From the NCBI GenBank assembly GCA_965644315.1, contig CBFFRQ010000008.1, positions 1 through 64,000 of the forward strand: a stretch of DNA of 64,000 nt, written 5' to 3'. Of this stretch, positions 1 to 64,000 are shown in pieces. Source of the DNA: Caecitellus pseudoparvulus (taxonomy: Eukaryota > Protista > Bigyra: Bicosoecida). Position numbers and translations under genes: made by a program. Numbering within the stretch: the stretch's first letter is position 1; the number at the start of each line of letters is the position of its first letter. The notes beneath the pieces were generated by a model. That model worked only from the letters and a program-made list of their open reading frames with translations, was not told where the DNA came from and did no database searches.

Positions 1-3000
1 TAACCCTAACCCTAACCCTAACCCTAACCCTAACCCTAACCCTAACCCTAACCCTAACCCTAACCCTAACCCTAACCCTAACCCTAACCCTAACCCTAAC
101 CCTAACCCTAACCCTAACCCTAACCCTAACCCTAACCCTAACCCTAACCCTAACCCTAACCCTAACCCTAACCCTAACCCTAACCCTAACCCTAACCCTA
201 ACCCTAACCCTAACCCTAACCCTAACCCTAACCCTAACCCTAACCCTAACCCTAACCCTAACCCTAACCCTAACCCTAACCCTAACCCTAACCCTAACCC
301 TAACCCTAACCCTAACCCTAACCCTAACCCTAACCCTAACCCTAACCCTAACCCTAACCCTAACCCTAACCCTAACCCTAACCCTAACCCTAACCCTAAC
401 CCTAACCCTAACCCTAACCCTAACCCTAACCCTAACCCTAACCCTAACCCTAACCCTAACCCTAACCCTAACCCTAACCCTAACCCTAACCCTAACCCTA
501 ACCCTAACCCTAACCCTAACCCTAACCCTAACCCTAACCCTAACCCTAACCCTAACCCTAACCCTAACCCTAACCCTAACCCTAACCCTAACCCTAACCC
601 TAACCCTAACCCTAACCCTAACCCTAACCCTAACCCTAACCCTAACCCTAACCCTAACCCTAACCCTAACCCTAACCCTAACCCTAACCCTAACCCTAAC
701 CCTAACCCTAACCCTAACCCTAACCCTAACCCTAACCCTAACCCTAACCCTAACCCTAACCCTAACCCTAACCCTAACCCTAACCCTAACCCTAACCCTA
801 ACCCTAACCCTAACCCTAACCCTAACCCTAACCCTAACCCTAACCCTAACCCTAACCCTAACCCTAACCCTAACCCTAACCCTAACCCTAACCCTAACCC
901 TAACCCTAACCCTAACCCTAACCCTAACCCTAACCCTAACCCTAACCCTAACCCTAACCCTAACCCTAACCCTAACCCTAACCCTAACCCTAACCCTAAC
1001 CCTAACCCTAACCCTAACCCTAACCCTAACCCTAACCCTAACCCTAACCCTAACCCTAACCCTAACCCTAACCCTAACCCTAACCCTAACCCTAACCCTA
1101 ACCCTAACCCTAACCCTAACCCTAACCCTAACCCTAACCCTAACCCTAACCCTAACCCTAACCCTAACCCTAACCCTAACCCTAACCCTAACCCTAACCC
1201 TAACCCTAACCCTAACCCTAACCCTAACCCTAACCCTAACCCTAACCCTAACCCTAACCCTAACCCTAACCCTAACCCTAACCCTAACCCTAACCCTAAC
1301 CCTAACCCTAACCCTAACCCTAACCCTAACCCTAACCCTAACCCTAACCCTAACCCTAACCCTAACCCTAACCCTAACCCTAACCCTAACCCTAACCCTA
1401 ACCCTAACCCTAACCCTAACCCTAACCCTAACCCTAACCCTAACCCTAACCCTAACCCTAACCCTAACCCTAACCCTAACCCTAACCCTAACCCTAACCC
1501 TAACCCTAACCCTAACCCTAACCCTAACCCTAACCCTAACCCTAACCCTAACCCTAACCCTAACCCTAACCCTAACCCTAACCCTAACCCTAACCCTAAC
1601 CCTAACCCTAACCCTAACCCTAACCCTAACCCTAACCCTAACCCTAACCCTAACCCTAACCCTAACCCTAACCCTAACCCTAACCCTAACCCTAACCCTA
1701 ACCCTAACCCTAACCCTAACCCTAACCCTAACCCTAACCCTAACCCTAACCCTAACCCTAACCCTAACCCTAACCCTAACCCTAACCCTAACCCTAACCC
1801 TAACCCTAACCCTAACCCTAACCCTAACCCTAACCCTAACCCTAACCCTAACCCTAACCCTAACCCTAACCCTAACCCTAACCCTAACCCTAACCCTAAC
1901 CCTAACCCTAACCCTAACCCTAACCCTAACCCTAACCCTAACCCTAACCCTAACCCTAACCCTAACCCTAACCCTAACCCTAACCCTAACCCTAACCCTA
2001 ACCCTAACCCTAACCCTAACCCTAACCCTAACCCTAACCCTAACCCTAACCCTAACCCTAACCCTAACCCTAACCCTAACCCTAACCCTAACCCTAACCC
2101 TAACCCTAACCCTAACCCTAACCCTAACCCTAACCCTAACCCTAACCCTAACCCTAACCCTAACCCTAACCCTAACCCTAACCCTAACCCTAACCCTAAC
2201 CCTAACCCTAACCCTAACCCTAACCCTAACCCTAACCCTAACCCTAACCCTAACCCTAACCCTAACCCTAACCCTAACCCTAACCCTAACCCTAACCCTA
2301 ACCCTAACCCTAACCCTAACCCTAACCCTAACCCTAACCCTAACCCTAACCCTAACCCTAACCCTAACCCTAACCCTAACCCTAACCCTAACCCTAACCC
2401 TAACCCTAACCCTAACCCTAACCCTAACCCTAACCCTAACCCTAACCCTAACCCTAACCCTAACCCTAACCCTAACCCTAACCCTAACCCTAACCCTAAC
2501 CCTAACCCTAACCCTAACCCTAACCCTAACCCTAACCCTAACCCTAACCCTAACCCTAACCCTAACCCTAACCCTAACCCTAACCCTAACCCTAACCCTA
2601 ACCCTAACCCTAACCCTAACCCTAACCCTAACCCTAACCCTAACCCTAACCCTAACCCTAACCCTAACCCTAACCCTAACCCTAACCCTAACCCTAACCC
2701 TAACCCTAACCCTAACCCTAACCCTAACCCTAACCCTAACCCTAACCCTAACCCTAACCCTAACCCTAACCCTAACCCTAACCCTAACCCTAACCCTAAC
2801 CCTAACCCTAACCCTAACCCTAACCCTAACCCTAACCCTAACCCTAACCCTAACCCTAACCCTAACCCTAACCCTAACCCTAACCCTAACCCTAACCCTA
2901 ACCCTAACCCTAACCCTAACCCTAACCCTAACCCTAACCCTAACCCTAACCCTAACCCTAACCCTAACCCTAACCCTAACCCTAACCCTAACCCTAACCC

Positions 3001-5218
3001 TAACCCTAACCCTAACCCTAACCCTAACCCTAACCCTAACCCTAACCCTAACCCTAACCCTAACCCTAACCCTAACCCTAACCCTAACCCTAACCCTAAC
3101 CCTAACCCTAACCCTAACCCTAACCCTAACCCTAACCCTAACCCTAACCCTAACCCTAACCCTAACCCTAACCCTAACCCTAACCCTAACCCTAACCCTA
3201 ACCCTAACCCTAACCCTAACCCTAACCCTAACCCTAACCCTAACCCTAACCCTAACCCTAACCCTAACCCTAACCCTAACCCTAACCCTAACCCTAACCC
3301 TAACCCTAACCCTAACCCTAACCCTAACCCTAACCCTAACCCTAACCCTAACCCTAACCCTAACCCTAACCCTAACCCTAACCCTAACCCTAACCCTAAC
3401 CCTAACCCTAACCCTAACCCTAACCCTAACCCTAACCCTAACCCTAACCCTAACCCTAACCCTAACCCTAACCCTAACCCTAACCCTAACCCTAACCCTA
3501 ACCCTAACCCTAACCCTAACCCTAACCCTAACCCTAACCCTAACCCTAACCCTAACCCTAACCCTAACCCTAACCCTAACCCTAACCCTAACCCTAACCC
3601 TAACCCTAACCCTAACCCTAACCCTAACCCTAACCCTAACCCTAACCCTAACCCTAACCCTAACCCTAACCCTAACCCTAACCCTAACCCTAACCCTAAC
3701 CCTAACCCTAACCCTAACCCTAACCCTAACCCTAACCCTAACCCTAACCCTAACCCTAACCCTAACCCTAACCCTAACCCTAACCCTAACCCTAACCCTA
3801 ACCCTAACCCTAACCCTAACCCTAACCCTAACCCTAACCCTAACCCTAACCCTAACCCTAACCCTAACCCTAACCCTAACCCTAACCCTAACCCTAACCC
3901 TAACCCTAACCCTAACCCTAACCCTAACCCTAACCCTAACCCTAACCCTAACCCTAACCCTAACCCTAACCCTAACCCTAACCCTAACCCTAACCCTAAC
4001 CCTAACCCTAACCCTAACCCTAACCCTAACCCTAACCCTAACCCTAACCCTAACCCTAACCCTAACCCTAACCCTAACCCTAACCCTAACCCTAACCCTA
4101 ACCCTAACCCTAACCCTAACCCTAACCCTAACCCTAACCCTAACCCTAACCCTAACCCTAACCCTAACCCTAACCCTAACCCTAACCCTAACCCTAACCC
4201 TAACCCTAACCCTAACCCTAACCCTAACCCTAACCCTAACCCTAACCCTAACCCTAACCCTAACCCTAACCCTAACCCTAACCCTAACCCTAACCCTAAC
4301 CCTAACCCTAACCCTAACCCTAACCCTAACCCTAACCCTAACCCTAACCCTAACCCTAACCCTAACCCTAACCCTAACCCTAACCCTAACCCTAACCCTA
4401 ACCCTAACCCTAACCCTAACCCTAACCCTAACCCTAACCCTAACCCTAACCCTAACCCTAACCCTAACCCTAACCCTAACCCTAACCCTAACCCTAACCC
4501 TAACCCTAACCCTAACCCTAACCCTAACCCTAACCCTAACCCTAACCCTAACCCTAACCCTAACCCTAACCCTAACCCTAACCCTAACCCTAACCCTAAC
4601 CCTAACCCTAACCCTAACCCTAACCCTAACCCTAACCCTAACCCTAACCCTAACCCTAACCCTAACCCTAACCCTAACCCTAACCCTAACCCTAACCCTA
4701 ACCCTAACCCTAACCCTAACCCTAACCCTAACCCTAACCCTAACCCTAACCCTAACCCTAACCCTAACCCTAACCCTAACCCTAACCCTAACCCTAACCC
4801 TAACCCTAACCCTAACCCTAACCCTAACCCTAACCCTAACCCTAACCCTAACCCTAACCCTAACCCTAACCCTAACCCTAACCCTAACCCTAACCCTAAC
4901 CCTAACCCTAACCCTAACCCTAACCCTAACCCTAACCCTAACCCTAACCCTAACCCTAACCCTAACCCTAACCCTAACCCTAACCCTAACCCTAACCCTA
5001 ACCCTAACCCTAACCCTAACCCTAACCCTAACCCTAACCCTAACCCTAACCCTAACCCTAACCCTAACCCTAACCCTAACCCTAACCCTAACCCTAACCC
5101 TAACCCTAACCCTAACCCTAACCCTAACCCTAACCCTAACCCTAACCCTAACCCTAACCCTAACCCTAACCCTAACCCTAACCCTAACCCTAACCCTAAC
5201 CCTAACCCTAACCCTAAC
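1..5218 (+). repeat. Telomeric repeat array (TAACCC)n = (TTAGGG)n, about 870 copies; chromosome end
   Basis: Hexamer tandem array from base 1 to 5218, with the C-rich strand at the 5' end as expected for a left telomere. Confidence 0.99.
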
Positions 5219-8149
5219 TTTCCAAATGTCAAGCTAATCACAAGTTGTGAAGTGCTAACATTGCCTAATCCAGGCGCTCGTGCACCCAAGTGTGGTGTTG
5301 CACAGTGCTTGCTGGTTGGGTGGTGCGCACCGGGGCGGGGTAGTGCGAATTCCGCACACCATCGCACCGTGGCTCCCAGTTTGCGCCCTCGGTCGGGGCA
5401 TGCACCTGGGATCGACATCAAAAGCATCATTGACAAGCATCATGAACGCCCAAGTGGATCAAGTCCTGGGGGTCCTCTTCGTGGAGGGGTGCCTGAAGCG
5501 CAAGCAAGTGCTCGGCCCCAGAACAGGTGTCTTCACTGACATGCCACGTCGGGGTGCCGCACGCACCTTCGAGCTTGGAGGACCCCTGCCCAAGACTGAT
5601 CATGATAGTTCATCTTCGGCACGGGACATGTGGCTCGAGGTCTATGGGGAAGCCGCCGAACGGCTGATCCCAGGGCTGAGTGCGGAATTCGGCAACGCCA
5701 ATGCGGCCCTGCGCCAGGGACCCACCGGATCGCCAACCATCCTCGTCACGCTCGGAAGTGAGGGTGATTCACCAACAGTGGCACGTCAACTTCGCATTCT
5801 TGCTGCTCAAGAGGACGACTTCGCCATTCGAGTCGGCCAAGGTGGGTTCGTCGCCGTGGCCTACACCAACACCAAGCAGTTCGCATCGGCGAAGGCGAAA
5901 GTGAAGGTGAAGGCCCACCCCACCGCCATCCAAGTGGCCCACCAAGTGACCAAGGAAGCAACCGAAATCGCCTGCCAGTCAGGTGATGTTGCCAAGGTCA
6001 TGTGCCTCGTTAGGTCCCACTTCGACCATGGCCCCGTGCCAGCCCAAGCCGTCCGTCCCAGTGTCAGACAATCCGTCCCCTCCGAGGGTGATGCACCTGT
6101 CGACACCAAGACACCATCGACCTGGACTGACACTCAGCTCGACAAGGCACCGAAGAAGAAGAAGACCCGTCGAGGCAAGCGAGGAAAGGGCAAGTCAGCC
6201 GGACGATCCCTCACCTTCGAGGACGTCTTCATCAAGAACGTCCGGCCACCTGCACCTCGACCAACCTCACCACCTGCCACCCAAGGCTCACCCAAAGATA
6301 CCGTCACCACCCCTGTGGTGCATGCCATGTTGCCTTCATCAAGGGTGCAGCGGGGCGTCGACCGCAAGTGGCCGTCCCCCACCCCGTCGGGCGAGGCAAG
6401 CCCCGAGGTGCACCGGTATCGGCCGTCTGCAGCAGCAGCATGGGAGGTGATCACAAGGGTGGTGCCTCTTCATGACAGTGTGCGGACACCCGAGCACCTG
6501 GCCGAGTACCCCATCAAGCCTGGCCCTCTGGCCGACCTGCTGTCATCGACCCACGTGTACTCTAACGTGGGGGGGCGGGCCTGTGTCCAGGCCTGTCTCG
6601 AGACGGCAGCAGGGGAGAGGGTCTTCGAGGCTGGGGACCTCCTCCTACTCCAGCATGCAGCCACCATCAACGCTGCCCAGCTTGCCTTCAAGCACATGGT
6701 CAGGCAGCTGGAGGGGGTGGTCAGTGACTCGTCCAGCTCGGACATCATGGACGTCGGCCAGAAGCCACCCTCCCCCTTCCGCTCAGACGGGCAACGGGTG
6801 GCCGTCTTCCGCAACATGCTGCACCAGCACTCGCCGGATGACACCTTCCTGGCCCCAGGTACACCACCAGTCCTGCTTCCCGGCCTGCACCTGCTCATCG
6901 ACCGCATCAACCAAGGGTACCGTGCCCCAGCCGGGCATGATGACCTTGGCCAGGCCGGCGTCGACCCCAGCCAGGTTGATGAAGAGGGTGACCAAGAGGG
7001 GCACCTCGACGGAGTGCTGTATGCCTTCGCACTTCGAGAGGTGTGGACCGACAACACGGCCCATCTGCAGCTCATCCTCGTCGACCATGATCGAGGCAAG
7101 CTGGTGCTGTGGAACCCCGACATCCCTGACCTCCATGACGAGCTGCCCCTGCACAAGTGCATGACCCGGCTGGCAGCCGAAGGCATCAACGTCTTGTACC
7201 GGATCTGGACCACACCCGAGGCGGGCAGTCCAGCACCCTTCCGGGACAGGCTTCGAGGGGCACTCCAGTCTCTCCGAGATGACTTCCCCCCCCTGCCTCA
7301 CAAGGCCACCGACGGCACCGTGCACCCCCAGACCCTCATCGCTGGCAAGGGCACAAGGGTGGCCATGCCTCATGGGCGGATGACCCGACAGCAGGCCGCC
7401 ACCCTGGAGGCTGAGGTCAAGGACCCCCTCAAGCGGCTGGTGCCTGAAGACGGCGAGGGTCGCCTGCCCAAGGTCAAGGATGTGCCCCACATCTCGATCG
7501 GGCAGATGGGTGGACGCCTGATGTAAGTCACCTGTGGGGGCATACTCCCTGTGCCACACATGACTGAAGCTTTGTGTCGCGACCGACGCACATAGCTGAC
7601 ATCGGACATTGGAAAGTCCAACCCAACCTCACCATCACCAACCCAACATCGATACCAACACATCAGGACTCGGCTCAGTGGAAGGGGAAGGCACTTGCAG
7701 CAAGATCTGTGAGGCCGCCCCCAAACCTGAGCCGAAGGGACAGCCGGGCTGGGTCGTGTGCTTGCATCTCAGCAACACCCAGTCCGTGTCGAGTCCATAT
7801 CCTCCAGCCCACACCGCCACCCAAGCCAAGCAAGTCGGGTCTCCACCCCTGGACATCGGACCGAGACGGACGAGACTGGACTGGACGGACAAGACAAGAG
7901 TGGACCGAGACCTGGACCTACACCTCAAGACCATCCCACCGGGGCGGGCGCTGAAGCGCCAAGACAGACGGCGACTTATACAACGGACACGAGTCTGTGC
8001 TAGTCGCAAAGCCGTGCAAGCGGTGCCGTCGTGGTGTCTGTGTCACTGCATTCTGTTGTGGCGCAGGTGGCACCACATGTCCAAGCCCAAGCTGTACCAT
8101 GATGTAGCCTGCATGGAGGCAATCTGCAATGCATTGAGTAGCTAACCCT
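5219..8149 (+). mobile_element. Telomere-joined segment 1, putative terminal retroelement-like unit
   Basis: Bounded by the main telomere on the 5' side and by CTAACCCT(AA) on the 3' side. Carries one long intronless + strand ORF. No RT motif seen. Confidence 0.45.
5280..7526 (+). CDS. Hypothetical protein of segment 1 (first ATG 5400; basic KKKKTRRGKRGK tract; possible degenerate Ulp1/C48-like motif)
   Basis: 748-codon ORF. TAHLQLILVDHDRGKLVLWNP loosely resembles the HWxLxxxD motif of C48 peptidases. Confidence 0.5.
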   Translation: MHPSVVLHSACWLGGAHRGGVVRIPHTIAPWLPVCALGRGMHLGSTSKASLTSIMNAQVDQVLGVLFVEGCLKRKQVLGPRTGVFTDMPRRGAARTFELGGPLPKTDHDSSSSARDMWLEVYGEAAERLIPGLSAEFGNANAALRQGPTGSPTILVTLGSEGDSPTVARQLRILAAQEDDFAIRVGQGGFVAVAYTNTKQFASAKAKVKVKAHPTAIQVAHQVTKEATEIACQSGDVAKVMCLVRSHFDHGPVPAQAVRPSVRQSVPSEGDAPVDTKTPSTWTDTQLDKAPKKKKTRRGKRGKGKSAGRSLTFEDVFIKNVRPPAPRPTSPPATQGSPKDTVTTPVVHAMLPSSRVQRGVDRKWPSPTPSGEASPEVHRYRPSAAAAWEVITRVVPLHDSVRTPEHLAEYPIKPGPLADLLSSTHVYSNVGGRACVQACLETAAGERVFEAGDLLLLQHAATINAAQLAFKHMVRQLEGVVSDSSSSDIMDVGQKPPSPFRSDGQRVAVFRNMLHQHSPDDTFLAPGTPPVLLPGLHLLIDRINQGYRAPAGHDDLGQAGVDPSQVDEEGDQEGHLDGVLYAFALREVWTDNTAHLQLILVDHDRGKLVLWNPDIPDLHDELPLHKCMTRLAAEGINVLYRIWTTPEAGSPAPFRDRLRGALQSLRDDFPPLPHKATDGTVHPQTLIAGKGTRVAMPHGRMTRQQAATLEAEVKDPLKRLVPEDGEGRLPKVKDVPHISIGQMGGRLM

Positions 8150-8180
8150 AATGCATTGAGTAGCTAACCCTAACCCTAAC
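8128..8180 (+). repeat. Internal telomeric junction: 22-bp tandem duplication AATGCATTGAGTAGCTAACCCT x2 followed by AACCCTAAC
   Basis: Copies at 8128-8149 and 8150-8171; telomeric repeats continue to 8180. Confidence 0.95.
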
Positions 8181-9727
8181 TGCGCCCGCACAGCTACGCC
8201 AAGCTGGCGCTGTGTGGAGTCCTGCCTGCCCACATCCGCTCCACGCAACTGCGGATCGGGATGCTTGTTAAGGCCCTCCGCATGCTACACTCGGATACCC
8301 CCCTTGCCCGAGCCCTGTGCCTGACCATCCCGCAGGCCCTTGACCTCATGCCTGCCTTGATGTCGACGACCTTCATCGTCGACACCATCGCTGATGGAGG
8401 TCGGCTTCGAGCTGCCAGTGTCCCTGCACCGTGGGCACTGCATGCCCTCTTGGACCTCTGGCTCCTGGGCTGCATGCCAGACCCTGCACAGCTTCGGCTC
8501 GCATGTGCACCTGGCTCTGAGCATGCTGCCACAGCCCTTGCCCAAGTCCTTGCCGGACTGAAGGCCACCCCTGGTCTGCACAGGTCTACGGTGGTTGGGG
8601 TGGCCGCCAGCGAGTCGTCGTCCATGACCGAACCCCCCGCCTTCCCGGCTGACACTCCTTGGGCCCTGCGTCGCCAAGTCCTTGCTTCATACCTCCATGT
8701 AGTCCAGGCGGTGCCGAGTGCAGTTGCCCACTACACCACCGACAGCCGCATCCCCCAAGTGCAGAAGCCCAGGCCCTATCATCTTGGGCCTGGTGCGCAG
8801 CACTTCGTGTGGCTCCATCCACTGCCACACGGGGTGAACCCCCTCTTCTGGGTCTGCTCCGATGACAGGCCCACCAGGGTGAAGGTGCACCACTTCCAGA
8901 CTCTTCAACTTCTCCACGGAGGGGACAGTGCCACCCAGTACGAGTGCTGTCCGATCTGCGGACTCAGCACTGACGAACAGCTGCACGTGCACATCTTGCT
9001 GCACTGCACCCACCATGAACTCACCCTGGCACGCCAACACACGATGGCCAAGTTCAAGGAACTTGCCAACCGGTCAGCTGTGCCTGAGTCCGCGGCGGGC
9101 CAAGTGCAGTGCCTGCCCATCCCCCCCAAGATCCTTCAGACCCTTGTCTGTGCCCCGGACTCAGAGCCGCGGAGCCTGCGGGACCTCGAGGTCCTCCACA
9201 GGCTCCTGCTCTGCGGGCAGTGGCCCCACCGGTGGGGGCTGCCCGATGATGACCAGCTCGTCACCATGAGAGAGGCTGCCGTCCTCTCCCACCCCCACCT
9301 CGTCCACCGTGCTGGTCCTTGCCGTGTCCGTGCTCCAGCTGGATGGCAAGACATTCTGCGCAGCGCGGTCGAGTTCACAGCAAAGGCGTGGCGGATCACA
9401 GTCACTTACATGTTGCGCATGACTGATCCTCAGCACCTTGCAGTCCAGAGGCATGCTGAATACCTGTGGTGGGCGGTGCATGGGCGCGGGGCTCCTCTAC
9501 CTGGACGCACGCAGCCAGTGCGGTCAGCAGCCACGCGGCACACGCGCAGGCCTCGCACTCGCCGCAGGGCACGCACCTTCTTCCCTGCCAAGGCGGGCCA
9601 AGTGCCGTCCACGGAGGGCAAGGTGCAGAGGACGCTGCAGCACTTCATGGGGCCTCAGCCAGCCCATGCAGACACTGATGGTGAGGGGGAAGGGCCCAGC
9701 GGTTCCTGTGAAGAGAGCGAGGAGTAA
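8180..9727 (+). mobile_element. 5'-truncated non-LTR retrotransposon-like ORF (C-terminal part with CCHC knuckle)
   Basis: The reading frame is open from the telomeric junction at 8180 (LRPHSYAKLALCGVLPAHIR..., resembling the post-RT region). CPICGLSTDEQLHVHILLHC at ~8948-9007 matches the CxxC..HxxxxC motif at LINE ORF2 C-termini. Confidence 0.6.
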
Positions 9728-11074
9728 GGCGGAACGCAGGCGCAAGTGCGGGGCGTGGAACAGCCACGCTTGTGGCCGCGCTTACCTTCCACGTGCGTCC
9801 TGACGTGATGATCCTGTGTGAAGCGTGGTGATAACCACGGTAGCAAGAGACAGCTGATGAAGATCTTACCTTTTCAACTCTTTATAACCTGCGAGTAGCG
9901 GTGGAGTGAGCGGGAGCGCGCCTCGGGCCGCGGCGCGTGTGCAGCCGCAGTGCTGCACGGCCGCGGCTCGGATGGCGGCTGACGACGAAGCAAGCTCACT
10001 CACCGTGAAACCAGGGCGTGACGGGTTGTAGAGAAATGTCTTCTTCCTTCCTGTATGCCCCTTGACGTGCGCGGTGTGCTCTGTGGTGCAGGCGCGTGTG
10101 TGTGCACGGGTGCTGGTGTGGGTGGTCAATTTCCGCACCACGCACCCGGCCGAGTTCCCGCGCAGAGGCGGAGCACACACCTCATGGAGGGCGCAGAGAG
10201 GCCTATGAGGGCCACAGAAGAGGTGGGATGTGATTTTGGATTATGGTCTGTTGTCGAGACTGCGCGGATGCCTGGGTGTGCTCTGGTGTGCCCCAGGTGT
10301 CTGGCGCGAGAGGAGCAAGGGGTGAAGTGAAGCGGAGGAGGACCAAGAAGATGAATTGGAGCGGGCAGGGACCTGCCCTAGCAAGCGGCGGCATGTATAA
10401 CGGGCGCAAGCCTGTGTTTGTTGCGTATCCGCGCCAAGCGGTAGCCGCTGTGGCGTCCTACATGTGCAGAGGTGCATTGTGGGGCGCCCGTGTGACGCTC
10501 AAGCTGTACAGTGCCAAGCGGTGCTGAGGTGAAATGCATTGTGAATTGCTAACCTGCGTTTCAAGTGTGTTGAGTGCTGGTCGCGGCGACCTGCACCATC
10601 GCTGTAATCCACCTTGGGCAAGTCCGAATCGTTCGACTTCGTTACTCGGCTTGGGGACGGCGACAAGGTATTGCTACGGCTTTGCAACGCTCCATGGAGA
10701 TAATGCCCCAATAGGAGACGAAATTTCCAGAAAGTTGTGCTGCATACAATCCTAATAAATTTATGGAAGTGTTCCTGTCCAAAGCGTGCCCGTGGGTTGT
10801 CTCTTTCCCGCCAGAGAGCACTGCACAGAGCTGGAGTGGCGTTTCGGTTTGCTTCACCACGCCAATCCACGAGGCCTGCGATATCTCTGCATTGGGCTGC
10901 ACTCTACCGGCTCTGAACAGTTGAGAGGTCCGTTACATGAACTTAGTCTGATGAAACGTTGAAATATTATGCAAGTGTTTCAGACCACGCGTCTAGCCTC
11001 GTGGTCCTGGCTGGCCTGTGTGTCGATGAAACTCCCTTCACCCAGCTGAAAAGCCGGTGGCCCTGCTCCAGCTC

Positions 11075-13330
11075 TCAGCGGCGCGCACGCTTGGCGCTCG
11101 GCGGGCTGAGACCATGGTGCCTTGCTCGCTTCTCCCGCTGGACAAACTGCTCTTCTTCTCGCTGCACCTTGCTGGCCACTCGCTCGACCTGGCCGACAGT
11201 GGCGTGAGCGGATGAGGCGATGCGGCGCGCTGCTGTGTTGGGACTGTACTTGGCAGTCTTGGCCTCTTGCGCCTCCCGCTCCTCCCTGAGCAGTCGGCGA
11301 ATGTTTTGCTTAATCTCTGGCGTGACAGACGAGCTGGCCTTGTGGTACAGGGGCAGGCCAGAGGCCTTGGCTTCCTCGAACGTGGTCGGGGCAGGCACAT
11401 CCGGGCGGCTCTGCAAGGCTGCTGTCAGGGTACCTCGAGCAAAGCCACCGACTTCACCAGTCAGTACAGATCAAAGCTCCAGTGTGGCCGCAACGTCTTG
11501 AGACTTGCTGTGTGTCTCTTCCTGGCGGCATTCATCGCTCGCATACGTGGACAGCAGCTTGGCAGCAGTGGCCTGGTTCTTCTCCAGCCAGTACAGCGTC
11601 AGGTTCATCTCGGCAACATCCACGCGAGTAGATGTGCCCGCTGACACCATGTGCCGCATGCCTGAGTGCAGGCTCTCATTGCCCCCGGTGGTGGTGGCGC
11701 CGTGCACCGCGTCACGCCCATCCAGCAAGCCTTGAAGCCCCACATCGTTTTGCAATGACGCCTTGACCCGAGCACGAACGGCGGGAAAGGAGGACTTGGG
11801 ATCCAGGATGCCGCGTGTGATGCGGCCTTGCACGGCGGTGCCTGCGCCACCTCGCGATTGAGGCGCCCACACCTGGCGAAACCGGCTTGCCGTGCGCTCC
11901 AGTGCCACTGGGGCCTGCTTGTGAGTGCAGGGTCCAATGTGAAGGGGAAGAATGGGCACCCCGCTCGGGTGCACCCCAGCCTGAGTTGGCGTGAAGTGAT
12001 CTCCCCGGCCCCGATGGAGTAGCATGCCTGCTGAAGTGGCACAGGCAGCAGCTAGAGCGAGGAGGGCGAGCTTGCGAAGCCTTGCAGCAGCCCCAACTGC
12101 ACGCCCTGGGCCATGCAGAGCCCACCCAAAGGCTGCGAGAGATGCCTGGATTCGTGCCTTCTGGGGGTCGGACAGGGTCTCGCGTTGCAAGACGCGGCGG
12201 GCACAGTCGATGAAGGCCTGGATGTCGGCGGGCTCAGCAGAGTCCAAGGCGGCTCGTTGCCGAACAATGGCTTCCTCTGACAGGAGCAGTTTGGGAGACA
12301 CCACGCCCAGTGCAGGTGTTCGGATCCACTCCGCTGTGTCAAACCACAGCCTGATCATAAGTGGGCCATCCTGGTGCACGGCTTGCTTGGGAATGGCCTT
12401 GGCGACGGCTGGCGAAGTGCCACGGGTCCACCGCGAACCGCACCACGCCTTTCTCCAGCAGTGGGGGGTGCACGTCAATGATTGCCTGCAGGGCGTGCTG
12501 GTGGGCCTTGAAGTTGTCCACTGTGATGACGCTGGGGTGGGACGCCGCCTGGGCGCGCTCCCGCAAGTGCCCCTTCAGCCTGCATGGCACTAAGCCCAGG
12601 ACCCGGGCCAGGTTCGCCCCACTCTCGTAGCCCGTGAGCATTGGAGGCTGCAGGATGAAGACGTACCGGCCCACAACCGTGGCTATGCAGGGAGCAACTC
12701 GCCACCGAGTCCTGCGTGTGGCCCGCGTGGCCCGGCCTCCGCTGCCCGCACAGGCTTCCTCCTCTGCACCCTCATCGCTGCTGCAGTCGCTGTCTTCTTC
12801 TCCTTTCGGCCAAGCTTTGGGCCCTGCCTCGCCCAGCTCGTGCTGTGGGCTCGCTCGCGCAGCTTTGGCCCTGCGCAGTGGCTGTGGGCCCGCGACGTGC
12901 ACACGGGCCGAAGATGCAAAGGTCCAGTCCACGCTGATGGTGTCAGCAAAGTGCACAAGGGCCTGCAGGTACCCCTCGAAATGCGGGTTGACAGTGGCAT
13001 GGCAGATGTGCAGGATGGCATCCCGTAGAGGCTTCACACTTGTGCCGGATCGCACCCTGCCAACGACGTGCTTTCTGGCTCGGCGCCCGGCTCGGACCAC
13101 TGCGTGCTGCATCTCAGGTCATTCACCGAGAGAGGAGTGCTTTCTGGACAGCGTCTCTTTCCAGGAGTCAACCTTGTGTTCAAAGGCCGCATGAGGTCTC
13201 GCCAGAAGGCTGCCTGCACCTTGACGGTGCCTTCGCGGTGGCGCATGACGGTGCACTCCCACAGGCGAAAGGCGTGCACGCGATGTGCACAGTGTGGCGT
13301 GTCTGAAGGCGAGGGGTATGCAATCTACGA
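11075..13330 (-). pseudogene. Disrupted DDE transposase remnant (DxxH-containing, Mutator/ISL3-like RNase H fold)
   Basis: Motifs in order across frames: ISVDWTF (~12928), PSVITVDN (~12517), AVDPWHF (~12420), TGGNESLH (~11676). Frameshift near 12400 and a stop near 13119. TIRs not identified; boundaries approximate. Confidence 0.55.
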
Positions 13331-14107
13331 CACTTGATGCAGGCTGCGTGTGGGAGAGTCTGCGCTGGCAAGGGCGAGTTTGACGCCATGCCTGGCTGGG
13401 CCGTGGGTATGTCTGCTGCTGTAGGGCTAGAGGCAGGTTTGTGGGTGGAGAGACACCCAAGCGTGCTCCTGTAAGACGTGGATGGTTAGCCCTGGCTGTG
13501 TAATCTTTGCAGTGGTGTTGATGCGTCATTCACGGGGCGTTCCTTGACCGTGAAAGTGACTTCCTTTCATGTGGCGTGCCAACTCGCTGCTGGAGAAGTT
13601 CTCGGCACTGTCCTGAGTCTTTGACAAAGCCTGCCTGTGCGTCCTTCTGGTGCATCCCTTCGCTCCAGGTCTCTGCCGGCCTGGCCCAGGCACGGCTTCA
13701 TAGACCAGGCCAAGCTTGACACTTTCTCCACCATGGCACAACTCTAATCCAACCGTGCTACGGGCGACAGAAATCCATACCTGAAACAATCATACGAAGA
13801 CCTTTGCTCGCTGTCGGTGTGAGTCTGCCCATCCCTGCACTGTGTCAGGAGGTGGTGCGTGCAGCGCTGGCATGTCGCTTGCCGTTGCGATTTCCGCACC
13901 AGCAGCTCTGCCGCATTCTTCGCACAACGAACGACACAGCTGCTGGCCTTGCATATCCACAGGCTTGACATCGACACTGTTCCACTGCCTTTTCTGCTGT
14001 GCACCTGCTGCTCTTCTGTGCGCCATCATTGAGCTTCCCCTGCACAAGCTTGGTTCAACCTGTGGCTCCATCCTCAGCGTCGGGCACTTGGCACCCTGGC
14101 GTCAGTC

Positions 14108-15727
14108 ATGGCAACCGTTGACGGCCCAGAACATCTAAACCCCCAGTGGAAAGCTGCTTGTGAAGAGGGAGGTGCAGATCAGCTGTGGCGCATCTTGCAG
14201 CAAGCCAGCGCGCAGACCGCCACTTTGGCTGTAGTTCTGGACAAGTCAGACACAGCAGCAGGGTTTCAGGTTGCGTGCAGAAGAGGCCATGTGAAGTTGA
14301 TGCAGGTGCTACTGGCTCTGACAGGGGATCTGGTGGTGGATGTGCATGCGGCAGATGAGCGTGGACCCGAGGCCGCGTTCCGAGATGCTTGCCGCAATGG
14401 CCGCACAGACGTCGTGCGTGAGCTGCTGGCCCTCACTGGGGCGCGGGAAGTGGATGTGCACGCGACGGATGAGCATGGTCCTGACGCCGCCTTCCGATGG
14501 GCATGCGCTGGCGGCCACACAGACGTTGTGCGTGAGCTTCTGGGCCTGCATGGTGGGCGGGCAGTGGATGTGCACATGGCGGATGTGTATGGACCTGAAG
14601 CCGCTTTCCGATGGGCGTGCCGCAATGGCCATACAGAAATCGTGCGTGAGCTGTTGGCCCTAAGTGGGGCGCGGGAAGTGGATGTGCATGCGGTGGATAT
14701 GTCAGGCCCTTACGCCGCATTCCGAGGTGCATGCGTTTGGGGCCACCTCGACATTGTACGTGAGCTGCTGGCTCTCACTGGGGCGCGGGCAGTGGACGTG
14801 CACGCGGCAGATGGGGGTGGGCCTGAGGCCGCCTTCCGATGGGCATGCCGCGCTGGCCACACAGAAATCGTGCGTGAGCTGCTGGGCCTGACTGGGGTGC
14901 GTGCAGTGGATGTGCACACAGCTGATATGTATGGATCTGAGTGTGCTTTTCGAGGCGCATGCGAGAATGGCCACATAGACATCGTGCGTGAGCTGCTGGG
15001 CCTCACTGGGGCGCGGGAAGTGGATGTGCACGCGGGGGATCGTGATGGGTCCGAGGCCGCCTTCCGAGGCGCATGCCACAATGGTCGCACAGATATCGTG
15101 CGTGAGCTGCTGGCCCTCAGTGGGGCGCGGGAAGTGGATGTGCACGCGGCGGATGGGGATGGGCCCGAGGCAGGCTTCCGAGGGGCATGCCACAATGGTC
15201 GCACAGATATCGTGCGCGAGCTGCTGGCCCTAAGAGGCTCACGAGAAGTGGATGTGCACGCGGCGGATGGGGATGGGCCCGAGGCAGGCTTCCGAGGTGC
15301 ATGCGCTTATGGCCACACAGACATCGTGCGCGAGCTGCTGGCCCTAAGAGGCTCACGAGAAGTGGATGTGCACGCCGGGGATTGGCAAGGACCCGAGGCC
15401 GCCTTCAAGTGGGCGTGTGCCAACGGCCACACGGGAATCGTGTGTGAGCTGCTCACCCTCGCTGGTGTTCGCGAAGTGGATGTTCACGTTGCAGATGAGG
15501 ATGAACCCGAGGGCGCCTTCAGATTGGCATGCGCCAATGGCCACACTGACGTCGTGCGTGAGCTGCTGGGCCTCACTGGTCACAGGGCAATCCCATCTCA
15601 AGTCTGGCAGCAACAAAGGGACTTAGTTGTGCAACCGGCGCGTGATGCAGCGTGGGCTGGCACCAGCACTCGACAAGGGCGACGTGCCATGCTCTTGCTG
15701 AGGTCTCATGGTGGGCGCCCAGGGTGA
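14108..15727 (+). CDS. Ankyrin-repeat protein
   Basis: About 12 tandem 38-aa units AAFRxACxNGHTDIVRELLALxGAREVDVHAADxxGPE (114-bp DNA repeat). Confidence 0.93.
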   Translation: MATVDGPEHLNPQWKAACEEGGADQLWRILQQASAQTATLAVVLDKSDTAAGFQVACRRGHVKLMQVLLALTGDLVVDVHAADERGPEAAFRDACRNGRTDVVRELLALTGAREVDVHATDEHGPDAAFRWACAGGHTDVVRELLGLHGGRAVDVHMADVYGPEAAFRWACRNGHTEIVRELLALSGAREVDVHAVDMSGPYAAFRGACVWGHLDIVRELLALTGARAVDVHAADGGGPEAAFRWACRAGHTEIVRELLGLTGVRAVDVHTADMYGSECAFRGACENGHIDIVRELLGLTGAREVDVHAGDRDGSEAAFRGACHNGRTDIVRELLALSGAREVDVHAADGDGPEAGFRGACHNGRTDIVRELLALRGSREVDVHAADGDGPEAGFRGACAYGHTDIVRELLALRGSREVDVHAGDWQGPEAAFKWACANGHTGIVCELLTLAGVREVDVHVADEDEPEGAFRLACANGHTDVVRELLGLTGHRAIPSQVWQQQRDLVVQPARDAAWAGTSTRQGRRAMLLLRSHGGRPG

Positions 15728-16350
15728 CGTGTTTGCTCAAATACTGTACTCGGGGCCGGCGGGGAGCCCGATAGATCTTGCAAGCTTTGTACCCCTCCCT
15801 CTCACACACCATAGGCGCCATGACTCCTCAAGGAGCGTCCATTTCTCACTCCTGAGCTGCCTTCTTTCGATAAGCGTCATTCGCTCTAGCTCCTCCACAC
15901 CCCCGCAGGTCTTTTTCTCACTTCCATTTAACTATCACTTGCCATAATCAAGCCAATGCCGACGCACAAACAACAGTCAACTCTGGATAAATGCCTGCTG
16001 CCCTCCTATCCCCCAGGTCTGTCCTGTCGCTGCCTACTGGCTTTGCCTTCCTTCCTTCTCATCGAGTGCGGAAATCGGTTGCCAGCACAGGCAGATTCGC
16101 CTTCACACCTCCAGCCTGGAAGGTCAGGTTCAACGAAGCACTCAAGAAATACACAGTATACTATAGTTTACCTCTCTTTATGGCCTCTGCACCGGCTGCC
16201 TCAGCCGCTGCCTGCCCCCCCCACGATGCAGGAGTGGCTTCTGCACTCCCAGCTTCACAAGCCCAGCTTGGGCACCTGATTCCCGCAACTTTAGCACCTA
16301 CCAAGCCCCACTACCGTCCCTGCCCCGGAATCTACAAGACATTCAAGTCC

Positions 16351-17793
16351 ATGGAGGCTTCTAGCGGATCTGGAGCGCGCTTTCTCTGGCCTGCCCCAGC
16401 ACACACTTCGCTGCCTGACCCACCTCTACTTGCCTGCCCAACGCATCATCCCCACCTGTCACAGCTGGGGAGCGAACCGCCTGTTTCTGAACCACTCTCC
16501 ACTCTGACCCGTATCTTGCACGTTCCAACGGCTCCCAGGGCCCCCTATCGGCGGCGGCAGCGGGAGGCCAAGAGCGTGCTGCACTGGGGTCAGCGCAAAC
16601 TGCTGGTGGCTGAGGTGGAGTTCTTGACGCTCATGGCCGTGCCGGGGCAGCACGTAGTGTACGCAGGGGCTGCACCAGGCACACACATCCCCTTCCTGGC
16701 GCATCTGTTCCCCTCTCTAACTTTCCACTTGTACGACCCGGCGCCCTTCTCCATCGCATCGCGACACAACATCTCCATTCACCCGTCTTTCTTCAGTGTG
16801 TCCACGGCACGCCAGTGGAGTGATTTGAACACTCTTTTCATCAGCGACGTCCGTTCCGGGGACTGGCGAGCTCAAGACCCCGCAGGCATGGATGCCGTCG
16901 TGGCGGCGGACATGGCAGCTCAAGCTGACTGGGCGGAAGCCATGCAGCCCGCCGCGTCTCTGCTGAAGTTCAGACTACCGTACAGCGCAGGCACCACGCA
17001 GTACCTGGATGGAGTCCTCATGTTGCCAGTGTGGGGCCCGCCCACCACATCGGAGTGCAGACTCATCGTGCCGCGTGGCGCCGGGCATACAACTTGGGAC
17101 CACACGGTGCACAGCGAGGCCATGTTCGCGTTCAACACGCGCCAGCGCTTGACAGCCTTCCGTCATGGAGTGCAAGCACGGGGCGTGGATGGTTGCTACG
17201 ACTGTGCAGCAGAAGTGCTGGTGTGGGAGCGCTTCCTGCGCAGCTCGTGGCATCCGACCTCCCCTGCGGAGCTAGGTATGGAAGACAGCATCGCCCAGCT
17301 CATGCACCTAGCCAGCGTGCACTGCTCGCCACACGGACTGCGCCACCTGGACACCCGTGTCAGGGCCGATCGCTGGTATCATGTATCGCACTACGATGCG
17401 GCCGCCGGGACTGTCCAGTACAGCGAGCCGCCGCCACCCACCAAACGGCCCAGGCGTCTTGGCATGCATTGTTCCACATCAACGGCGCCCGCCACCGCCG
17501 CGCCCGCCACCGCCGCGCCTGCCGCCTCCACGGCCACCTCCACGGCCACCACCGCCACGGCCGCCACCTCGGCCGCCCTGAGGGGGGTCGCGTCGGGGGA
17601 CGCCACCCCGCCCCTCCACACGCAGTCCCTGCACCCCCCGCAGGCCCATCTTGCCAACTGTCTTGGCCTGCAGGCTGGGCGGCTCGGGGGCGCCACAATC
17701 AGCGGTGGCAAAGTCGTTGCACACTGCCACGAGGTCGGCCGTGCTCCACCCGAGGCGCTTCATGTTGCCGTTGTAGAAGCCCAGCATGGCTGA
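16351..17793 (+). CDS. VP39-like cap-specific mRNA (nucleoside-2'-O)-methyltransferase (poxvirus poly(A) polymerase regulatory subunit family)
   Basis: HWGQRKLL..EVEFL, VVYAGAAPGTHI, LFISDVRS, LLKFRLPY and TTSECRL give the K-D-K-E tetrad. Start uncertain (ORF open from 15991). Confidence 0.88.
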   Translation: MEASSGSGARFLWPAPAHTSLPDPPLLACPTHHPHLSQLGSEPPVSEPLSTLTRILHVPTAPRAPYRRRQREAKSVLHWGQRKLLVAEVEFLTLMAVPGQHVVYAGAAPGTHIPFLAHLFPSLTFHLYDPAPFSIASRHNISIHPSFFSVSTARQWSDLNTLFISDVRSGDWRAQDPAGMDAVVAADMAAQADWAEAMQPAASLLKFRLPYSAGTTQYLDGVLMLPVWGPPTTSECRLIVPRGAGHTTWDHTVHSEAMFAFNTRQRLTAFRHGVQARGVDGCYDCAAEVLVWERFLRSSWHPTSPAELGMEDSIAQLMHLASVHCSPHGLRHLDTRVRADRWYHVSHYDAAAGTVQYSEPPPPTKRPRRLGMHCSTSTAPATAAPATAAPAASTATSTATTATAATSAALRGVASGDATPPLHTQSLHPPQAHLANCLGLQAGRLGGATISGGKVVAHCHEVGRAPPEALHVAVVEAQHG

Positions 17794-19151
17794 GTATCCC
17801 ATGCTGATGGTGATGGGCTTCAAGCGGCGCACGGCAGCCGACACAGTGGCGATTGCGGTGGCATCGCCTGCCAAGCTGCCCGCGGCACGTGCCTGTGTCG
17901 GCTGGTCACGCAGCTCCTTGAGGAAGCGCTGTTCGTGCTCCGCCAGGAGCAAGACACCGATGCCGCTCTTGCCGGCACGGGCTGTTCGGCCCAGGCGGTG
18001 GGTGTACTGCGCCTTGTCTTGGGGCAGGCCCACCTGCACCACCATGGACACGTCTGGATAGTCCATGCCGCGGGCCGACACGTCGCTGGTGAAGAGGATG
18101 CGGGCGTGGTTGTCACGGAAGTCCTTGGAGACACGCTCCCTGTGGGACTGGCTCTTGCGCGAGTGCGTCTCGAGGATGGGCAGCTTCATGCTGGCGAACA
18201 GCTCGGCGTGCAGCTGGGTCAGGCGTGCGGTCACGAAGAACACGACGATCTTGAAGTCGGGGTCGCGCATGCCCTCCTGCAAGACGCTGTACAGCTCCAG
18301 GAACTGGGTGCGGGCAGGGAACACGGTCACGTGCTGTGGCACACGGGCATGCGTGTCGTGGTCCTCCCCAACACAGTCCACATGCTCAAAAGCGTCACGC
18401 AGTGCGAAGCGCGCGATGCCCATGACATCCTTGGGCATGGTGGCTGAGAACAACAGGCACTGACGCGTGTCCTTGGGCGGCAGCATCTTGAGCATCTGCG
18501 TGATGGCTGGGCGGAAGCCCATCTCCAGGAGCTGGTCGGCCTCGTCGAAGATGAGGGTGCGCAGGCCCTGCATGGCATCGGCCAGTCCGCTGTTCTCCAG
18601 GTGATCGTTCAGGCGCCCCGGCGTCGCGACGAGGATGTCGGGGAACTTCAGGCGCCGGAAGGTCTGCAGGTCGCGCTTCATGTTGGTGCCGCCGTACACG
18701 CACTGCAGGGAAATGTCAGGCAGGAAGGACAGCAGCTGCTTGGCTTCCGTTTCGATCTGGCAGGCCAGCTCACGGGTGGGCGAGATGACCAGCACAGACG
18801 TGCGGCCGGCACGCTGGGCCACAGGCACCTGGGTGTGCAGCTGGTGGATGGCGGGGATCAGGAAGCCGAGGGTCTTGCCCGTGCCCGTCTTGGCCTTGGT
18901 CAGCAGGTCCCCGCCCAGGATTGCGCGGGGGATGGCAGCCTCCTGCACCGCTGTCATGATCTCATACCCCAACACCTCCCGGATCGCCTGCAGGATCTCA
19001 GGTGCCACACCCGCCGTGGCCAGATCGGCAAACTTGGTCTTGCCCATTGCTGCCCGGGTGGTGCTGGAGGTCCTGGAGTGGGGGTTGGCCACTGCGCCGC
19101 CGCCCCCACCTCCACTAGCGGCTGCAGCGCTGGCTGGAGCAGGCGCAGCAC

Positions 19152-19183
<32 letters not shown>

Positions 19184-19435
19184 CTTCCGCCGCCGCCACC
19201 ACCGCCACCACGGCCACCACCACCCTGGCCGCCTCGCCGACGGCGGTTGCGAGCCCTCTTGCTGGCAGACTGCCTCCCGCCAGAAGACTGGCTGGAGCCA
19301 GGCGGGCCCTCAGCCGGCCGCCGTTGACCGCCCAAGCGGGGGAAACTTGCTGTGCAGGAAGAGTGGAGTGAAGCCTTGCAATTATTCGCAATACCAGACA
19401 TACCCCGCAGGTGTTGCGCACTCACCGTCAGCCAT
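17479..19435 (-). CDS. DEAD-box RNA helicase (MSS116/Has1-like group) with RGG tail
   Basis: AKTGTGKT, SPTRELA, TPGRL, DEAD, SAT, ARGMD and HRLGRTAR motifs. ATG at 19435 with an in-frame intron 19425-19350. Confidence 0.95.
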
Positions 19436-20001
19436 GGTTCAGGCTGGTGGAAACGCTACCTGTGTGGACGGGAAAATGGTTGACGTGAAACGCCGGCTCC
19501 AAGCGCACGCAGTGCCGCAAGCACAGCGTGCAAGAGCAGGGCACAGAGCCGGGCTACTCGCAACGCAAGACACTTCTGCCTTGAAAACCCAAGCCCTACA
19601 CCATCCTTCTAAGCTCCCTCGTGCCTCAGGCACGGAGCAGTGCCCACGCCCTAAACGTTCTGGCTGACTGTTGCCGCTGTGGTGAAACGCCGCCAAGCCA
19701 GGTGCAGGCGTCACCGCGTCAGCAAAGGCACACAGTCCCCAAACAGCCAACTGACATGCTCCTATACTAGAGCTCTCCCCGTGTGAGTCACCCTGTCATG
19801 CAGTTCTACTCACGGAAAAAACGGGCGGTTGCGATGAAAGCGGTGTGACACGAAGATGCGAAGGGGGGCTGGCTCGCGAGACACAATGCGAGCGGAAGGA
19901 ATGAAGTGTCGCTGTGCTCCAGCTACCCACTCGTCAGTGTCTGCATTCTCAGACTACTCAACCCCCCAAAAACTTCCACCCCAGCCCCCCCCCTCGCCGC
20001 C

Positions 20002-23000
20002 TCAGCCCACGACAACAACAGCCGAGGGACTGGAGCCAAACGTTTCAGCGCAGTACATCTCCTCAGCCCGCGCAGGCGGCGCAGTGAAGCGGCCTGGAGT
20101 GCTGGCCAGGGCAACATATGTCATCTCGTGCCTGCCTGCCGGCAGGTTTGTGCAGAACATGCCCACGCGGTCTGGCCACTTGGACTGAGCGTCAGGGGAC
20201 AGCGGCGAAACACGACCCACACCAAAGCTGCCGCGGCCAAAGCTCACGTCGGTGCTGAGGTCCTCCCGCAGCGGCTCCAGCCCTGCAGGCAAGTGGTCCA
20301 CAATGGCGACGTGCTGCCGTGCCTCGGAGTTCTCAATGAGCAGTCGCACCTGCACCTTCAAACCAGCCCGCACCGCCACATCCACACCCTCGGCATCGAC
20401 GGGCACACTCCCCGTGGCGCCCCCTCGGAGGCGCTGCACTGTGTACTGCCGCTGGACACGGAAGCCTCTGTCCAGCGCTGAGCGCTGCAGTTCGGAGCTG
20501 ACAGTGCGCAGGGCGACACGGAAGAACAGGCGGCTAGGCGTTGGAGACGGCGTTTCTGGGTTCAGCGCATCCTTGGCAAGCACGACGCGGAACTCCCGAG
20601 CGGGCGCCTCACCCGAGGCAGTCGCCGCAGCGGTCTGCGCGTCACCTTCCTGCAGCAGGTTGGACAGGAAGCCAGTGCTCACCCTGGTCACCTTGCTGTC
20701 CAGGCTGTGCCCAGAAAATTCCTCTGCCGCGACAAGCCGAGGGCCCACCCACACACGAGCCTTGGCCTGAGGCGGCTGCGACTCGAACACGGCAAAGTAC
20801 TCAGCCAGGGCGAACACCGCCCAACCATTGGCGTGTGTCGTGGACCAGGAGCCAGCGCGTGTCCGGTGTGCCAGCAGCCCCTTGACACTGCGCGTGATGG
20901 CGTCGTCTGACGTGCACCGGGTCTTGAGCTGTGCCAGCAAGGCGAGCGCGCAGGACCGAGCTGGGTGATCCAGCAGCGCACCTGTGCCGTCTGGCACCTT
21001 GTTCCCGTAAAATGTCTGCGAGGCAGTGTGCCCAGCGTGGTTGGCGAGCGCCGCTGCCAACACCGGCAACGCTTCCGCACAGGCAGCCAGATGCTCCTTC
21101 AACTCCTCCACATGTGTCATGGGTGCAGGTGTTGAAGTCGCAGCCTCCCCCTCTGCGCCTGCGTCACTTGCAGGATACGCCACGGCGCCGGCAGCCCGTG
21201 CTGCTGCTTCAGCCTCTGCCGCTGCCCGTGCCGCAGCGTCCATGTCCTCGGCAACCGCCTGCTCCACGCCCACAGTCCCGTCATCCGTGAACAACACCAG
21301 CATGAACAGTGACAGCGTCTCACTGTCCATGCGAGACAGGTTCAAGTCGGCTGCCGCTGCGCCGCCACCAGCCTGGGCGGAGAGGTACCGGAGAGTTCCC
21401 AGGGCCAGGCGCCTGCACTGCAACAGCTCCAACGCAACTGTGCTCTTGGGCCGCGTTGGCGGTCCAGCAGCTGGCTCCTGGTCTCCCGCACCCGCTTCAG
21501 CCTTGAGTTCTTGCAGCAAAAAGAGGCTAGTGCAGTACAACGCCTGCGCCAGCATGCGCAAGGATGCCTGTGCCGACAGCTTTCCGCTGAACAGCGTGTC
21601 AAAGGCGGTGATTCGAGGGGGCTGCCGGCCCTGTGCAACCAGCTTGTCGTGCTCCTGGATGCAGCTCTTCATGGCAGACAGCACATTGCGCAGGTACTTG
21701 GAAAGGCCCGAGGTGAGCTGGGCGGGCACCTGGAAACCATGCTGAAGCGCCACGGCGCAGGCAAGGGCAGCTGACATGCTGGTGATGGGCAGGGAGCGAG
21801 ACCTAGACGAGCCACCAAAGCCAGAGGAAGTGGTGCTGAGCCGTCCCCAGAAAGTGAAGCCGCCATCAGACTGCTGGCATGCCCACAGCATCTGCAAGTC
21901 CTCTTCCACGCGGCAGGCGATGGCGTCCCGGCTGGGCCACGTTTCGGGTTTGAACGCGCCGGCAGCAGGGCTGATGGCAGCCAGCGCCAGGATGCGGCTG
22001 CTGCGCTGCTCCACGCAGTCGTATGGGTAGTCTGCCAAGTCCGCAACAGCATCCCCAATGCACTGCAAGATGGAGGAAGAAGCCTCCACCACGAGGCCAC
22101 CGTCGTTCAACAGGACACTCTGTGGCAGATGCAGGGGCACAGCCAGCGCAGTGCCATCACCCGCCAGTTCGCAGTACGACGCGAACGACGACACAGCTGT
22201 GGGGAGGCGCACGGGCAGCGTGCTGAGCTGGCAATCCCGAATGGCTTCGCGATCAGGCAGTGGCTGCAGGTCCTTCCCCACAGGCACGCCTTCCACGAGC
22301 ACACGCACGTCTGCAGGGGGCAGGCGGTGCACGCCTCGGATGGCAATGCTGCCCCCTGCAGCTCGCACCACCCGCGCAGCCACGGTCATGCGCGCCTGAC
22401 TCTTGGGGGGCACAATCGTGCTCACGCCAGCTGCCCCGTGCGCCTTGTCTGGGGTGTAGCCCTGGTCTCCTTCTGCCGGGCCGGCGGATCCCAGGAGCAC
22501 GCCATCCGCTGCGAGGACTGCCTTCACTGCCAGAGTATCGGACGTGTTGTTGCTCACGACCACTGGCATATCAAACACATCACCGTAGGAGAGGAAGCGA
22601 GGGAATGCAGGTCGGACTTCCAGTGGCAGGGCCGTCTCCACAGCCGTGCTGCCGACCTTGCCAGACACGCCATGGCGCAGCAAAGACGATAGCCCATCCC
22701 CGTCTGGAGCAGGAGGTGCCACGGCGGTGGCCATGAATCGGATGGACGTCAGCGAGTCGCTGAGCTTCACAGGCACAGTCACCCGCCCTGTTGCGTCCGT
22801 CACGAGGCCAGGACAAAAGGCAACAAGTGGCCCGAAGTCCTGTCGCATATCCACGCTGTCAGAGGGCGGGGCGGGGGGGCGGTAGTTCGGGTCCCCTCCG
22901 CCGCGCAGACGCAGCACCAGGTGCAGGGTGGTATCGTTCTGGATGTTGTAGTCCAACAGCGTGCGGCCGTCCTCCAGCTGCTTCCCAGCGAAGATCAGGC

Positions 23001-26000
23001 GCTGCTGATCAGGAGGGATGCCCTCCTTGTCCTGGATAACGTACTTCAGCGACTCGATGGTTTCACTCGAGTCAATGTCGATGGTAATGGTCTTGCCTGT
23101 CAAGGTCTTCACATACAGGCGGATGCCCATACCGTAGCCCCCACCTCTCCGTGCAGGTCGCCATGTGTGCCGCACGCGATATCCAACAACCACAAACGTG
23201 GTGTCTGGCACCTGCCTCCAGCTGGAGCCAGCCGTGTACCGGCGCCAATACTGCAGCACGCTCTCGAGCGATGTCGGGTCCATGTCCACGAGGGGCGTGC
23301 GGAGACTGTAATGGTTACTCGTCAGCTGCCCGCCCTCTACCAGCCCCAGGATGGCCTCATCCACCCCCACCAGCGACACGATGGCACCCTCCACGCCGCG
23401 CCCTGCGGGGTCTTTCACCTGCACTGTAACTGGAATCTCCTGCCCAGGCTTGGCTTGGCTGTCCGATACACCCACGCACACAGACAGGGCAGCTGAAATG
23501 CCTGAGGCATCCTCCGCCGATTCCTGCTGAGAGGCACCGGAGCTAGCCGCTGCGCCGGCCAAGGCATCGGCTGGGTGCTTGCCAAGGGATGCAGTCAGCG
23601 CCTTCGCGTCGGCCTTCACCACGTCAATCAGCCCATCCCGCTTTCGGGGCCCCGTCTGCAAGACTGTGCGGCCCACATTGCAAAAGCCAGGGGCAGACAA
23701 CACGACAGTCACTGGAACGCCAAACGCCGTCACATGGTCAAGTTTCATGTTCAAGTCATATGTTGCGAAGCCAGCATCCCTAGTGCTGTCCACATCCCCA
23801 GCGCTCTTGACGTTCGCAGAGGTCAGCGTGAAGTCATGAGCTTGCAGGTTGGACTGTGACCCGTACACTGCTCGGCCATGCACAACGCCGATGCTGCCGG
23901 ATGCCAGCTCTTGCGACAGCACCTTGCCAGCCTTGATCCTTGCGACGAGAGGCTGGGCAGGAGTAGAGGGGGCACTGGCCACCTCAACGCTCACTGTGCC
24001 TTGCTTGAGCTTGTGCTGCAGTTCGACGGCGCTCAGCACTTCAGGTGCCGGCTGCGGTGCAGGGACAGCCGGCTCGGGCCCTCGGTAGACTCGTTCCGAA
24101 ATGGTAACTTGTTGTGAGACCTGTGAGACGCGCCCACAGTCATCCGCCGCGACGGCAGATACCGTGATGGCGCCGTGATCTTGCAGCGGCAGCACCGCGT
24201 CCACAGGCCCAGCATCGCTGGAAACAACCACAGCCGAGGCGATGTGGCCCGGCGCCTTCACATTTTCCTTCGTGCCTTTCTTGTTGTCGTACATCGCAAT
24301 GGCTCCATGCTCGAACAGTGCTGCATCAGCTGCCGTGGAGAGGGGGCTAATGGAGTCTTCTTGGGCCGTTGCCAACGACAGATGCAGCACGTTGCAGGTA
24401 CTTCCCAGCTGGGAAGCAAGAGCCACCACGACATCGTGCACGATGTCACAGCCCCGCACCTGCACCGTCACGCTTTGCTTGCGCTGGGGGTTAGCGGCCC
24501 TACTGCGGATGTCGCTGGTGTCCACCTCCACGTCCATGGGCGTCAGAAGCCAGGGGTCTTCCTGTGCAGCAAGGTTGGCACGGGCACGGGCGTCCTCGAA
24601 CACCTTCGTGCGCAGGGTGGACACTGACTCCTGCTTCGCCACCCGCACAGGCACGCCGCCCACCAAGTTCCCGTCCAAGTCCTGCACAATGACTTGCACC
24701 TTCAGGGACGGCTTCTGCCCTGGCACACGCACGATGCAGTCGGAGCTTGAAGAGGCGCGCAGCGCCACGTATGAGCTGCAGGGGTGCACTGTGATGGGCT
24801 GCAGGGGCCCGCTGGACCGCATTTGGAAGCTCAAGTCCTGCACTTCCACTGACGGCGTGATCCGAATGGGGCACGCGGGGAAGAACTTCATCGGCAGGGC
24901 AATCTGGTACGTGGCCTTTCCGTCCTTGTCCAGGGTAGCTTCCCGCCTGAGGTCAGTCAGCTCGCTCTGGAAGGACGCTGAGCTGGAGGGGTACGTGTAG
25001 CTTGCAGTGGAAAAGGCCCCACCAGGGACGGGCGGCAGGCGAACATCCTGCGTTTCGCAGTCTGCTGTCCAGAAGGCAGTGGCAGAGGCCAGCGGCGCAC
25101 CGCTCAGGTACTTTGCCTCTGTCTCCAACGTCAGAATGTCGCCCGCAACCACGTGCTTCTTGGCGGCGGTGTCAGCAGACCACGCGATGCCGACAGACAG
25201 CTCGGGCGGCCGGAATGTGGCGAGCTTGAAGGAGTGCGTGGCTTTCGCAGAGAATTCACCGGAGAGGCATTTGCCATCTGGCTGCACGAGGGTCAGGGAG
25301 ATGGTGTTCACGCCCAGCTTGGCCATGGCTTCCCCAGGCAGCTTCAGGCGCAGGGAGAAGTCCCCCGCGGCGCCGACTGGAATGACACCCTTCTCGAAAT
25401 CCTGCCCGTCTTTCGCGTGCACCCACTGCACCTTCCACTGCCCGTCAGCGCCCTTCCACTGCGGCAGGCTTCCGGGCGGGACAATGGCACCGTCTGGCGC
25501 ACGGGCCAGCGCATACCCCCACACAGCCATGTCCTCCCCCGGCTGATACAACTGCCGGTCATCAAACACGTTCAAGTTGTAGCTGACGCTTCGGGAGGGC
25601 TGGGCCGTGACGAGGTTGCGCAGGTGGAAGAAGCGGGCTGCACTGCCCTCGGGAGCAGCAGGGAAACGCATGGGGCGAGGCGCAGCGATGGTGCGTGGCG
25701 CCTGCTCGTCGCTCGGCTCGGGCGGGGCGATGGACAGGGACACAAGGTCTTCCATGGACACGCCAGGCGGCAGCAGTGCTCCATACACGCCACACTCCTT
25801 GCCGTCCACCTTCTCATACCAGGCAGAGCAGCGCTGGGCCACGGCGGGGTTGTCCTCCTCTGCGGGTGGCACGACGCGCACCATGCCGTCTGCCGCGGTG
25901 CTCAGCAACCAACCTCCTTCCGGTGTCGGCTGCACACTTGCCGCTTCGAATGTGAACCCGCTGGGCATGGGGGGCAACAGGAGGGATGCGCCTTCTGCCG

Positions 26001-28571
26001 GCGCCCCCGACACGCCGTCCACCAAGCGAATGTCAGTGTGCCGTTCACATGGCAGGATGACCATGTCCACCTGCTTCAGCTGCAGCCACAGACTGCGTGG
26101 GTTCAGCGCCAGAGGGTCCTCTTCCGACTCCTCCATCCCCTCGGGGAACACGGTGTGGGTGTCTCCCGGCACCAGTGCCAGCACGGCGTGGCAACCCGCC
26201 TCCCGAACAACCGGCATGTGCTTTGCCACAAACTCAGCCGCTCCTGTCAGCGTACCCTGCCACTTGTTGGGCTCCCACGCACCCTGAGCTGCCTCCAGGG
26301 GCAGGCTGGCAATCACCTCGCCTGGCAGTGCAGAGGCATCCTTGTATCGAATGGCCCCAACATGGGCAGCGTAGGCAGGGAAGTCTGCCAGAGTCACACG
26401 CCGCAGCTGCAGCTCCATGGTCCGGATGTTCCGGGAGGTCACACCCACGATGGAGGAGAGGGACTCCTCGGTGCCCAGCAGAGGCGCAAAGGGCAGCACG
26501 CCAGCAAGGTGCTTGGCAGACTCAAACTGCTTCGCGTGGGCGCCGCCGACGCTGCAGGAGCCCCTCCAAGAAGGCGGTGCGTCAGCTGGCTCTTCCAGCG
26601 CCAGCGGAACTTGGACCGTGAATGCCACGTCTTCAGGCATCTGCTGCCCGAAAGTGTCGATCACGTCCTCGCAGCGCAAGCGCACGTCATACGATTCCCC
26701 GCGGGTGAACTTGCAGTTCAGCAGGGAAACGTACGTGCCATGCACTGAGAGCCTGGACCGCGACGTGTCTTCCAGAGGAACGTGCGGCTCCGTGACGATG
26801 TCGGGCGGGTTCACTTCATACTCGTCGCGCAGGGGGTTGTTGAAACACAGCTCCCGGGGCCCCTTGGTCAGCACAGGCTGAACTGGCTGCAGCAGCTGCA
26901 GGGGCGCTGGCGTAGAGAAGGAGTACGTCGAGAATGCAGTGGAAGCGACAGGCCCAAGGATAGACTTCATGCCGGGGTACAGCACGATGGTGATGTTGGA
27001 GTTCAGGGGGAACCCGTCATCTGCCATGATGGCCATGGGCATGACAGGCAGTCCAGGGCAGTCCTTGCCCTCCAGCTGCTCCTGGAACAGGTCAGAGGTC
27101 GTTTCGTAGTCCAACAGCCGCACAGTGCATGGCAAGAGGGTGCTTGGCTCTGGCTCGGCGTCACTTTCCAGAGCAGCTGTCGCAGAGGCGTCCAGCTCAT
27201 CCGAGGGGGCTTCAGTCACAGGTAGGCCGCAGCTTTTCTCCAGGGCCTGCACGATGGAAGGGTGCGCTGTCGGCTTCCGCATCACGTCGTCATTGAACTT
27301 GACATCGTCCGCTTTGCGGGGGCGGACGAATGCCCGCACTACGGGGAGCGAGTCCAGCGGCTGTGATGGTACCAGGATCAACGTTTGTTTGCCATGAGTG
27401 ATGTGATCGGCTTCCCAGTTTCCCTGGTAAAGCCGGGTGATGTCGGCGGGCTTGGTGGAGAAGGTGAATGTGACATCTTCCTCTAACACATTTCCCAGCA
27501 CTGACTTGAGCGTGGAGGGCTGCTCCTGCAGCACTGCTTGGGCACGCAGCTTGACAGTGTACTCAGTGGCAGGCGTGAAGGGCTCTTGTCCGCTGAACCA
27601 GTCTGACATGCCCATGGCGCCGCCATCGGCTCCCCCGCAGGTGATGCGAAGCGTGCGGTCACCGCGCCACTTGAAGTTCAGTGGCCCAGGTGCCTGCGGT
27701 TCAATGCTCAGGTGGGCCTTGAGCAGGTCTTCCCCCACATCCACTACGCCAGAGATCATGGCTGCGCTGAACTTGATAGAGATGTCCATCACTGGGGCAT
27801 GTTGCGGTCCAGTGGGCGTCGTGCCAATCACACGCAGCGGCTCAGTCAGCGCTGGTTGCAAGAGGTCCTCCGGGATAGCTTCTTGCTCCAGAACTTCCGC
27901 AGAGGGCAGCAGCCCTGCCGCTATGTCTGCTTCCAACTCCTGCAGGCGCCTTTTGAACTCCTCCCCGGCCAGCGCGGCATGGCCGGCCAAGGAGGAGGGC
28001 GCAGTTGGCATCAACGCGAGCGACCTTTGCACGTCCTCCAACGGAAGTGGCTCGACAGCTGCAGGCTGCTGCACCGCTGCTGAACCCTTGCCTGCTGTGG
28101 CTTGGATCTGTGGTGAAAAGTGGAAGGGCGTGGCTGCATCTGCACAAAAACCAATGCGGAGCATTTGGCGTGGTGGCCTACCTGCGTCGCCACGACGGAT
28201 CGCAAGAGGCCGCGCAAATGAATGAGGTGGGGGGCCCGTGCGTCCGTCTCGGGAACAAGAACCATGTGGGACCGCGTTCCACAGCGGCAGCCCATCTGGG
28301 CGAGTGTGACGTCGGTGCGCGTTGCCGCCTGCCCATTGATGACCAAGCGCATTTGCACAGCAGTTTGCCGTAAGAAATCCGTCACTTGCAGAACTGTCGC
28401 TCCCTCTGGCAGCTGCAGCGAAGCGTGGGAAAAGGAGACGCCGTCCTCATTCAGGACGTGCAGCTCCACAAATGCTGCATCAGCTCCGTTGGAAGTCAAG
28501 CTGTCTGGCAGTGCTGGCAGCTCAAGCGTGCTGGGGTTGGCCTCGCTGGCCGTGCTCACACCTTGCCCCAT
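20002..28571 (-). CDS. Bacterial-type alpha-2-macroglobulin / thioester protein with ubiquitin in the bait region (~2831 aa)
   Basis: Exon 1 28571-28182 (MGQGVS...), intron 28181-28108, exon 2 to 20002. Motifs: Ig-like domains, [11 protein letters not shown] (MG2), [37 protein letters not shown] and [18 protein letters not shown] (bacterial MG10-like end). Confidence 0.9.
22897..23124 (-). other. Embedded 76-aa ubiquitin domain ending LRLRGG
   Basis: [14 protein letters not shown]...[11 protein letters not shown]; 58/76 identical to canonical ubiquitin by manual alignment; in frame within the A2M ORF. Confidence 0.97.
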
Positions 28572-29013
28572 GGTTGAAGCGGGCACGTATCTTGCTCAGC
28601 GGAAACGAAAGGACTAAAACGCCCAACTGTGCGTGTGTTGGGAGGCTGGTGAGGTACGAGTCGAGCGTGATTTACGCTTCGTTCGGGATTGACATGCAAT
28701 CTCTGGCGGTGCCTCCCTGCTTCCGCCACCGGCCATCGGGAATCACATTCAAGCCCACCTCCCGCGACAACGCTGAAATTTGCTTGCTCTTGAGCACACC
28801 CTCAACAGAGCACATCCCTGGTACTCAAGAGCCCACGCGGCAGCCCACGCTGCGTGGCTCCTCTGCAAGCTCGCCTCGCAGACGACCACCCAATTCCCTG
28901 CAACTGGGCAGCAGCTTCGGGTGTGAAGGGCTGGCAGGGTGAACTGTCAGCAGCTCGAGCTTGGGCGCCCTCAAGGCTGCTCCAGGTGAAGCAGGGGCAC
29001 AGCTTGTGGTGAC

Positions 29014-30339
29014 ATGGCAGGCCAGGAGACTTCCTCGCCACCCAGCGAGGTGCGAGCCGCTGCATGCCACATGGCAAGGCCAGCAAAGGATGCAAGTGCC
29101 CACACGTCTGCGCAGCATCTGAAAGCATTTCGGGACGTTCTCGACTCGGAGTCTCTCTCAGAAGGTGCGTGCAGCGGCGCCGGAAGCCGGCACTGGCGTT
29201 GCAGTGAAACGCATGTGAAACACCCCTCCACAGGTGACCGTGTTCGTGCGCTCCGGCACCTCATCATCACTGTCGGCATCCAGGACTCGTGTGGCAGTCT
29301 GCGGGAAGAGGTGTGGCCCCTCTTGTTGGGGGCCAGTGTGGATGAGGCTGCGTTCCAGGCCGCCACTGCAGTCGACCCCTCCTCTGTGCCGAATGCGCGA
29401 CAAATCCACCGAGACGTGCCGGCGACATGGAATGGCGACGAGGCGTTTGAAGCTGCCGTTGACCGCGATGAGCTCACTGCTCTCTGTGCGGCGTACGACG
29501 CCTGGGCGGCGTCAGTGCGCGAGGACCCGGCCGCTCCAGCCGAATTGCGCGGTGTCCCAGTCGTGCGCACGGGCTACCCACAAGGCATGAACCGCCTGGC
29601 AGCGCCCCTGGCCATGGCCATGCCCCTGCCCAAGGCATGGGCTTGCCTCTGTCGCCTGGTCGTAGGCCTCGTCCCCAGCTGGTTCGTGGGTGGCGTGGTG
29701 GGGGTGAACCGTGGCTGTGCATTGCTGGACGAAGTGCTACGGAGTGTGGACCCTCGCTTGCGGGCCGCCATGCACACTGCCCAGCCCATGTACGCCCGCC
29801 TCTTTGCCTTTGCCAGGATCCAAACGCTGTACGGCATCGTGGGCCCCAGCCCCCATGTCCTGCAGCTGTGGGATGCCATTCTGTCCTTCGGACCACACCT
29901 GACGGTGCTGCTGGCTGCGGCAGAGATGGTGCTGGTGCGGGAAGCCATCCTGGACAAAGACGGCACGACGCAAGGCAGCCTCCCCCCCCACGCCTTGACG
30001 GCCTCGCCACAAACTGTCATCACTGTCGCCCTGGAGCTGGTGCCGCTCCTGGCCGATGAGCTGTACACGCGCCTCCTGCACTGGCCAACAACTCTGCCTG
30101 CGACAACAGGGCCAGCTGGCGGGGGCAGTAGGACTCCCTCCATGGCCCATAGTGCCAGCTCATCCAAGAGCAGTGCTGATCAGGGGGGGGAGGGGGGGGA
30201 GGGGCGTCGCCTGAAGCCTCTCCCCCATCACGCACAGGCACACCCCTCTCAGGCGACAGCCCCTCCCGCCGCCGCCACAGCACCAGCCCAAGCAGCCACG
30301 AGCACCCCTCGGCAGCACCAACCAGGCGCAGGTCAATGA
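29014..30339 (+). CDS. TBC-domain GAP, Bub2/Cdc16-like
   Basis: LREEVWPLLLG, IHRDVPAT, YPQGMN, GVNRGCALLDEVL and LQLWDAILSFGPHL motifs. Confidence 0.8.
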   Translation: MAGQETSSPPSEVRAAACHMARPAKDASAHTSAQHLKAFRDVLDSESLSEGACSGAGSRHWRCSETHVKHPSTGDRVRALRHLIITVGIQDSCGSLREEVWPLLLGASVDEAAFQAATAVDPSSVPNARQIHRDVPATWNGDEAFEAAVDRDELTALCAAYDAWAASVREDPAAPAELRGVPVVRTGYPQGMNRLAAPLAMAMPLPKAWACLCRLVVGLVPSWFVGGVVGVNRGCALLDEVLRSVDPRLRAAMHTAQPMYARLFAFARIQTLYGIVGPSPHVLQLWDAILSFGPHLTVLLAAAEMVLVREAILDKDGTTQGSLPPHALTASPQTVITVALELVPLLADELYTRLLHWPTTLPATTGPAGGGSRTPSMAHSASSSKSSADQGGEGGEGRRLKPLPHHAQAHPSQATAPPAAATAPAQAATSTPRQHQPGAGQ

Positions 30340-33300
30340 GTGCGGTGGCGGCCTTTGGCGCCACCGCAGCGGCCGCCGCCGCCTCTATGGAAGCTCGCGA
30401 GGCGCCCACACCAGGGGACATGCCGCCCAGCCTGGCCAAAGTGCTGCAACAGGCGGCAGAAGGGTCCTTGGTACCCCCACCTCTGCCGTCCACCTTGCCT
30501 GTCACCAGCCCCACCACACGCAGTCTGCAGCGCCAGAGCAGACCACCCGCACTGGCGCCCGGCCGGCACCCACTCCTAGCCCCGCCACTGCACCTGGCGG
30601 CCCACACAGCTGTGAGCATCACCGACTCGCCAGACAGCAGGGCTGAACCCTACCCCCGCACACCCAGCAGCACCCCCCGCAAAGCCAACGCCAAACTGGC
30701 CACCCTGTCCAAACGCCGTCAGGCCATTGCACGCGCCCGCAGCTACCAGGCCCTGGACACTGCCGCCCGCCGGGTCAGCACTTTTGCAGCGCTGCAGGGC
30801 CGCATCAACAAACTTCGGGGCGCGGCGTGGATGCTGGGCCGTCTGCGGGCTGGCCGCCGAGAAGGCCCCACACCGCCGGCCGTGGCACCGCGTCGTCGGC
30901 GCCACAGGTCCCCACGCAAGGCTGACACCGAACCGCGGGTAGTGATTGTGCGCAGCCCGCCTCCGCCACCGCCACACCTTGGGGTGGAGCGCACTCGGCG
31001 CACGCCCCCCTCGCCGCTGTCCACTTCACCCGGAGCTTCAAACAGCCCAAGGCCCAGCCCTTCAGGACAACCGGGCGAAGTCGGCGATCGCGCCAGCAAA
31101 CGTCAGCCGCCTTCTCATGTCGCTGGACACGGCCGTGCGTTTGTGGATCAGGATGCCACGTCCAGTGACTCATCGTGGGATGGCCCCCATGCTGTGGAAG
31201 TTGCAGCACAGGCAGGGAGTGCGCCGTACGCGAAGGACTCGAATCGACATGCCAAGCCTTGGGCAACTCCACCAGCACCCGCCTTCCAAGCGCCCCACCG
31301 CACCCCCCGACGAACGCAGTCGGCAGGAGGTCGTTTTGAAGCCCTGCGCAAACGGAGGGAATCATTCGGGCGAGGTGGCCCGCCTCCGCCCAAGGCAACG
31401 GAGACGGCAGCGAGAACGGAAAAGGAGCCTTCAGACGTGCACGGGCCAGCTGCTCTGTTTGGGGCACAGCGCCAAAGCGAAGGGGAAGTCTCAGAGCACC
31501 AGAAACTGACACAAGGCTCGAATGGTACTGGGAGTGCGGGTAGGGTTGAGGGCGCTATCGGCGTGGGTGGGAGAGAGGGCGCTGGGGGTGTGGGTGGGAG
31601 TGAGGGCGCTGGAGGCGCAGGTGGAGATGAGGTCGCTGTCGGCACGGGTGGGAGTGAGGGCGCTGTCTGCGCAGGTGGAGATGAGGTCGCTGTCGGCACG
31701 GGTGGGAGTGAGGACACTGGCGGCGCAGGTGGGGATGAGGGCGCTGGCAGTGCGGGTGGGGATGAGAGCGCTGTCGGTGTTGGTGGGGATGAGGGCACTG
31801 GCGGTGTTGGTGGGGATGAGGGCGCTGGCGGTGTGGGTGGGGATGAGGGCGCTGGTGTCGGAGTTGGGGATGAGGGCGCTGGCGGCGCAGTTGGGAGTGA
31901 GGCCGCTGGCAGCATGGGTGGGGATGAGGGCGCTGGTGGTGTTGGTGGGGATGAGGGCGCTAGAGCTGCGGGTGGTGATGAGGGCGCTGTCGGCGCAGTT
32001 GGGAGTGAGGGCGCTGGCAGTGCGGGTGGGGATGAGGGCGCTGTCGGCGCGGGTGGGGATGAGGGCGCTGGCGGTGTGGGTGGGGATGAGGACACTGGCA
32101 GTGCGGGTGGGGATGAGGGCGCTGTCGGTGTTGGTGGGGATGAGGGCGCTGTCGGCGCAGTTGGGAGTGAGGGCGCTGGCGGCGCAGTTGAGGATGAGGG
32201 CGCTGGCAGCATGGGTGGGGATGAGGGCGCTGTCGGCGCGGGTGGAGATGAGGACTCTGGCAGTGCGGGTGGGGATGAGGGCGCTAGCAGCATGGGTGGT
32301 GATGAGGGCGCTGGTGGTGTTGGTGGGAGTGAGGGCGCTAGAGCTGCGGGTGGTGATGAGGGCGCTGTCGGCGCAGTTGGGAGTGAGGGTGCTGGCAGTG
32401 CGGGTGGGGATGAGGGCGCTGTCGGCGCGGGTGGGGATGAGGGCGCTGGCGGTGTTGGTGGGGATGAGGGCGCTGGCGGTGTTGGTGGTGATGAGGGCAC
32501 TGGTGGAGTTGGTGGTGATGAGGGCACTCGCGGCGTGGATAGTGCGGTGGAATTCTCAGCACTTTCGAACCAGAGTTGTCTTTATCCCAGGGAATGCGAA
32601 GGTGTCAATTCCTTGGACGTCTCACGTTCCAGCTCCCCGTCACAGTTGGCTCGCAAGCGCCACAGCGTGACATTCCAAGATGCCCCGGAGGAGACCTTGC
32701 ACGACTCTCCTGAGCAAGGAACGCCCGATGCATTCCCATCCACAGTAGCACATGATTCAGCCACACTACAGAGGGCCCAGTCGCGAGCGCCGTTTCCCTT
32801 CCTTCGGAGTGATTCGTCCACGACGGTCAGCAGTACGGTTCCAGAAGTGGAGTTCCCAGTGGATGGACCGGGCGACAGCCACCGTGAGCGGCGGGCTGAC
32901 TTTGCTTTGCCAGTTGGACCAACAGGTGTGAGCAGCGTCGGCGACAGTGGCGCGTCTCTGGATGCCAAGGCAGCTCTGCGGCAGGTGAGGCAGGTGGCAG
33001 AGGCTGAGCGGTACAAGGGAGATGGAACGCAGGTGTTTTCCGCCGTCCCGCTGCTGCCTGGAAAGAGTATGCCGCCTGGGCGGCCCATCGTGGACAGCGG
33101 CGGAGTGTGGCACAACGGCAACTACTACACCCTGCGCGACCTGTTCGGGGCAGGGCCTGGTCGGCAGGTCGGGGAGGAAGAAGTGTGGGAGCCCGCCCCA
33201 CACCCGGCCAAGCCGTTCGTGACCATGCGCAGGCGCCTGCCCATCGTGGCGGGGAAAGGTGCAGTGCCGTCGCTGTGGGTGGCGAGCGCCGAACGATCAC

Positions 33301-33659
33301 CGGAGGCTGCGCAAGAGCGTGCGGGCATCGCCTGGCGCAGTGTTGGGGCGAGCGTGGGAGGCAGGACGCCCCAGGAAGCTGTGGAGAGGATGCTGGCTGC
33401 GGGTTTCAGGCCACAGACAGCCCCCGAAGCGCAAGGTAAGGCGCCTCTGTATGCTGCTGCCCCCCCTACCACACAGGCGGATCCAAGCTCGCCGGCACAG
33501 GCAGCCCCGCTGACGCACCATCAAGTCGCTGCATTGTGGGCGGCTTCGGGGGGACAGGGCAAGCGCCCGCCCCCCTCTGCCGCATGGGTGTGGCAGGAAC
33601 ACTTTCCCCGCACTGCCGACGCAGCGCGCGAGCTGCTGCACCGCTTGGCAGATGCGTGA
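30336..33659 (+). CDS. Hypothetical low-complexity protein with a Gly/Asp/Glu decapeptide repeat block
   Basis: 1107-codon ORF with no recognisable domain. Confidence 0.6.
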   Translation: MSAVAAFGATAAAAAASMEAREAPTPGDMPPSLAKVLQQAAEGSLVPPPLPSTLPVTSPTTRSLQRQSRPPALAPGRHPLLAPPLHLAAHTAVSITDSPDSRAEPYPRTPSSTPRKANAKLATLSKRRQAIARARSYQALDTAARRVSTFAALQGRINKLRGAAWMLGRLRAGRREGPTPPAVAPRRRRHRSPRKADTEPRVVIVRSPPPPPPHLGVERTRRTPPSPLSTSPGASNSPRPSPSGQPGEVGDRASKRQPPSHVAGHGRAFVDQDATSSDSSWDGPHAVEVAAQAGSAPYAKDSNRHAKPWATPPAPAFQAPHRTPRRTQSAGGRFEALRKRRESFGRGGPPPPKATETAARTEKEPSDVHGPAALFGAQRQSEGEVSEHQKLTQGSNGTGSAGRVEGAIGVGGREGAGGVGGSEGAGGAGGDEVAVGTGGSEGAVCAGGDEVAVGTGGSEDTGGAGGDEGAGSAGGDESAVGVGGDEGTGGVGGDEGAGGVGGDEGAGVGVGDEGAGGAVGSEAAGSMGGDEGAGGVGGDEGARAAGGDEGAVGAVGSEGAGSAGGDEGAVGAGGDEGAGGVGGDEDTGSAGGDEGAVGVGGDEGAVGAVGSEGAGGAVEDEGAGSMGGDEGAVGAGGDEDSGSAGGDEGASSMGGDEGAGGVGGSEGARAAGGDEGAVGAVGSEGAGSAGGDEGAVGAGGDEGAGGVGGDEGAGGVGGDEGTGGVGGDEGTRGVDSAVEFSALSNQSCLYPRECEGVNSLDVSRSSSPSQLARKRHSVTFQDAPEETLHDSPEQGTPDAFPSTVAHDSATLQRAQSRAPFPFLRSDSSTTVSSTVPEVEFPVDGPGDSHRERRADFALPVGPTGVSSVGDSGASLDAKAALRQVRQVAEAERYKGDGTQVFSAVPLLPGKSMPPGRPIVDSGGVWHNGNYYTLRDLFGAGPGRQVGEEEVWEPAPHPAKPFVTMRRRLPIVAGKGAVPSLWVASAERSPEAAQERAGIAWRSVGASVGGRTPQEAVERMLAAGFRPQTAPEAQGKAPLYAAAPPTTQADPSSPAQAAPLTHHQVAALWAASGGQGKRPPPSAAWVWQEHFPRTADAARELLHRLADA
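31535..32530 (+). repeat. 30-bp coding minisatellite (GGDEGAGGVG-like, about 33 units)
   Basis: Recurrent GGTGGGGATGAGGGCGCTGGC... units with variants. Confidence 0.92.
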
Positions 33660-33687
33660 CGCGCCGGGGTCAGCAGTGACGGGAACG

Positions 33688-35248
33688 TCAGTACTCGTCT
33701 TCATCGCCGAATTCAAGCTCCCCCTCACTCGCTTCCCCAGAGCCTCCTGCAGTGCCGCCAGCCCGCGTTTTGCCCGCCCTGGCCAGGTTTGCAGCCATGC
33801 TGTGCTGCATGAGGCGGTGGCCCAGCACGCCCACACGGGTGTCCATGCCCACCATTTCCGACCTCAGCTTGGCCAGGGCGGCCTTGATGCGCACGAGGGG
33901 TGATGTGTCCGTGATGCTCTCGCCGCGGTCTTCCAGCTGCCCCTCCAGCTCCTCCAACTCCTCAGTCACGTCCGCCAGCGCCATGGTGAGGCGGGACACC
34001 TCCTCCTCTGCAGCCTTGGCTTTCTCGCTGGCCGCGTCGTGGGCGTCTTGCACCGTCTTGTACTCCGCGTTCAGGTCGCGGAAGGTGGAGTTGATGAAAC
34101 GCTCCTTGCTGGACACACGCTCCACCATGCTGCCCACCTCCGCGCCGATGCGCTCCAGGCTGCTGTGTGTGTCTGGAAACACCTGCCCCAACACACTCTG
34201 GTGCTTGCGTGTGGCATCCAGGTGTGTGCGCCACTCCCGTCCGCCCATGTGTGGCTTCACGCGAAGTTTTGGCGCCACGCGCTCCACCTCTGCGCGCCAC
34301 TTGGCAGGCGCCACCCGTGCCTTCATGACCACCCGTGCCTCGGCATCCACCGAGTCGTCCAGCTTGCTCTCACCGCCCCCCAGGGCGCCCCCCCTGTTCG
34401 CCACTTCCGAGTACAGCACCTCTTCCTCCTCCACCGCCCCGTCCACCTCGTCCACAATGCCGTCATCCCCAGGCACAGCCACCTCTGCATCTGCGTCCGC
34501 CTCCACCTCCTCCACGCCAGATTCCAACGCATACTCTGCCCGCCGGAAGACGAACTGCCTCGCCTTCAACGCAGCCTCGCACAAGAAGTGCAGAGTGAGG
34601 CAGGCAGGTTCGCCGTGGGCCGCGCGGAGGGCTGTAGCAGGGAACCCCGCTTCGTAGCCCATGCTGTTCATCTCCAAGTGGATGGTTTGTGCACTGCCGG
34701 GGGGAGGGGTGCAGCGTGGAGTGCAGTGCCTGCGGCGCTGGCTCGCCAGCGCCAGCACACGCACGTAGTGTTGGGATCATCATACTCGCTGATGCCTGGG
34801 TTGCGGCCAGACAGCTCAAATAGCCAGGAACACAGACCGATAAACTGCTGCAGCTGCAGCCTGCGCATCGGCGAGAAGGGGGGCGGTGCGCCGGCAGCCG
34901 GGCGAGCAGCGTTTCTCACCGTTACGCTGCGCCGTTGCCGGGCTTCGTGCGGGGCAAGGCAGGCTCAGACGCACCCTGGATTGCTCGCTGCCGTAGCAAA
35001 CGATCCCGCGTTGAATGGAGCCACGTCACGCGCTTCGCAGTAGTCTGCTTCGTAGTTCAGGATGCTCAGCATGCCCAGGACGTTTGTCATGAGGCCCAGG
35101 CTCTGATCCTGCGACAGGGCATGGTGCCGCACACAGTGCGGTGCTGCACCCGCACTTGCGGCACTGCCTCGCTCGCATCGCTGACACTACGCACCGCTGG
35201 GGCGGCCGCCCGGCGGGCTTGGCCTGCGCCTTCCTCGGCATCGGCCAT
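33688..35248 (-). CDS. IFT57: Intraflagellar transport protein 57 (spliced)
   Basis: EYDDPNTT, WRAEVERVAPKL, EWRTHL, SKERFINS and ITDTSPLVRIKAAL..L..EM motifs. ATG at 35248; several introns. Confidence 0.85.
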
Positions 35249-35713
35249 GGCGTTGGCGTTTCACTTGCGAAACGCCCACTGGCCGCCCAACACCCTTTGC
35301 GCACAGCACGGAGAAGGCCGGGACTATGTGACTTCAAAAGCTGTAGCATATGTGTTGTGCATCAGCACCATAGTGCATGAAGTTCGATTTATTGTGACTC
35401 GTTCCTCCCTGCTTGTGTCGACAATCGTGGGCTGCAATGCTTCGAGGAGGCGCGAGCTTGCCCGTGTTGAGGCAACGCAAGGAACTGCACGTCAACCCGG
35501 CCTGCCACATGCCAGGCACATGCAGTGACATGCGAGATGCTTCCTTGCCTTGCGGGTCCTGCCCTTGATTGAAGGCGTTCTGGTCAGAAGCAGTTGCAAT
35601 TGCCGCACTCCGCAGCACTGTGCACAAAACCCAACCCAAACCCATTCCCACCAACCCGCACTACGGCTCTTTCAAACCAACACACCACACGCACACATAC
35701 AACACACACAGTC

Positions 35714-36601
35714 ATGGCACTGCTCGCTCGCACAGCCCGCAGGGCCTTGCCCGTGGTGGCAGCAGCTGCTCCCGCTGGATCAAGTGGTGCGCGCTCACTT
35801 GCGCGGCCTGGCGGTGCTCTGCTCGCCAGCGCATGTGCTGCAGCAGCAGTGGCTTGGCCTGTGCGTGCCATGGGCAGCGTGCCCTCTGGCGCGGACGAGA
35901 TGGACTTGCTGGACCCCGTGCAGTACGGCACGCCAGAGCGAGGCGATGGCACTGGAATGTGCGTCGAAGCAGTGCTGCTGCCGGCACGGAAGACTGCCCC
36001 TGTACAAGACGCTCTGCTCACGGCACAGGTGGAAGATCGTCACTGACGGGACACTGGATGACAATAGTCCCTACTGCTACATGATGATGGCGCACTACTT
36101 CAAGGACACGTGCATTGGTGCGTTCCGCGGTGCTGGCCACAACACGCCAAACGGGCGCTGCACGCTGCGCCCCTGCCCTGCACAGTGGCCAAGGACAAGG
36201 CGACAGGGAACATGCTGGGCTTCATCATTGGCTTCCGCCCCCCCAAGGACCAGGAATCGCTGTTCATTTGGCAGATGGGCACGGCAGAGGCTGCGCGCGG
36301 GAAGGGCGTGGCGAGCCGCCTGCTGCTGGAGCTGGCCGCCGCCAACTCCGACATCTCGTACATCAAGGCCACCGTGACGCCCACCAACGAGGCCAGCATG
36401 AACACATTCAAGAGCCTGGCCGCCAAGTTGAATTGCAACCTCAACGTCAACCGCAACTTGTTCCGGGTCACAGACTTCCCTGTCGACAGCGGGCACATGG
36501 CGGAGGACGAGGTGGTGGTGGGGCCCATCAAGCGCGCCCGTCTGCAGCACGCTGCCGCCCTGCTGCAGGAGAAGCAGGTGGCGGCGGCCAAGTCAGCCTG
36601 A
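35714..36601 (+). CDS. ectA: L-2,4-diaminobutyrate acetyltransferase with N-terminal presequence
   Basis: Introns 35959-36028 and 36118-36185 restore GDGTGMWKIV..LDDNSPYCY..FKDTCIVA..GF..P..LFIWQ..ARGKG..TVTPTNEAS..F. Confidence 0.9.
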
Positions 36602-36632
36602 GCTGCACCCTTCATGAATGCACACGCCCCCC

Positions 36633-39181
36633 TCACCAGTTCACTCGGGCAGTCCCCTCAGCGTCGGCACCGCCCAGGGGCATAGCGCTGGGAACGGACT
36701 GCAGCTCACTGGGCAGGGCCGACAGCGTGGAGCGATTGGCGTCCCCTGCCGGGCGTGCCCCCACTGGTGCAGAGTCCCCCGACGCCTGCCCAGCTGGAGC
36801 GGGCGCCGGCGTCACCTTGCCCTTCTGCCCCATCATGGCCGACAGCGAGTCACCCAGGGTGCTGCTAGGCTGGCCGTGCTTGCCGGCGTACTCGTCGCGC
36901 TCGGCGCATCCCGTCACGGACGCCGACACGTGCCGCATGATCTCCGCCTCGCCCCGCCCCACGCCGGGGTCCACTGGCCCGCCGAGACTGCGCTCCACTG
37001 GCTGCGGCGCCTGGTGGTCCACCCGCCGTGACGCCGCCACGAGAGAGGCAGCAGCCATGGCCTGTGTGTTCAGCGGCCGCTGCGCCGGCGTCGTGGCCGT
37101 GGACCAGCTGGGCAGGTGGCCAGCCGGCTGGGACAGGTGCCCCGCTGGCAGGGCTGGGGCAGCGGCGCCGGCGGGTTCAGTCTGGGCGGCGTAGTACCGC
37201 GCTGCACCCGCTGCAGCGGCCATGTCTGTCACAGGGCGCGCCACTTGGGCGGGGCCTGCCTGGTGCACGCCCCCCCCTCGCCCTGGCACGGCACTGGACG
37301 TGCGTGGGGCAGGCATGGACAGTGCGGCTGGGGCGGGGGCGGTGGAGGGCATGGTGGCGTGGGCGGCAGAGGTGCCGCCACGGTCGCCCGCTGCGACCAG
37401 CACCGAGGCAGAGTCCCCCACAGGTACGTGACCCACTGAGGAGGGGGGGTGCGCAGCCCCCCCTGCAGCCCCCCCCCTGCCGCCGTGCGCCGCCACCCCA
37501 GCACTGGGCGCATGGCCCATGATGTGCGAGCCAGTACCTGCCGAGGGCGCGCTGCCACTGCTGCCCCGTCGACTGCCCATCATGAGCCCTGCCACGCGCA
37601 TGGCCTGGTCCACGGCACTGGAGACGATGGAGGAGGAGGGGGGGATGTTGGCCGCCCGCGCCACCGCCTCCGCCGCCGTCGCGGCAGCTGCCCGCAACGC
37701 TGCATCCTCCATGGCACTGATGGAGCTCTCCCCGGCGCCAGTGGGGGGCGTGTCGTCCCCCACCGTAGACACGTGTGGCAGCGCACGGGGCGTGGGCACG
37801 GGCGTCGGCACGGCAGTAGTGGTGTTGCCAGCTGACGCGGCCAGCATCTCATGTGTCTGCGCCACGGCCGCCGTCAGCTGCTGCATCTGCCGCTGCAGGG
37901 CGTCAATGGAGGTGGACGGCGGCAGGCTGCTGGGCCCTGCGCTGCCACTGCCCGTCTGGCTCGCACGGCCGGGCGGCGGGGGCCCGTCACTGCCTGGTTG
38001 GCTGGCGGCGGACCGAGGCAGGGCGCCAGCGCCCCCCGGTGTGTGGGAGCCGATGCTGGCGAGGGTCTCGGCGATGGCGTGCTCTTCCTGGCGCGCAGAG
38101 GCGTCCTGGGGGGCGGGCCGTGTGGTCCGGCGAGTGCGTGTGAGGGGGATGCCAGCCGGGCCTACGTCTGGGCCGGAGGTGGTGTGGGTGTGACCCGAAG
38201 GCGTGCCGGAGACTTCGAAACGCCCCCCGCGCCCACCACGGTGGCCCTTGCCTAGCCCTGCCACCGGCACACCAGGTGCAGAGCCGACCAGGGAGTCATG
38301 CAGCATGAAGTCACCACCGACGCCGCCGCCGACGCCAGACACCTGGCTGACAGAGGCAGGGCCGGCTCCAGGCAAGCCAGTGGCAGCTTCAGGCACGGGC
38401 GGCATGGGGACGCCTGTTGTCGCGACAGGGCCTGGCGCTGGCAGTGCGGTGCCGGGTGCTGGGCGTTTGGTGGGGGGCGGCTCTGCAGGTTGTGCAGTTT
38501 GAGCTTCACGTTTCACACCTCCCACCTGGTGAGGGACGGGCGTCTCTGTCTCCTCCTGGGCACCCTCGGCGAGGGGCGTGGGCGGCCTGTCCCCTCCGAT
38601 TTCTGCGCAGGCAAGCGAGTGGTCGGCGTGTGCGCTGGGGCTTCAACAGGAACGCTCCGCGCCAGTGCTGAGAAAACGCACTTTCGGCGATGGCGTTGGC
38701 TGTCTTGTTGGTTTTTCGCACGACCAGGCTGAGCGTGTCCCGGCGCCCCCGCACGAAGAAGCGGTGCGTGTAGCACGCTGTGCGTCGAGACCTGTTCAGG
38801 ACGCCAGCGGCCTCGCTGTCCGCAGCCGAGAGCTTGGAGAAGGCTGTGAGAAGGGCGTGCAGGGGTTGCGGAATTTGCCGAGCCAAACCTTGGCACCAGT
38901 GCTCACCGTAGAAGGACAGCTGCCGTGCAAAGCTGGCAAAGTTGTTGTGCGCGAAGTATGTAGGCAGGACCTTGTCGGCCAGGGCCTTGGTGTCCTGCGG
39001 GGCGGAGCAAGCGCCAGCTGCGCCAGTGCCGAGGCACGCCGCTGCACCAACACCGAGCACGCACACGAATGGCGAAGCTGCGGCCATCCTGCGTCCACGA
39101 GATGAGGCCCAAGGGTTCACTGGACACCATGTCGTACAGGCTCTGCACGAAGGCAGCCACCGTCAGCTGCGCGGCACTCAT
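36633..39181 (-). CDS. HSF-type DNA-binding-domain transcription factor (spliced; low-complexity C-terminus)
   Basis: FVQSLYDMV..ISWTQDGRSFAI / VLPTYFAHNNFASFARQLSFY / YTHRFFVRGRRDTLSLVVRK, spread over exons. Confidence 0.87.
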
Positions 39182-39462
39182 GGCAGGCGGCACGGCAGCA
39201 GTTTGCACAGCGCGAGGTGCAGCCCGCTGACAGGCGAGCGCTGCAGCGGCAAGCCACGCAGGCAGCGGGGCAGGCGGCTGGTGAATGGGGTGCAGGTGCG
39301 GGTGGTACACCACGCTGCATCTGCAGAGTGCGCCTGGATTGTGAGGTGATGTCTGCGCTGCGCGGCAGGTCAGCGCCGGGACGCAGGCCACGTCAGGAGA
39401 AGGCGCGGCCGTGCAAGGTGCCTGTGTCTGACACCACGCCGCCCCCACGCGCCGAGCGGGCC

Positions 39463-42198
39463 TCAACGCAGCACCACTGCATCCCCTATACCTGCAGCAA
39501 AGCGAAGAGTGCGTGCGTTTGCCTCGGCGTGCGCAGCGGCCTGCGCAACAGTGGCCAACATGACCACCCGAGTGCCAGGCATGCCCAGCACCGGCCGCAA
39601 GCAGCGTGTCAGAGCGCTATCACGGAACGGCAGCACGCGGCGGCCTCCGCTGCGCAGCGCAGAGCTGGCACTGGCCATGCCATGCAACACCTTGCCCAGC
39701 GCAGTCAATCCCTTGCTCACGGCGCCTGCTTCGGCCAGGCGTTTGGAGTCCCGCGCCGTTCCTGCTTGCAAAGCCCGCTCAGCGCCCGCCAAGTCACAGA
39801 ACAGCACCAAACCGTCATGCACGGGCGGCGTGGTGCCGTCTGCTCCTGGGAGGGAGACGCCTTGCAGCACCAAGGCTATGCACAGGTGAGAGCGGGAGGA
39901 GGTGGTGTTACATCGCGTGGCCGCCGTGTGGCGCCGGGCCACGCCAGCGCTCAACACCTGCAGCGCCTCCGCCACACTGCCCACAGCGGTGCACTGCACA
40001 CACGGAGGAACAGCAGTGTTTTGGGCAGCTGCGCCTGCTTTTTCCTTCCTCGGCGCTGCCTGTGTGCCGCTCAAGTCCACCACGCGCTCGTGGGCCACCT
40101 CCCACACCGCAACCTTGCACCGTACGCCTGACAAGTACGTGTTGTTCACCCACGCAGGAGAGAAGGGGGCCCCCGCGTCGGCGTCGTAGGATGTGTCAGG
40201 GGAAGCATCGGCGTCTCCCCCCCGCAGCACCCGGCCACACCGCCTCCACAGCATTTCGAACACTTGGTACAGGGCCCGAGGCACAATGCCCGCATCGGCA
40301 CCTGCGCCCCCCCACAACGTGTGGCTCTTACCGCTGCCTGTTGCCCCCCACGCAAAGACGGCCAGGCGCTTGGGTGCGAGGGATGGCACGTCCAGTCCTG
40401 CAGCTCCCGCTGAGGTGAAGGCAGCAGGGGGGGCGGGCACCGCCGCTTGCACTGCGCCTCGCAGCTCGTCGAACACTTCCTCCTGCCGGGAGCCTTCGTC
40501 AAAGACCCGGTCAAAGGCAAGTTGCCGGGTCCCAGAGGTGCCTTTCTGGGCACCCTTGTACAGCCCCTTGCGCCCCAGCACCTCCTCGTACGACGGCCTA
40601 GGCGCTGCCAAACTCACGACGGTTCGCGAGCCGTCGGGTGTAACGTCTCCCACCCGCACCGCGCTGCCCGCTGTCGCCCCAGCCTCGTCTTCCAGGGCAG
40701 GCCGAATGCGGCACAGGACGCGAATGGTGCCCCGCACATCACACAGCCAGTCCCGCATGCGGCGGGCGGCTTCCTGCTGTGCCGAAGCAGCGCCTTCCGC
40801 AGCTCGCAGGCGGCGAGCGGCTTCGGCTGACACGGCCTTCGCGCTGGCTGCCGCGCCGGCCGATGACGACGCAGCAGCTCGCAGGGAAGTCACTTCACTC
40901 TGCAGCGCGGCCACTTCCTGGCTGCGCTGCTTGGCGACGTGGGCGAGGGATGCAACGCTGGGGTTGATTGCGCCGGCCACACGGGACAGCATGCCGGCGA
41001 GAACGCCCATTGTGTGCCGCGCATCGCGCTGCAGCTGAGTGTGCTGGCGGCGCACACGTTGCACGTGCCGTGCCACGCCTCGGGCAGCTGGTGCCAGGTC
41101 TATGCGGCGCTCAGCAACGGGCGATGTGCCGGCGACGGGGGCAGCCCCCGCGCTGACGTACGGGGCAGCGGCGCTGGGCACACCCGCCCCTTCCTGTGCC
41201 TGAGCAGGGTGTGTAGTTGTGAAGGGGGCGTCAAGCTGGCAAGCCGGTTTATCGAGAACAGTTGTTCCTTGGTGCTGCGGGAGGGGGTTGGCGGGGACAG
41301 CCCTGCCCCGCGGCCCCCGAGGCGGTGATGCCGGCACGGGCACGCTCTCTCGCACGGCAGGCGACAGGGCACGGCCACTGGGCGTCTTGCTTGCGTGCGT
41401 CCCCCGCCGCACGTCCTTGGCCAGCCCCTGCCGCAGTGCAGCTTGAAGCCGCTTCTGCGGGCTGCTGCGTTTGGGCCGTGGCGCGGAGCTCCCAGCTCCA
41501 GCTTTCCTCTGACGCTGTGCAGCGGGCTGGGCTGCCGGGGGGGCTTTGCGCACGAGGAACGAGACATCGGGGCGACGAGGCAGAGAGTGTGCTTTGGTGC
41601 CGGTGCCGCCGGTGATGAACGGCCGCTTCGGCCGGGGTTCAGCCAGGCGGCGAGGCAGCTTGGACGCCCTCGCTGCCGGCGGTGAGTCGCGTGGGGCAGG
41701 CTCCACCCCCCTGGAATCGGCCGTAGCTGAGCCCCCTGACGCACGCACGGGGTCGGTAAAACTGGAGGGTGTGTGGGGTTGTGACGACTCGCCTGCAGCT
41801 TCGCTGCTCCGCTCCAACTGGGCCAGGGGCTCGTGGGCGTTACCCTGACGTTTCGGCTGCATAGGAAGCCCCTCGGCCTCGCCCAATTGCAAGCCCTGCA
41901 CAGCTGGCTGGTCGTGTCCCGGCACGACAAAGCGCTCATCCAGCTCTTTCAATACTTGCTCGGCATACTCAAACGTGCTCTGCCGGTGAGAGGCAGCGAG
42001 GAGGCCCTCGGAGGGGGATGCACTGGCTGCTGCCGTTGTGGGTGGAATGTCCAGCGGGCTTGCCGAATCCTCGCGCTCCAGCTCGGGAAGACCAGGGGAA
42101 GCAAATGCAGACAGCAGTCGTGCAGTAGAAGGTGCCATGGAGGTGCCCTCCGGCGGCCCTGCGCGCTCTGCAGTTGGAAAGAGGTCGAACTCGTCCAT
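39463..42198 (-). CDS. Kinesin-14-type protein (C-terminal motor)
   Basis: RGTIRVLCRIRP, FDRVF, GATGSGKS, NTTSSRSH, DLAGAER and PFRDSALT motifs. Confidence 0.92.
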   Translation of the reverse strand: MDEFDLFPTAERAGPPEGTSMAPSTARLLSAFASPGLPELEREDSASPLDIPPTTAAASASPSEGLLAASHRQSTFEYAEQVLKELDERFVVPGHDQPAVQGLQLGEAEGLPMQPKRQGNAHEPLAQLERSSEAAGESSQPHTPSSFTDPVRASGGSATADSRGVEPAPRDSPPAARASKLPRRLAEPRPKRPFITGGTGTKAHSLPRRPDVSFLVRKAPPAAQPAAQRQRKAGAGSSAPRPKRSSPQKRLQAALRQGLAKDVRRGTHASKTPSGRALSPAVRESVPVPASPPRGPRGRAVPANPLPQHQGTTVLDKPACQLDAPFTTTHPAQAQEGAGVPSAAAPYVSAGAAPVAGTSPVAERRIDLAPAARGVARHVQRVRRQHTQLQRDARHTMGVLAGMLSRVAGAINPSVASLAHVAKQRSQEVAALQSEVTSLRAAASSSAGAAASAKAVSAEAARRLRAAEGAASAQQEAARRMRDWLCDVRGTIRVLCRIRPALEDEAGATAGSAVRVGDVTPDGSRTVVSLAAPRPSYEEVLGRKGLYKGAQKGTSGTRQLAFDRVFDEGSRQEEVFDELRGAVQAAVPAPPAAFTSAGAAGLDVPSLAPKRLAVFAWGATGSGKSHTLWGGAGADAGIVPRALYQVFEMLWRRCGRVLRGGDADASPDTSYDADAGAPFSPAWVNNTYLSGVRCKVAVWEVAHERVVDLSGTQAAPRKEKAGAAAQNTAVPPCVQCTAVGSVAEALQVLSAGVARRHTAATRCNTTSSRSHLCIALVLQGVSLPGADGTTPPVHDGLVLFCDLAGAERALQAGTARDSKRLAEAGAVSKGLTALGKVLHGMASASSALRSGGRRVLPFRDSALTRCLRPVLGMPGTRVVMLATVAQAAAHAEANARTLRFAAGIGDAVVLR

Positions 42199-42466
42199 GC
42201 TGCCCAACTTCACTGGCTCTGCCCGGGCCTGCGCAACAACACAAGCGATACAGGCAGCAACTGGCTGTTTGGAGAGTCCCCTGAGCAACCGTCGTGCAAA
42301 CTTTGACACCCCGGCACATCCTTATTTTGGTCAAACTCGCGCAGCTTGGCAGGTGCCAGCCACGCGGGCACAGCCCCAAACCCACAACCCCCCACAGCGT
42401 GCGACACGGCCTTGGCAAGTACCAGTGCATCCCTAACCTACCGCTCTGCATTTCACCAACCTGCGC

Positions 42467-43170
42467 TCACCTGATGAGCAGCTCTGCGATCTGGACGGCA
42501 TTGGTAGCGGCACCCTTCAGCAGCTGGTCCCCTGCCAGGAACAGGTTCAGCCCCTTGCCTTCTGGCTGGGACAAGTCCTCGCGGAGACGCCCCACCAATA
42601 CGTCATCCTGGTCGGCGGCGTGGATGGGCTCGGGGAAGGAGCCGCCCTCCCTGTCGTCCACAATCTTGACACCAGGCGCAGAGGCCAGAATCTCCCGGGC
42701 AGCGTCTGCAGTCATGGACTTGTTCAGGGTCAGGTTGATGTCCTCACAGTGAGCCCTCAAGATGGGCACGCGAATGCACGTGGCTGTGACCTGTGGGAGA
42801 GCGGGCGGAAGGCGGTGCGCAGTTCAAAGCACGGCGGCTGCAAACGGCCAGCACAGCCACACACCTTGATGGAGTCGTCGTGGAAGATCTTGCCTGTCTC
42901 CTGCACCATCTTCATCTCCTCCTCGTTGTACCCGTTGGGCGTGATGGGGGAGTCGTGCGAGAACAGGTTGAAGGCGTACTGGCGCCCCCACATGTCCATG
43001 GGCCAGGAATCCACGGCATCACCCCGTGCCCAGGCCTTGGTCTGCTCCTCCAACTCGGCCATGGCTGCCGCGCCGGCGCCAGAAGAGGCCTGGTACGTGG
43101 ACACGACGGCGCGCTGAATGCCAGCCTCCTTGTGCAAGGGCCACAGCGGCACGGCCATGATGATGGTGGA

Positions 43171-43201
<31 letters not shown>

Positions 43202-43727
43202 TGCAGGGCGTCGTCGGGGTTCACCTCCGGCACGACAAGGGGCACGTCCGGGTGCAGGCGGAAGGCAGAGGAGTTGTCAATGACCACTGCGCCGGCGTCC
43301 ACTGCGGCTGGGGCGAACTCCTTGGAACGCGCACCGCCCGCGCTGAACAGCGCAATGTCCACATCCTTGAAGCTGTCCGCGCCCAGCTCCTCCACAGTGT
43401 AGTCTGTGCCCTCGTGGGTGATGGTGCTGCCTGCTGAGCGAGCTGATGCCAGCAGCTTCAGCTGTGCGGCGGCAGGCGTGGTGAAGTGCGGAGGTTCAGG
43501 CAGCGAAGGCCGACCAGTTGGGCAGGCGCAGAGGACTGCGGCGCAGGACGCACGTTGCTGAAGGGCACGCCTCGCTGGGACAGCACACGGAGCAGATCCT
43601 GCCCCACTGCGCCTGTTGCGCCGGCGATGGCGATGGAGGGCGCTGCGGCTCCGCCTTTCCAGGCCTTGCCAGACGCAGCAGCTGTGCTGAGGGCACGTCG
43701 TGCGCTGGTGGCTGCCGCAGACATCAT
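42467..43727 (-). CDS. asd: Aspartate-semialdehyde dehydrogenase with presequence
   Basis: IAGATGAVG, DIALFSAG, IDNSSAFR, IIANPNCST, STYQASSGAG, RVPILRAH and DQLLKGAATNAVQIAE. Introns 43553-43462 and 42864-42791. Confidence 0.95.
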
Positions 43728-43860
43728 TTTGAAGGCGTGTAGCTTGAAGGGGGAGACGAGGGAGGCGGGGGGCGCTGGCTGCAAAGGTTTAGTTGGTTGA
43801 AGGTTGATTGGTATGTGCGGTGGTCAGTGCTCTGCGCGCTGTGTTCTGCCCTGGCATCAG

Positions 43861-43878
43861 AGGAAGTGTGCACTCCCT
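43861..43878. promoter_or_regulatory. Palindromic motif variant AGGAAGTGTGCACTCCCT in the asd/ectB divergent intergenic region
   Basis: Matches the motifs upstream of ectC and ask. Confidence 0.55.
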
Positions 43879-44111
43879 GTGAGCTGGAGGCCCCCCTCGA
43901 CCACGCCGGAGGCCTGCGCCAAAGCCCGACCAACTCGCCCACAAACGCCGTCCTGCGTCACTTTCAAACACCCACACGAATCTCCACACCACCCACATTG
44001 CTAACCCGAAGTTGCTGCACGCCAGCAACCCGTACAATCAAAGCATCAGCCCTCTCCCATCACGCTGCCGGCGGGGTGGAACAGTTGAGCAAACTCCGCA
44101 GCCACCACACA

Positions 44112-45751
44112 ATGTTGACTTCCGCTGTCGCCACAGCCGCGCGAAGCGTGCGCCTTTCCACAGCAGCTGCAGCTACCTCTCGAGGTGCTGCAGGCTTGGT
44201 GGCGTCCATGAGCACTAACGCCGCAAACCTCAAGGTGTGTGCGCCGTCGCCCGGCCGGGCGCCCTCCAGCCAAATTTTGCGCTGCAGGCCACCTGCACCT
44301 CGCTCACACCGCCCGCTGGATGCAGATGCCTGAGGAGCACGAATCCAACGCACGAGGCTACGTGCGCAAGTTCCCCATGTCCATCGCCAAGGCTTCAGGG
44401 GTCACCATCACAGGTGAGGCGGCCGGCTGCCCAGCACGCGCACGCACTCGCCCCGCCTCACTTCCCCTGCGCCACCCCCACAGATGTCGAGGGCAACGAG
44501 TACTTCGACTGCCTGCAGTGCGCTGGCACTCTGGCCCTGGGGCACAACCACCCCGTGGCAGTGGAGGCCGCCAAGTCCTTCCTGGACAGCGGCTCCCCCA
44601 TGCAGGTGCTGGACCTGAACTCGCCCTACAAGAACGCCTTCATGAAGGAGCTGCTGGGGCTGCTGCCTGACAACCTGACCCGCCTGCACTTCGCCTCCCC
44701 TGCCGGCACGGACTGCTTGGATGCCGCCGTGAAGCTGTGCAAGGTGGCCACTGGCCGCCGCGCCGTCGTCTCCTTCCACGGCGGCTACCACGGCATGGGG
44801 CAGAGCACCATGGCCATGATGGGCAACCTGAACACCAAGTCCAACGTGCCGGGGCTGATGGGGGACACCTACTTCCTGCCCTTCCCCTACCAGTACCGCC
44901 AGCCCTTCGGCATCAAGGACCCCGAGGAGGCTGACGCGGCTGTCATGGCGTACATCGAGACCGCCCTGCGCGATGACGAGTCGGGCATTCCCAAGCCCGC
45001 CTGCGTGGTGGTGGAGGCCATCCAGGGCGAGGGCGGCGTGCAGCCCATGTCCCCGTGGGCTATGCGCGAGCTGCGCCGCATCACCAAGGAGCAAGACATC
45101 CCCCTCGTCATCGATGAGGTGCAGGCGGGCTTCTGCCGCTCCGGCCGTGTCTTCGCCTTCCAGCACTCCGACGAGGGCCCAGAGGTGTCCGCGCCCATCG
45201 CCTCTGATGCCAAGTACGGCGGCATCAAGCCCGACGTCGTGTGCATGAGCAAGGCTGTGGGCGGCGGCATGCCCCAGGCAGTGGTGGCGTTCTCCGAGGA
45301 GCTGAACAAGTGGGCGCCCGCTGCCCACACCGGCACTTTCCGCGGGAACCAGATCTCCTTCGCCACCGGCACAGCCACCCTGCAGTACATGCAGGAGCAC
45401 AAGCTGTGGGAGAAGGCGGAGCGCCAGGGCGAGTGGCTGCAGAAGCGCTTGAACGAGCTGGCAGAGGAGACCGGCATCATCGGCGACGTGCGTGGGCGTG
45501 GGCTCATGGTGGGCGCAGAGTTGGTGCGCAAGGATGCGACGGACCACAACGGCGTGCCCATGCCAGACGGCGAGGCGGCCGCGGCGGTGCAGGCACACGC
45601 CTTCAAGGAGAAGAAGCTGATCATCGAGAAGGGCGGCCGCCACGGCGGCGTGCTGCGTTTCCTGCCCCCCCTCACCGTCACTGACGAGGAGTTGGAGCGC
45701 TGCGTGGACATGTTCAGCGACAGCGTCCGAGCAGTGGCTGCCTCTAGGTAA
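44112..45751 (+). CDS. ectB: Diaminobutyrate--2-oxoglutarate aminotransferase (class III PLP; EctB function inferred) with presequence
   Basis: Introns 44235-44325 and 44414-44483. ESNARGYVRKFP, AGTLALGHNHP, EAIQGEGG, IDEVQAG, SKAVGGG (PLP Lys) and HTGTFRGNQ motifs. Confidence 0.9.
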
Positions 45752-45800
45752 ATGCATGTTCAACAGGGAGGCAAGCAGACTAGCGCATGCATTGGGGGGC

Positions 45801-46495
45801 CTACTTGCCCTCGAAGCCGACTGGCACGCTGCGGGTGCCGTTCACCAGGCTAGCCGGCGGCTTGATGAGCTTCTCAGACACCGTCGCGCCGTCCATGGTG
45901 AAGTGCGCCGCGCCCTCGTCGTCCACGGCAGGGTACACGCCGTCGGCGTTGTGGTCCTCAGTCCCCGCCACAGGCGGGTTGAAGGCGCACACAACGACGA
46001 TGTCCCCCTTCGTGGCGCGCAGGTAGTGCCGCTCCTGGCCGTCCAGCCCGTACATGGTGCCGGGAGCCAGCTTGTGCACGATGCCCTCGCCTTCCTTTTG
46101 GTCGGGGCCCACCAGCTCGATTTCGCCTTCACCGTGCGTGATGAACACGGCCTCTACGTGGTTCTGGTACCAGATGAGGGTGCTGGTGCCTTCCTTCACA
46201 ATGGTCCTGCACAGCGGGGTGCAAGGCGTCGGCACAAGGTGACACTACTTGCTCCGACTTTCCTGCCCGAATTCCGCACTCACCTGTGCATGCTGAACCC
46301 CATGCCGTCCTTGCGGGTCAAGTACCGCTGGGACTGCCATGTGCCCGTTGCTGCGTCCTTCACTCCGCCAGCTGCCTGCACGTCCTCAAAGGTGCGGATG
46401 ATGAAGGTGCGGCTGGCCGCCGGCGTGGCGGCGCGCACGGCAGCCCTGGCTGCTCCCGCGACTCGGCTGCGCACGGCAGTGGCTGCAGACAACAT
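45801..46495 (-). CDS. ectC: Ectoine synthase with presequence
   Basis: Intron 46283-46207. WQSQRYL..DGMGFS, WYQNHVEAV..GEGE, PGTMYGLD..HYLRA and FNPPVAGTEDH..GVYP motifs. Confidence 0.96.
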
Positions 46496-46630
46496 GATGG
46501 GCAGAGGGGTGTGTGTATAAAGTCAGTGGAGAAGGGAGGGTGTGAAAGGTGGGCGGTGGTTTTGCGGTGAAAGTGATGTGGCCGGGGAACACCGACTTGC
46601 GACACGCAGAAGCTGTAGACTCCGTCGGCG

Positions 46631-46652
46631 TGGTGAAGTGCACACTTCACCA
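46631..46652. promoter_or_regulatory. Palindrome TGGTGAAGTG-CA-CACTTCACCA upstream of ectC
   Basis: Perfect 10-bp arms, centred ~146 nt upstream of the ectC ATG. Confidence 0.6.
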
Positions 46653-46741
46653 GCGACAGCTGAGCACGCACAGCCGCGGCGACACAATGATTGCATTATC
46701 AGGCAGCAGCCGCAATTACACTAGCAGTCGGAAATGGGGTT

Positions 46742-48516
46742 TCAAGCCACCATCTCATCGTGCAGTGCAGAGAGAGCTGCCTTTGTGTCAGGCGTCGGCA
46801 CAACGACGCAAAGGTTGTGCTTGGAGTTGGACACGACGGGGGGCACGTACGCCTTGATGCCCTGGTCGGAGAGGCGAGACAGCACTGCCTCGCGAGTGGT
46901 GGCCTCGTCCACCTCGTCGCCCACCAGCACCAGCATAGCGGCGTCCTCCACTGCGCGCACGCCCGTCTGGCTTGCCAGCTCCGCCTCGTCCAGTCGCATG
47001 GAGGACGAGCGCTGCAGCACCGTGGGCAGGGCGGCCTTGGTGATGCTGGTGACGGGGCCAGAGGTGGTGCCGGCATCCGTGATCAGTGTGCCGGGCAGCT
47101 CGGGGCGCAGGGTGTTCTTGACGACAACGGGGATGCCGCGCTGCTGCGCGGGCAGCATGGTGGCGGGGTGCAGCACCTTCTTGCCGAACTGCACCAACTC
47201 ATGGGCTTCGTTGTAAGAGAGGCGGGGAATGGTGGTGTCCACATCTGCATCGTGCACGACGCCTGTGAACCCGTCCTCCCAGTCCGCCATCATGCCGTCT
47301 TCGCCCTTGACGCACTCCACCTTCCACACGACAACTGCTGCGTTGCCCTCCGTGCGTGCCAGGAGAGAAGCCAGGGTGCTGGCGGTCAGGTCGCTGCCGC
47401 CACGGCCAAAGGTGCACACGCTGCCATCTGTGGCCTCAGGGTGGCCCCCGAAGAAGCCAGTGACGCAAGGCACGCCGCGGCCGTCCAGGATGGGGTGCAG
47501 CACGTTCTGGGCCATGTCGCGGGACGCGGCCAGATCGGGCTTGGCATCTGTGTGCACGCCGTCCGTCACGATGACGCGGTCGGCAGGGACGTACTCAGAG
47601 GGCACTCCCAGCATGCGCAGCGTGCCACTCATCACCTGGTTGCTCATGCGCTCGCCAGCTGTGACGATGCCGTCTGAAACACGCCCCTCCAGCTTGCCGG
47701 CTTCGGCGGCTTCCAGGTACAGCCGCCACGTCGCGCCCATGGTGTCGTGCAAGTGGGTCATGCTGGTCTGCAGCTCAGTGGCAGAGCCAGCCATGAGCTC
47801 GCCTGTGGAGGGGGAGGGACAGCGTGCCGTGCCGCGTGCAAGTGGTACGTGTTTACATGCCGGCGGAAAGGGCGGGTATTGAGGAGCGCGCAGGAAAAAG
47901 TTCCGCTCCGCTCAAAGCCCGGCGGGGGGCAGGGTAGAGCACGCACCGATGACGCCCTCGTGCCAGTGCAGGAGGCGGTCATGAGTCTCTTTCAGCTTCT
48001 TCATGTCCCCTGCTTCTGCAGCTTGGCTGCACTGGATGAGGCGGTCTGTGCAGAGGCAGGCGGAACGAGGCGTGTTGGCAAAGTCGGATCAAGCGTTCGG
48101 AACGCTGCCAACCACACACCAGTCACACCGTAGAACGCGGAGAGCACGCCGACAGTCCTGAGAAAACGGATAGGGACAAGCTATGAATAGTTGAGCTTGG
48201 TTTGGGCGGATTTGTTTCACAGATCAGCGCCGCGAAGGCGCCAGCCTGCACGTTCGACTCTGCACACGCACCTTGAGCCGGCATCCCGGTATGCCTTGAG
48301 AAGCCGCCCAACGTTGCGCACAGCAGGCGCGTTGCCCACAGACGAGCCGCCGAACTTCATGACAACTGCGTCCAGCTTGCCCTCTGTTGCAGGCACGGCC
48401 GCCTGCTCAGGCGTTGGGGCGGTCCATGCTGTTGCAAGGGGTCGTCCGCTGGACACGGCTCGGGAGCCAAATTGGTGTGCCACACGGGCAGCGGTGCGAG
48501 ATGCGGAGGTCAACAT
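46742..48516 (-). CDS. ask: Aspartokinase with presequence
   Basis: VMKFGGSSVG, VLSAFYGVTD, GERMS, VTGF, TFGRGGSD, KVLHP and VKNT..PGT motifs. Frame-consistent introns 48271-48158, 48119-48046 and 47946-47803. Confidence 0.93.
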
Positions 48517-48660
48517 GATGAGAAAAGGGATCTTTGTAGTAGGAATGAACTTTGGTGGGTGTTCATGGAGAGAAGAGGTGATGCGGGGGTCCTGTAGCGG
48601 ATGGGGGAAAAGTGACCAACACGGATCACTGCAGCAGCCCAGGGCTGCAGCGCCTGACAT

Positions 48661-48678
48661 GTGAAGTCCACACTTCAC
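48661..48678. promoter_or_regulatory. Palindrome GTGAAGT-CCAC-ACTTCAC upstream of ask
   Basis: 17/18 identical to the ectC motif core; ~153 nt upstream of the ask ATG. Confidence 0.6.
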
Positions 48679-48925
48679 CCCCCCGACACCCCCCCCCACA
48701 CACACAACCCTCGGCTCAACCCTTCACCAGCCTTCTCTTCAAGCACACAAAAGTTCTTGATGGGCAGTGCAACCCCTGCACTCGTGGATGTGCTGGCAGG
48801 GCGCATTTTGACAGGTGCCTCTGCAGTCCCACCATTCGCCACCCTGGATTTGAACCAGACGAAGCAGGCACGGCACTGCAGGCAACCTGACGTCCTTGAA
48901 GGGGTGAAGTAGCCGCCAGCCTGAT

Positions 48926-51879
48926 ATGGACTTCTTGCACAATGCGGGGGCTGGGGCACCTGCCTCCGCCACAGCGTTTGCATCGGTGCGGAGGCTTGTG
49001 GGCGAAAGAGGCGATTTCCGCAGCGCATGCTTTCCCCCGCGCCACCCCACCCTGCCTACAGGACTTTGCCCGCGTAGCCAGTGTGCCTGATGGAGCTGAA
49101 GGTCACAAGGCTCCGGAGGCAGCAGTGCTGCACGCACTGTCTCGGGGCAGCACGGCGGCCAGCACACCCGCGCTGCTCTCCGACAAGGACGCCTGCTCCG
49201 CCACCAGCAAGGCTCTAGCAGGCTGCGTCAAGATGCTGTTCCCCTACTTCGTGGACACAGCCAAGGCCGGCACATTGCAGCTGCTGCAGGCCATCCTTAG
49301 CGGCGCAGCGGCTGGTGCAGGCGGCGTCATTGCCGCACTCCTGCGCCAGCTCCCCGGTGAGTCCACGCCCAGCTCTGGCGCCAGCGTTGACGCACGCCCC
49401 CCTCCCTTCCATGACGGCGCCCCTCCCCTGTGCCACCGCAGTCGGCAGCGCGACCTGTGCCTCCATTCCCTGGTTCCTGCAGCTGACGGACCTGCTCCTG
49501 GGACCTGCCGCTGGCTGGCTGGCGGGCAACGGAAACATGCACGCGCTCTGTGCTGTGGCTGCTCTCGCCATCGCGCGTGTGCTGGGCGAGGCTGGCGTGG
49601 CCCTGCCACCACACTCCACGCCCAAGGCAGACATGGCACCTGCTGCAGCTGCGCTGCGCAACTGCGAGCGCATTGTGGCCGCTGCCGCGGCGGGGCAGGG
49701 CGTCGCCCTGCGCAAGGCAGGCGCTGAGCTGCTGCGCCTGGCGTCAGCGGCTGCACCCCACCTGCCCTCCGCTGCGGCGCTGTGGGACACCCTCAGTGCA
49801 GATGGCGTGGCGGGCCATGCCCTGCTGCCTGTGCGCGTACACCGCACCCTCATGAACTGCCGTGTGCCGCCTGAGGTGGAGCAGGGCACCAATCACTTGC
49901 TGGCCAAATGCCCCGCCAAGGCTGGCTCCACGCAGAGTACCATGCTGGCCGAGTGGCGGGAGACGCTGCGGCGGTGTGCGTGGGGTGGCGCGCCTCTCAC
50001 GCCCTGCCTCGTGGCGCTGGCGAGGTACATCCTGACCGTCATTCGCCCCTCCGCCGCCCAGATCCGCTCTCCCTTCCTGCAGCGCTGGCAGCTCCTGCCA
50101 GAGTTGTGGCAAGCAGCGCCATCGCCGGATGGAGGGCGGGAGGTGCTGCAGGCACTGCTGTGGGACTGGGCCACCTTCAATGACGATGCCAGGATCATGC
50201 AGGTGGAGCCCGTGGCACTGGCAGTGGGGGCGGCATCCGCCAGCTCTGAAGCACCAGCGCCTGGGCCACGAGCTGGCCCAGACGCTGCCACCGCCATCTT
50301 GCAGTGCCTTGCGGACATGGTGTCACAGCCAGGCTGCTTTCAAGGGGCAGAGCCGGCGGTGGTCGCCTCTGGCGTGGCGTCGGCCCTGGGCTCGTGCGTT
50401 TCCCTGCGTGTGCTGCCAGGCCTGCAGGCTTGGGTACCAGCCCTGGAACAGGCGCCTGAACACGCTGCTCGCTTGCGGGAGGCGCTGCCAGACACGCTGG
50501 GTGGAGTTGTGGCAGCCCCTGTGACACGGATGAAGCGCACCAGGGACGGCGAACCCGTGACTCCCTCGAGCACTCCCCACTCTTCCGGCACCCCCTCCTC
50601 GCCCGATTCAGAGCTGGGACCAGGCTCTCCACACACCACCGCAACCCCTGTCGCGGACACAGTGGCTTCCTGGGGCTCCAGTGTCTTGAGCACGCTGCAG
50701 GGCGCGGCGGTGCTGTCCACGGGGGCCACCCACACAAGCTCTGAGGAGCTGGTGCTGCCCATGGCCACGGCCTGCTCTGGCCACGTCTTGGTGGAGGCCC
50801 TCACACCTGCTCTGACCAGCATTCTTGAGGGTGGTGGCGATGACGCCCCAGCCACCCTGCCCCAGCGCGTCCGAGCCGTCGCTGAGCCGCTGGCTGAGGC
50901 GGTCGGGCCGTGGGTGTGGGACGCGGTGGGCGTGGGAGCCCTTCTCGCCTCCACCACCACCTCTTCCTCCACCACCCTCACTGCCCTGCACACAGAGACA
51001 CTGCCCAAGGCTGCCCTCCTCCTCCTCGCGCTTGTGGACACCCTGCTCCACTCCAAGGCGGGCTCATCTGGGGCCGAGGGAGGGGGCGGGGGGGACACAC
51101 ACCCCCTCGCCCAGACAGCAGCTGCACTGCTGCACGCAGTGGACGGCTTGGCAACGCTAGACCAAGTCATGCCGCACTTCCAGGAGGCTGAGGAGGGGGA
51201 GCACACGAGCAACGGCGGGGTGGTGGCCCTGCTATGCCTGGGCGCCGCCACCATCCCTGCCCACAGGCCCGCTGCGCCCACCATGCTGGCCCTGGCTGCT
51301 CAGGGCGACCTGGCCGAGTGGCTGGAGTCTGCTGCAGGGGCTGCCGACGCGCTGGACGTCGTGGGGGAGCTGGGCGGCGGCACCCCCCGCATTGCCGAGT
51401 GGTTCACGGAGGTTGCGCTGCCCACTCTGCTCCCGGCAGACCTGCTGACAGCCGACCCCCCCAGTCCCCTCACCTGCGCCGTCGCTGGGCGTGGTTGGTG
51501 GCTCACGCACGTCGCCATGCACACTAGTGCCTGGCGGCTGCCCCAGCTCACCCACCCATCCGCGCCAGCCCCCGGCAAGTCCACCCCCCTCCCGCTCCTG
51601 GCGCTGTCCCTACTGCACTGCCCCGCCGCCCTAGACACTGCCAGCCTCAGCGCCGCAACAAATGCCCTCGTGGGCGCCTTGAGTCCCTCCAGTGGGCACG
51701 CCTTGGGGCAGTTGCCCGGCCCCGCTGCCTTCAACCTTCTCCTGCGGTGGTTGCTGCTGCTGAAGGGGCTAGGAGTGCCTGCTGAAGCTTGGGCCGGCAT
51801 CACGCAGCTGGCACAGGGGTCGGAGGAGACACCTGCAGCGGTGGCAGCTGCTTCCTTGTCCACCATGGGCCTGCTGTAG
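48926..51879 (+). CDS. Integrator subunit 3-like protein (spliced; start uncertain)
   Basis: RYILTVIRPS..IRS..QRW and ALLWDWATF..IMQVEP resemble the INTS3 N-terminal domain. Confidence 0.65.
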
Positions 51880-51893
51880 GGCAGCCAATGCAT

Positions 51894-53789
51894 TCATGCC
51901 ACCTCCACGCCCAGCTCCAGCGCCAGTGCCTCCGCGTCAACCCTCGCATACCCGTCCTCTGCCGTACCCACCGGCGCCCTGCCCAGCTCCTGCAACACCT
52001 CCTGCAGGGCCTGCTTGGCACCTGCACGATCAGAAGTCGCAAGGCGGGCCTTCGCCAGCCAGTACCCATTCAGAGGCCACACACGCCGTGTGAGCAGGGC
52101 ACGGCAGGGCTCCCCTGCGCTTTGCTCCCACTGCGTATCGCCCAGCACGCGCTGTCCGAAACGCAGCACGCTGCCCAGGTCACGCAGTGGAGGGGGCGCG
52201 TCAGCTGCCCGGGACAGCCACCCCAGTGCCTCGGCGGCGGTGGCTTCAGGCAGGGCGCCGTACAGAGCCGCCGCGCCGCTGCGCTCCACCCAGCTGAGGC
52301 TTGCCAGAGCATGAGCCCACCGGCCCAGCATGTGGTAGGCCTCTGGGTCCCGAGGGGGGGAACTTGGCACCGCCATGCCGGGCGTCCAGACCTCTTCCCC
52401 CCCCGCCTGGATGGCATCCACCAGGTGCTGCTTAAAACGCGGCGCGAACTGCACCACCGCCCCCTGCCCGTCCAACGTCGCCAACTGGTTCCCAATCAGC
52501 GCCGCCATCTTGTGCCCCAGCGCATGGCGCCCCGCAGCACTGGCCAGCGCAGCGTCCGCAGCCACTTGTCCCCGTGTCAGCCACTCAGTCGCCTGCACTG
52601 GCCCCAGCTCCACCGCCTCCGCGCCTGGAACAGGCGGGCACTCGCCCTCAGGCACCGGCCCGATCCAGCTACAAGCCAACAGTGCAGCCACATCTGCATC
52701 ACCCATGCCTCGAGGTGTGTGCTGTAGCAGTGGCGTGGCCAGTGCAGCTCCCAGCAGGGCAGGCGGCACCGGCGACGCGACAGAGTCTCGCGGCACGCCC
52801 CACTTGGTCAGCTCAGCGCCATCACACACCACCCTGCGGAAGCACACGCGCGCCAGTGCTGCATGCAGGTCCGCGATGCCAGGAGCTGCGGGGTCCAGCA
52901 CACGCAGCGCCACCTCACACGCCTGACGTGCCTCGCCTGCGTGGTTGGCCGCCCCCAGCACATCCACCACCTGCACCGCCTCCATCACTCGCACGCTTTG
53001 AATCGGGGCCCCTGCAGCTGCCCCACCTCCCCCTTCAGCACTCGGCGCCGTCACCCGCGATGCGTCAGGCGAGGGGCTCCGTGGGGGGCTGCTTGTGGTG
53101 GTGGCCTGGGCGGCGGGCGCCGCCTCCACGCCACTCGCTCCAACGCCCGAGAGTGCCTCTTCCGGGGTACTCGGGACAGCGGCAAGGCGGTTCGCGTCAG
53201 AGTCTGTACTTTCCACGCAAGGGGTGCCTCGCGGCCCTGTTGGGCGGTGTGTGAACAGAGCCCTGGCCGCGCTAAGAGCGCCCACGCCGCTCACAGACAG
53301 CACGACGGTGGCCAGAACCAGGCAGGCATTGCGCGGCAGGGCCACAGAGAATTTGACTGTGCCGCCCACTTCTGTGCTCAAGGCTTCGTAGCCCACGAAG
53401 GAGCTCATCAACGCCAGCCCTCCGAGCATGAGCACGGCAAACGCTGCGTCTGGCGCCAGCCCGACGACTTGCTCGCCAGCACCAGCGCCTGGCGTGTGGG
53501 GGCCGCTGGATCCCCGGGAGCAGCAGGACACGCCCGACTGGAAGTGCACATCAGGGCATATGATGCAGCCACTGCGCTTGGAAAAGGTGGGCCCTTGAGG
53601 CATGGGCTGCGGAGCGGATGAAGCCTCGGCAGCTGGCGTGGTGGCAGCAGATTCCGCACTCTCGAAGGCCACAATGCGAGCCTGCAAGGACTGGATGCGC
53701 TGCTGCACAGCGGAGTTCAGAGCTTCCAGCTCGTCAAATGAAGTCTCATCTTCAAAGTCTGCAGTCACCCCTTTTGTTGGGGAAGCCAT
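51894..53789 (-). CDS. RMDN/FAM82-like TPR protein with N-terminal hydrophobic segments
   Basis: YHMLGRWAHALASLSWVER..AAALYGALP..EAL motif. Confidence 0.7.
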   Translation of the reverse strand: MASPTKGVTADFEDETSFDELEALNSAVQQRIQSLQARIVAFESAESAATTPAAEASSAPQPMPQGPTFSKRSGCIICPDVHFQSGVSCCSRGSSGPHTPGAGAGEQVVGLAPDAAFAVLMLGGLALMSSFVGYEALSTEVGGTVKFSVALPRNACLVLATVVLSVSGVGALSAARALFTHRPTGPRGTPCVESTDSDANRLAAVPSTPEEALSGVGASGVEAAPAAQATTTSSPPRSPSPDASRVTAPSAEGGGGAAAGAPIQSVRVMEAVQVVDVLGAANHAGEARQACEVALRVLDPAAPGIADLHAALARVCFRRVVCDGAELTKWGVPRDSVASPVPPALLGAALATPLLQHTPRGMGDADVAALLACSWIGPVPEGECPPVPGAEAVELGPVQATEWLTRGQVAADAALASAAGRHALGHKMAALIGNQLATLDGQGAVVQFAPRFKQHLVDAIQAGGEEVWTPGMAVPSSPPRDPEAYHMLGRWAHALASLSWVERSGAAALYGALPEATAAEALGWLSRAADAPPPLRDLGSVLRFGQRVLGDTQWEQSAGEPCRALLTRRVWPLNGYWLAKARLATSDRAGAKQALQEVLQELGRAPVGTAEDGYARVDAEALALELGVEVA

Positions 53790-54090
53790 CGCGGGTGCCC
53801 CTCGTCGAATGGCGAACGAAGCACCCTCAGCTCGCAGCAATGCCCCAACTACTGCTCAGCTGATGAAAACTGAGGACAGCAACGACCCTCTCCGAATTGA
53901 ATATTCCAAAGAATTCCTTCGCGGTGCACTATGCAAGCACATGTTGATTGTTGCTGCCTCAAGCAGTCTGTGCCGCGGTGGCAAATTCTCCTCATCATCA
54001 CACGCTGACTTCCTGCCAACCTCCTCAAATCTAACCAATCTGCTGCAAGCCCATCGATGTGAGTGGACCTCGGCCAACCTAGTTGGCACG

Positions 54091-54962
54091 TGATGAGCGC
54101 CTTGCCCGCCGGCAGCTGCAGCGCACCGCCACGTCGCCTCCAACAACGCTCAACGCAGGCTCAAGCTCATCAGAACCCTTTCACTGCGCCTGTCCACATG
54201 GCGACTGCACATACACCGACAGGGATCGGCGCGCAGCTGAAGCCTTTTGGCAGCATCATGACAGCGAAGGAGTTTCGAGACCAGCGCAACGCGCGTGCGG
54301 CTGCTGCACTGCAGCAGCCGACGAGCACGCTGCAAAGCACGACTGGCGCGCACAAAACCAAGCCTCAGACCTCAGGAACAGTAGGAGGAGTGCATCGAGT
54401 TGGCGCCAACCTTCCGACCAGCCACTGTCTTGTAAGCGCCCTGGGTAAAGCCAAGGCTGGCTTTGCAACGCAGCAAGTCAACGCAAACGCCGTTGCCACG
54501 CTGCGGATGCAAGACGTGCAACCCGCTGCGACAGAGGGGCGACAGCACTCCCTCTTGCAAGACATGGACGAAATGTCACCTTCCTCACCGTCAACTCCGT
54601 CGGGCAGTCTGGGGACAGAGTCCCAGCCCACACCCGACACTGTGCTAGCTCACGGCACGCCTCAAACCAACTGCACTGCAGCAAGCGGGGAGGTACCTGC
54701 CGCTGAGCTCGCTACCAGTCCCGTGTCCGTCGCAGCCTCCTCTGCGGACTTGGCCCGCAGCATGGGCCTGGTGTCCCCGATCACCAATCGCCTGCAGTTC
54801 AACTCTCCTCGCACGCAGCACGTTGCCCAAATGCGGCTGGCGCGCGCCCGCACAGCCCCGAACCCAACTCTCAAACACGAGCCCGTGCGAGCACCAGCAT
54901 CATCCTTCAAGCGCTGGTTCCTGTGGCTGCCCTGCTGCAGCCGCCGTAGAAAGGAAAACTAA
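54091..54962 (+). CDS. Hypothetical protein
   Basis: Ser/Thr-rich ORF ending WFLWLPCCSRRRKEN; the stop overlaps the AATGCATT motif. Start uncertain. Confidence 0.5.
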
Positions 54963-55096
54963 TGCATTGCAGACTCCAGGCATACGGTGAGCGCAGCGTC
55001 ACAGCCCCTACCTTGCCGCGCCCTTCCCTCTTGCCACAGGGGCTGTGATGGGCACCACGACGAACTCCTTGCCTGTGGCGCAGCGGTGTGCAGAGG

Positions 55097-55810
55097 CTAT
55101 TGGGTGCAGAGCGCAAGGCATGCAGCGGGCGCACGGCAGCACGCACCGTCTGGGTCCAGCGTGAGCGTGGCGGTGGAGCCGCCTTTGGACCCCGGTGTCA
55201 CTTCAATGCATGCGTCCACCCCATGCGGCAGGGTAAACCGATACGCCGCCCCAGGCTTGTCGCCCTCCAGGAAGTCCGCCATCAGCTCGCCGTTCTCCAA
55301 GGACAGCATGCGGTCGTCCACCCACACCTCTAGGCTGCTGTGGTCAAACTCCACCAGATGCCGCACGGGCGGGCCACTGCCCTCGTCCTTCCCTTCGGAC
55401 TTGCCTTCGCCGTGGCCAGCAGAGTCGCGTGCCGCGCTTGCAGGCAACACAGTTGGCGGCAAGTCCCACACCGTCATATCCACAGCCCGGCCTGTCCCCG
55501 CCCCGACGCTCTTGTTGTTGATGTACAAAGTGTACTTCAGCCCGATCACACCTGAGACGCAGTCGGCCGCGGCAAGCGGTGAGCTGGCTCATGCAACACT
55601 CGCCTGCCTGCCAACGCACCATCGGCCTGGATGACCACCTTGCCCACAGAGCGGGCCGAGTCGCCAAACTCAAAGGACACTTCTCCAATGAGCTCATACT
55701 TCCATCCCGAGTGAAAGATCCGCTCTCCGTCCAGCCAGAGAGTCTGCGGTCCGCAGCAAAGGCGTGGTGGTTCGATTTCCGCACTGCTTCGTGACAAGCA
55801 AGCCCTGCTG
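55097..55810 (-). CDS. FAIM1-like beta-sandwich protein (spliced; ends uncertain)
   Basis: LWLDGERIF..WKYELIG..F, KYTLYINNKS and LEVWVD motifs recall Fas apoptotic inhibitory molecule. Confidence 0.45.
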
Positions 55811-56413
55811 CTGCCCACGCACCTGCCGCCCAGTCAGGGAATTGTGATGAAAAGCAACTTCACACCTGTGCAATGGGTTTGAGAAGGGGGGTATATAGAG
55901 CGCAAACGGTCCGTCTACCGCGCCAGGTCACACACTTCTTGCCGCTCACGGGCACCTTCCACACTTGCGTCGCAAGCTGCCCACCGCTTTGGGCCGCCAT
56001 GAGCCACACACAAATGACTGACACAGTAGCACTGCCGTGACCTATAACAAACCTCCATTTGCGGTATCTGAGTTCGATTTTCTACCACGGAACCTCAAGT
56101 GTCGGCGCTCAAGCACTGCAACGATGGAGCCAAAGCGTCACACGCAAAGTGCGAAAAGAGGAGGGGCAGAATCCATTCTCAAACACAGTGAAGGTGCACA
56201 CCTCGCCTAATATCATGAGCACTCGCAGGCTGGTGTAGTCCAGAGGGTGCTGTCTTCGTTCCGAAACCCCGTTCGCTAAGCGGTTCAAGTCTACGCGATA
56301 CAAGCCACGCGCCCCGAAAGGGCACAGCCCAGGTCGCCACCTCAGCACAACCACAATGAACAAAGTCACACACCCCCATTGATTGTACGTGTGTGTGGCT
56401 CACAGTTTGGCCT

Positions 56414-57376
56414 TTACAGGCCCATGGCAGCCAGCACAGCAGCTGTCGCGATGGGGACTCGCACGTTGTCATCGCGCAGCATGAACAGCAAAAACCCCTG
56501 CCACGACCCTGCCCCGCCCTCACATGCAGTGGTAGGAGACGCCTCCACCTCAATCGCTTCCGCCAGTGCGGCGGCCAGCCCAGCGACAGCGGCGACACCA
56601 CAGACGCTTGCAGGCGGCCACGCCAAGCCCCTACCTGCTGCAAGCGCCGCAGCCACGCCCTCCTGCACTGCCACCAGCTCAGAGCCGCTCCAGCCACTGA
56701 TCCAAGCGTGGCTGCTGGCGGTTTCTTCGGCTGTCGCGGGCTGCTGGGCGAGCAGGGTCAAGTATGCCGCCAGTGAAGCAGTGACGGCCATCGCACAGGC
56801 GGCCGAGCCGATGACACTCTTCTCACGCCACAAGCTTACTGCGCCCAGGCCAGGAATGGAGACTTCCATGTGCTTTGACGCCTCGCCTTCCTTTCGGGAA
56901 CAGTGTGGCTTCAGCAGGATGCCTGCAGCACTGGCCACCGGGTCCCCAAGGGAAATGGCCAGGATGCTCATGACGGTGACGGGCATCGAAGCCACGCTCG
57001 CGACCAGGCCGCACCCGACGAGAAAGTAAGCGGCACCAGGCAGCTGGTCCTTCTCGTGATCCCGCATGATGCCGGAGAAGGCTTCCAAGAACGCCCGCTG
57101 CACCCATGGATACCGCAGGCGAGCGGCGTGCAGAGCCATGAAGCCAGCGGCCGAGCCCAGCAGCAACAAGCTGGCAAGTCGAAGAGGAAATCCAAGCTCC
57201 AACACCGCGACAAAGAGGATTCCTGTACCAGCATGTTGGACCTTGCGGTTCAGGTGCAAGCTCGTCCGTGTGTTCTGCTGCTTCGCCGCGCTCTTGGAGG
57301 ACCCCAGCGCCCACTGTAACGCAATCGAAACTCCTACTGCGACTGCCACCAAAGCTGCAGACGGCACAGAATCCAT
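56414..57376 (-). CDS. CTP-dependent polyprenol/diacylglycerol kinase family membrane protein (DGK1/phytol kinase-like)
   Basis: RKVQH, MRDHE..LPGA, GDPVAS, KSVIGS and DDN motifs with multiple TM segments. Confidence 0.78.
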   Translation of the reverse strand: MDSVPSAALVAVAVGVSIALQWALGSSKSAAKQQNTRTSLHLNRKVQHAGTGILFVAVLELGFPLRLASLLLLGSAAGFMALHAARLRYPWVQRAFLEAFSGIMRDHEKDQLPGAAYFLVGCGLVASVASMPVTVMSILAISLGDPVASAAGILLKPHCSRKEGEASKHMEVSIPGLGAVSLWREKSVIGSAACAMAVTASLAAYLTLLAQQPATAEETASSHAWISGWSGSELVAVQEGVAAALAAGRGLAWPPASVCGVAAVAGLAAALAEAIEVEASPTTACEGGAGSWQGFLLFMLRDDNVRVPIATAAVLAAMGL

Positions 57377-57632
57377 GGTGAGCACTGTTTGAAAGTACGC
57401 TTGGTATGTTGAACCGTTCAAGTGGATTGGGGATGTGGAATGTGTCGCCCTGGCCATCTCAGCAAGGCTGGCCTTGCCTGGGTGTGGCTCGCGCTTGGCA
57501 ACTCGCACGTTTTCTCAAGCGAAGCGGGCTGTCGCGAGCTGCAAGCCAAAGGGAACCACCCTACACAGCAAGTTGCCCCCAGGCAGCCGTAAGAGGTGCC
57601 AAGTTGGCACGAGATTGACCCCGCATGTTGCA

Positions 57633-58491
57633 TCACTGCTGCCCCTGAGCTGACCCAGCTGTGGCAGCCTCAGCTGGCCCAGACTCCTGCGCCGCCTCGT
57701 GCACTGAACAATCGCCCAGCATCCCGGACTCCACCAACTGCCAAGCCTCTAACTCTACGCACTTGAACTGGGCACTGGAGCTCAGCTGGGGACTGTTGAA
57801 CGTTGCGCACGGCCCCGACGTGCCACGCAACAGCTCAGCGTCCAGAGCCCAGGCGAACGAACCACCCGCCCCCATGCCCACTGATGTGAATGACCCGCGG
57901 GTGTTCACCGACTGGAAGTACCTGTTGCCGCCAGACCAGCGGAACACACGAATTGAAGCGCTACCATGCTTGCATGTGAAAACCCGTCGCCCGGAGCCCG
58001 TGGAAGCGTCTTGGCCAGACTCTGCAGTACTTGGCTCGCTCGTTGAATGGAATACGAGACTCTGCGTGTTTCCGTAAAAGTGTGCCGAGTGGCGCCAGGC
58101 CTCTCCCGCAACGCCACCAAACACAGCACCGCCTGAGTCCTTCAGCAAGATAATGGTTCGCTCCGCATCAGAAACCTTGCTCAAGAGGGTCTCCAAATCT
58201 GCACCATCTCGTGACAGCCGAAACTTCAACGCCCAGTCCATCCGCCTGGGCAGGCAGAGCGGCTTGGCCTTCGAGCGTGCCGTGAAACGAGCATGAAACG
58301 CCAACGCACCTGCAGGCCTTCGGCAGCGCACCTTGCAGAGCACAAGCGCCATCTGCATCCAGAATACCACTTTGTTCACTCAAGGTTGGTGCGTACATAT
58401 TTAACTCCCCTGAGGGTGCCTCAGGACCGCACGCATCTGCCTGCAAGGAGCTGTCCTCCTTGCCTGCCAGCCCAGACTGCTCTATGCCCAT
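57633..58491 (-). CDS. TLDc-domain (OXR1-like) protein (spliced)
   Basis: W.L.F..SRDG, GAVFGG, FYGN, WSGGNRYF, LLRGTS..CATFNS and ELEAW motifs. Confidence 0.88.
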
Positions 58492-59028
58492 GATTGACTG
58501 CTGCGCAGCCCAACCAGCGTTGATACAGGCAGCAGATGTCGCCTTGCACCTTGTTACCCTGGCTCCAAGCCTTGCCTAGCATGCACCTGCCCGACTGCTG
58601 CACTTGGCACAATAGGAGCTCAGCGCAAGTCTGCAACGTGCCCGGCCAAACCTTGCGATGAGAAGCGTGCAAATAAAAAGAAAGACGGCTATACAGGGTT
58701 ATCTGGCAGAGCTCTTATACAATTTGCGCCCGCACCGCCTCGGCACCAAGAGGCCTGCAGTGGCCAATCAAGGTACCTTCACAGCCCCCCTGACAAAGAC
58801 ATCCAGCGCATGATCGCCCACCATGAATCTCGAGCAGGCTCAAAACTGCTGGAGACCTCGCATGGCAAAGGCAACAGCTCCCCAAGCACCCTCAAGAGGA
58901 GAGGTGGCCGAAACCTGAACGAATCGCAAAAACCTCCTGCACCTGCCAATGACATCCCTTGCATCATTGCGCTTCACGGCAGCACGCATCAAGGCTGAAA
59001 CCCGGCCAGGCTACCCTCTCTAGGTCAC

Positions 59029-61598
59029 GATGGCTTCCGGTGCAGCGGAAGTGCGGGCCAGGCGCACTCTCCGTGCAGCACTCTCAGCGCCTCAGTCCCC
59101 TGAACAGGTGGACCGGGCACTGCACACGCTAAGCGAGCTTCCATGTGTTAAAGAAGACACCATGGAAGTGCTCATGCAAGCTGGGAGAAGCGCACACTTG
59201 TCTTCTGCCCAGTGTGATGAGGTAGTGCTCCTGGCAACGCAGCATTGCCCTGCTGCAGTGCAGAACATGCTTGCCGCTGGAGAGACTGATGCAGCCATCC
59301 AACTCTTGGAGTAAGTCCACGAACACACCCCAAGCTTGAGCACTGACGAATCAGGAATGCTTGAATGCTTCCTGCAGGCAAGCTTCGCTCTCTGTGGGGT
59401 GCGGACAAGCAACAGCGTGGATGGCAGCCGCCCTCGGAGTTGCCAATTTGCCAGGCGCGTCAACCACAGCAGCTGAGCAAGCCACAGCAAGTTTTATCCA
59501 ATGCGCTGCAAAAGCAGTCAACGGCGTCCTTTCGCACCAGCTCATTCCCTCTGCCATTCAAGTTCTGCAGAAAAATGACCTACCAGCCGTGGAGCTGGCG
59601 CGGCAGCTTGAAGCGAGAGGCGTGGTATCCCTACTCCCCCAGCTGCTCAACGTCCCGCGTGCCATTTCAGCCGTCATAGTGGGAGCCCTCGAGCGCTCTG
59701 ACGCGGACCTTGTGCAGATCCTTCGCAGAGCAGCAGCGGTGTGTGGCCATGCACTGCTGCAGGGCTCCGAGCTTGCTGAGGAAGGTGGACACGTGGCTTG
59801 GCTTGCCGCAGCAGAGCACACCCTGGAACACAGGCGAGAGATAGCGGCACCCATTTGGTTGCCAATCCTCATACAGTTATGCAGTCGCGTTGCAGAACCA
59901 GTTGCGACTCGCTGCCGTGCATTGAAGGCTGCTGGGATCTCAGTGCAAATCATGCTACGTGAGCATGGCCGAACTCAGGACGAAGAGCTGTTGGAAGCAT
60001 GCAACTGCATTGCGCAGCACGCTTGTGTGGACTTGGCCTCTGGGCCAGCTTCTCTGCAGGCTGCCGCCCGCTGTACCCTCTCGCGGCTTTGCGAGTTCGT
60101 ACCACCACCGGCTTGTCTTGAGTCAACGCTGCTGCGTGTGATGCAGGCACCTGGCCCGGCACCCATGGCGTGCTTGTGCGATGTGCTGGCGAGCAAGCGT
60201 ATACATGAGTGGATGCGGCCTGCGTTACACATGACACTGCAGCAGATGCTGCGGGTGTGGGAGGGAGACGATCACCAATACCCCTGCTTACTCGCGTTGG
60301 CAGCAGCGACGTGCGAAATCCCTGGCATGGAAGGCGCTACGCGCGCGCTTTTCGAGGTAGCGACTGAGACTTCCAGCTGCATTTCGCCGAGCGATGCGGC
60401 TTTGCTGGCGGCAGCCATTGCTAAGGGCGGCAGCGAAGGAAAAGCTGTGGCGACGCGATGCGGTCAGGGTCGAGAAGGTAAACGTCTTCAGGCCTGGCTC
60501 CAAGAACTGCTACAGAAGCCACCGAAACATGTCCGGCAAGGGGAAGACTGTGTGTGGGCTGCCCTTGACCTTGCGTTCAACTGCAGTCCGGTGGAAGCTC
60601 TCGATAGCGCCACGGTGCAAGCGTGGGCAGCACGACTGGCCGCAAACTCCAGTCCAGTTGCACTGAGCATGCTCAAACAAGCCTACAGGCACCATGTAGT
60701 GGTTGACGGAGAATGGCTCCAATCCTTCATCGCTGCGGGGTGGGCAAGGTGCTCGGCATCCGACAAGCCAGCATTCGCCAGAGATGCAGCTTTCACCCTC
60801 GCCAAGCGGGAACTACCAACATGCGATGTCAGCATGGCCATGACCACAGTGGAAGGGTTTCTCAATTCCTTGGTCCAAGTACCTTGCACTTCGTTGGACC
60901 CATTCTTCATGGCTTGTGTCGGCGTGATCGAAGCCACAGTGCACCATGTGCGGACAGCATCGGACACTGCGTCAACTCACACAGCAGCAGGCAGCTCTCA
61001 ACAGACCAGGCAGGTGGACCTTGCCACTGAAGCAGCGGACGAGCTGCTGTCGAGCACTATGACAACCTTGCTAGGCCGCCCACCCTTTCAGCTGCTGCTG
61101 AACGCTCTCCTTGCAGAGCTGCAAGAGGGCATCAACCGAATCTCCCTGCGCGTTTGTGAAACCCTCGCAACCCACTCACTTCAAGCCGCGAACGCTATCC
61201 TCAAAGTGCTACACGCAGAACCACAGCCAGTATCATTTGTACGGGCACTCAGCAGCGGAGCAGTGGCTGTCGCTGCACAAGGGCACGCCAGCAAGACACA
61301 GTCCAATGCTTCCACGCACAAGGCACTCGCGACGCTCATTCACAGCGCCAAGGATGCCATTCTCAACAAGAGCCACAAAGCTCACCATGCTGCTTCCGCG
61401 CACATACTCTGCTCGGCAGTGCACAGGCGAGCGCTCCCCGTCCAAGTCTTGGCCAGCATACTCAAAGCAGCCCCCGAGCACAAGCTTCACGGACGGCCCA
61501 TGGTGCAGCTTGCAACAGCCTGTCTCCCTCACCGACAGCAAGTCCAGGTGCGCCGCCGCACATCCCGACGCCCACACAGCAAGCGCGCCAAACCTTGA
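59029..61598 (+). CDS. Hypothetical alpha-helical protein (probably spliced; may extend further 3')
   Basis: Short ORF then a 745-codon Leu/Ala-rich ORF, with a GTAAGT donor at 59311. Confidence 0.5.
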
Positions 61599-62758
61599 CG
61601 CCTTCACCTCCACTTGCGGCGCCGAGCACTGGCAAGCGCCCGAGCAGCCAACACAGCCCCTTTGCCCACGTCGCCCCCCAGCACCAACATGCCCCGCGGA
61701 CCCACAGCAGCTGCGATGCAAGAAGGGAGGCGCCTGCACAACACTCACCGTGCCTGGCACCGCACAGCTCACTCACAAACCACTGCGTTCATGCGGGGAC
61801 ATGGCACCACCCCTCCAGCCTCCCGCGGCACCATGGCCACACGGCGAGGCGGGGAGCAGTCTGCAGCCTGGTACACACCAGTCCCATGCCTGCGAAAGAG
61901 AACCAGCGCAGCCTCAGTGACAGCGTCGCCCCAGGAGTGTCCTCGTGCCAACACCATGCGCTTCGGCAGTGTGCACGCTCAACAGAGCCAGCCGCTCTCC
62001 ACCCTGCTCAAGCTCAGCAACCCAGCACACGCAGCCCCACGCACCACTCAGGACCCTGCTCCGACATCTGGTACCCAAACACAGACGTGAACCACACCTT
62101 CGATGCCGCGCCCTGCACCATGGAGCAGTTGGCACGGAGGACGGCGCTGGCGCCGAAACGTGCGCGAAACTCCCCACACCCTCGCAGCACCTGAACCTCG
62201 CCCGCAGCACAGCAGAGGCTCAAGGTGACCAATGCCGACAGACACCCACGATGCATGGCAGGCAATGACGCCGTGATCAAGCTGTCTCGGTGCTGCTCGA
62301 GTCAAGCCCCGCCCAATTGACGGATCGCCACCCAACTCTCCACTCCACAACAATGACTGTCATGCCACATTCAACACTGACACACGACACACAGCGAAGT
62401 TCACATTAAGTGTTTACATGCAACAGCAGCTCAGCGTTTATTCACCTAGATTGAGTAAGTTGACAAGGTGGGCGTTTTGCCGCCAGTACTTTCGACGGCG
62501 GTGCCCAAGCAGCCATCCCTGCCCCACGCCAGCACACCGTCAACTTCCCCCGCTAGCAGCACTCCTGCAGCCATCGCTGCGCAGAGGACAGACGTGTCGG
62601 AGTGGACTGGACGTGGCCACTGCTGCTCTGACTCGCCACAGCCTGCTTCCCCAGTTTGCCGACCGCACTCGACTGCACAGCTCCTGCCCACAGCCTGCAC
62701 ACCACACACAGCGCTTCTTGCCGTTGAGGTGCACACAGGGACTCCACTTCTAGCGGTC

Positions 62759-64000
62759 ATGGGTGGCCCCGCTGGTCCCACTGCACTTGTGCCTGCCCAG
62801 GCTGCTCGCCAGCCACGTCTGCGGCAGTGCAGACCGCTGCAACGCCTGGCACTTCCCTGCGTCATTGCACTATGCTTTGCGCTGCTGCCCATCGTCCACT
62901 GCATCACTAACGAGACGCTTCCACAGGCACTGCAACGCCAACTGCGTTTTCAGTCCTATGAGCCGATTCCCGCCTCCGCGTGGAGTGCAGGCGTCGCGGG
63001 CGATACGCTGGCCCTGAGCACAAAAGCACGCATTGGCGCCAGCTCACACAGCACAGAGCACAATGCGACGCTGTTCGTGGAGGCTGCCCACGTGTCTGTG
63101 CATGAGGAGCTCCTGAGGTGGGACTTCAACATCAGCGTCAACGGCAGCCTGCCCCTTGCAGGCAACGCCTCCTCCGCTGCCATGCCACACGTCAGCTTCT
63201 GGGCAGTGGGCACGATGGTGGACCTGTTCGTGCAGGACCACGCGCCCATGCCGTGGGCCAACCGCAGCACCTGGCGCAACGCCTCCGCCACCATCCCGCT
63301 CCGTGCCGAGGGCTCCAGCACTGTGCACGAGGTGACGCTGCAAGGACCAGCCAACCTCTTCGTCATCTTCAAACTCGTGTGGACGCAGGGCTACCCCGAG
63401 CCCCGCGTGGCCTGCCACACAGTGCACAGGTGGCATCACTGGGCGTGGCAGCGTGTGGACGGTGCTCGGCTGTGCTCGGGGCTGGTGTGGGGCCACCCAG
63501 TCCTGCCCTCACACATCACACCCGCCCCGACGCCGGCTCACCCTCGCGCCTGGACACCAGGCACACACCACCTGCGTGCCGTGCTGCACGCTCCAGTGCA
63601 GGATGCATTGCTGCCCTTCCACATGGCTGCCGCTCTGCAACACCCACAAGATGGCCCGGTGCTCTTGGAGATCCGAGGCCTCCAGCTGCATTCCCTGCGA
63701 GCACTGCCTGAGGGCCCAGCAGCAGTCAGCTGGTCAGTGCAAGCGTGGACTGCGGGGCAGCGTGTGCATGACCCTGGCAGTGGGCCACCTCACCCCCCTC
63801 GTGTGGAGCTCGTGCCAGTGACACTGAGCACCAAAATGGTCAGCATCGGAGACACGCACGCATGTGCCATCACCGGTCCACATGCTGGGGTCAAGTGCTT
63901 CGGGGCAGGCGGCAACAAGCTCAACTTCTTCGCTGGCAAGGGCCGCCTGGGCTACGGCGGCATCGACAACGTCGGCGTGGAGAAGACCCTGAAAGACGTC
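62759..64000 (+). CDS. Secreted or surface protein with RCC1-like repeat (partial; runs off the window)
   Basis: Frame open from ATG 62759. Hydrophobic LALPCVIALCFALLPIVHC, several NxS/T sites, and IGDTHACAI..VKCFG..GRLGYG. Confidence 0.7.
   Translation, partial: MGGPAGPTALVPAQAARQPRLRQCRPLQRLALPCVIALCFALLPIVHCITNETLPQALQRQLRFQSYEPIPASAWSAGVAGDTLALSTKARIGASSHSTEHNATLFVEAAHVSVHEELLRWDFNISVNGSLPLAGNASSAAMPHVSFWAVGTMVDLFVQDHAPMPWANRSTWRNASATIPLRAEGSSTVHEVTLQGPANLFVIFKLVWTQGYPEPRVACHTVHRWHHWAWQRVDGARLCSGLVWGHPVLPSHITPAPTPAHPRAWTPGTHHLRAVLHAPVQDALLPFHMAAALQHPQDGPVLLEIRGLQLHSLRALPEGPAAVSWSVQAWTAGQRVHDPGSGPPHPPRVELVPVTLSTKMVSIGDTHACAITGPHAGVKCFGAGGNKLNFFAGKGRLGYGGIDNVGVEKTLKDV

Follow-up and report, generated by a model that had tools for sequence, protein, structure and literature searches.

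Why should an alpha-2-macroglobulin (A2M) carry a complete ubiquitin at the place where its bait lies, and what would cut it there? The question is raised by a gene on the minus strand of the window, by which we mean the whole 64,000-nucleotide stretch of Caecitellus pseudoparvulus DNA that was analysed.

The gene and its bait ubiquitin

One stop-free frame of 2814 codons runs from 28446 to 20005 on the minus strand. The earlier note had placed the ubiquitin and A2M parts in one frame and this stands; the start is refined, since an ATG at 28571 requires a 74-nt GT-AG intron at 28181-28108. In each of two orthologous loci (L003 and L027) an exon likewise lies upstream, with a candidate intron at the same place. 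The length of the spliced protein, 2831 aa, is arithmetic from the exons, which were used separately as search queries. No second A2M gene (paralogue) was found in the C. pseudoparvulus genome, and the gene is single copy. Its features, all on the minus strand, are:

28182 to 28571 (-): exon 1, 130 codons, starting MGQGVS
28108 to 28181 (-): putative phase-0 GT-AG intron of 74 nt, proposed from the sequence
20002 to 28107 (-): exon 2, the A2M body in one frame, 2701 codons and the stop
24835 to 25569 (-): MG2 and bMG5 macroglobulin domains, weak Pfam matches below the cut-off
23347 to 23364 (-): VDEAIL strand, with which the first half of the bait-carrying split MG domain ends (alignments, structure model)
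23137 to 23154 (-): ARRGGG motif in the linker upstream of the ubiquitin (sequence; predicted disorder)
22897 to 23124 (-): bait ubiquitin, 59/76 identical to the organism's own ubiquitin, with the I44 and I36 patches and the LRLRGG tail intact
22834 to 22896 (-): 17-residue stub after the GG, and RQDF (position and motif)
22522 to 22818 (-): PF00207 A2M domain (Pfam)
22006 to 22017 (-): CVEQ thioester motif within YPYDCVEQ (sequence, alignment)
20782 to 22068 (-): helical thioester domain (TED) with alanine-rich insertions (structure model, structure comparison)
20053 to 20466 (-): bMG10 C-terminal domain with a conserved EEMY motif (Pfam, alignment)

The scaffold is that of a bacterial-type (COG2373/YfhM-like) A2M. 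An MG chain, a TED and a C-terminal MG10 follow one another in order, the bait loop lies inside a split MG domain, bMG10 is matched with an E-value of 6e-22, and bMG5 and MG2 are also matched. The CVEQ at 22017-22006, which had been called an intact thioester motif, is so at the level of sequence: Salmonella A2M aligns with both YPYDCVEQ and EEMY, giving a CxEQ with its protecting Tyr and the Met/Tyr of MG10, and the first Tyr of YPYDCVEQ falls on the position altered in the Salmonella mutant Y1175G. A PDB profile search from a 108-row alignment matched bacterial A2M structures (E 1e-61), and among solved structures the A2M proteins of Salmonella and E. coli are the nearest; the profile was required, as a single-sequence PDB search with the C-terminal part gave no match. 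The best Foldseek matches are 4u48, 5a42 and 4ziq, and identity to metagenomic bacterial proteins is about 30-40% in conserved blocks. The structure prediction, made from a 29-row alignment with some bacterial rows left out, gives no defined domain packing (pTM 0.57).

The bait domain has the fold of ubiquitin and, as described earlier, 76 residues (23124-22897) in frame with the A2M (PF00240, E 8e-30), with L8, I44, H68 and V70 intact and an LRLRGG end followed by G-D-P, flanked by VDEAIL (from 23364) and RQDF (from 22845). Its proposed position in the bait loop is borne out by a profile alignment that maps it to the gap at 928-970 of the Salmonella A2M chain, and by the predicted structure, in which it is folded (pLDDT about 90) with disorder on both sides. 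The disordered bait of E. coli A2M is 923-942 (PMC4498604). Judged by position and motif, RQDF probably corresponds to the alpha'NT plug, which in human A2M has R732 and F735, and the Arg of RxxF is invariant across 108 aligned sequences. We note that ARRGG, as in the linker upstream of the ubiquitin, also stands before the Hint domain in the sister protein P0461.

It might be supposed that the ubiquitin is an assembly chimera or is removed by splicing, and a contig of another assembly, 97-98% identical, does begin 16 nt past the ubiquitin. However, the same insertion is found in 15 other proteins, several of them from transcriptomes. The bait ubiquitin moreover lies in one open frame and differs from the genome's polyubiquitin at 17 residues (M1->I, K29->V and K63->N among them) and 38 nucleotides; as a diverged copy, it is therefore not mis-joined polyubiquitin. 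Recurrence and divergence thus exclude the chimera against which the earlier note had warned, and we regard this explanation as scarcely credible. A recent insertion from polyubiquitin was likewise rejected, given identities of 59/76 residues and 190/228 nucleotides and a longest exact run of 31 nt.

Exon 1 probably encodes a divergent ubiquitin-like domain (UBL) without the GG: its atlas leads point to ubiquitin families (0.88-0.89), and a clear N-terminal UBL is present in amoebozoan homologues. The N-terminal UBLs of ubiquitin-bait A2M proteins have lost the GG. The fold model of exon 1 is of low confidence (pLDDT 44) and uninformative. By a hydropathy test, no signal peptide was found in any ubiquitin-bait A2M protein with an assessable N-terminus: 0/14 eukaryotic sequences tested have a hydrophobic N-terminus (maximum 1.44), and 78% of bacterial ones score at least 2.0. 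The same test found in the window protein neither the export signal peptide nor the lipoprotein anchor expected of a bacterial-type A2M. We also note that the MGQGVS start is a possible N-myristoylation site; conserved myristoylation was rejected, the site being absent in two orthologues.

Recurrence of the design and conservation of the putative cleavage site

The earlier note had named no characterised protein of this design and proposed a search of protist proteomes. The design proves to be real, and 15 further proteins with it, 16 in total, are found in distant eukaryotes (Acanthamoeba, Balamuthia, Luapelamoeba, a marine amoeba transcriptome cluster, dictyostelids and environmental flagellates); what the earlier note missed is that the family is broader and holds further kinds of bait insert, namely Hint with ubiquitin and, in a separate lineage, permuted Ras. 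The Acanthamoeba member ELR17837 is smaller and more compact than the window protein. The 16 proteins represent about six independent lineages, and the eukaryotic members are not one clade in a free tree, a single clade not being rejected (p-AU 0.29). The best 150 matches of a representative search held nothing but bacterial relatives, P0001 and one fragment nearly identical to it, and a metagenome scan gave three distant loci, all without ubiquitin.

In all 16 proteins the bait ubiquitin ends in RLxGG and CxEQ is present. Among aligned members 15/15 have CxEQ, as do P0458 and 81/93 bacterial relatives, and R42, R72, L73, G75 and G76 of the ubiquitin are invariant in the 15 aligned members, in which the P1' residue after the GG is G (12), S (2) or A (1). 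In the nine near-canonical baits positions 6-12, 34-42, 44-47, 49-53 and 67-76 are invariant and 1-3 and 16-29 vary. The dictyostelid baits, 31-40% like ubiquitin, have I44->F/L, H68->N and R74->S/F, and are therefore a poor fit for canonical USPs, yet they keep RLSGG. The GG is retained in 9/9 bait copies at 72-91% identity and 7/7 at 31-40%, whereas internal ubiquitin domains of long proteins elsewhere keep it in 21% of cases at 70-90% identity and in 6% below 50%. This retention supports the conclusion, drawn from sequence comparison, that selection acts on a cleavable ubiquitin C-terminus across distant eukaryotes. An origin of the GG as an inherited scaffold motif was rejected, RLxGG occurring in only 1/254 bacterial baits; these baits are Gly-rich, with GG within 35 residues in 113/254.

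Conserved surfaces might instead point to a ubiquitin that is not cleaved but binds receptors or the proteasome as a lure or handle, or decoys ubiquitin-modifying effectors (e.g. at R42 or Q40), the disordered linkers then being what ordinary proteases cut. The I44 and I36 surfaces are conserved in near-canonical copies, R42 and Q41 are invariant, the linker upstream of the ubiquitin is long and disordered, and the permuted-Ras version, which has no CxEQ match, shows that a folded insert there need not be a protease substrate. Yet binding-only UBLs lose the GG (6-21% keep it), as has happened to the N-terminal UBLs of the ubiquitin-bait proteins, and the dictyostelid copies lost I44 and H68 while keeping RLxGG; we consider this explanation unlikely.

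LxGG is the part common to all members, including the dictyostelid RLSGG, and adenain/Ulp1-like maturation proteases have LxGG specificity. Viral GG-cutting maturation proteases, and not true DUBs, could thus be the real targets, with the ubiquitin fold as presentation scaffold and stopper. We find this improbable, as nine members keep the entire face to which DUBs bind and three Peptidase_C48 matches only were found in the C. pseudoparvulus genome.

A possible thioester trap fired at ubiquitin

A bacterial-type trap without a secretion signal and with ubiquitin as its bait would probably catch ubiquitin-cutting enzymes, for example those of invading bacteria or viruses. We give about an even chance to the reading that the protein is a cytosolic thioester trap fired by a cut after G76, its probable role being to decoy foreign deubiquitinases (DUBs). 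When the bait of an A2M is cut, the alpha'NT segment after it slips from its channel and the protein collapses (PMC9352918). Here a DUB, or another LxGG-cutting protease, would dock on the bait ubiquitin and cut after G76, and the remaining stub of 9-23 residues would retract; an upstream cut would instead leave the folded ubiquitin as a stopper. Because the stopper would block the response to upstream cuts, the trap would be selective, like the folded ANA domain of C3. In A2M proteins the collapse is followed by coupling of the thioester to a lysine close by. The cutting enzyme would be caught covalently, and the ubiquitin and UBL modules may deliver the adduct either to the proteasome or to autophagy. 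The likely quarry would be DUB effectors of intracellular bacteria and viruses of phagotrophic protists, with the ubiquitin as an integrated decoy; many DUBs are encoded by amoeba-infecting bacteria (PMC10643670), and bait swapping redirects A2M to other proteases (PMC8267569).

Counting against a trap, bait lysines can become self-conjugated by the A2M thioester, according to PMC8267569. The gene is unexpanded, unlike many arms-race genes. The dictyostelid changes at I44, H68 and R74 also weigh against a trap, as do the reduction of the 16 proteins to about six independent lineages and the ill-defined domain packing of the model. We note also that the domain order of P0458 (a GG-ended ubiquitin, then a Hint domain, then a second ubiquitin without GG) contradicts the stopper logic.

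The main objection is that the host genome has 39 USP-domain matches, in roughly 30 genes, whose products could cut the bait constitutively. Since linear ubiquitin fusions are ordinarily cleaved while they are being translated, only a shielded bait would keep the trap from firing at birth. Alternatively, the cell's own DUBs might cut the GG for maturation or timing, giving a two-chain or constitutively active protein, and the N-terminal half with its free GG might be E1-activated as a very large modifier. The USPs speak for such processing, as do the P1' residues G, S and A, which are stabilising under the N-end rule. So does the presence in two members of self-cleaving Hint domains in the bait, as in ciliate BUBL proteins (PMC8616854). 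However, in 15/16 proteins the GG sits 9-23 residues upstream of RxxF, the position of a collapse trigger and not of maturation; the maturation cut of complement is N-terminal to the folded domain (PMC9352918). A constitutively spent thioester, moreover, would hardly remain conserved in 16/16. The data are compatible both with host processing and with a trap for foreign DUBs, though we hold host processing to be rather unlikely.

To our knowledge, the characterised A2M-family proteins all act outside the cytosol, with disordered loops or anaphylatoxin domains as baits. Should the trap be real, there would be a cytosolic member that ubiquitin-specific proteases set off, the principle of the thioester trap would reach into cell-autonomous immunity, and amoebae would have a candidate defence against the numerous DUB effectors found in Legionella, chlamydiae and giant viruses. 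More tentatively, and possible rather than probable, these proteins may form an intracellular, complement-like defence of phagotrophic protists, in which a thioester protein of bacterial origin captures pathogen DUBs covalently in the cytosol by its ubiquitin-decoy bait; such a protein would be an activity-based DUB probe made by nature, and its bait slot a swappable sensor (ubiquitin, Hint-ubiquitin, Ras). Acanthamoeba and dictyostelids allow direct testing of the trap, which may offer a ready-made covalent means to identify or inhibit DUBs. Were it host DUBs that set the protein off, it would still be an undescribed ubiquitin-gated thioester switch.

Comparison with known systems

With bacterial A2M proteins (E. 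coli YfhM/ECAM and Salmonella SaA2M, of the Big_5-containing subgroup of COG2373 of about 2000 aa) the window protein shares the domain order, the split MG domain with the bait, CxEQ, the TED and MG10 with EEMY. It differs in having no signal or lipoprotein anchor, in its N-terminal UBL, and in the folded ubiquitin that replaces a disordered Ala/Gly/Pro-rich bait loop.

Ubiquitin fusion precursors (polyubiquitin, Ub-eS31/eL40) likewise carry an in-frame ubiquitin ending LRLRGG, and Hint-ubiquitin junctions like those of the ciliate BUBL proteins are found in two relatives of the window protein. The bait ubiquitin, however, is internal, has Ile for Met1 and is only 59/76 identical to the organism's own, and one cut could not release it as a free monomer.

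A literature search with most subscription papers outside its scope found no paper on a ubiquitin-bait A2M. The nearest protein is Dictyostelium CPRas2 (PMC2430557), which, with Tieghemostelium KYQ91426, has the same eukaryotic COG2373 scaffold and a folded signalling-type domain in the same interval. Their insert, however, is a circularly permuted Ras, KYQ91426 has no CxEQ match, and a Pfam search found no Ras domain in the window protein. Proteins of the CPRas2 type fall on a long branch of their own within the bacterial sequences (SH-aLRT 98). The CPRas2 paper makes no mention of bait or ubiquitin and cites a second Dictyostelium COG2373 protein, EAL60755.1 (PMC2430557).

Complement C3/C4 and animal A2M/TEP proteins are secreted, have an animal-type scaffold (about 11% structural identity) and carry an ANA domain, not ubiquitin; Pfam found no ANA domain in the window protein and no TED_complement in the genome, and bacterial structures rank first. 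Nevertheless, they share with the window protein a folded domain of about 76 residues in the bait position, a C-terminal cut by a specific protease, which for the window protein is proposed, and then the alpha'NT RxxF plug, to which RQDF probably corresponds.

Gene structure and genomic setting

On the minus strand of the window, a single frame without stops (28446-20005) encodes a protein whose Pfam matches run successively through MG2, bMG5, the tail of A2M_BRD, then ubiquitin, A2M and, last, bMG10. The ubiquitin and thioester motif lie where the earlier note put them; its gene start at 28571 can be reached, but only through a putative intron.

Features of the window gene
23124-22897, minus strand: ubiquitin domain (Pfam)
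22017-22006, minus strand: CVEQ thioester motif (sequence)
28181-28108, minus strand: inferred 74-nt GT-AG intron, required for a start at 28571

An upstream exon and candidate intron occupy the equivalent place in two orthologous loci, and exon 1 probably also encodes an N-terminal ubiquitin-like domain (UBL), although tests of this were weak. The window exons were used as separate search queries, without the joined sequence, and the A2M gene is single copy in the genome searched. Its ubiquitin differs from the genome's polyubiquitin at 38 of 228 bases and is identical at 59 of 76 residues, and is thus an old insert.

The window (contig C8; GC ~64%) belongs to a 30.6-Mb intron-poor eukaryotic genome with an 18S gene of 1697 nt, which resembles that of a Cafeteria-type bicosoecid. 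It begins with a 5.2-kb CCCTAA telomere repeat array (1-5218), whose inner end is ~15 kb from the A2M gene; IFT57, kinesin and TBC genes lie in the neighbourhood. Locus L004 (GCA_905221625.1, CAJNDU010021488.1), a contig of an assembly that carries the label Symbiodinium sp. KB8, matches window 19208-22881 at 97-98% identity, which suggests that the flagellate is present in this assembly, probably through co-culture. We also note a plus-strand ORF (15991-17793) matching PF01358, poxvirus VP39-like cap methyltransferase (E 5e-14), which overlaps an opposite-strand DEAD-box helicase ORF at the latter's 3' end, and a class-III aminotransferase (44237-45751, plus). At G000:C55:100698-101135 (minus), a 1517-codon open frame bears two tandem divergent ubiquitin-like domains, and many long environmental proteins (P0348-P0449, ENA contigs) consist of numerous diverged ubiquitin repeats, mostly without GG, often with kinase domains.

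Scaffold, family and phylogeny

The nearest non-eukaryotic kin are bacterial A2Ms of ~2000 residues with Big_5 domains; searches with the family profile give Salmonella and E. coli A2M E-values of 1e-61 to 1e-59, with TEP1 and human A2M far behind. Two stretches of the Salmonella chain align, 842-927 and 971-1645, and it is inside the gap separating them that ubiquitin matches the profile; the disordered bait of E. coli A2M spans residues 923-942 (PMC4498604). In an AlphaFold model covering the C-terminal 1200 residues (mean pLDDT 76, pTM 0.57), whose best structural matches are again bacterial A2Ms, ubiquitin is well folded and sits between the halves of a split MG domain, with disordered segments on either side. 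The earlier proposal that ubiquitin maps to the bait loop therefore holds, though domain packing is unreliable and the model is no guide to bait accessibility.

The same design recurs in 15 further proteins, with database names that are domain-based only: Acanthamoeba castellanii ELR17837, Balamuthia mandrillaris KAL6080571, Luapelamoeba hula, a cluster including an MMETSP0417 transcript (presumably Mayorella), dictyostelid proteins from Heterostelium, Acytostelium, Cavenderia, Synstelium and Polysphondylium, two dictyostelid-like entries, an environmental pair related to the window gene, and two forms with Hint domains. In amoebozoan members a second UBL lies at the N-terminus. None of 14 eukaryotic sequences tested has a hydrophobic N-terminus, versus 78% of bacterial ones, which points to the cytosol, where deubiquitinases (DUBs) act.

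The window protein groups with its two environmental relatives and with the form that combines Hint and ubiquitin (support 99). The ubiquitin-bait members were not recovered as a single clade, but a single origin is not rejected (p-AU 0.29), and the Ras-bearing protein falls separately on a long branch; a second tree omitted 25-29 near-duplicate or very long rows. Because members are related, they represent about six independent lineages, not sixteen. Two baits contain intein-like Hint domains: Ub-GG|C-Hint-N|S-Ub2 in P0458 (L026:23-7900) and ARRGGAG|C-Hint-N|M-Ub in P0461. By analogy with ciliate BUBL proteins, these may be self-processing. The dictyostelid-like P0234 has a PAK-type kinase (PBD + kinase) ahead, either a true fusion or a merged gene model.

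The proposed cleavage site and a possible trigger

CxEQ is intact in all ubiquitin-bait members, versus 81 of 93 bacterial relatives. Among 15 aligned baits, ubiquitin R42, R72, L73, G75 and G76 are invariant and the P1' residue is always small. In the nine near-canonical ubiquitins the L8 loop, 34-42, 44-53 and 67-76 are mostly fixed and variation falls in the N-terminus and helix; seven of them lack K63 and six lack K29. That the GG matters is supported by three controls. It is present in 9/9 and 7/7 bait ubiquitins, versus 21% (70-90% identity), 7% (50-70%) and 6% (<50%) of internal ubiquitins in other long proteins; the UBLs at the members' own N-termini have lost it; and RLxGG occurs in 1 of 254 bacterial baits.

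In A2M proteins the trigger acts on the C-terminal side: the alpha'NT segment, in which an Arg and a Phe are conserved, passes through a channel and withdraws after bait cleavage, and in complement an N-terminal pre-cut of the folded ANA domain does not fire the protein (PMC9352918). Judged from sequence, the RQDF segment is probably the equivalent of this plug; its Arg is invariant in 108 sequences, and 9-23 residues separate GG from RxxF in 15 of 16 members. A cut after G76 would free a short stub and fire the thioester, while cuts upstream would leave ubiquitin as a stopper. A2M has been retargeted by replacing its bait (PMC8267569).

Phagotrophy is common to the named hosts, and bacteria that infect amoebae have unusually large DUB sets (PMC10643670), which favours a defensive decoy. 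Against this, the host has about 30 USP genes, so a linear fusion should be cut unless shielded, and the A2M gene is not expanded; dictyostelid bait ubiquitins have lost I44, H68 and R74, and in P0458 a second ubiquitin without GG adjoins the plug, which also counts against the stopper. The main rival is processing of the bait ubiquitin by the host itself. We consider DUB-triggered capture the best reading, at even odds, and a specifically anti-pathogen role somewhat improbable.

Relation to known systems

The ubiquitin-baited A2M is real and conserved, and apparently new to the literature: targeted searches, in which subscription journals are poorly covered, found nothing on A2M with ubiquitin in protists, and a 2026 A2M review mentions neither protists nor ubiquitin. 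Elias and Novotny described Dictyostelium CPRas2, a horizontally acquired COG2373 protein containing a permuted Ras, and mentioned a second without the GTPase; the words "bait" and "ubiquitin" are absent from their text (PMC2430557). The Ras insertion nevertheless appears to sit in the bait, a point that paper does not make, and might be a decoy for Ras-targeting toxins. In the Tieghemostelium relative P0323 (KYQ91426), a COG2373-type scaffold holds a permuted Ras within its bait interval and has no match to CxEQ. CPRas2 and the window protein share the COG2373 scaffold but differ in insert, permuted Ras versus ubiquitin. The window protein is a ubiquitin-baited variant of the bacterial A2M trap that probably resides in the cytosol; it shares the scaffold of that trap and differs from it in its bait and probable location.

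Follow-up and report, generated by a model that had tools for sequence, protein, structure and literature searches.

The window, a stretch of 64,000 nucleotides of Caecitellus pseudoparvulus DNA, very probably contains a nuclear gene cluster that is functional and is predicted to encode the full route from aspartate to ectoine. It belongs to a marine unicellular eukaryote, a heterotrophic stramenopile related to the bicosoecids Cafeteria and Halocafeteria. Five complete pathway genes, ectA, asd, a DABA transaminase gene, ectC, and ask, were located between position 35714, where ectA begins, and position 48516, where ask begins on the minus strand. This confirms the initial annotation, which had placed every one of the five steps between aspartate and ectoine within 12.8 kb. 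The cluster lies approximately 30 kb from the chromosome end. The features of the locus are as follows (nt, nucleotides; aa, amino acids).

1..5217, no strand: telomere repeat of CCCTAA units, a perfect 5,217-bp array with which the contig starts
35714..36601, plus strand: ectA, diaminobutyrate acetyltransferase, 249 aa (TIGR02406); exons 35714-35958, 36029-36117, and 36186-36601; introns of 70 and 68 nt
36633..39181, minus strand: intervening gene whose product has a DNA-binding domain of the HSF type, no pathway enzyme (weak PF00447 match, 17.2 bits)
39463..42309, minus strand: intervening kinesin gene (PF00225, E 2e-48)
42467..43727, minus strand: asd, bacterial-type aspartate-semialdehyde dehydrogenase, 364 aa (PRK14874/TIGR01296); exons 43727-43554, 43461-42865, and 42790-42467; introns of 92 and 74 nt
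43863..43876, no strand: palindrome departing from GAAGT-N4-ACTTC at a single position, located in the promoter between the divergent genes asd and ectB, 136 nt ahead of the asd start codon
44112..45751, plus strand: diaminobutyrate--2-oxoglutarate transaminase (functional EctB, Dat-type), 492 aa (TIGR00709); exons 44112-44234, 44326-44413, and 44484-45751; introns of 91 and 70 nt
45801..46495, minus strand: ectC, ectoine synthase, 205 aa (PF06339); exons 46495-46284 and 46206-45801; intron of 77 nt
46635..46648, no strand: exact copy of the palindrome GAAGT-N4-ACTTC, 140 nt ahead of the ectC start codon
46742..48516, minus strand: ask, aspartokinase, 480 aa (PF00696, aspartokinase families); exons 48516-48272, 48157-48120, 48045-47947, and 47802-46742, placed using homologues; introns of 114, 74, and 144 nt
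48663..48676, no strand: exact copy of the palindrome GAAGT-N4-ACTTC, 147 nt ahead of the ask start codon

Layout of the locus and its genomic context

The gene order is ectA, HSF-like gene, kinesin gene, asd, ectB, ectC, ask. The last four pathway genes are contiguous and separated by spacers of 384, 49, and 246 nt, in the orientations described earlier (asd leftward, ectB rightward, ectC and ask leftward). ectA is located 6.1 kb from this core, with the HSF-like and kinesin genes, both unrelated to the pathway, in between. The HSF-type open reading frame carries PF00447 on record in a 98%-identical scaffold, L021.

The occurrence of frame-restoring spliceosomal introns in each gene, claimed earlier, was borne out. 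Ten introns were identified (two each in ectA, asd, and ectB, one in ectC, and three in ask), ranging from 68 to 144 nt and all of the form GTG..CAG. Their removal leaves uninterrupted reading frames of the lengths listed above, and the predicted splice junctions align without gaps with homologues, some of which are transcript-derived. An apparent frameshift in ectA near position 36020 was rejected, as an independent assembly has no indel there; a 70-nt GTGCGT..CACAG intron near this position gives a gap-free EctA motif. The sole indel relative to the strain represented in the metagenome lies within the second ectA intron. Codon differences from that strain amount to 41 synonymous and 4 non-synonymous changes (binomial p = 8e-21), from which purifying selection on the five genes can be deduced. 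The predicted introns of all five genes are thus supported by homology and by the pattern of synonymous change. Family and database searches were run exon by exon, and joined models were used only in local alignments, trees, and codon comparisons.

The ectA, ectC, and transaminase families are known mainly from bacteria, which would be in keeping with bacterial contamination or a chimeric assembly. Such an artefact is extremely improbable: besides the ten introns, the contig bears a telomere, as had been claimed (the perfect repeat at its start), and the eukaryotic genes for kinesin, HSF, IFT57, and Integrator-3 flank the cluster or are interleaved with it. The third-codon-position GC content of the ect genes (0.79-0.87) is similar to that of neighbouring eukaryotic genes. 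Furthermore, the same arrangement was seen in four independent metagenome assemblies, with independent scaffolds collinear with the window over 16 kb at 98.3-99.1% identity and free of indels in the exons, so that the linkage of the genes was reproduced in assemblies 98-99% identical to the window.

The enzymes and the predicted route to ectoine

TIGR02406 is the only family matched by the ectA exons (80.6 and 27.0 bits as per-exon scores, summing to about 108, against an equivalog cut-off of 120.6), and the closest solved structure to the ectA product is that of EctA of P. lautus (6SJY). The two ectC exons match PF06339 with 100.3 and 28 bits, each above the 27-bit cut-off, and the protein aligns with the P. 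lautus EctC structure 5ONM (E 2e-26). When the roles of the iron ligands and of the substrate- and product-binding residues were taken from earlier work (PMC6344544), the equivalents of Glu-57, Tyr-84, His-92, Trp-21, Ser-23, Arg-25, Thr-40, Tyr-52, and Phe-106 were found to be identical, with all iron ligands kept. Asn-38 of P. lautus EctC is replaced by His, a residue also present in two of the prokaryote-type EctC proteins aligned, one of them from Microbacterium suaedae. In the EctC tree, the protein falls in a clade with those of Cafeteria and Halocafeteria (98% support). No bacterial donor stands out among the 48 prokaryotes included, which represent many phyla and are all separated from it by a single branch.

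The presence of an ectB gene, as annotated initially, was upheld only in part: a DABA transaminase gene is indeed located there, but its product is not an EctB of the operon type. It scores 434.3 bits with TIGR00709, above the subfamily cut-off of 401.6, as Dat-type transaminases do, whereas with the canonical EctB model TIGR02407 it reaches 286.3 bits against a cut-off of 552.2. Operon EctB proteins and the window transaminase form separate clades with 100% support (135-245 vs 415-430 bits), and the latter belongs to a eukaryote-like clade supported at 99%. Its identity to the named Dat-type bacterial proteins among the matches listed (Bacillus, Paenibacillus, Hahella, and Avibacterium) is 47-50%. 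Unlike these bacterial enzymes, it groups in the eukaryote-like clade, with linkage or fusion to EctA, and is encoded beside EctC. The best solved structure is C. salexigens EctB (6RL5, E 5e-59), and the Ser-Lys motif expected to carry the PLP-binding lysine is kept. Judged by models and trees, the "ectB" of the window is a Dat-type DABA transaminase, an enzyme of the same EC class as operon EctB that is predicted to catalyse the same reaction while having another origin.

As transaminases of the Dat type are used by bacteria outside ect operons, the question arises whether the product might be something other than ectoine: diaminobutyrate itself, whether free or acetylated, or, derived from it, a polyamine or siderophore precursor. 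In favour of this, Dat-type models give the enzyme its best scores, and it clusters with bacterial transaminases that are not part of ect operons. However, EctC has every metal ligand and nearly all of its substrate-binding residues and is under purifying selection, the transaminase gene lies beside ectC in all lineages seen, and the same transaminase clade includes natural fusions, in other organisms, to a domain scoring above the EctA cut-off. A non-ectoine product is, therefore, very unlikely, and ectoine is the preferred prediction.

The asd exons score 261, 131.6, and 23.4 bits with PRK14874/TIGR01296; the protein aligns with the solved Asd 8JUO (E 1e-48) and the active-site motif NPNCS is kept. 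Ask and Asd also serve the synthesis of lysine, threonine, and methionine, and the Ask of the window stands apart from bacterial operon-linked Ask in the tree, with the operon enzymes of Vibrio and Grimontia very distant. One or both genes could thus be ordinary amino-acid genes located nearby by chance, in which case the dedicated cluster would comprise ectA, ectB, and ectC. We consider this unlikely. A second Ask, fused to diaminopimelate decarboxylase, is encoded on contig 67 (NF006515, 590.6 bits, with a C-terminal lysA match in the same frame), and a second asd, of the archaeal/eukaryote type, on contig 64, which makes ask and asd of the cluster extra copies. Moreover, each of the four lineages compared has asd linked to its ect genes, as three of them have ask, and both proteins begin with an N-terminal extension of the kind present in the Ect enzymes.

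The N-termini of all five proteins are rich in Arg, Ala, Ser, and Thr and contain three to five Arg or Lys residues within the first 36-60 positions, with no Asp or Glu before position 37-61. From this composition of the N-terminal extensions and their lack of acidic residues, all five enzymes are predicted to enter the mitochondrion. In the proposed route, Ask would phosphorylate aspartate and Asd would reduce the Ask product to aspartate semialdehyde, which the Dat-type transaminase would convert with glutamate to L-2,4-diaminobutyrate. This compound would be acetylated by EctA with acetyl-CoA, after which the iron-dependent cupin EctC would close the ring to yield ectoine.

In agreement with the initial annotation, no ectD gene is present within the window. 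Nor was one found in the 30.6-Mb assembly using TIGR02408 and a Paenibacillus EctD protein; as neither search had a positive control, ectD is reported as not found, which falls short of proven absence. The predicted product is consequently unhydroxylated ectoine, presumably acting as an osmoprotectant.

Related clusters and the possible origin of the locus

The cluster is homologous to the ectoine/hydroxyectoine gene cluster of the related, salt-loving protist Halocafeteria seosinensis, for which clustered genes with introns and mitochondrial signals, a nearby asd, and a second, bifunctional Ask were described (Harding et al. 2016, PMC4987115). The two have in common a nuclear ectA/ectB/ectC/ask cluster with asd close by (PMC4987115), introns in all genes, N-terminal extensions of putative mitochondrial type on all proteins, a separate bifunctional Ask/diaminopimelate decarboxylase encoded elsewhere, and EctC proteins of one clade, with approximately 61-66% identity. 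The order was reshuffled between the lineages: in Halocafeteria it is ectB-ask-ectA-ectC with asd three genes downstream, whereas in the window it is ectA/HSF/kinesin/asd/ectB/ectC/ask. Halocafeteria also differs in having an ectD at another locus, where none was found in the genome of the window, and in its genome of 38.9 Mb with 46.8% GC and a 7-nt telomere unit, compared with 30.6 Mb, roughly 64% GC (from the window profile), and a 6-nt unit here. No Halocafeteria protein occurs among the transaminase matches listed. As a cluster of this kind was already published for Halocafeteria in 2016 (PMC4987115), the locus is a further example of it.

Orthologues of ectB, ectA, ectC, and asd with 55-69% protein identity lie within 10 kb in Cafeteria (C. 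roenbergensis/burkhardae, GCA_008330625.1 and GCA_008330635.1). Their order, ectB, ectA, ectC, an amino-acid transporter gene, and asd, is unlike that of the window, and ask is absent from the 20 kb of this locus examined. No published account of the Cafeteria genomic cluster was found; PMC4987115 mentions Cafeteria transcripts only. A more distant uncultured relative (53-68% protein identity) has ask-ectC-ectB-asd in the order of the window, and ectA was not found within 10 kb of its core cluster. Linkage of the ect genes thus extends to Cafeteria, Halocafeteria, and the distant relative with differing orders, which fits rearrangement after acquisition and lends support to the earlier view of a eukaryote-style cluster assembled or rearranged after transfer.

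Bacterial ectABC(-ectD)(-ask) operons provide the same three committed activities and sometimes a dedicated aspartokinase, and they share the EctA and EctC families with the window. Operon genes are, however, co-directional and intron-free and their enzymes cytoplasmic, whereas the genes of the window have mixed orientations and introns. None of 80 bacterial loci examined has asd beside ectC.

Combining these observations, a tentative and rather doubtful reading is that the cluster is not a stolen bacterial operon but was assembled within eukaryotes from genes of separate origins, its genes having stayed linked while being rearranged repeatedly in four or more stramenopile lineages, some of them perhaps not halophilic. 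The operon families could have contributed EctA and EctC, the Dat lineage the transaminase, and a protist-specific family the aspartokinase, alongside an asd of bacterial type. In this species the cluster may have its own regulation, by the embedded HSF-type factor and a palindrome shared between promoters. Among the relatives checked, this palindrome is kept only in the near-identical strain. It is absent, at up to one mismatch, in the relatives L025 and L027 and in Cafeteria, and for that reason carries no weight in the argument.

Implications for ectoine synthesis in stramenopiles

Ectoine has long been considered a prokaryotic solute. To our knowledge, the single well-described eukaryotic ectoine cluster comes from an extreme halophile. 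That cluster has been interpreted as genes acquired from prey. The basic picture published in 2016 (PMC4987115) is unchanged by the present locus. Since the transaminase is unlike the operon enzyme and linkage has been kept, the notion of a stolen operon becomes testable against stepwise assembly, and the locus, with only five genes, makes a compact eukaryotic pathway suited to expression studies. The linkage, including that of presumably dedicated ask and asd copies, has outlasted several rearrangements. Together with the loci of Cafeteria and an uncultured relative, the window presents the ectoine pathway as a conserved, selected trait across a wider group of bacterivorous stramenopiles.

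The ectoine locus and its gene models

Family searches of the whole 30.6-Mb assembly located its sole ectoine synthase (PF06339; two exons with 100.3 and 28 bits, cut-off 27) and its sole EctA-like acetyltransferase (TIGR02406) at 35.7-48.5 kb, together with a class-III aminotransferase, an aspartokinase and an aspartate-semialdehyde dehydrogenase. The initial annotation, which placed all five genes from aspartate to ectoine at 35714-48516, was borne out by these matches and by the complete open reading frames obtained once introns were removed.

Genes of the ectoine cluster, with predicted introns
35714-36601, plus strand: ectA, 249 aa, two introns
42467-43727, minus strand: asd, 364 aa, two introns
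44112-45751, plus strand: transaminase (ectB), 492 aa, two introns
45801-46495, minus strand: ectC, 205 aa, one intron
46742-48516, minus strand: ask, 480 aa, three introns

Every one of the five genes is broken across reading frames in genomic DNA. Introns were predicted as GT..AG intervals that bring back both frame and homology, homologues being used to place the small ask exons, and taking out ten such intervals (68-144 nt) yields complete reading frames for all five genes. All ten start with GTG (GTGCGT in five, GTGTGT in three) and end with CAG (CACAG in seven). Alignment to homologous proteins, transcript-derived ones of Cafeteria and Halocafeteria included, is gap-free at every junction, which agrees with the frame-restoring, spliceosomal-type introns predicted earlier for each gene. 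A frameshift in ectA was rejected, as the site corresponds to a 70-nt predicted intron and an independent assembly has no indel at that spot. Database searches were run per exon; joined proteins were used only in local comparisons.

Over stretches of up to 16 kb, four metagenome scaffolds of other samples run collinear with the window (98.3-99.1 % identity). One of these alignments (L021) was inspected base by base: it has just five gap positions, none of them in an exon. Read in the modelled frames, 41 codon differences from that strain are synonymous and 4 are non-synonymous, against about 25 % synonymous if changes were random (p = 8e-21). Collinearity, intact exons and this codon pattern indicate that the five genes are linked, that their reading frames are correct and that purifying selection acts on them. 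Their GC3 (0.79-0.87) is similar to the values for the kinesin, IFT57 and Integrator-3 genes nearby (0.70-0.80). Contamination or misassembly was dismissed.

The contig does carry a telomere: positions 1-5217 are a perfectly regular CCCTAA-type repeat of 5,217 bp that passes straight into unique sequence. As the cluster begins about 30 kb inward of it, the locus is subtelomeric. Beyond the repeat, the GC content is about 60-70 %. The genome is distinct from those of Halocafeteria (46.8 % GC, 7-nt telomere unit) and C. burkhardae (about 70 % GC).

The five proteins and their relatives

EctC aligns with structure 5ONM of the P. lautus enzyme (E 2e-26). All three iron ligands are retained, as is almost every ligand-binding residue defined in PMC6344544; the single exception, a His at the Asn-38 position, recurs in two prokaryote-type EctC sequences. 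A loop insertion of 7-8 residues (around PDQKEGE) and a C-terminal extension of about 40 residues (window 45801-46206) are common to eukaryote-like EctC proteins and missing in prokaryotic ones. In the EctC tree, which like the others here comes from a quick search with SH-aLRT support only, the eukaryote-like proteins form one side of a branch (98 %) against 48 prokaryotic sequences. The sole family match of EctA is TIGR02406 (80.6 and 27.0 bits scored by exon, cut-off 120.6); it also matches the P. lautus EctA structure. No ectD was detected, either in the window, as annotated, or in the 30.6-Mb assembly with TIGR02408 or a Paenibacillus EctD protein as query.

The ectB call held in part. 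The predicted activity very likely stands, since the transaminase exceeds the cut-off of the Dat-type model TIGR00709 (434 versus 401.6 bits), while identity with the canonical operon EctB does not: it falls below TIGR02407 (286 versus 552 bits) and outside the operon clade. Bit scores were 135-245 against 73 EctB proteins of bacterial ectABC operons and 415-430 against non-operon Dat-type enzymes. In the tree, operon EctB forms a single clade (100 %), and the window protein groups with that of Cafeteria and further transcriptome-derived proteins in a clade of 16 members (99 %) adjoining the bacterial Dat-type enzymes. Members of this clade include proteins with an N-terminal domain above the EctA cut-off (128.5 and 121.1 bits). 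Judged by model scores, tree placement and these EctA-joined members, the transaminase very likely performs the EctB reaction, yet differs in ancestry from the operon gene. Two metagenome contigs (L109:1670-3915 and L110:43-1965) encode an EctA domain linked to a Dat-type transaminase: one has both in a single reading frame, the other has two reading frames with an intron-like, CA-rich spacer of 190 nt between them. The arrangement resembles an EctA-EctB fusion gene from a different lineage that is probably eukaryotic.

Asd is of the bacterial type, with the active-site cysteine motif conserved. Ask carries the KFGGSS motif as well as a kinase domain, and falls in a 22-member clade (96 %) of one amoebozoan sequence and others that are probably from protists, apart from plant-type Ask, Vibrio-type operon Ask and the genome's own bifunctional enzyme. 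The latter, an aspartokinase/diaminopimelate decarboxylase, is encoded on contig 67, and contig 64 carries a second asd gene of the archaeal/eukaryote type. The cluster ask and asd are therefore additional copies, a point that Harding et al. (2016; PMC4987115) made for Halocafeteria, and the genome has two parallel ways into the aspartate pathway. The remaining amino-acid-kinase matches are glutamate 5-kinase and isopentenyl phosphate kinase, and the remaining class-III aminotransferases are ornithine aminotransferase and one unrelated enzyme.

About 110 residues of Ask lie beyond the kinase domain, with one weak ACT match (window 46742-47100); its closest relatives have no recorded ACT matches. 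Given this short C-terminus and weak match, feedback regulation may differ from that of ordinary aspartokinases.

Each of the five proteins has an N-terminal stretch of 30-60 residues in which Arg, Ala, Ser and Thr abound, the first acidic residue coming no earlier than position 37-61, which is consistent with mitochondrial presequences.

Gene order in related loci

Gene orders at ect loci
This window: ectA, HSF, kinesin, asd, ectB, ectC, ask
Uncultured relative (L108; 53-68 % protein identity): ask-ectC-ectB-asd, order and orientation as in the window
Fragmentary assembly (L027): Integrator-3, P450, ask, ectC
Cafeteria (L018): ectB, ectA, ectC, amino-acid transporter, asd
Halocafeteria: ectB-ask-ectA-ectC, asd three genes away (PMC4987115)

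In the uncultured relative, Integrator-3 and RMD1 flank the core as in the window, P450 and RCC1-like genes are inserted, and ectA was not found within 10 kb of the core. Across lineages linkage is conserved and gene order changes, a pattern consistent with selection keeping the cluster together and with rearrangement after its acquisition, much as first proposed.

An HSF-type DNA-binding-domain gene (36633-39181, minus strand) lies between ectA and the remaining cluster genes; no homologue of it was detected in the fetched ect loci of L108 and L027, and no HSF-domain gene is on record in that of Cafeteria. The palindrome GAAGT-N4-ACTTC occurs at 43863-43876, 46635-46648 and 48663-48676 (two exact, one with a single mismatch), each copy 136-147 nt ahead of a start codon, namely those of asd, ectC and ask. 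Across the entire window there are five matches versus 0.88 expected. The 98 %-identical strain retains the palindrome; at up to one mismatch it is absent from Cafeteria and from the related loci L025 and L027, and none lies upstream of ectA. Within the Cafeteria cluster, an Aa_trans transporter gene (L018:11539-13452) between ectC and asd encodes a candidate solute carrier; the window's cluster has no such gene, and at least ten Aa_trans loci lie elsewhere in the genome.

Relation to the Halocafeteria cluster

The nearest named relatives of these ect genes are the bicosoecids Halocafeteria and Cafeteria. The ectoine genes of Halocafeteria seosinensis, to which the initial annotation referred, are indeed described by Harding et al. 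(2016; PMC4987115), who reported for Halocafeteria gene clustering, introns, mitochondrial signals on every enzyme (Ask and ASADH among them) and a second, bifunctional Ask, and for Cafeteria ect transcripts; reviews restate these findings. This kind of cluster is thus already known, and the additions made here are modest: no detectable ectD, the extra asd of bacterial type, the Dat-type origin of the transaminase, and a four-gene core conserved in a distant relative.
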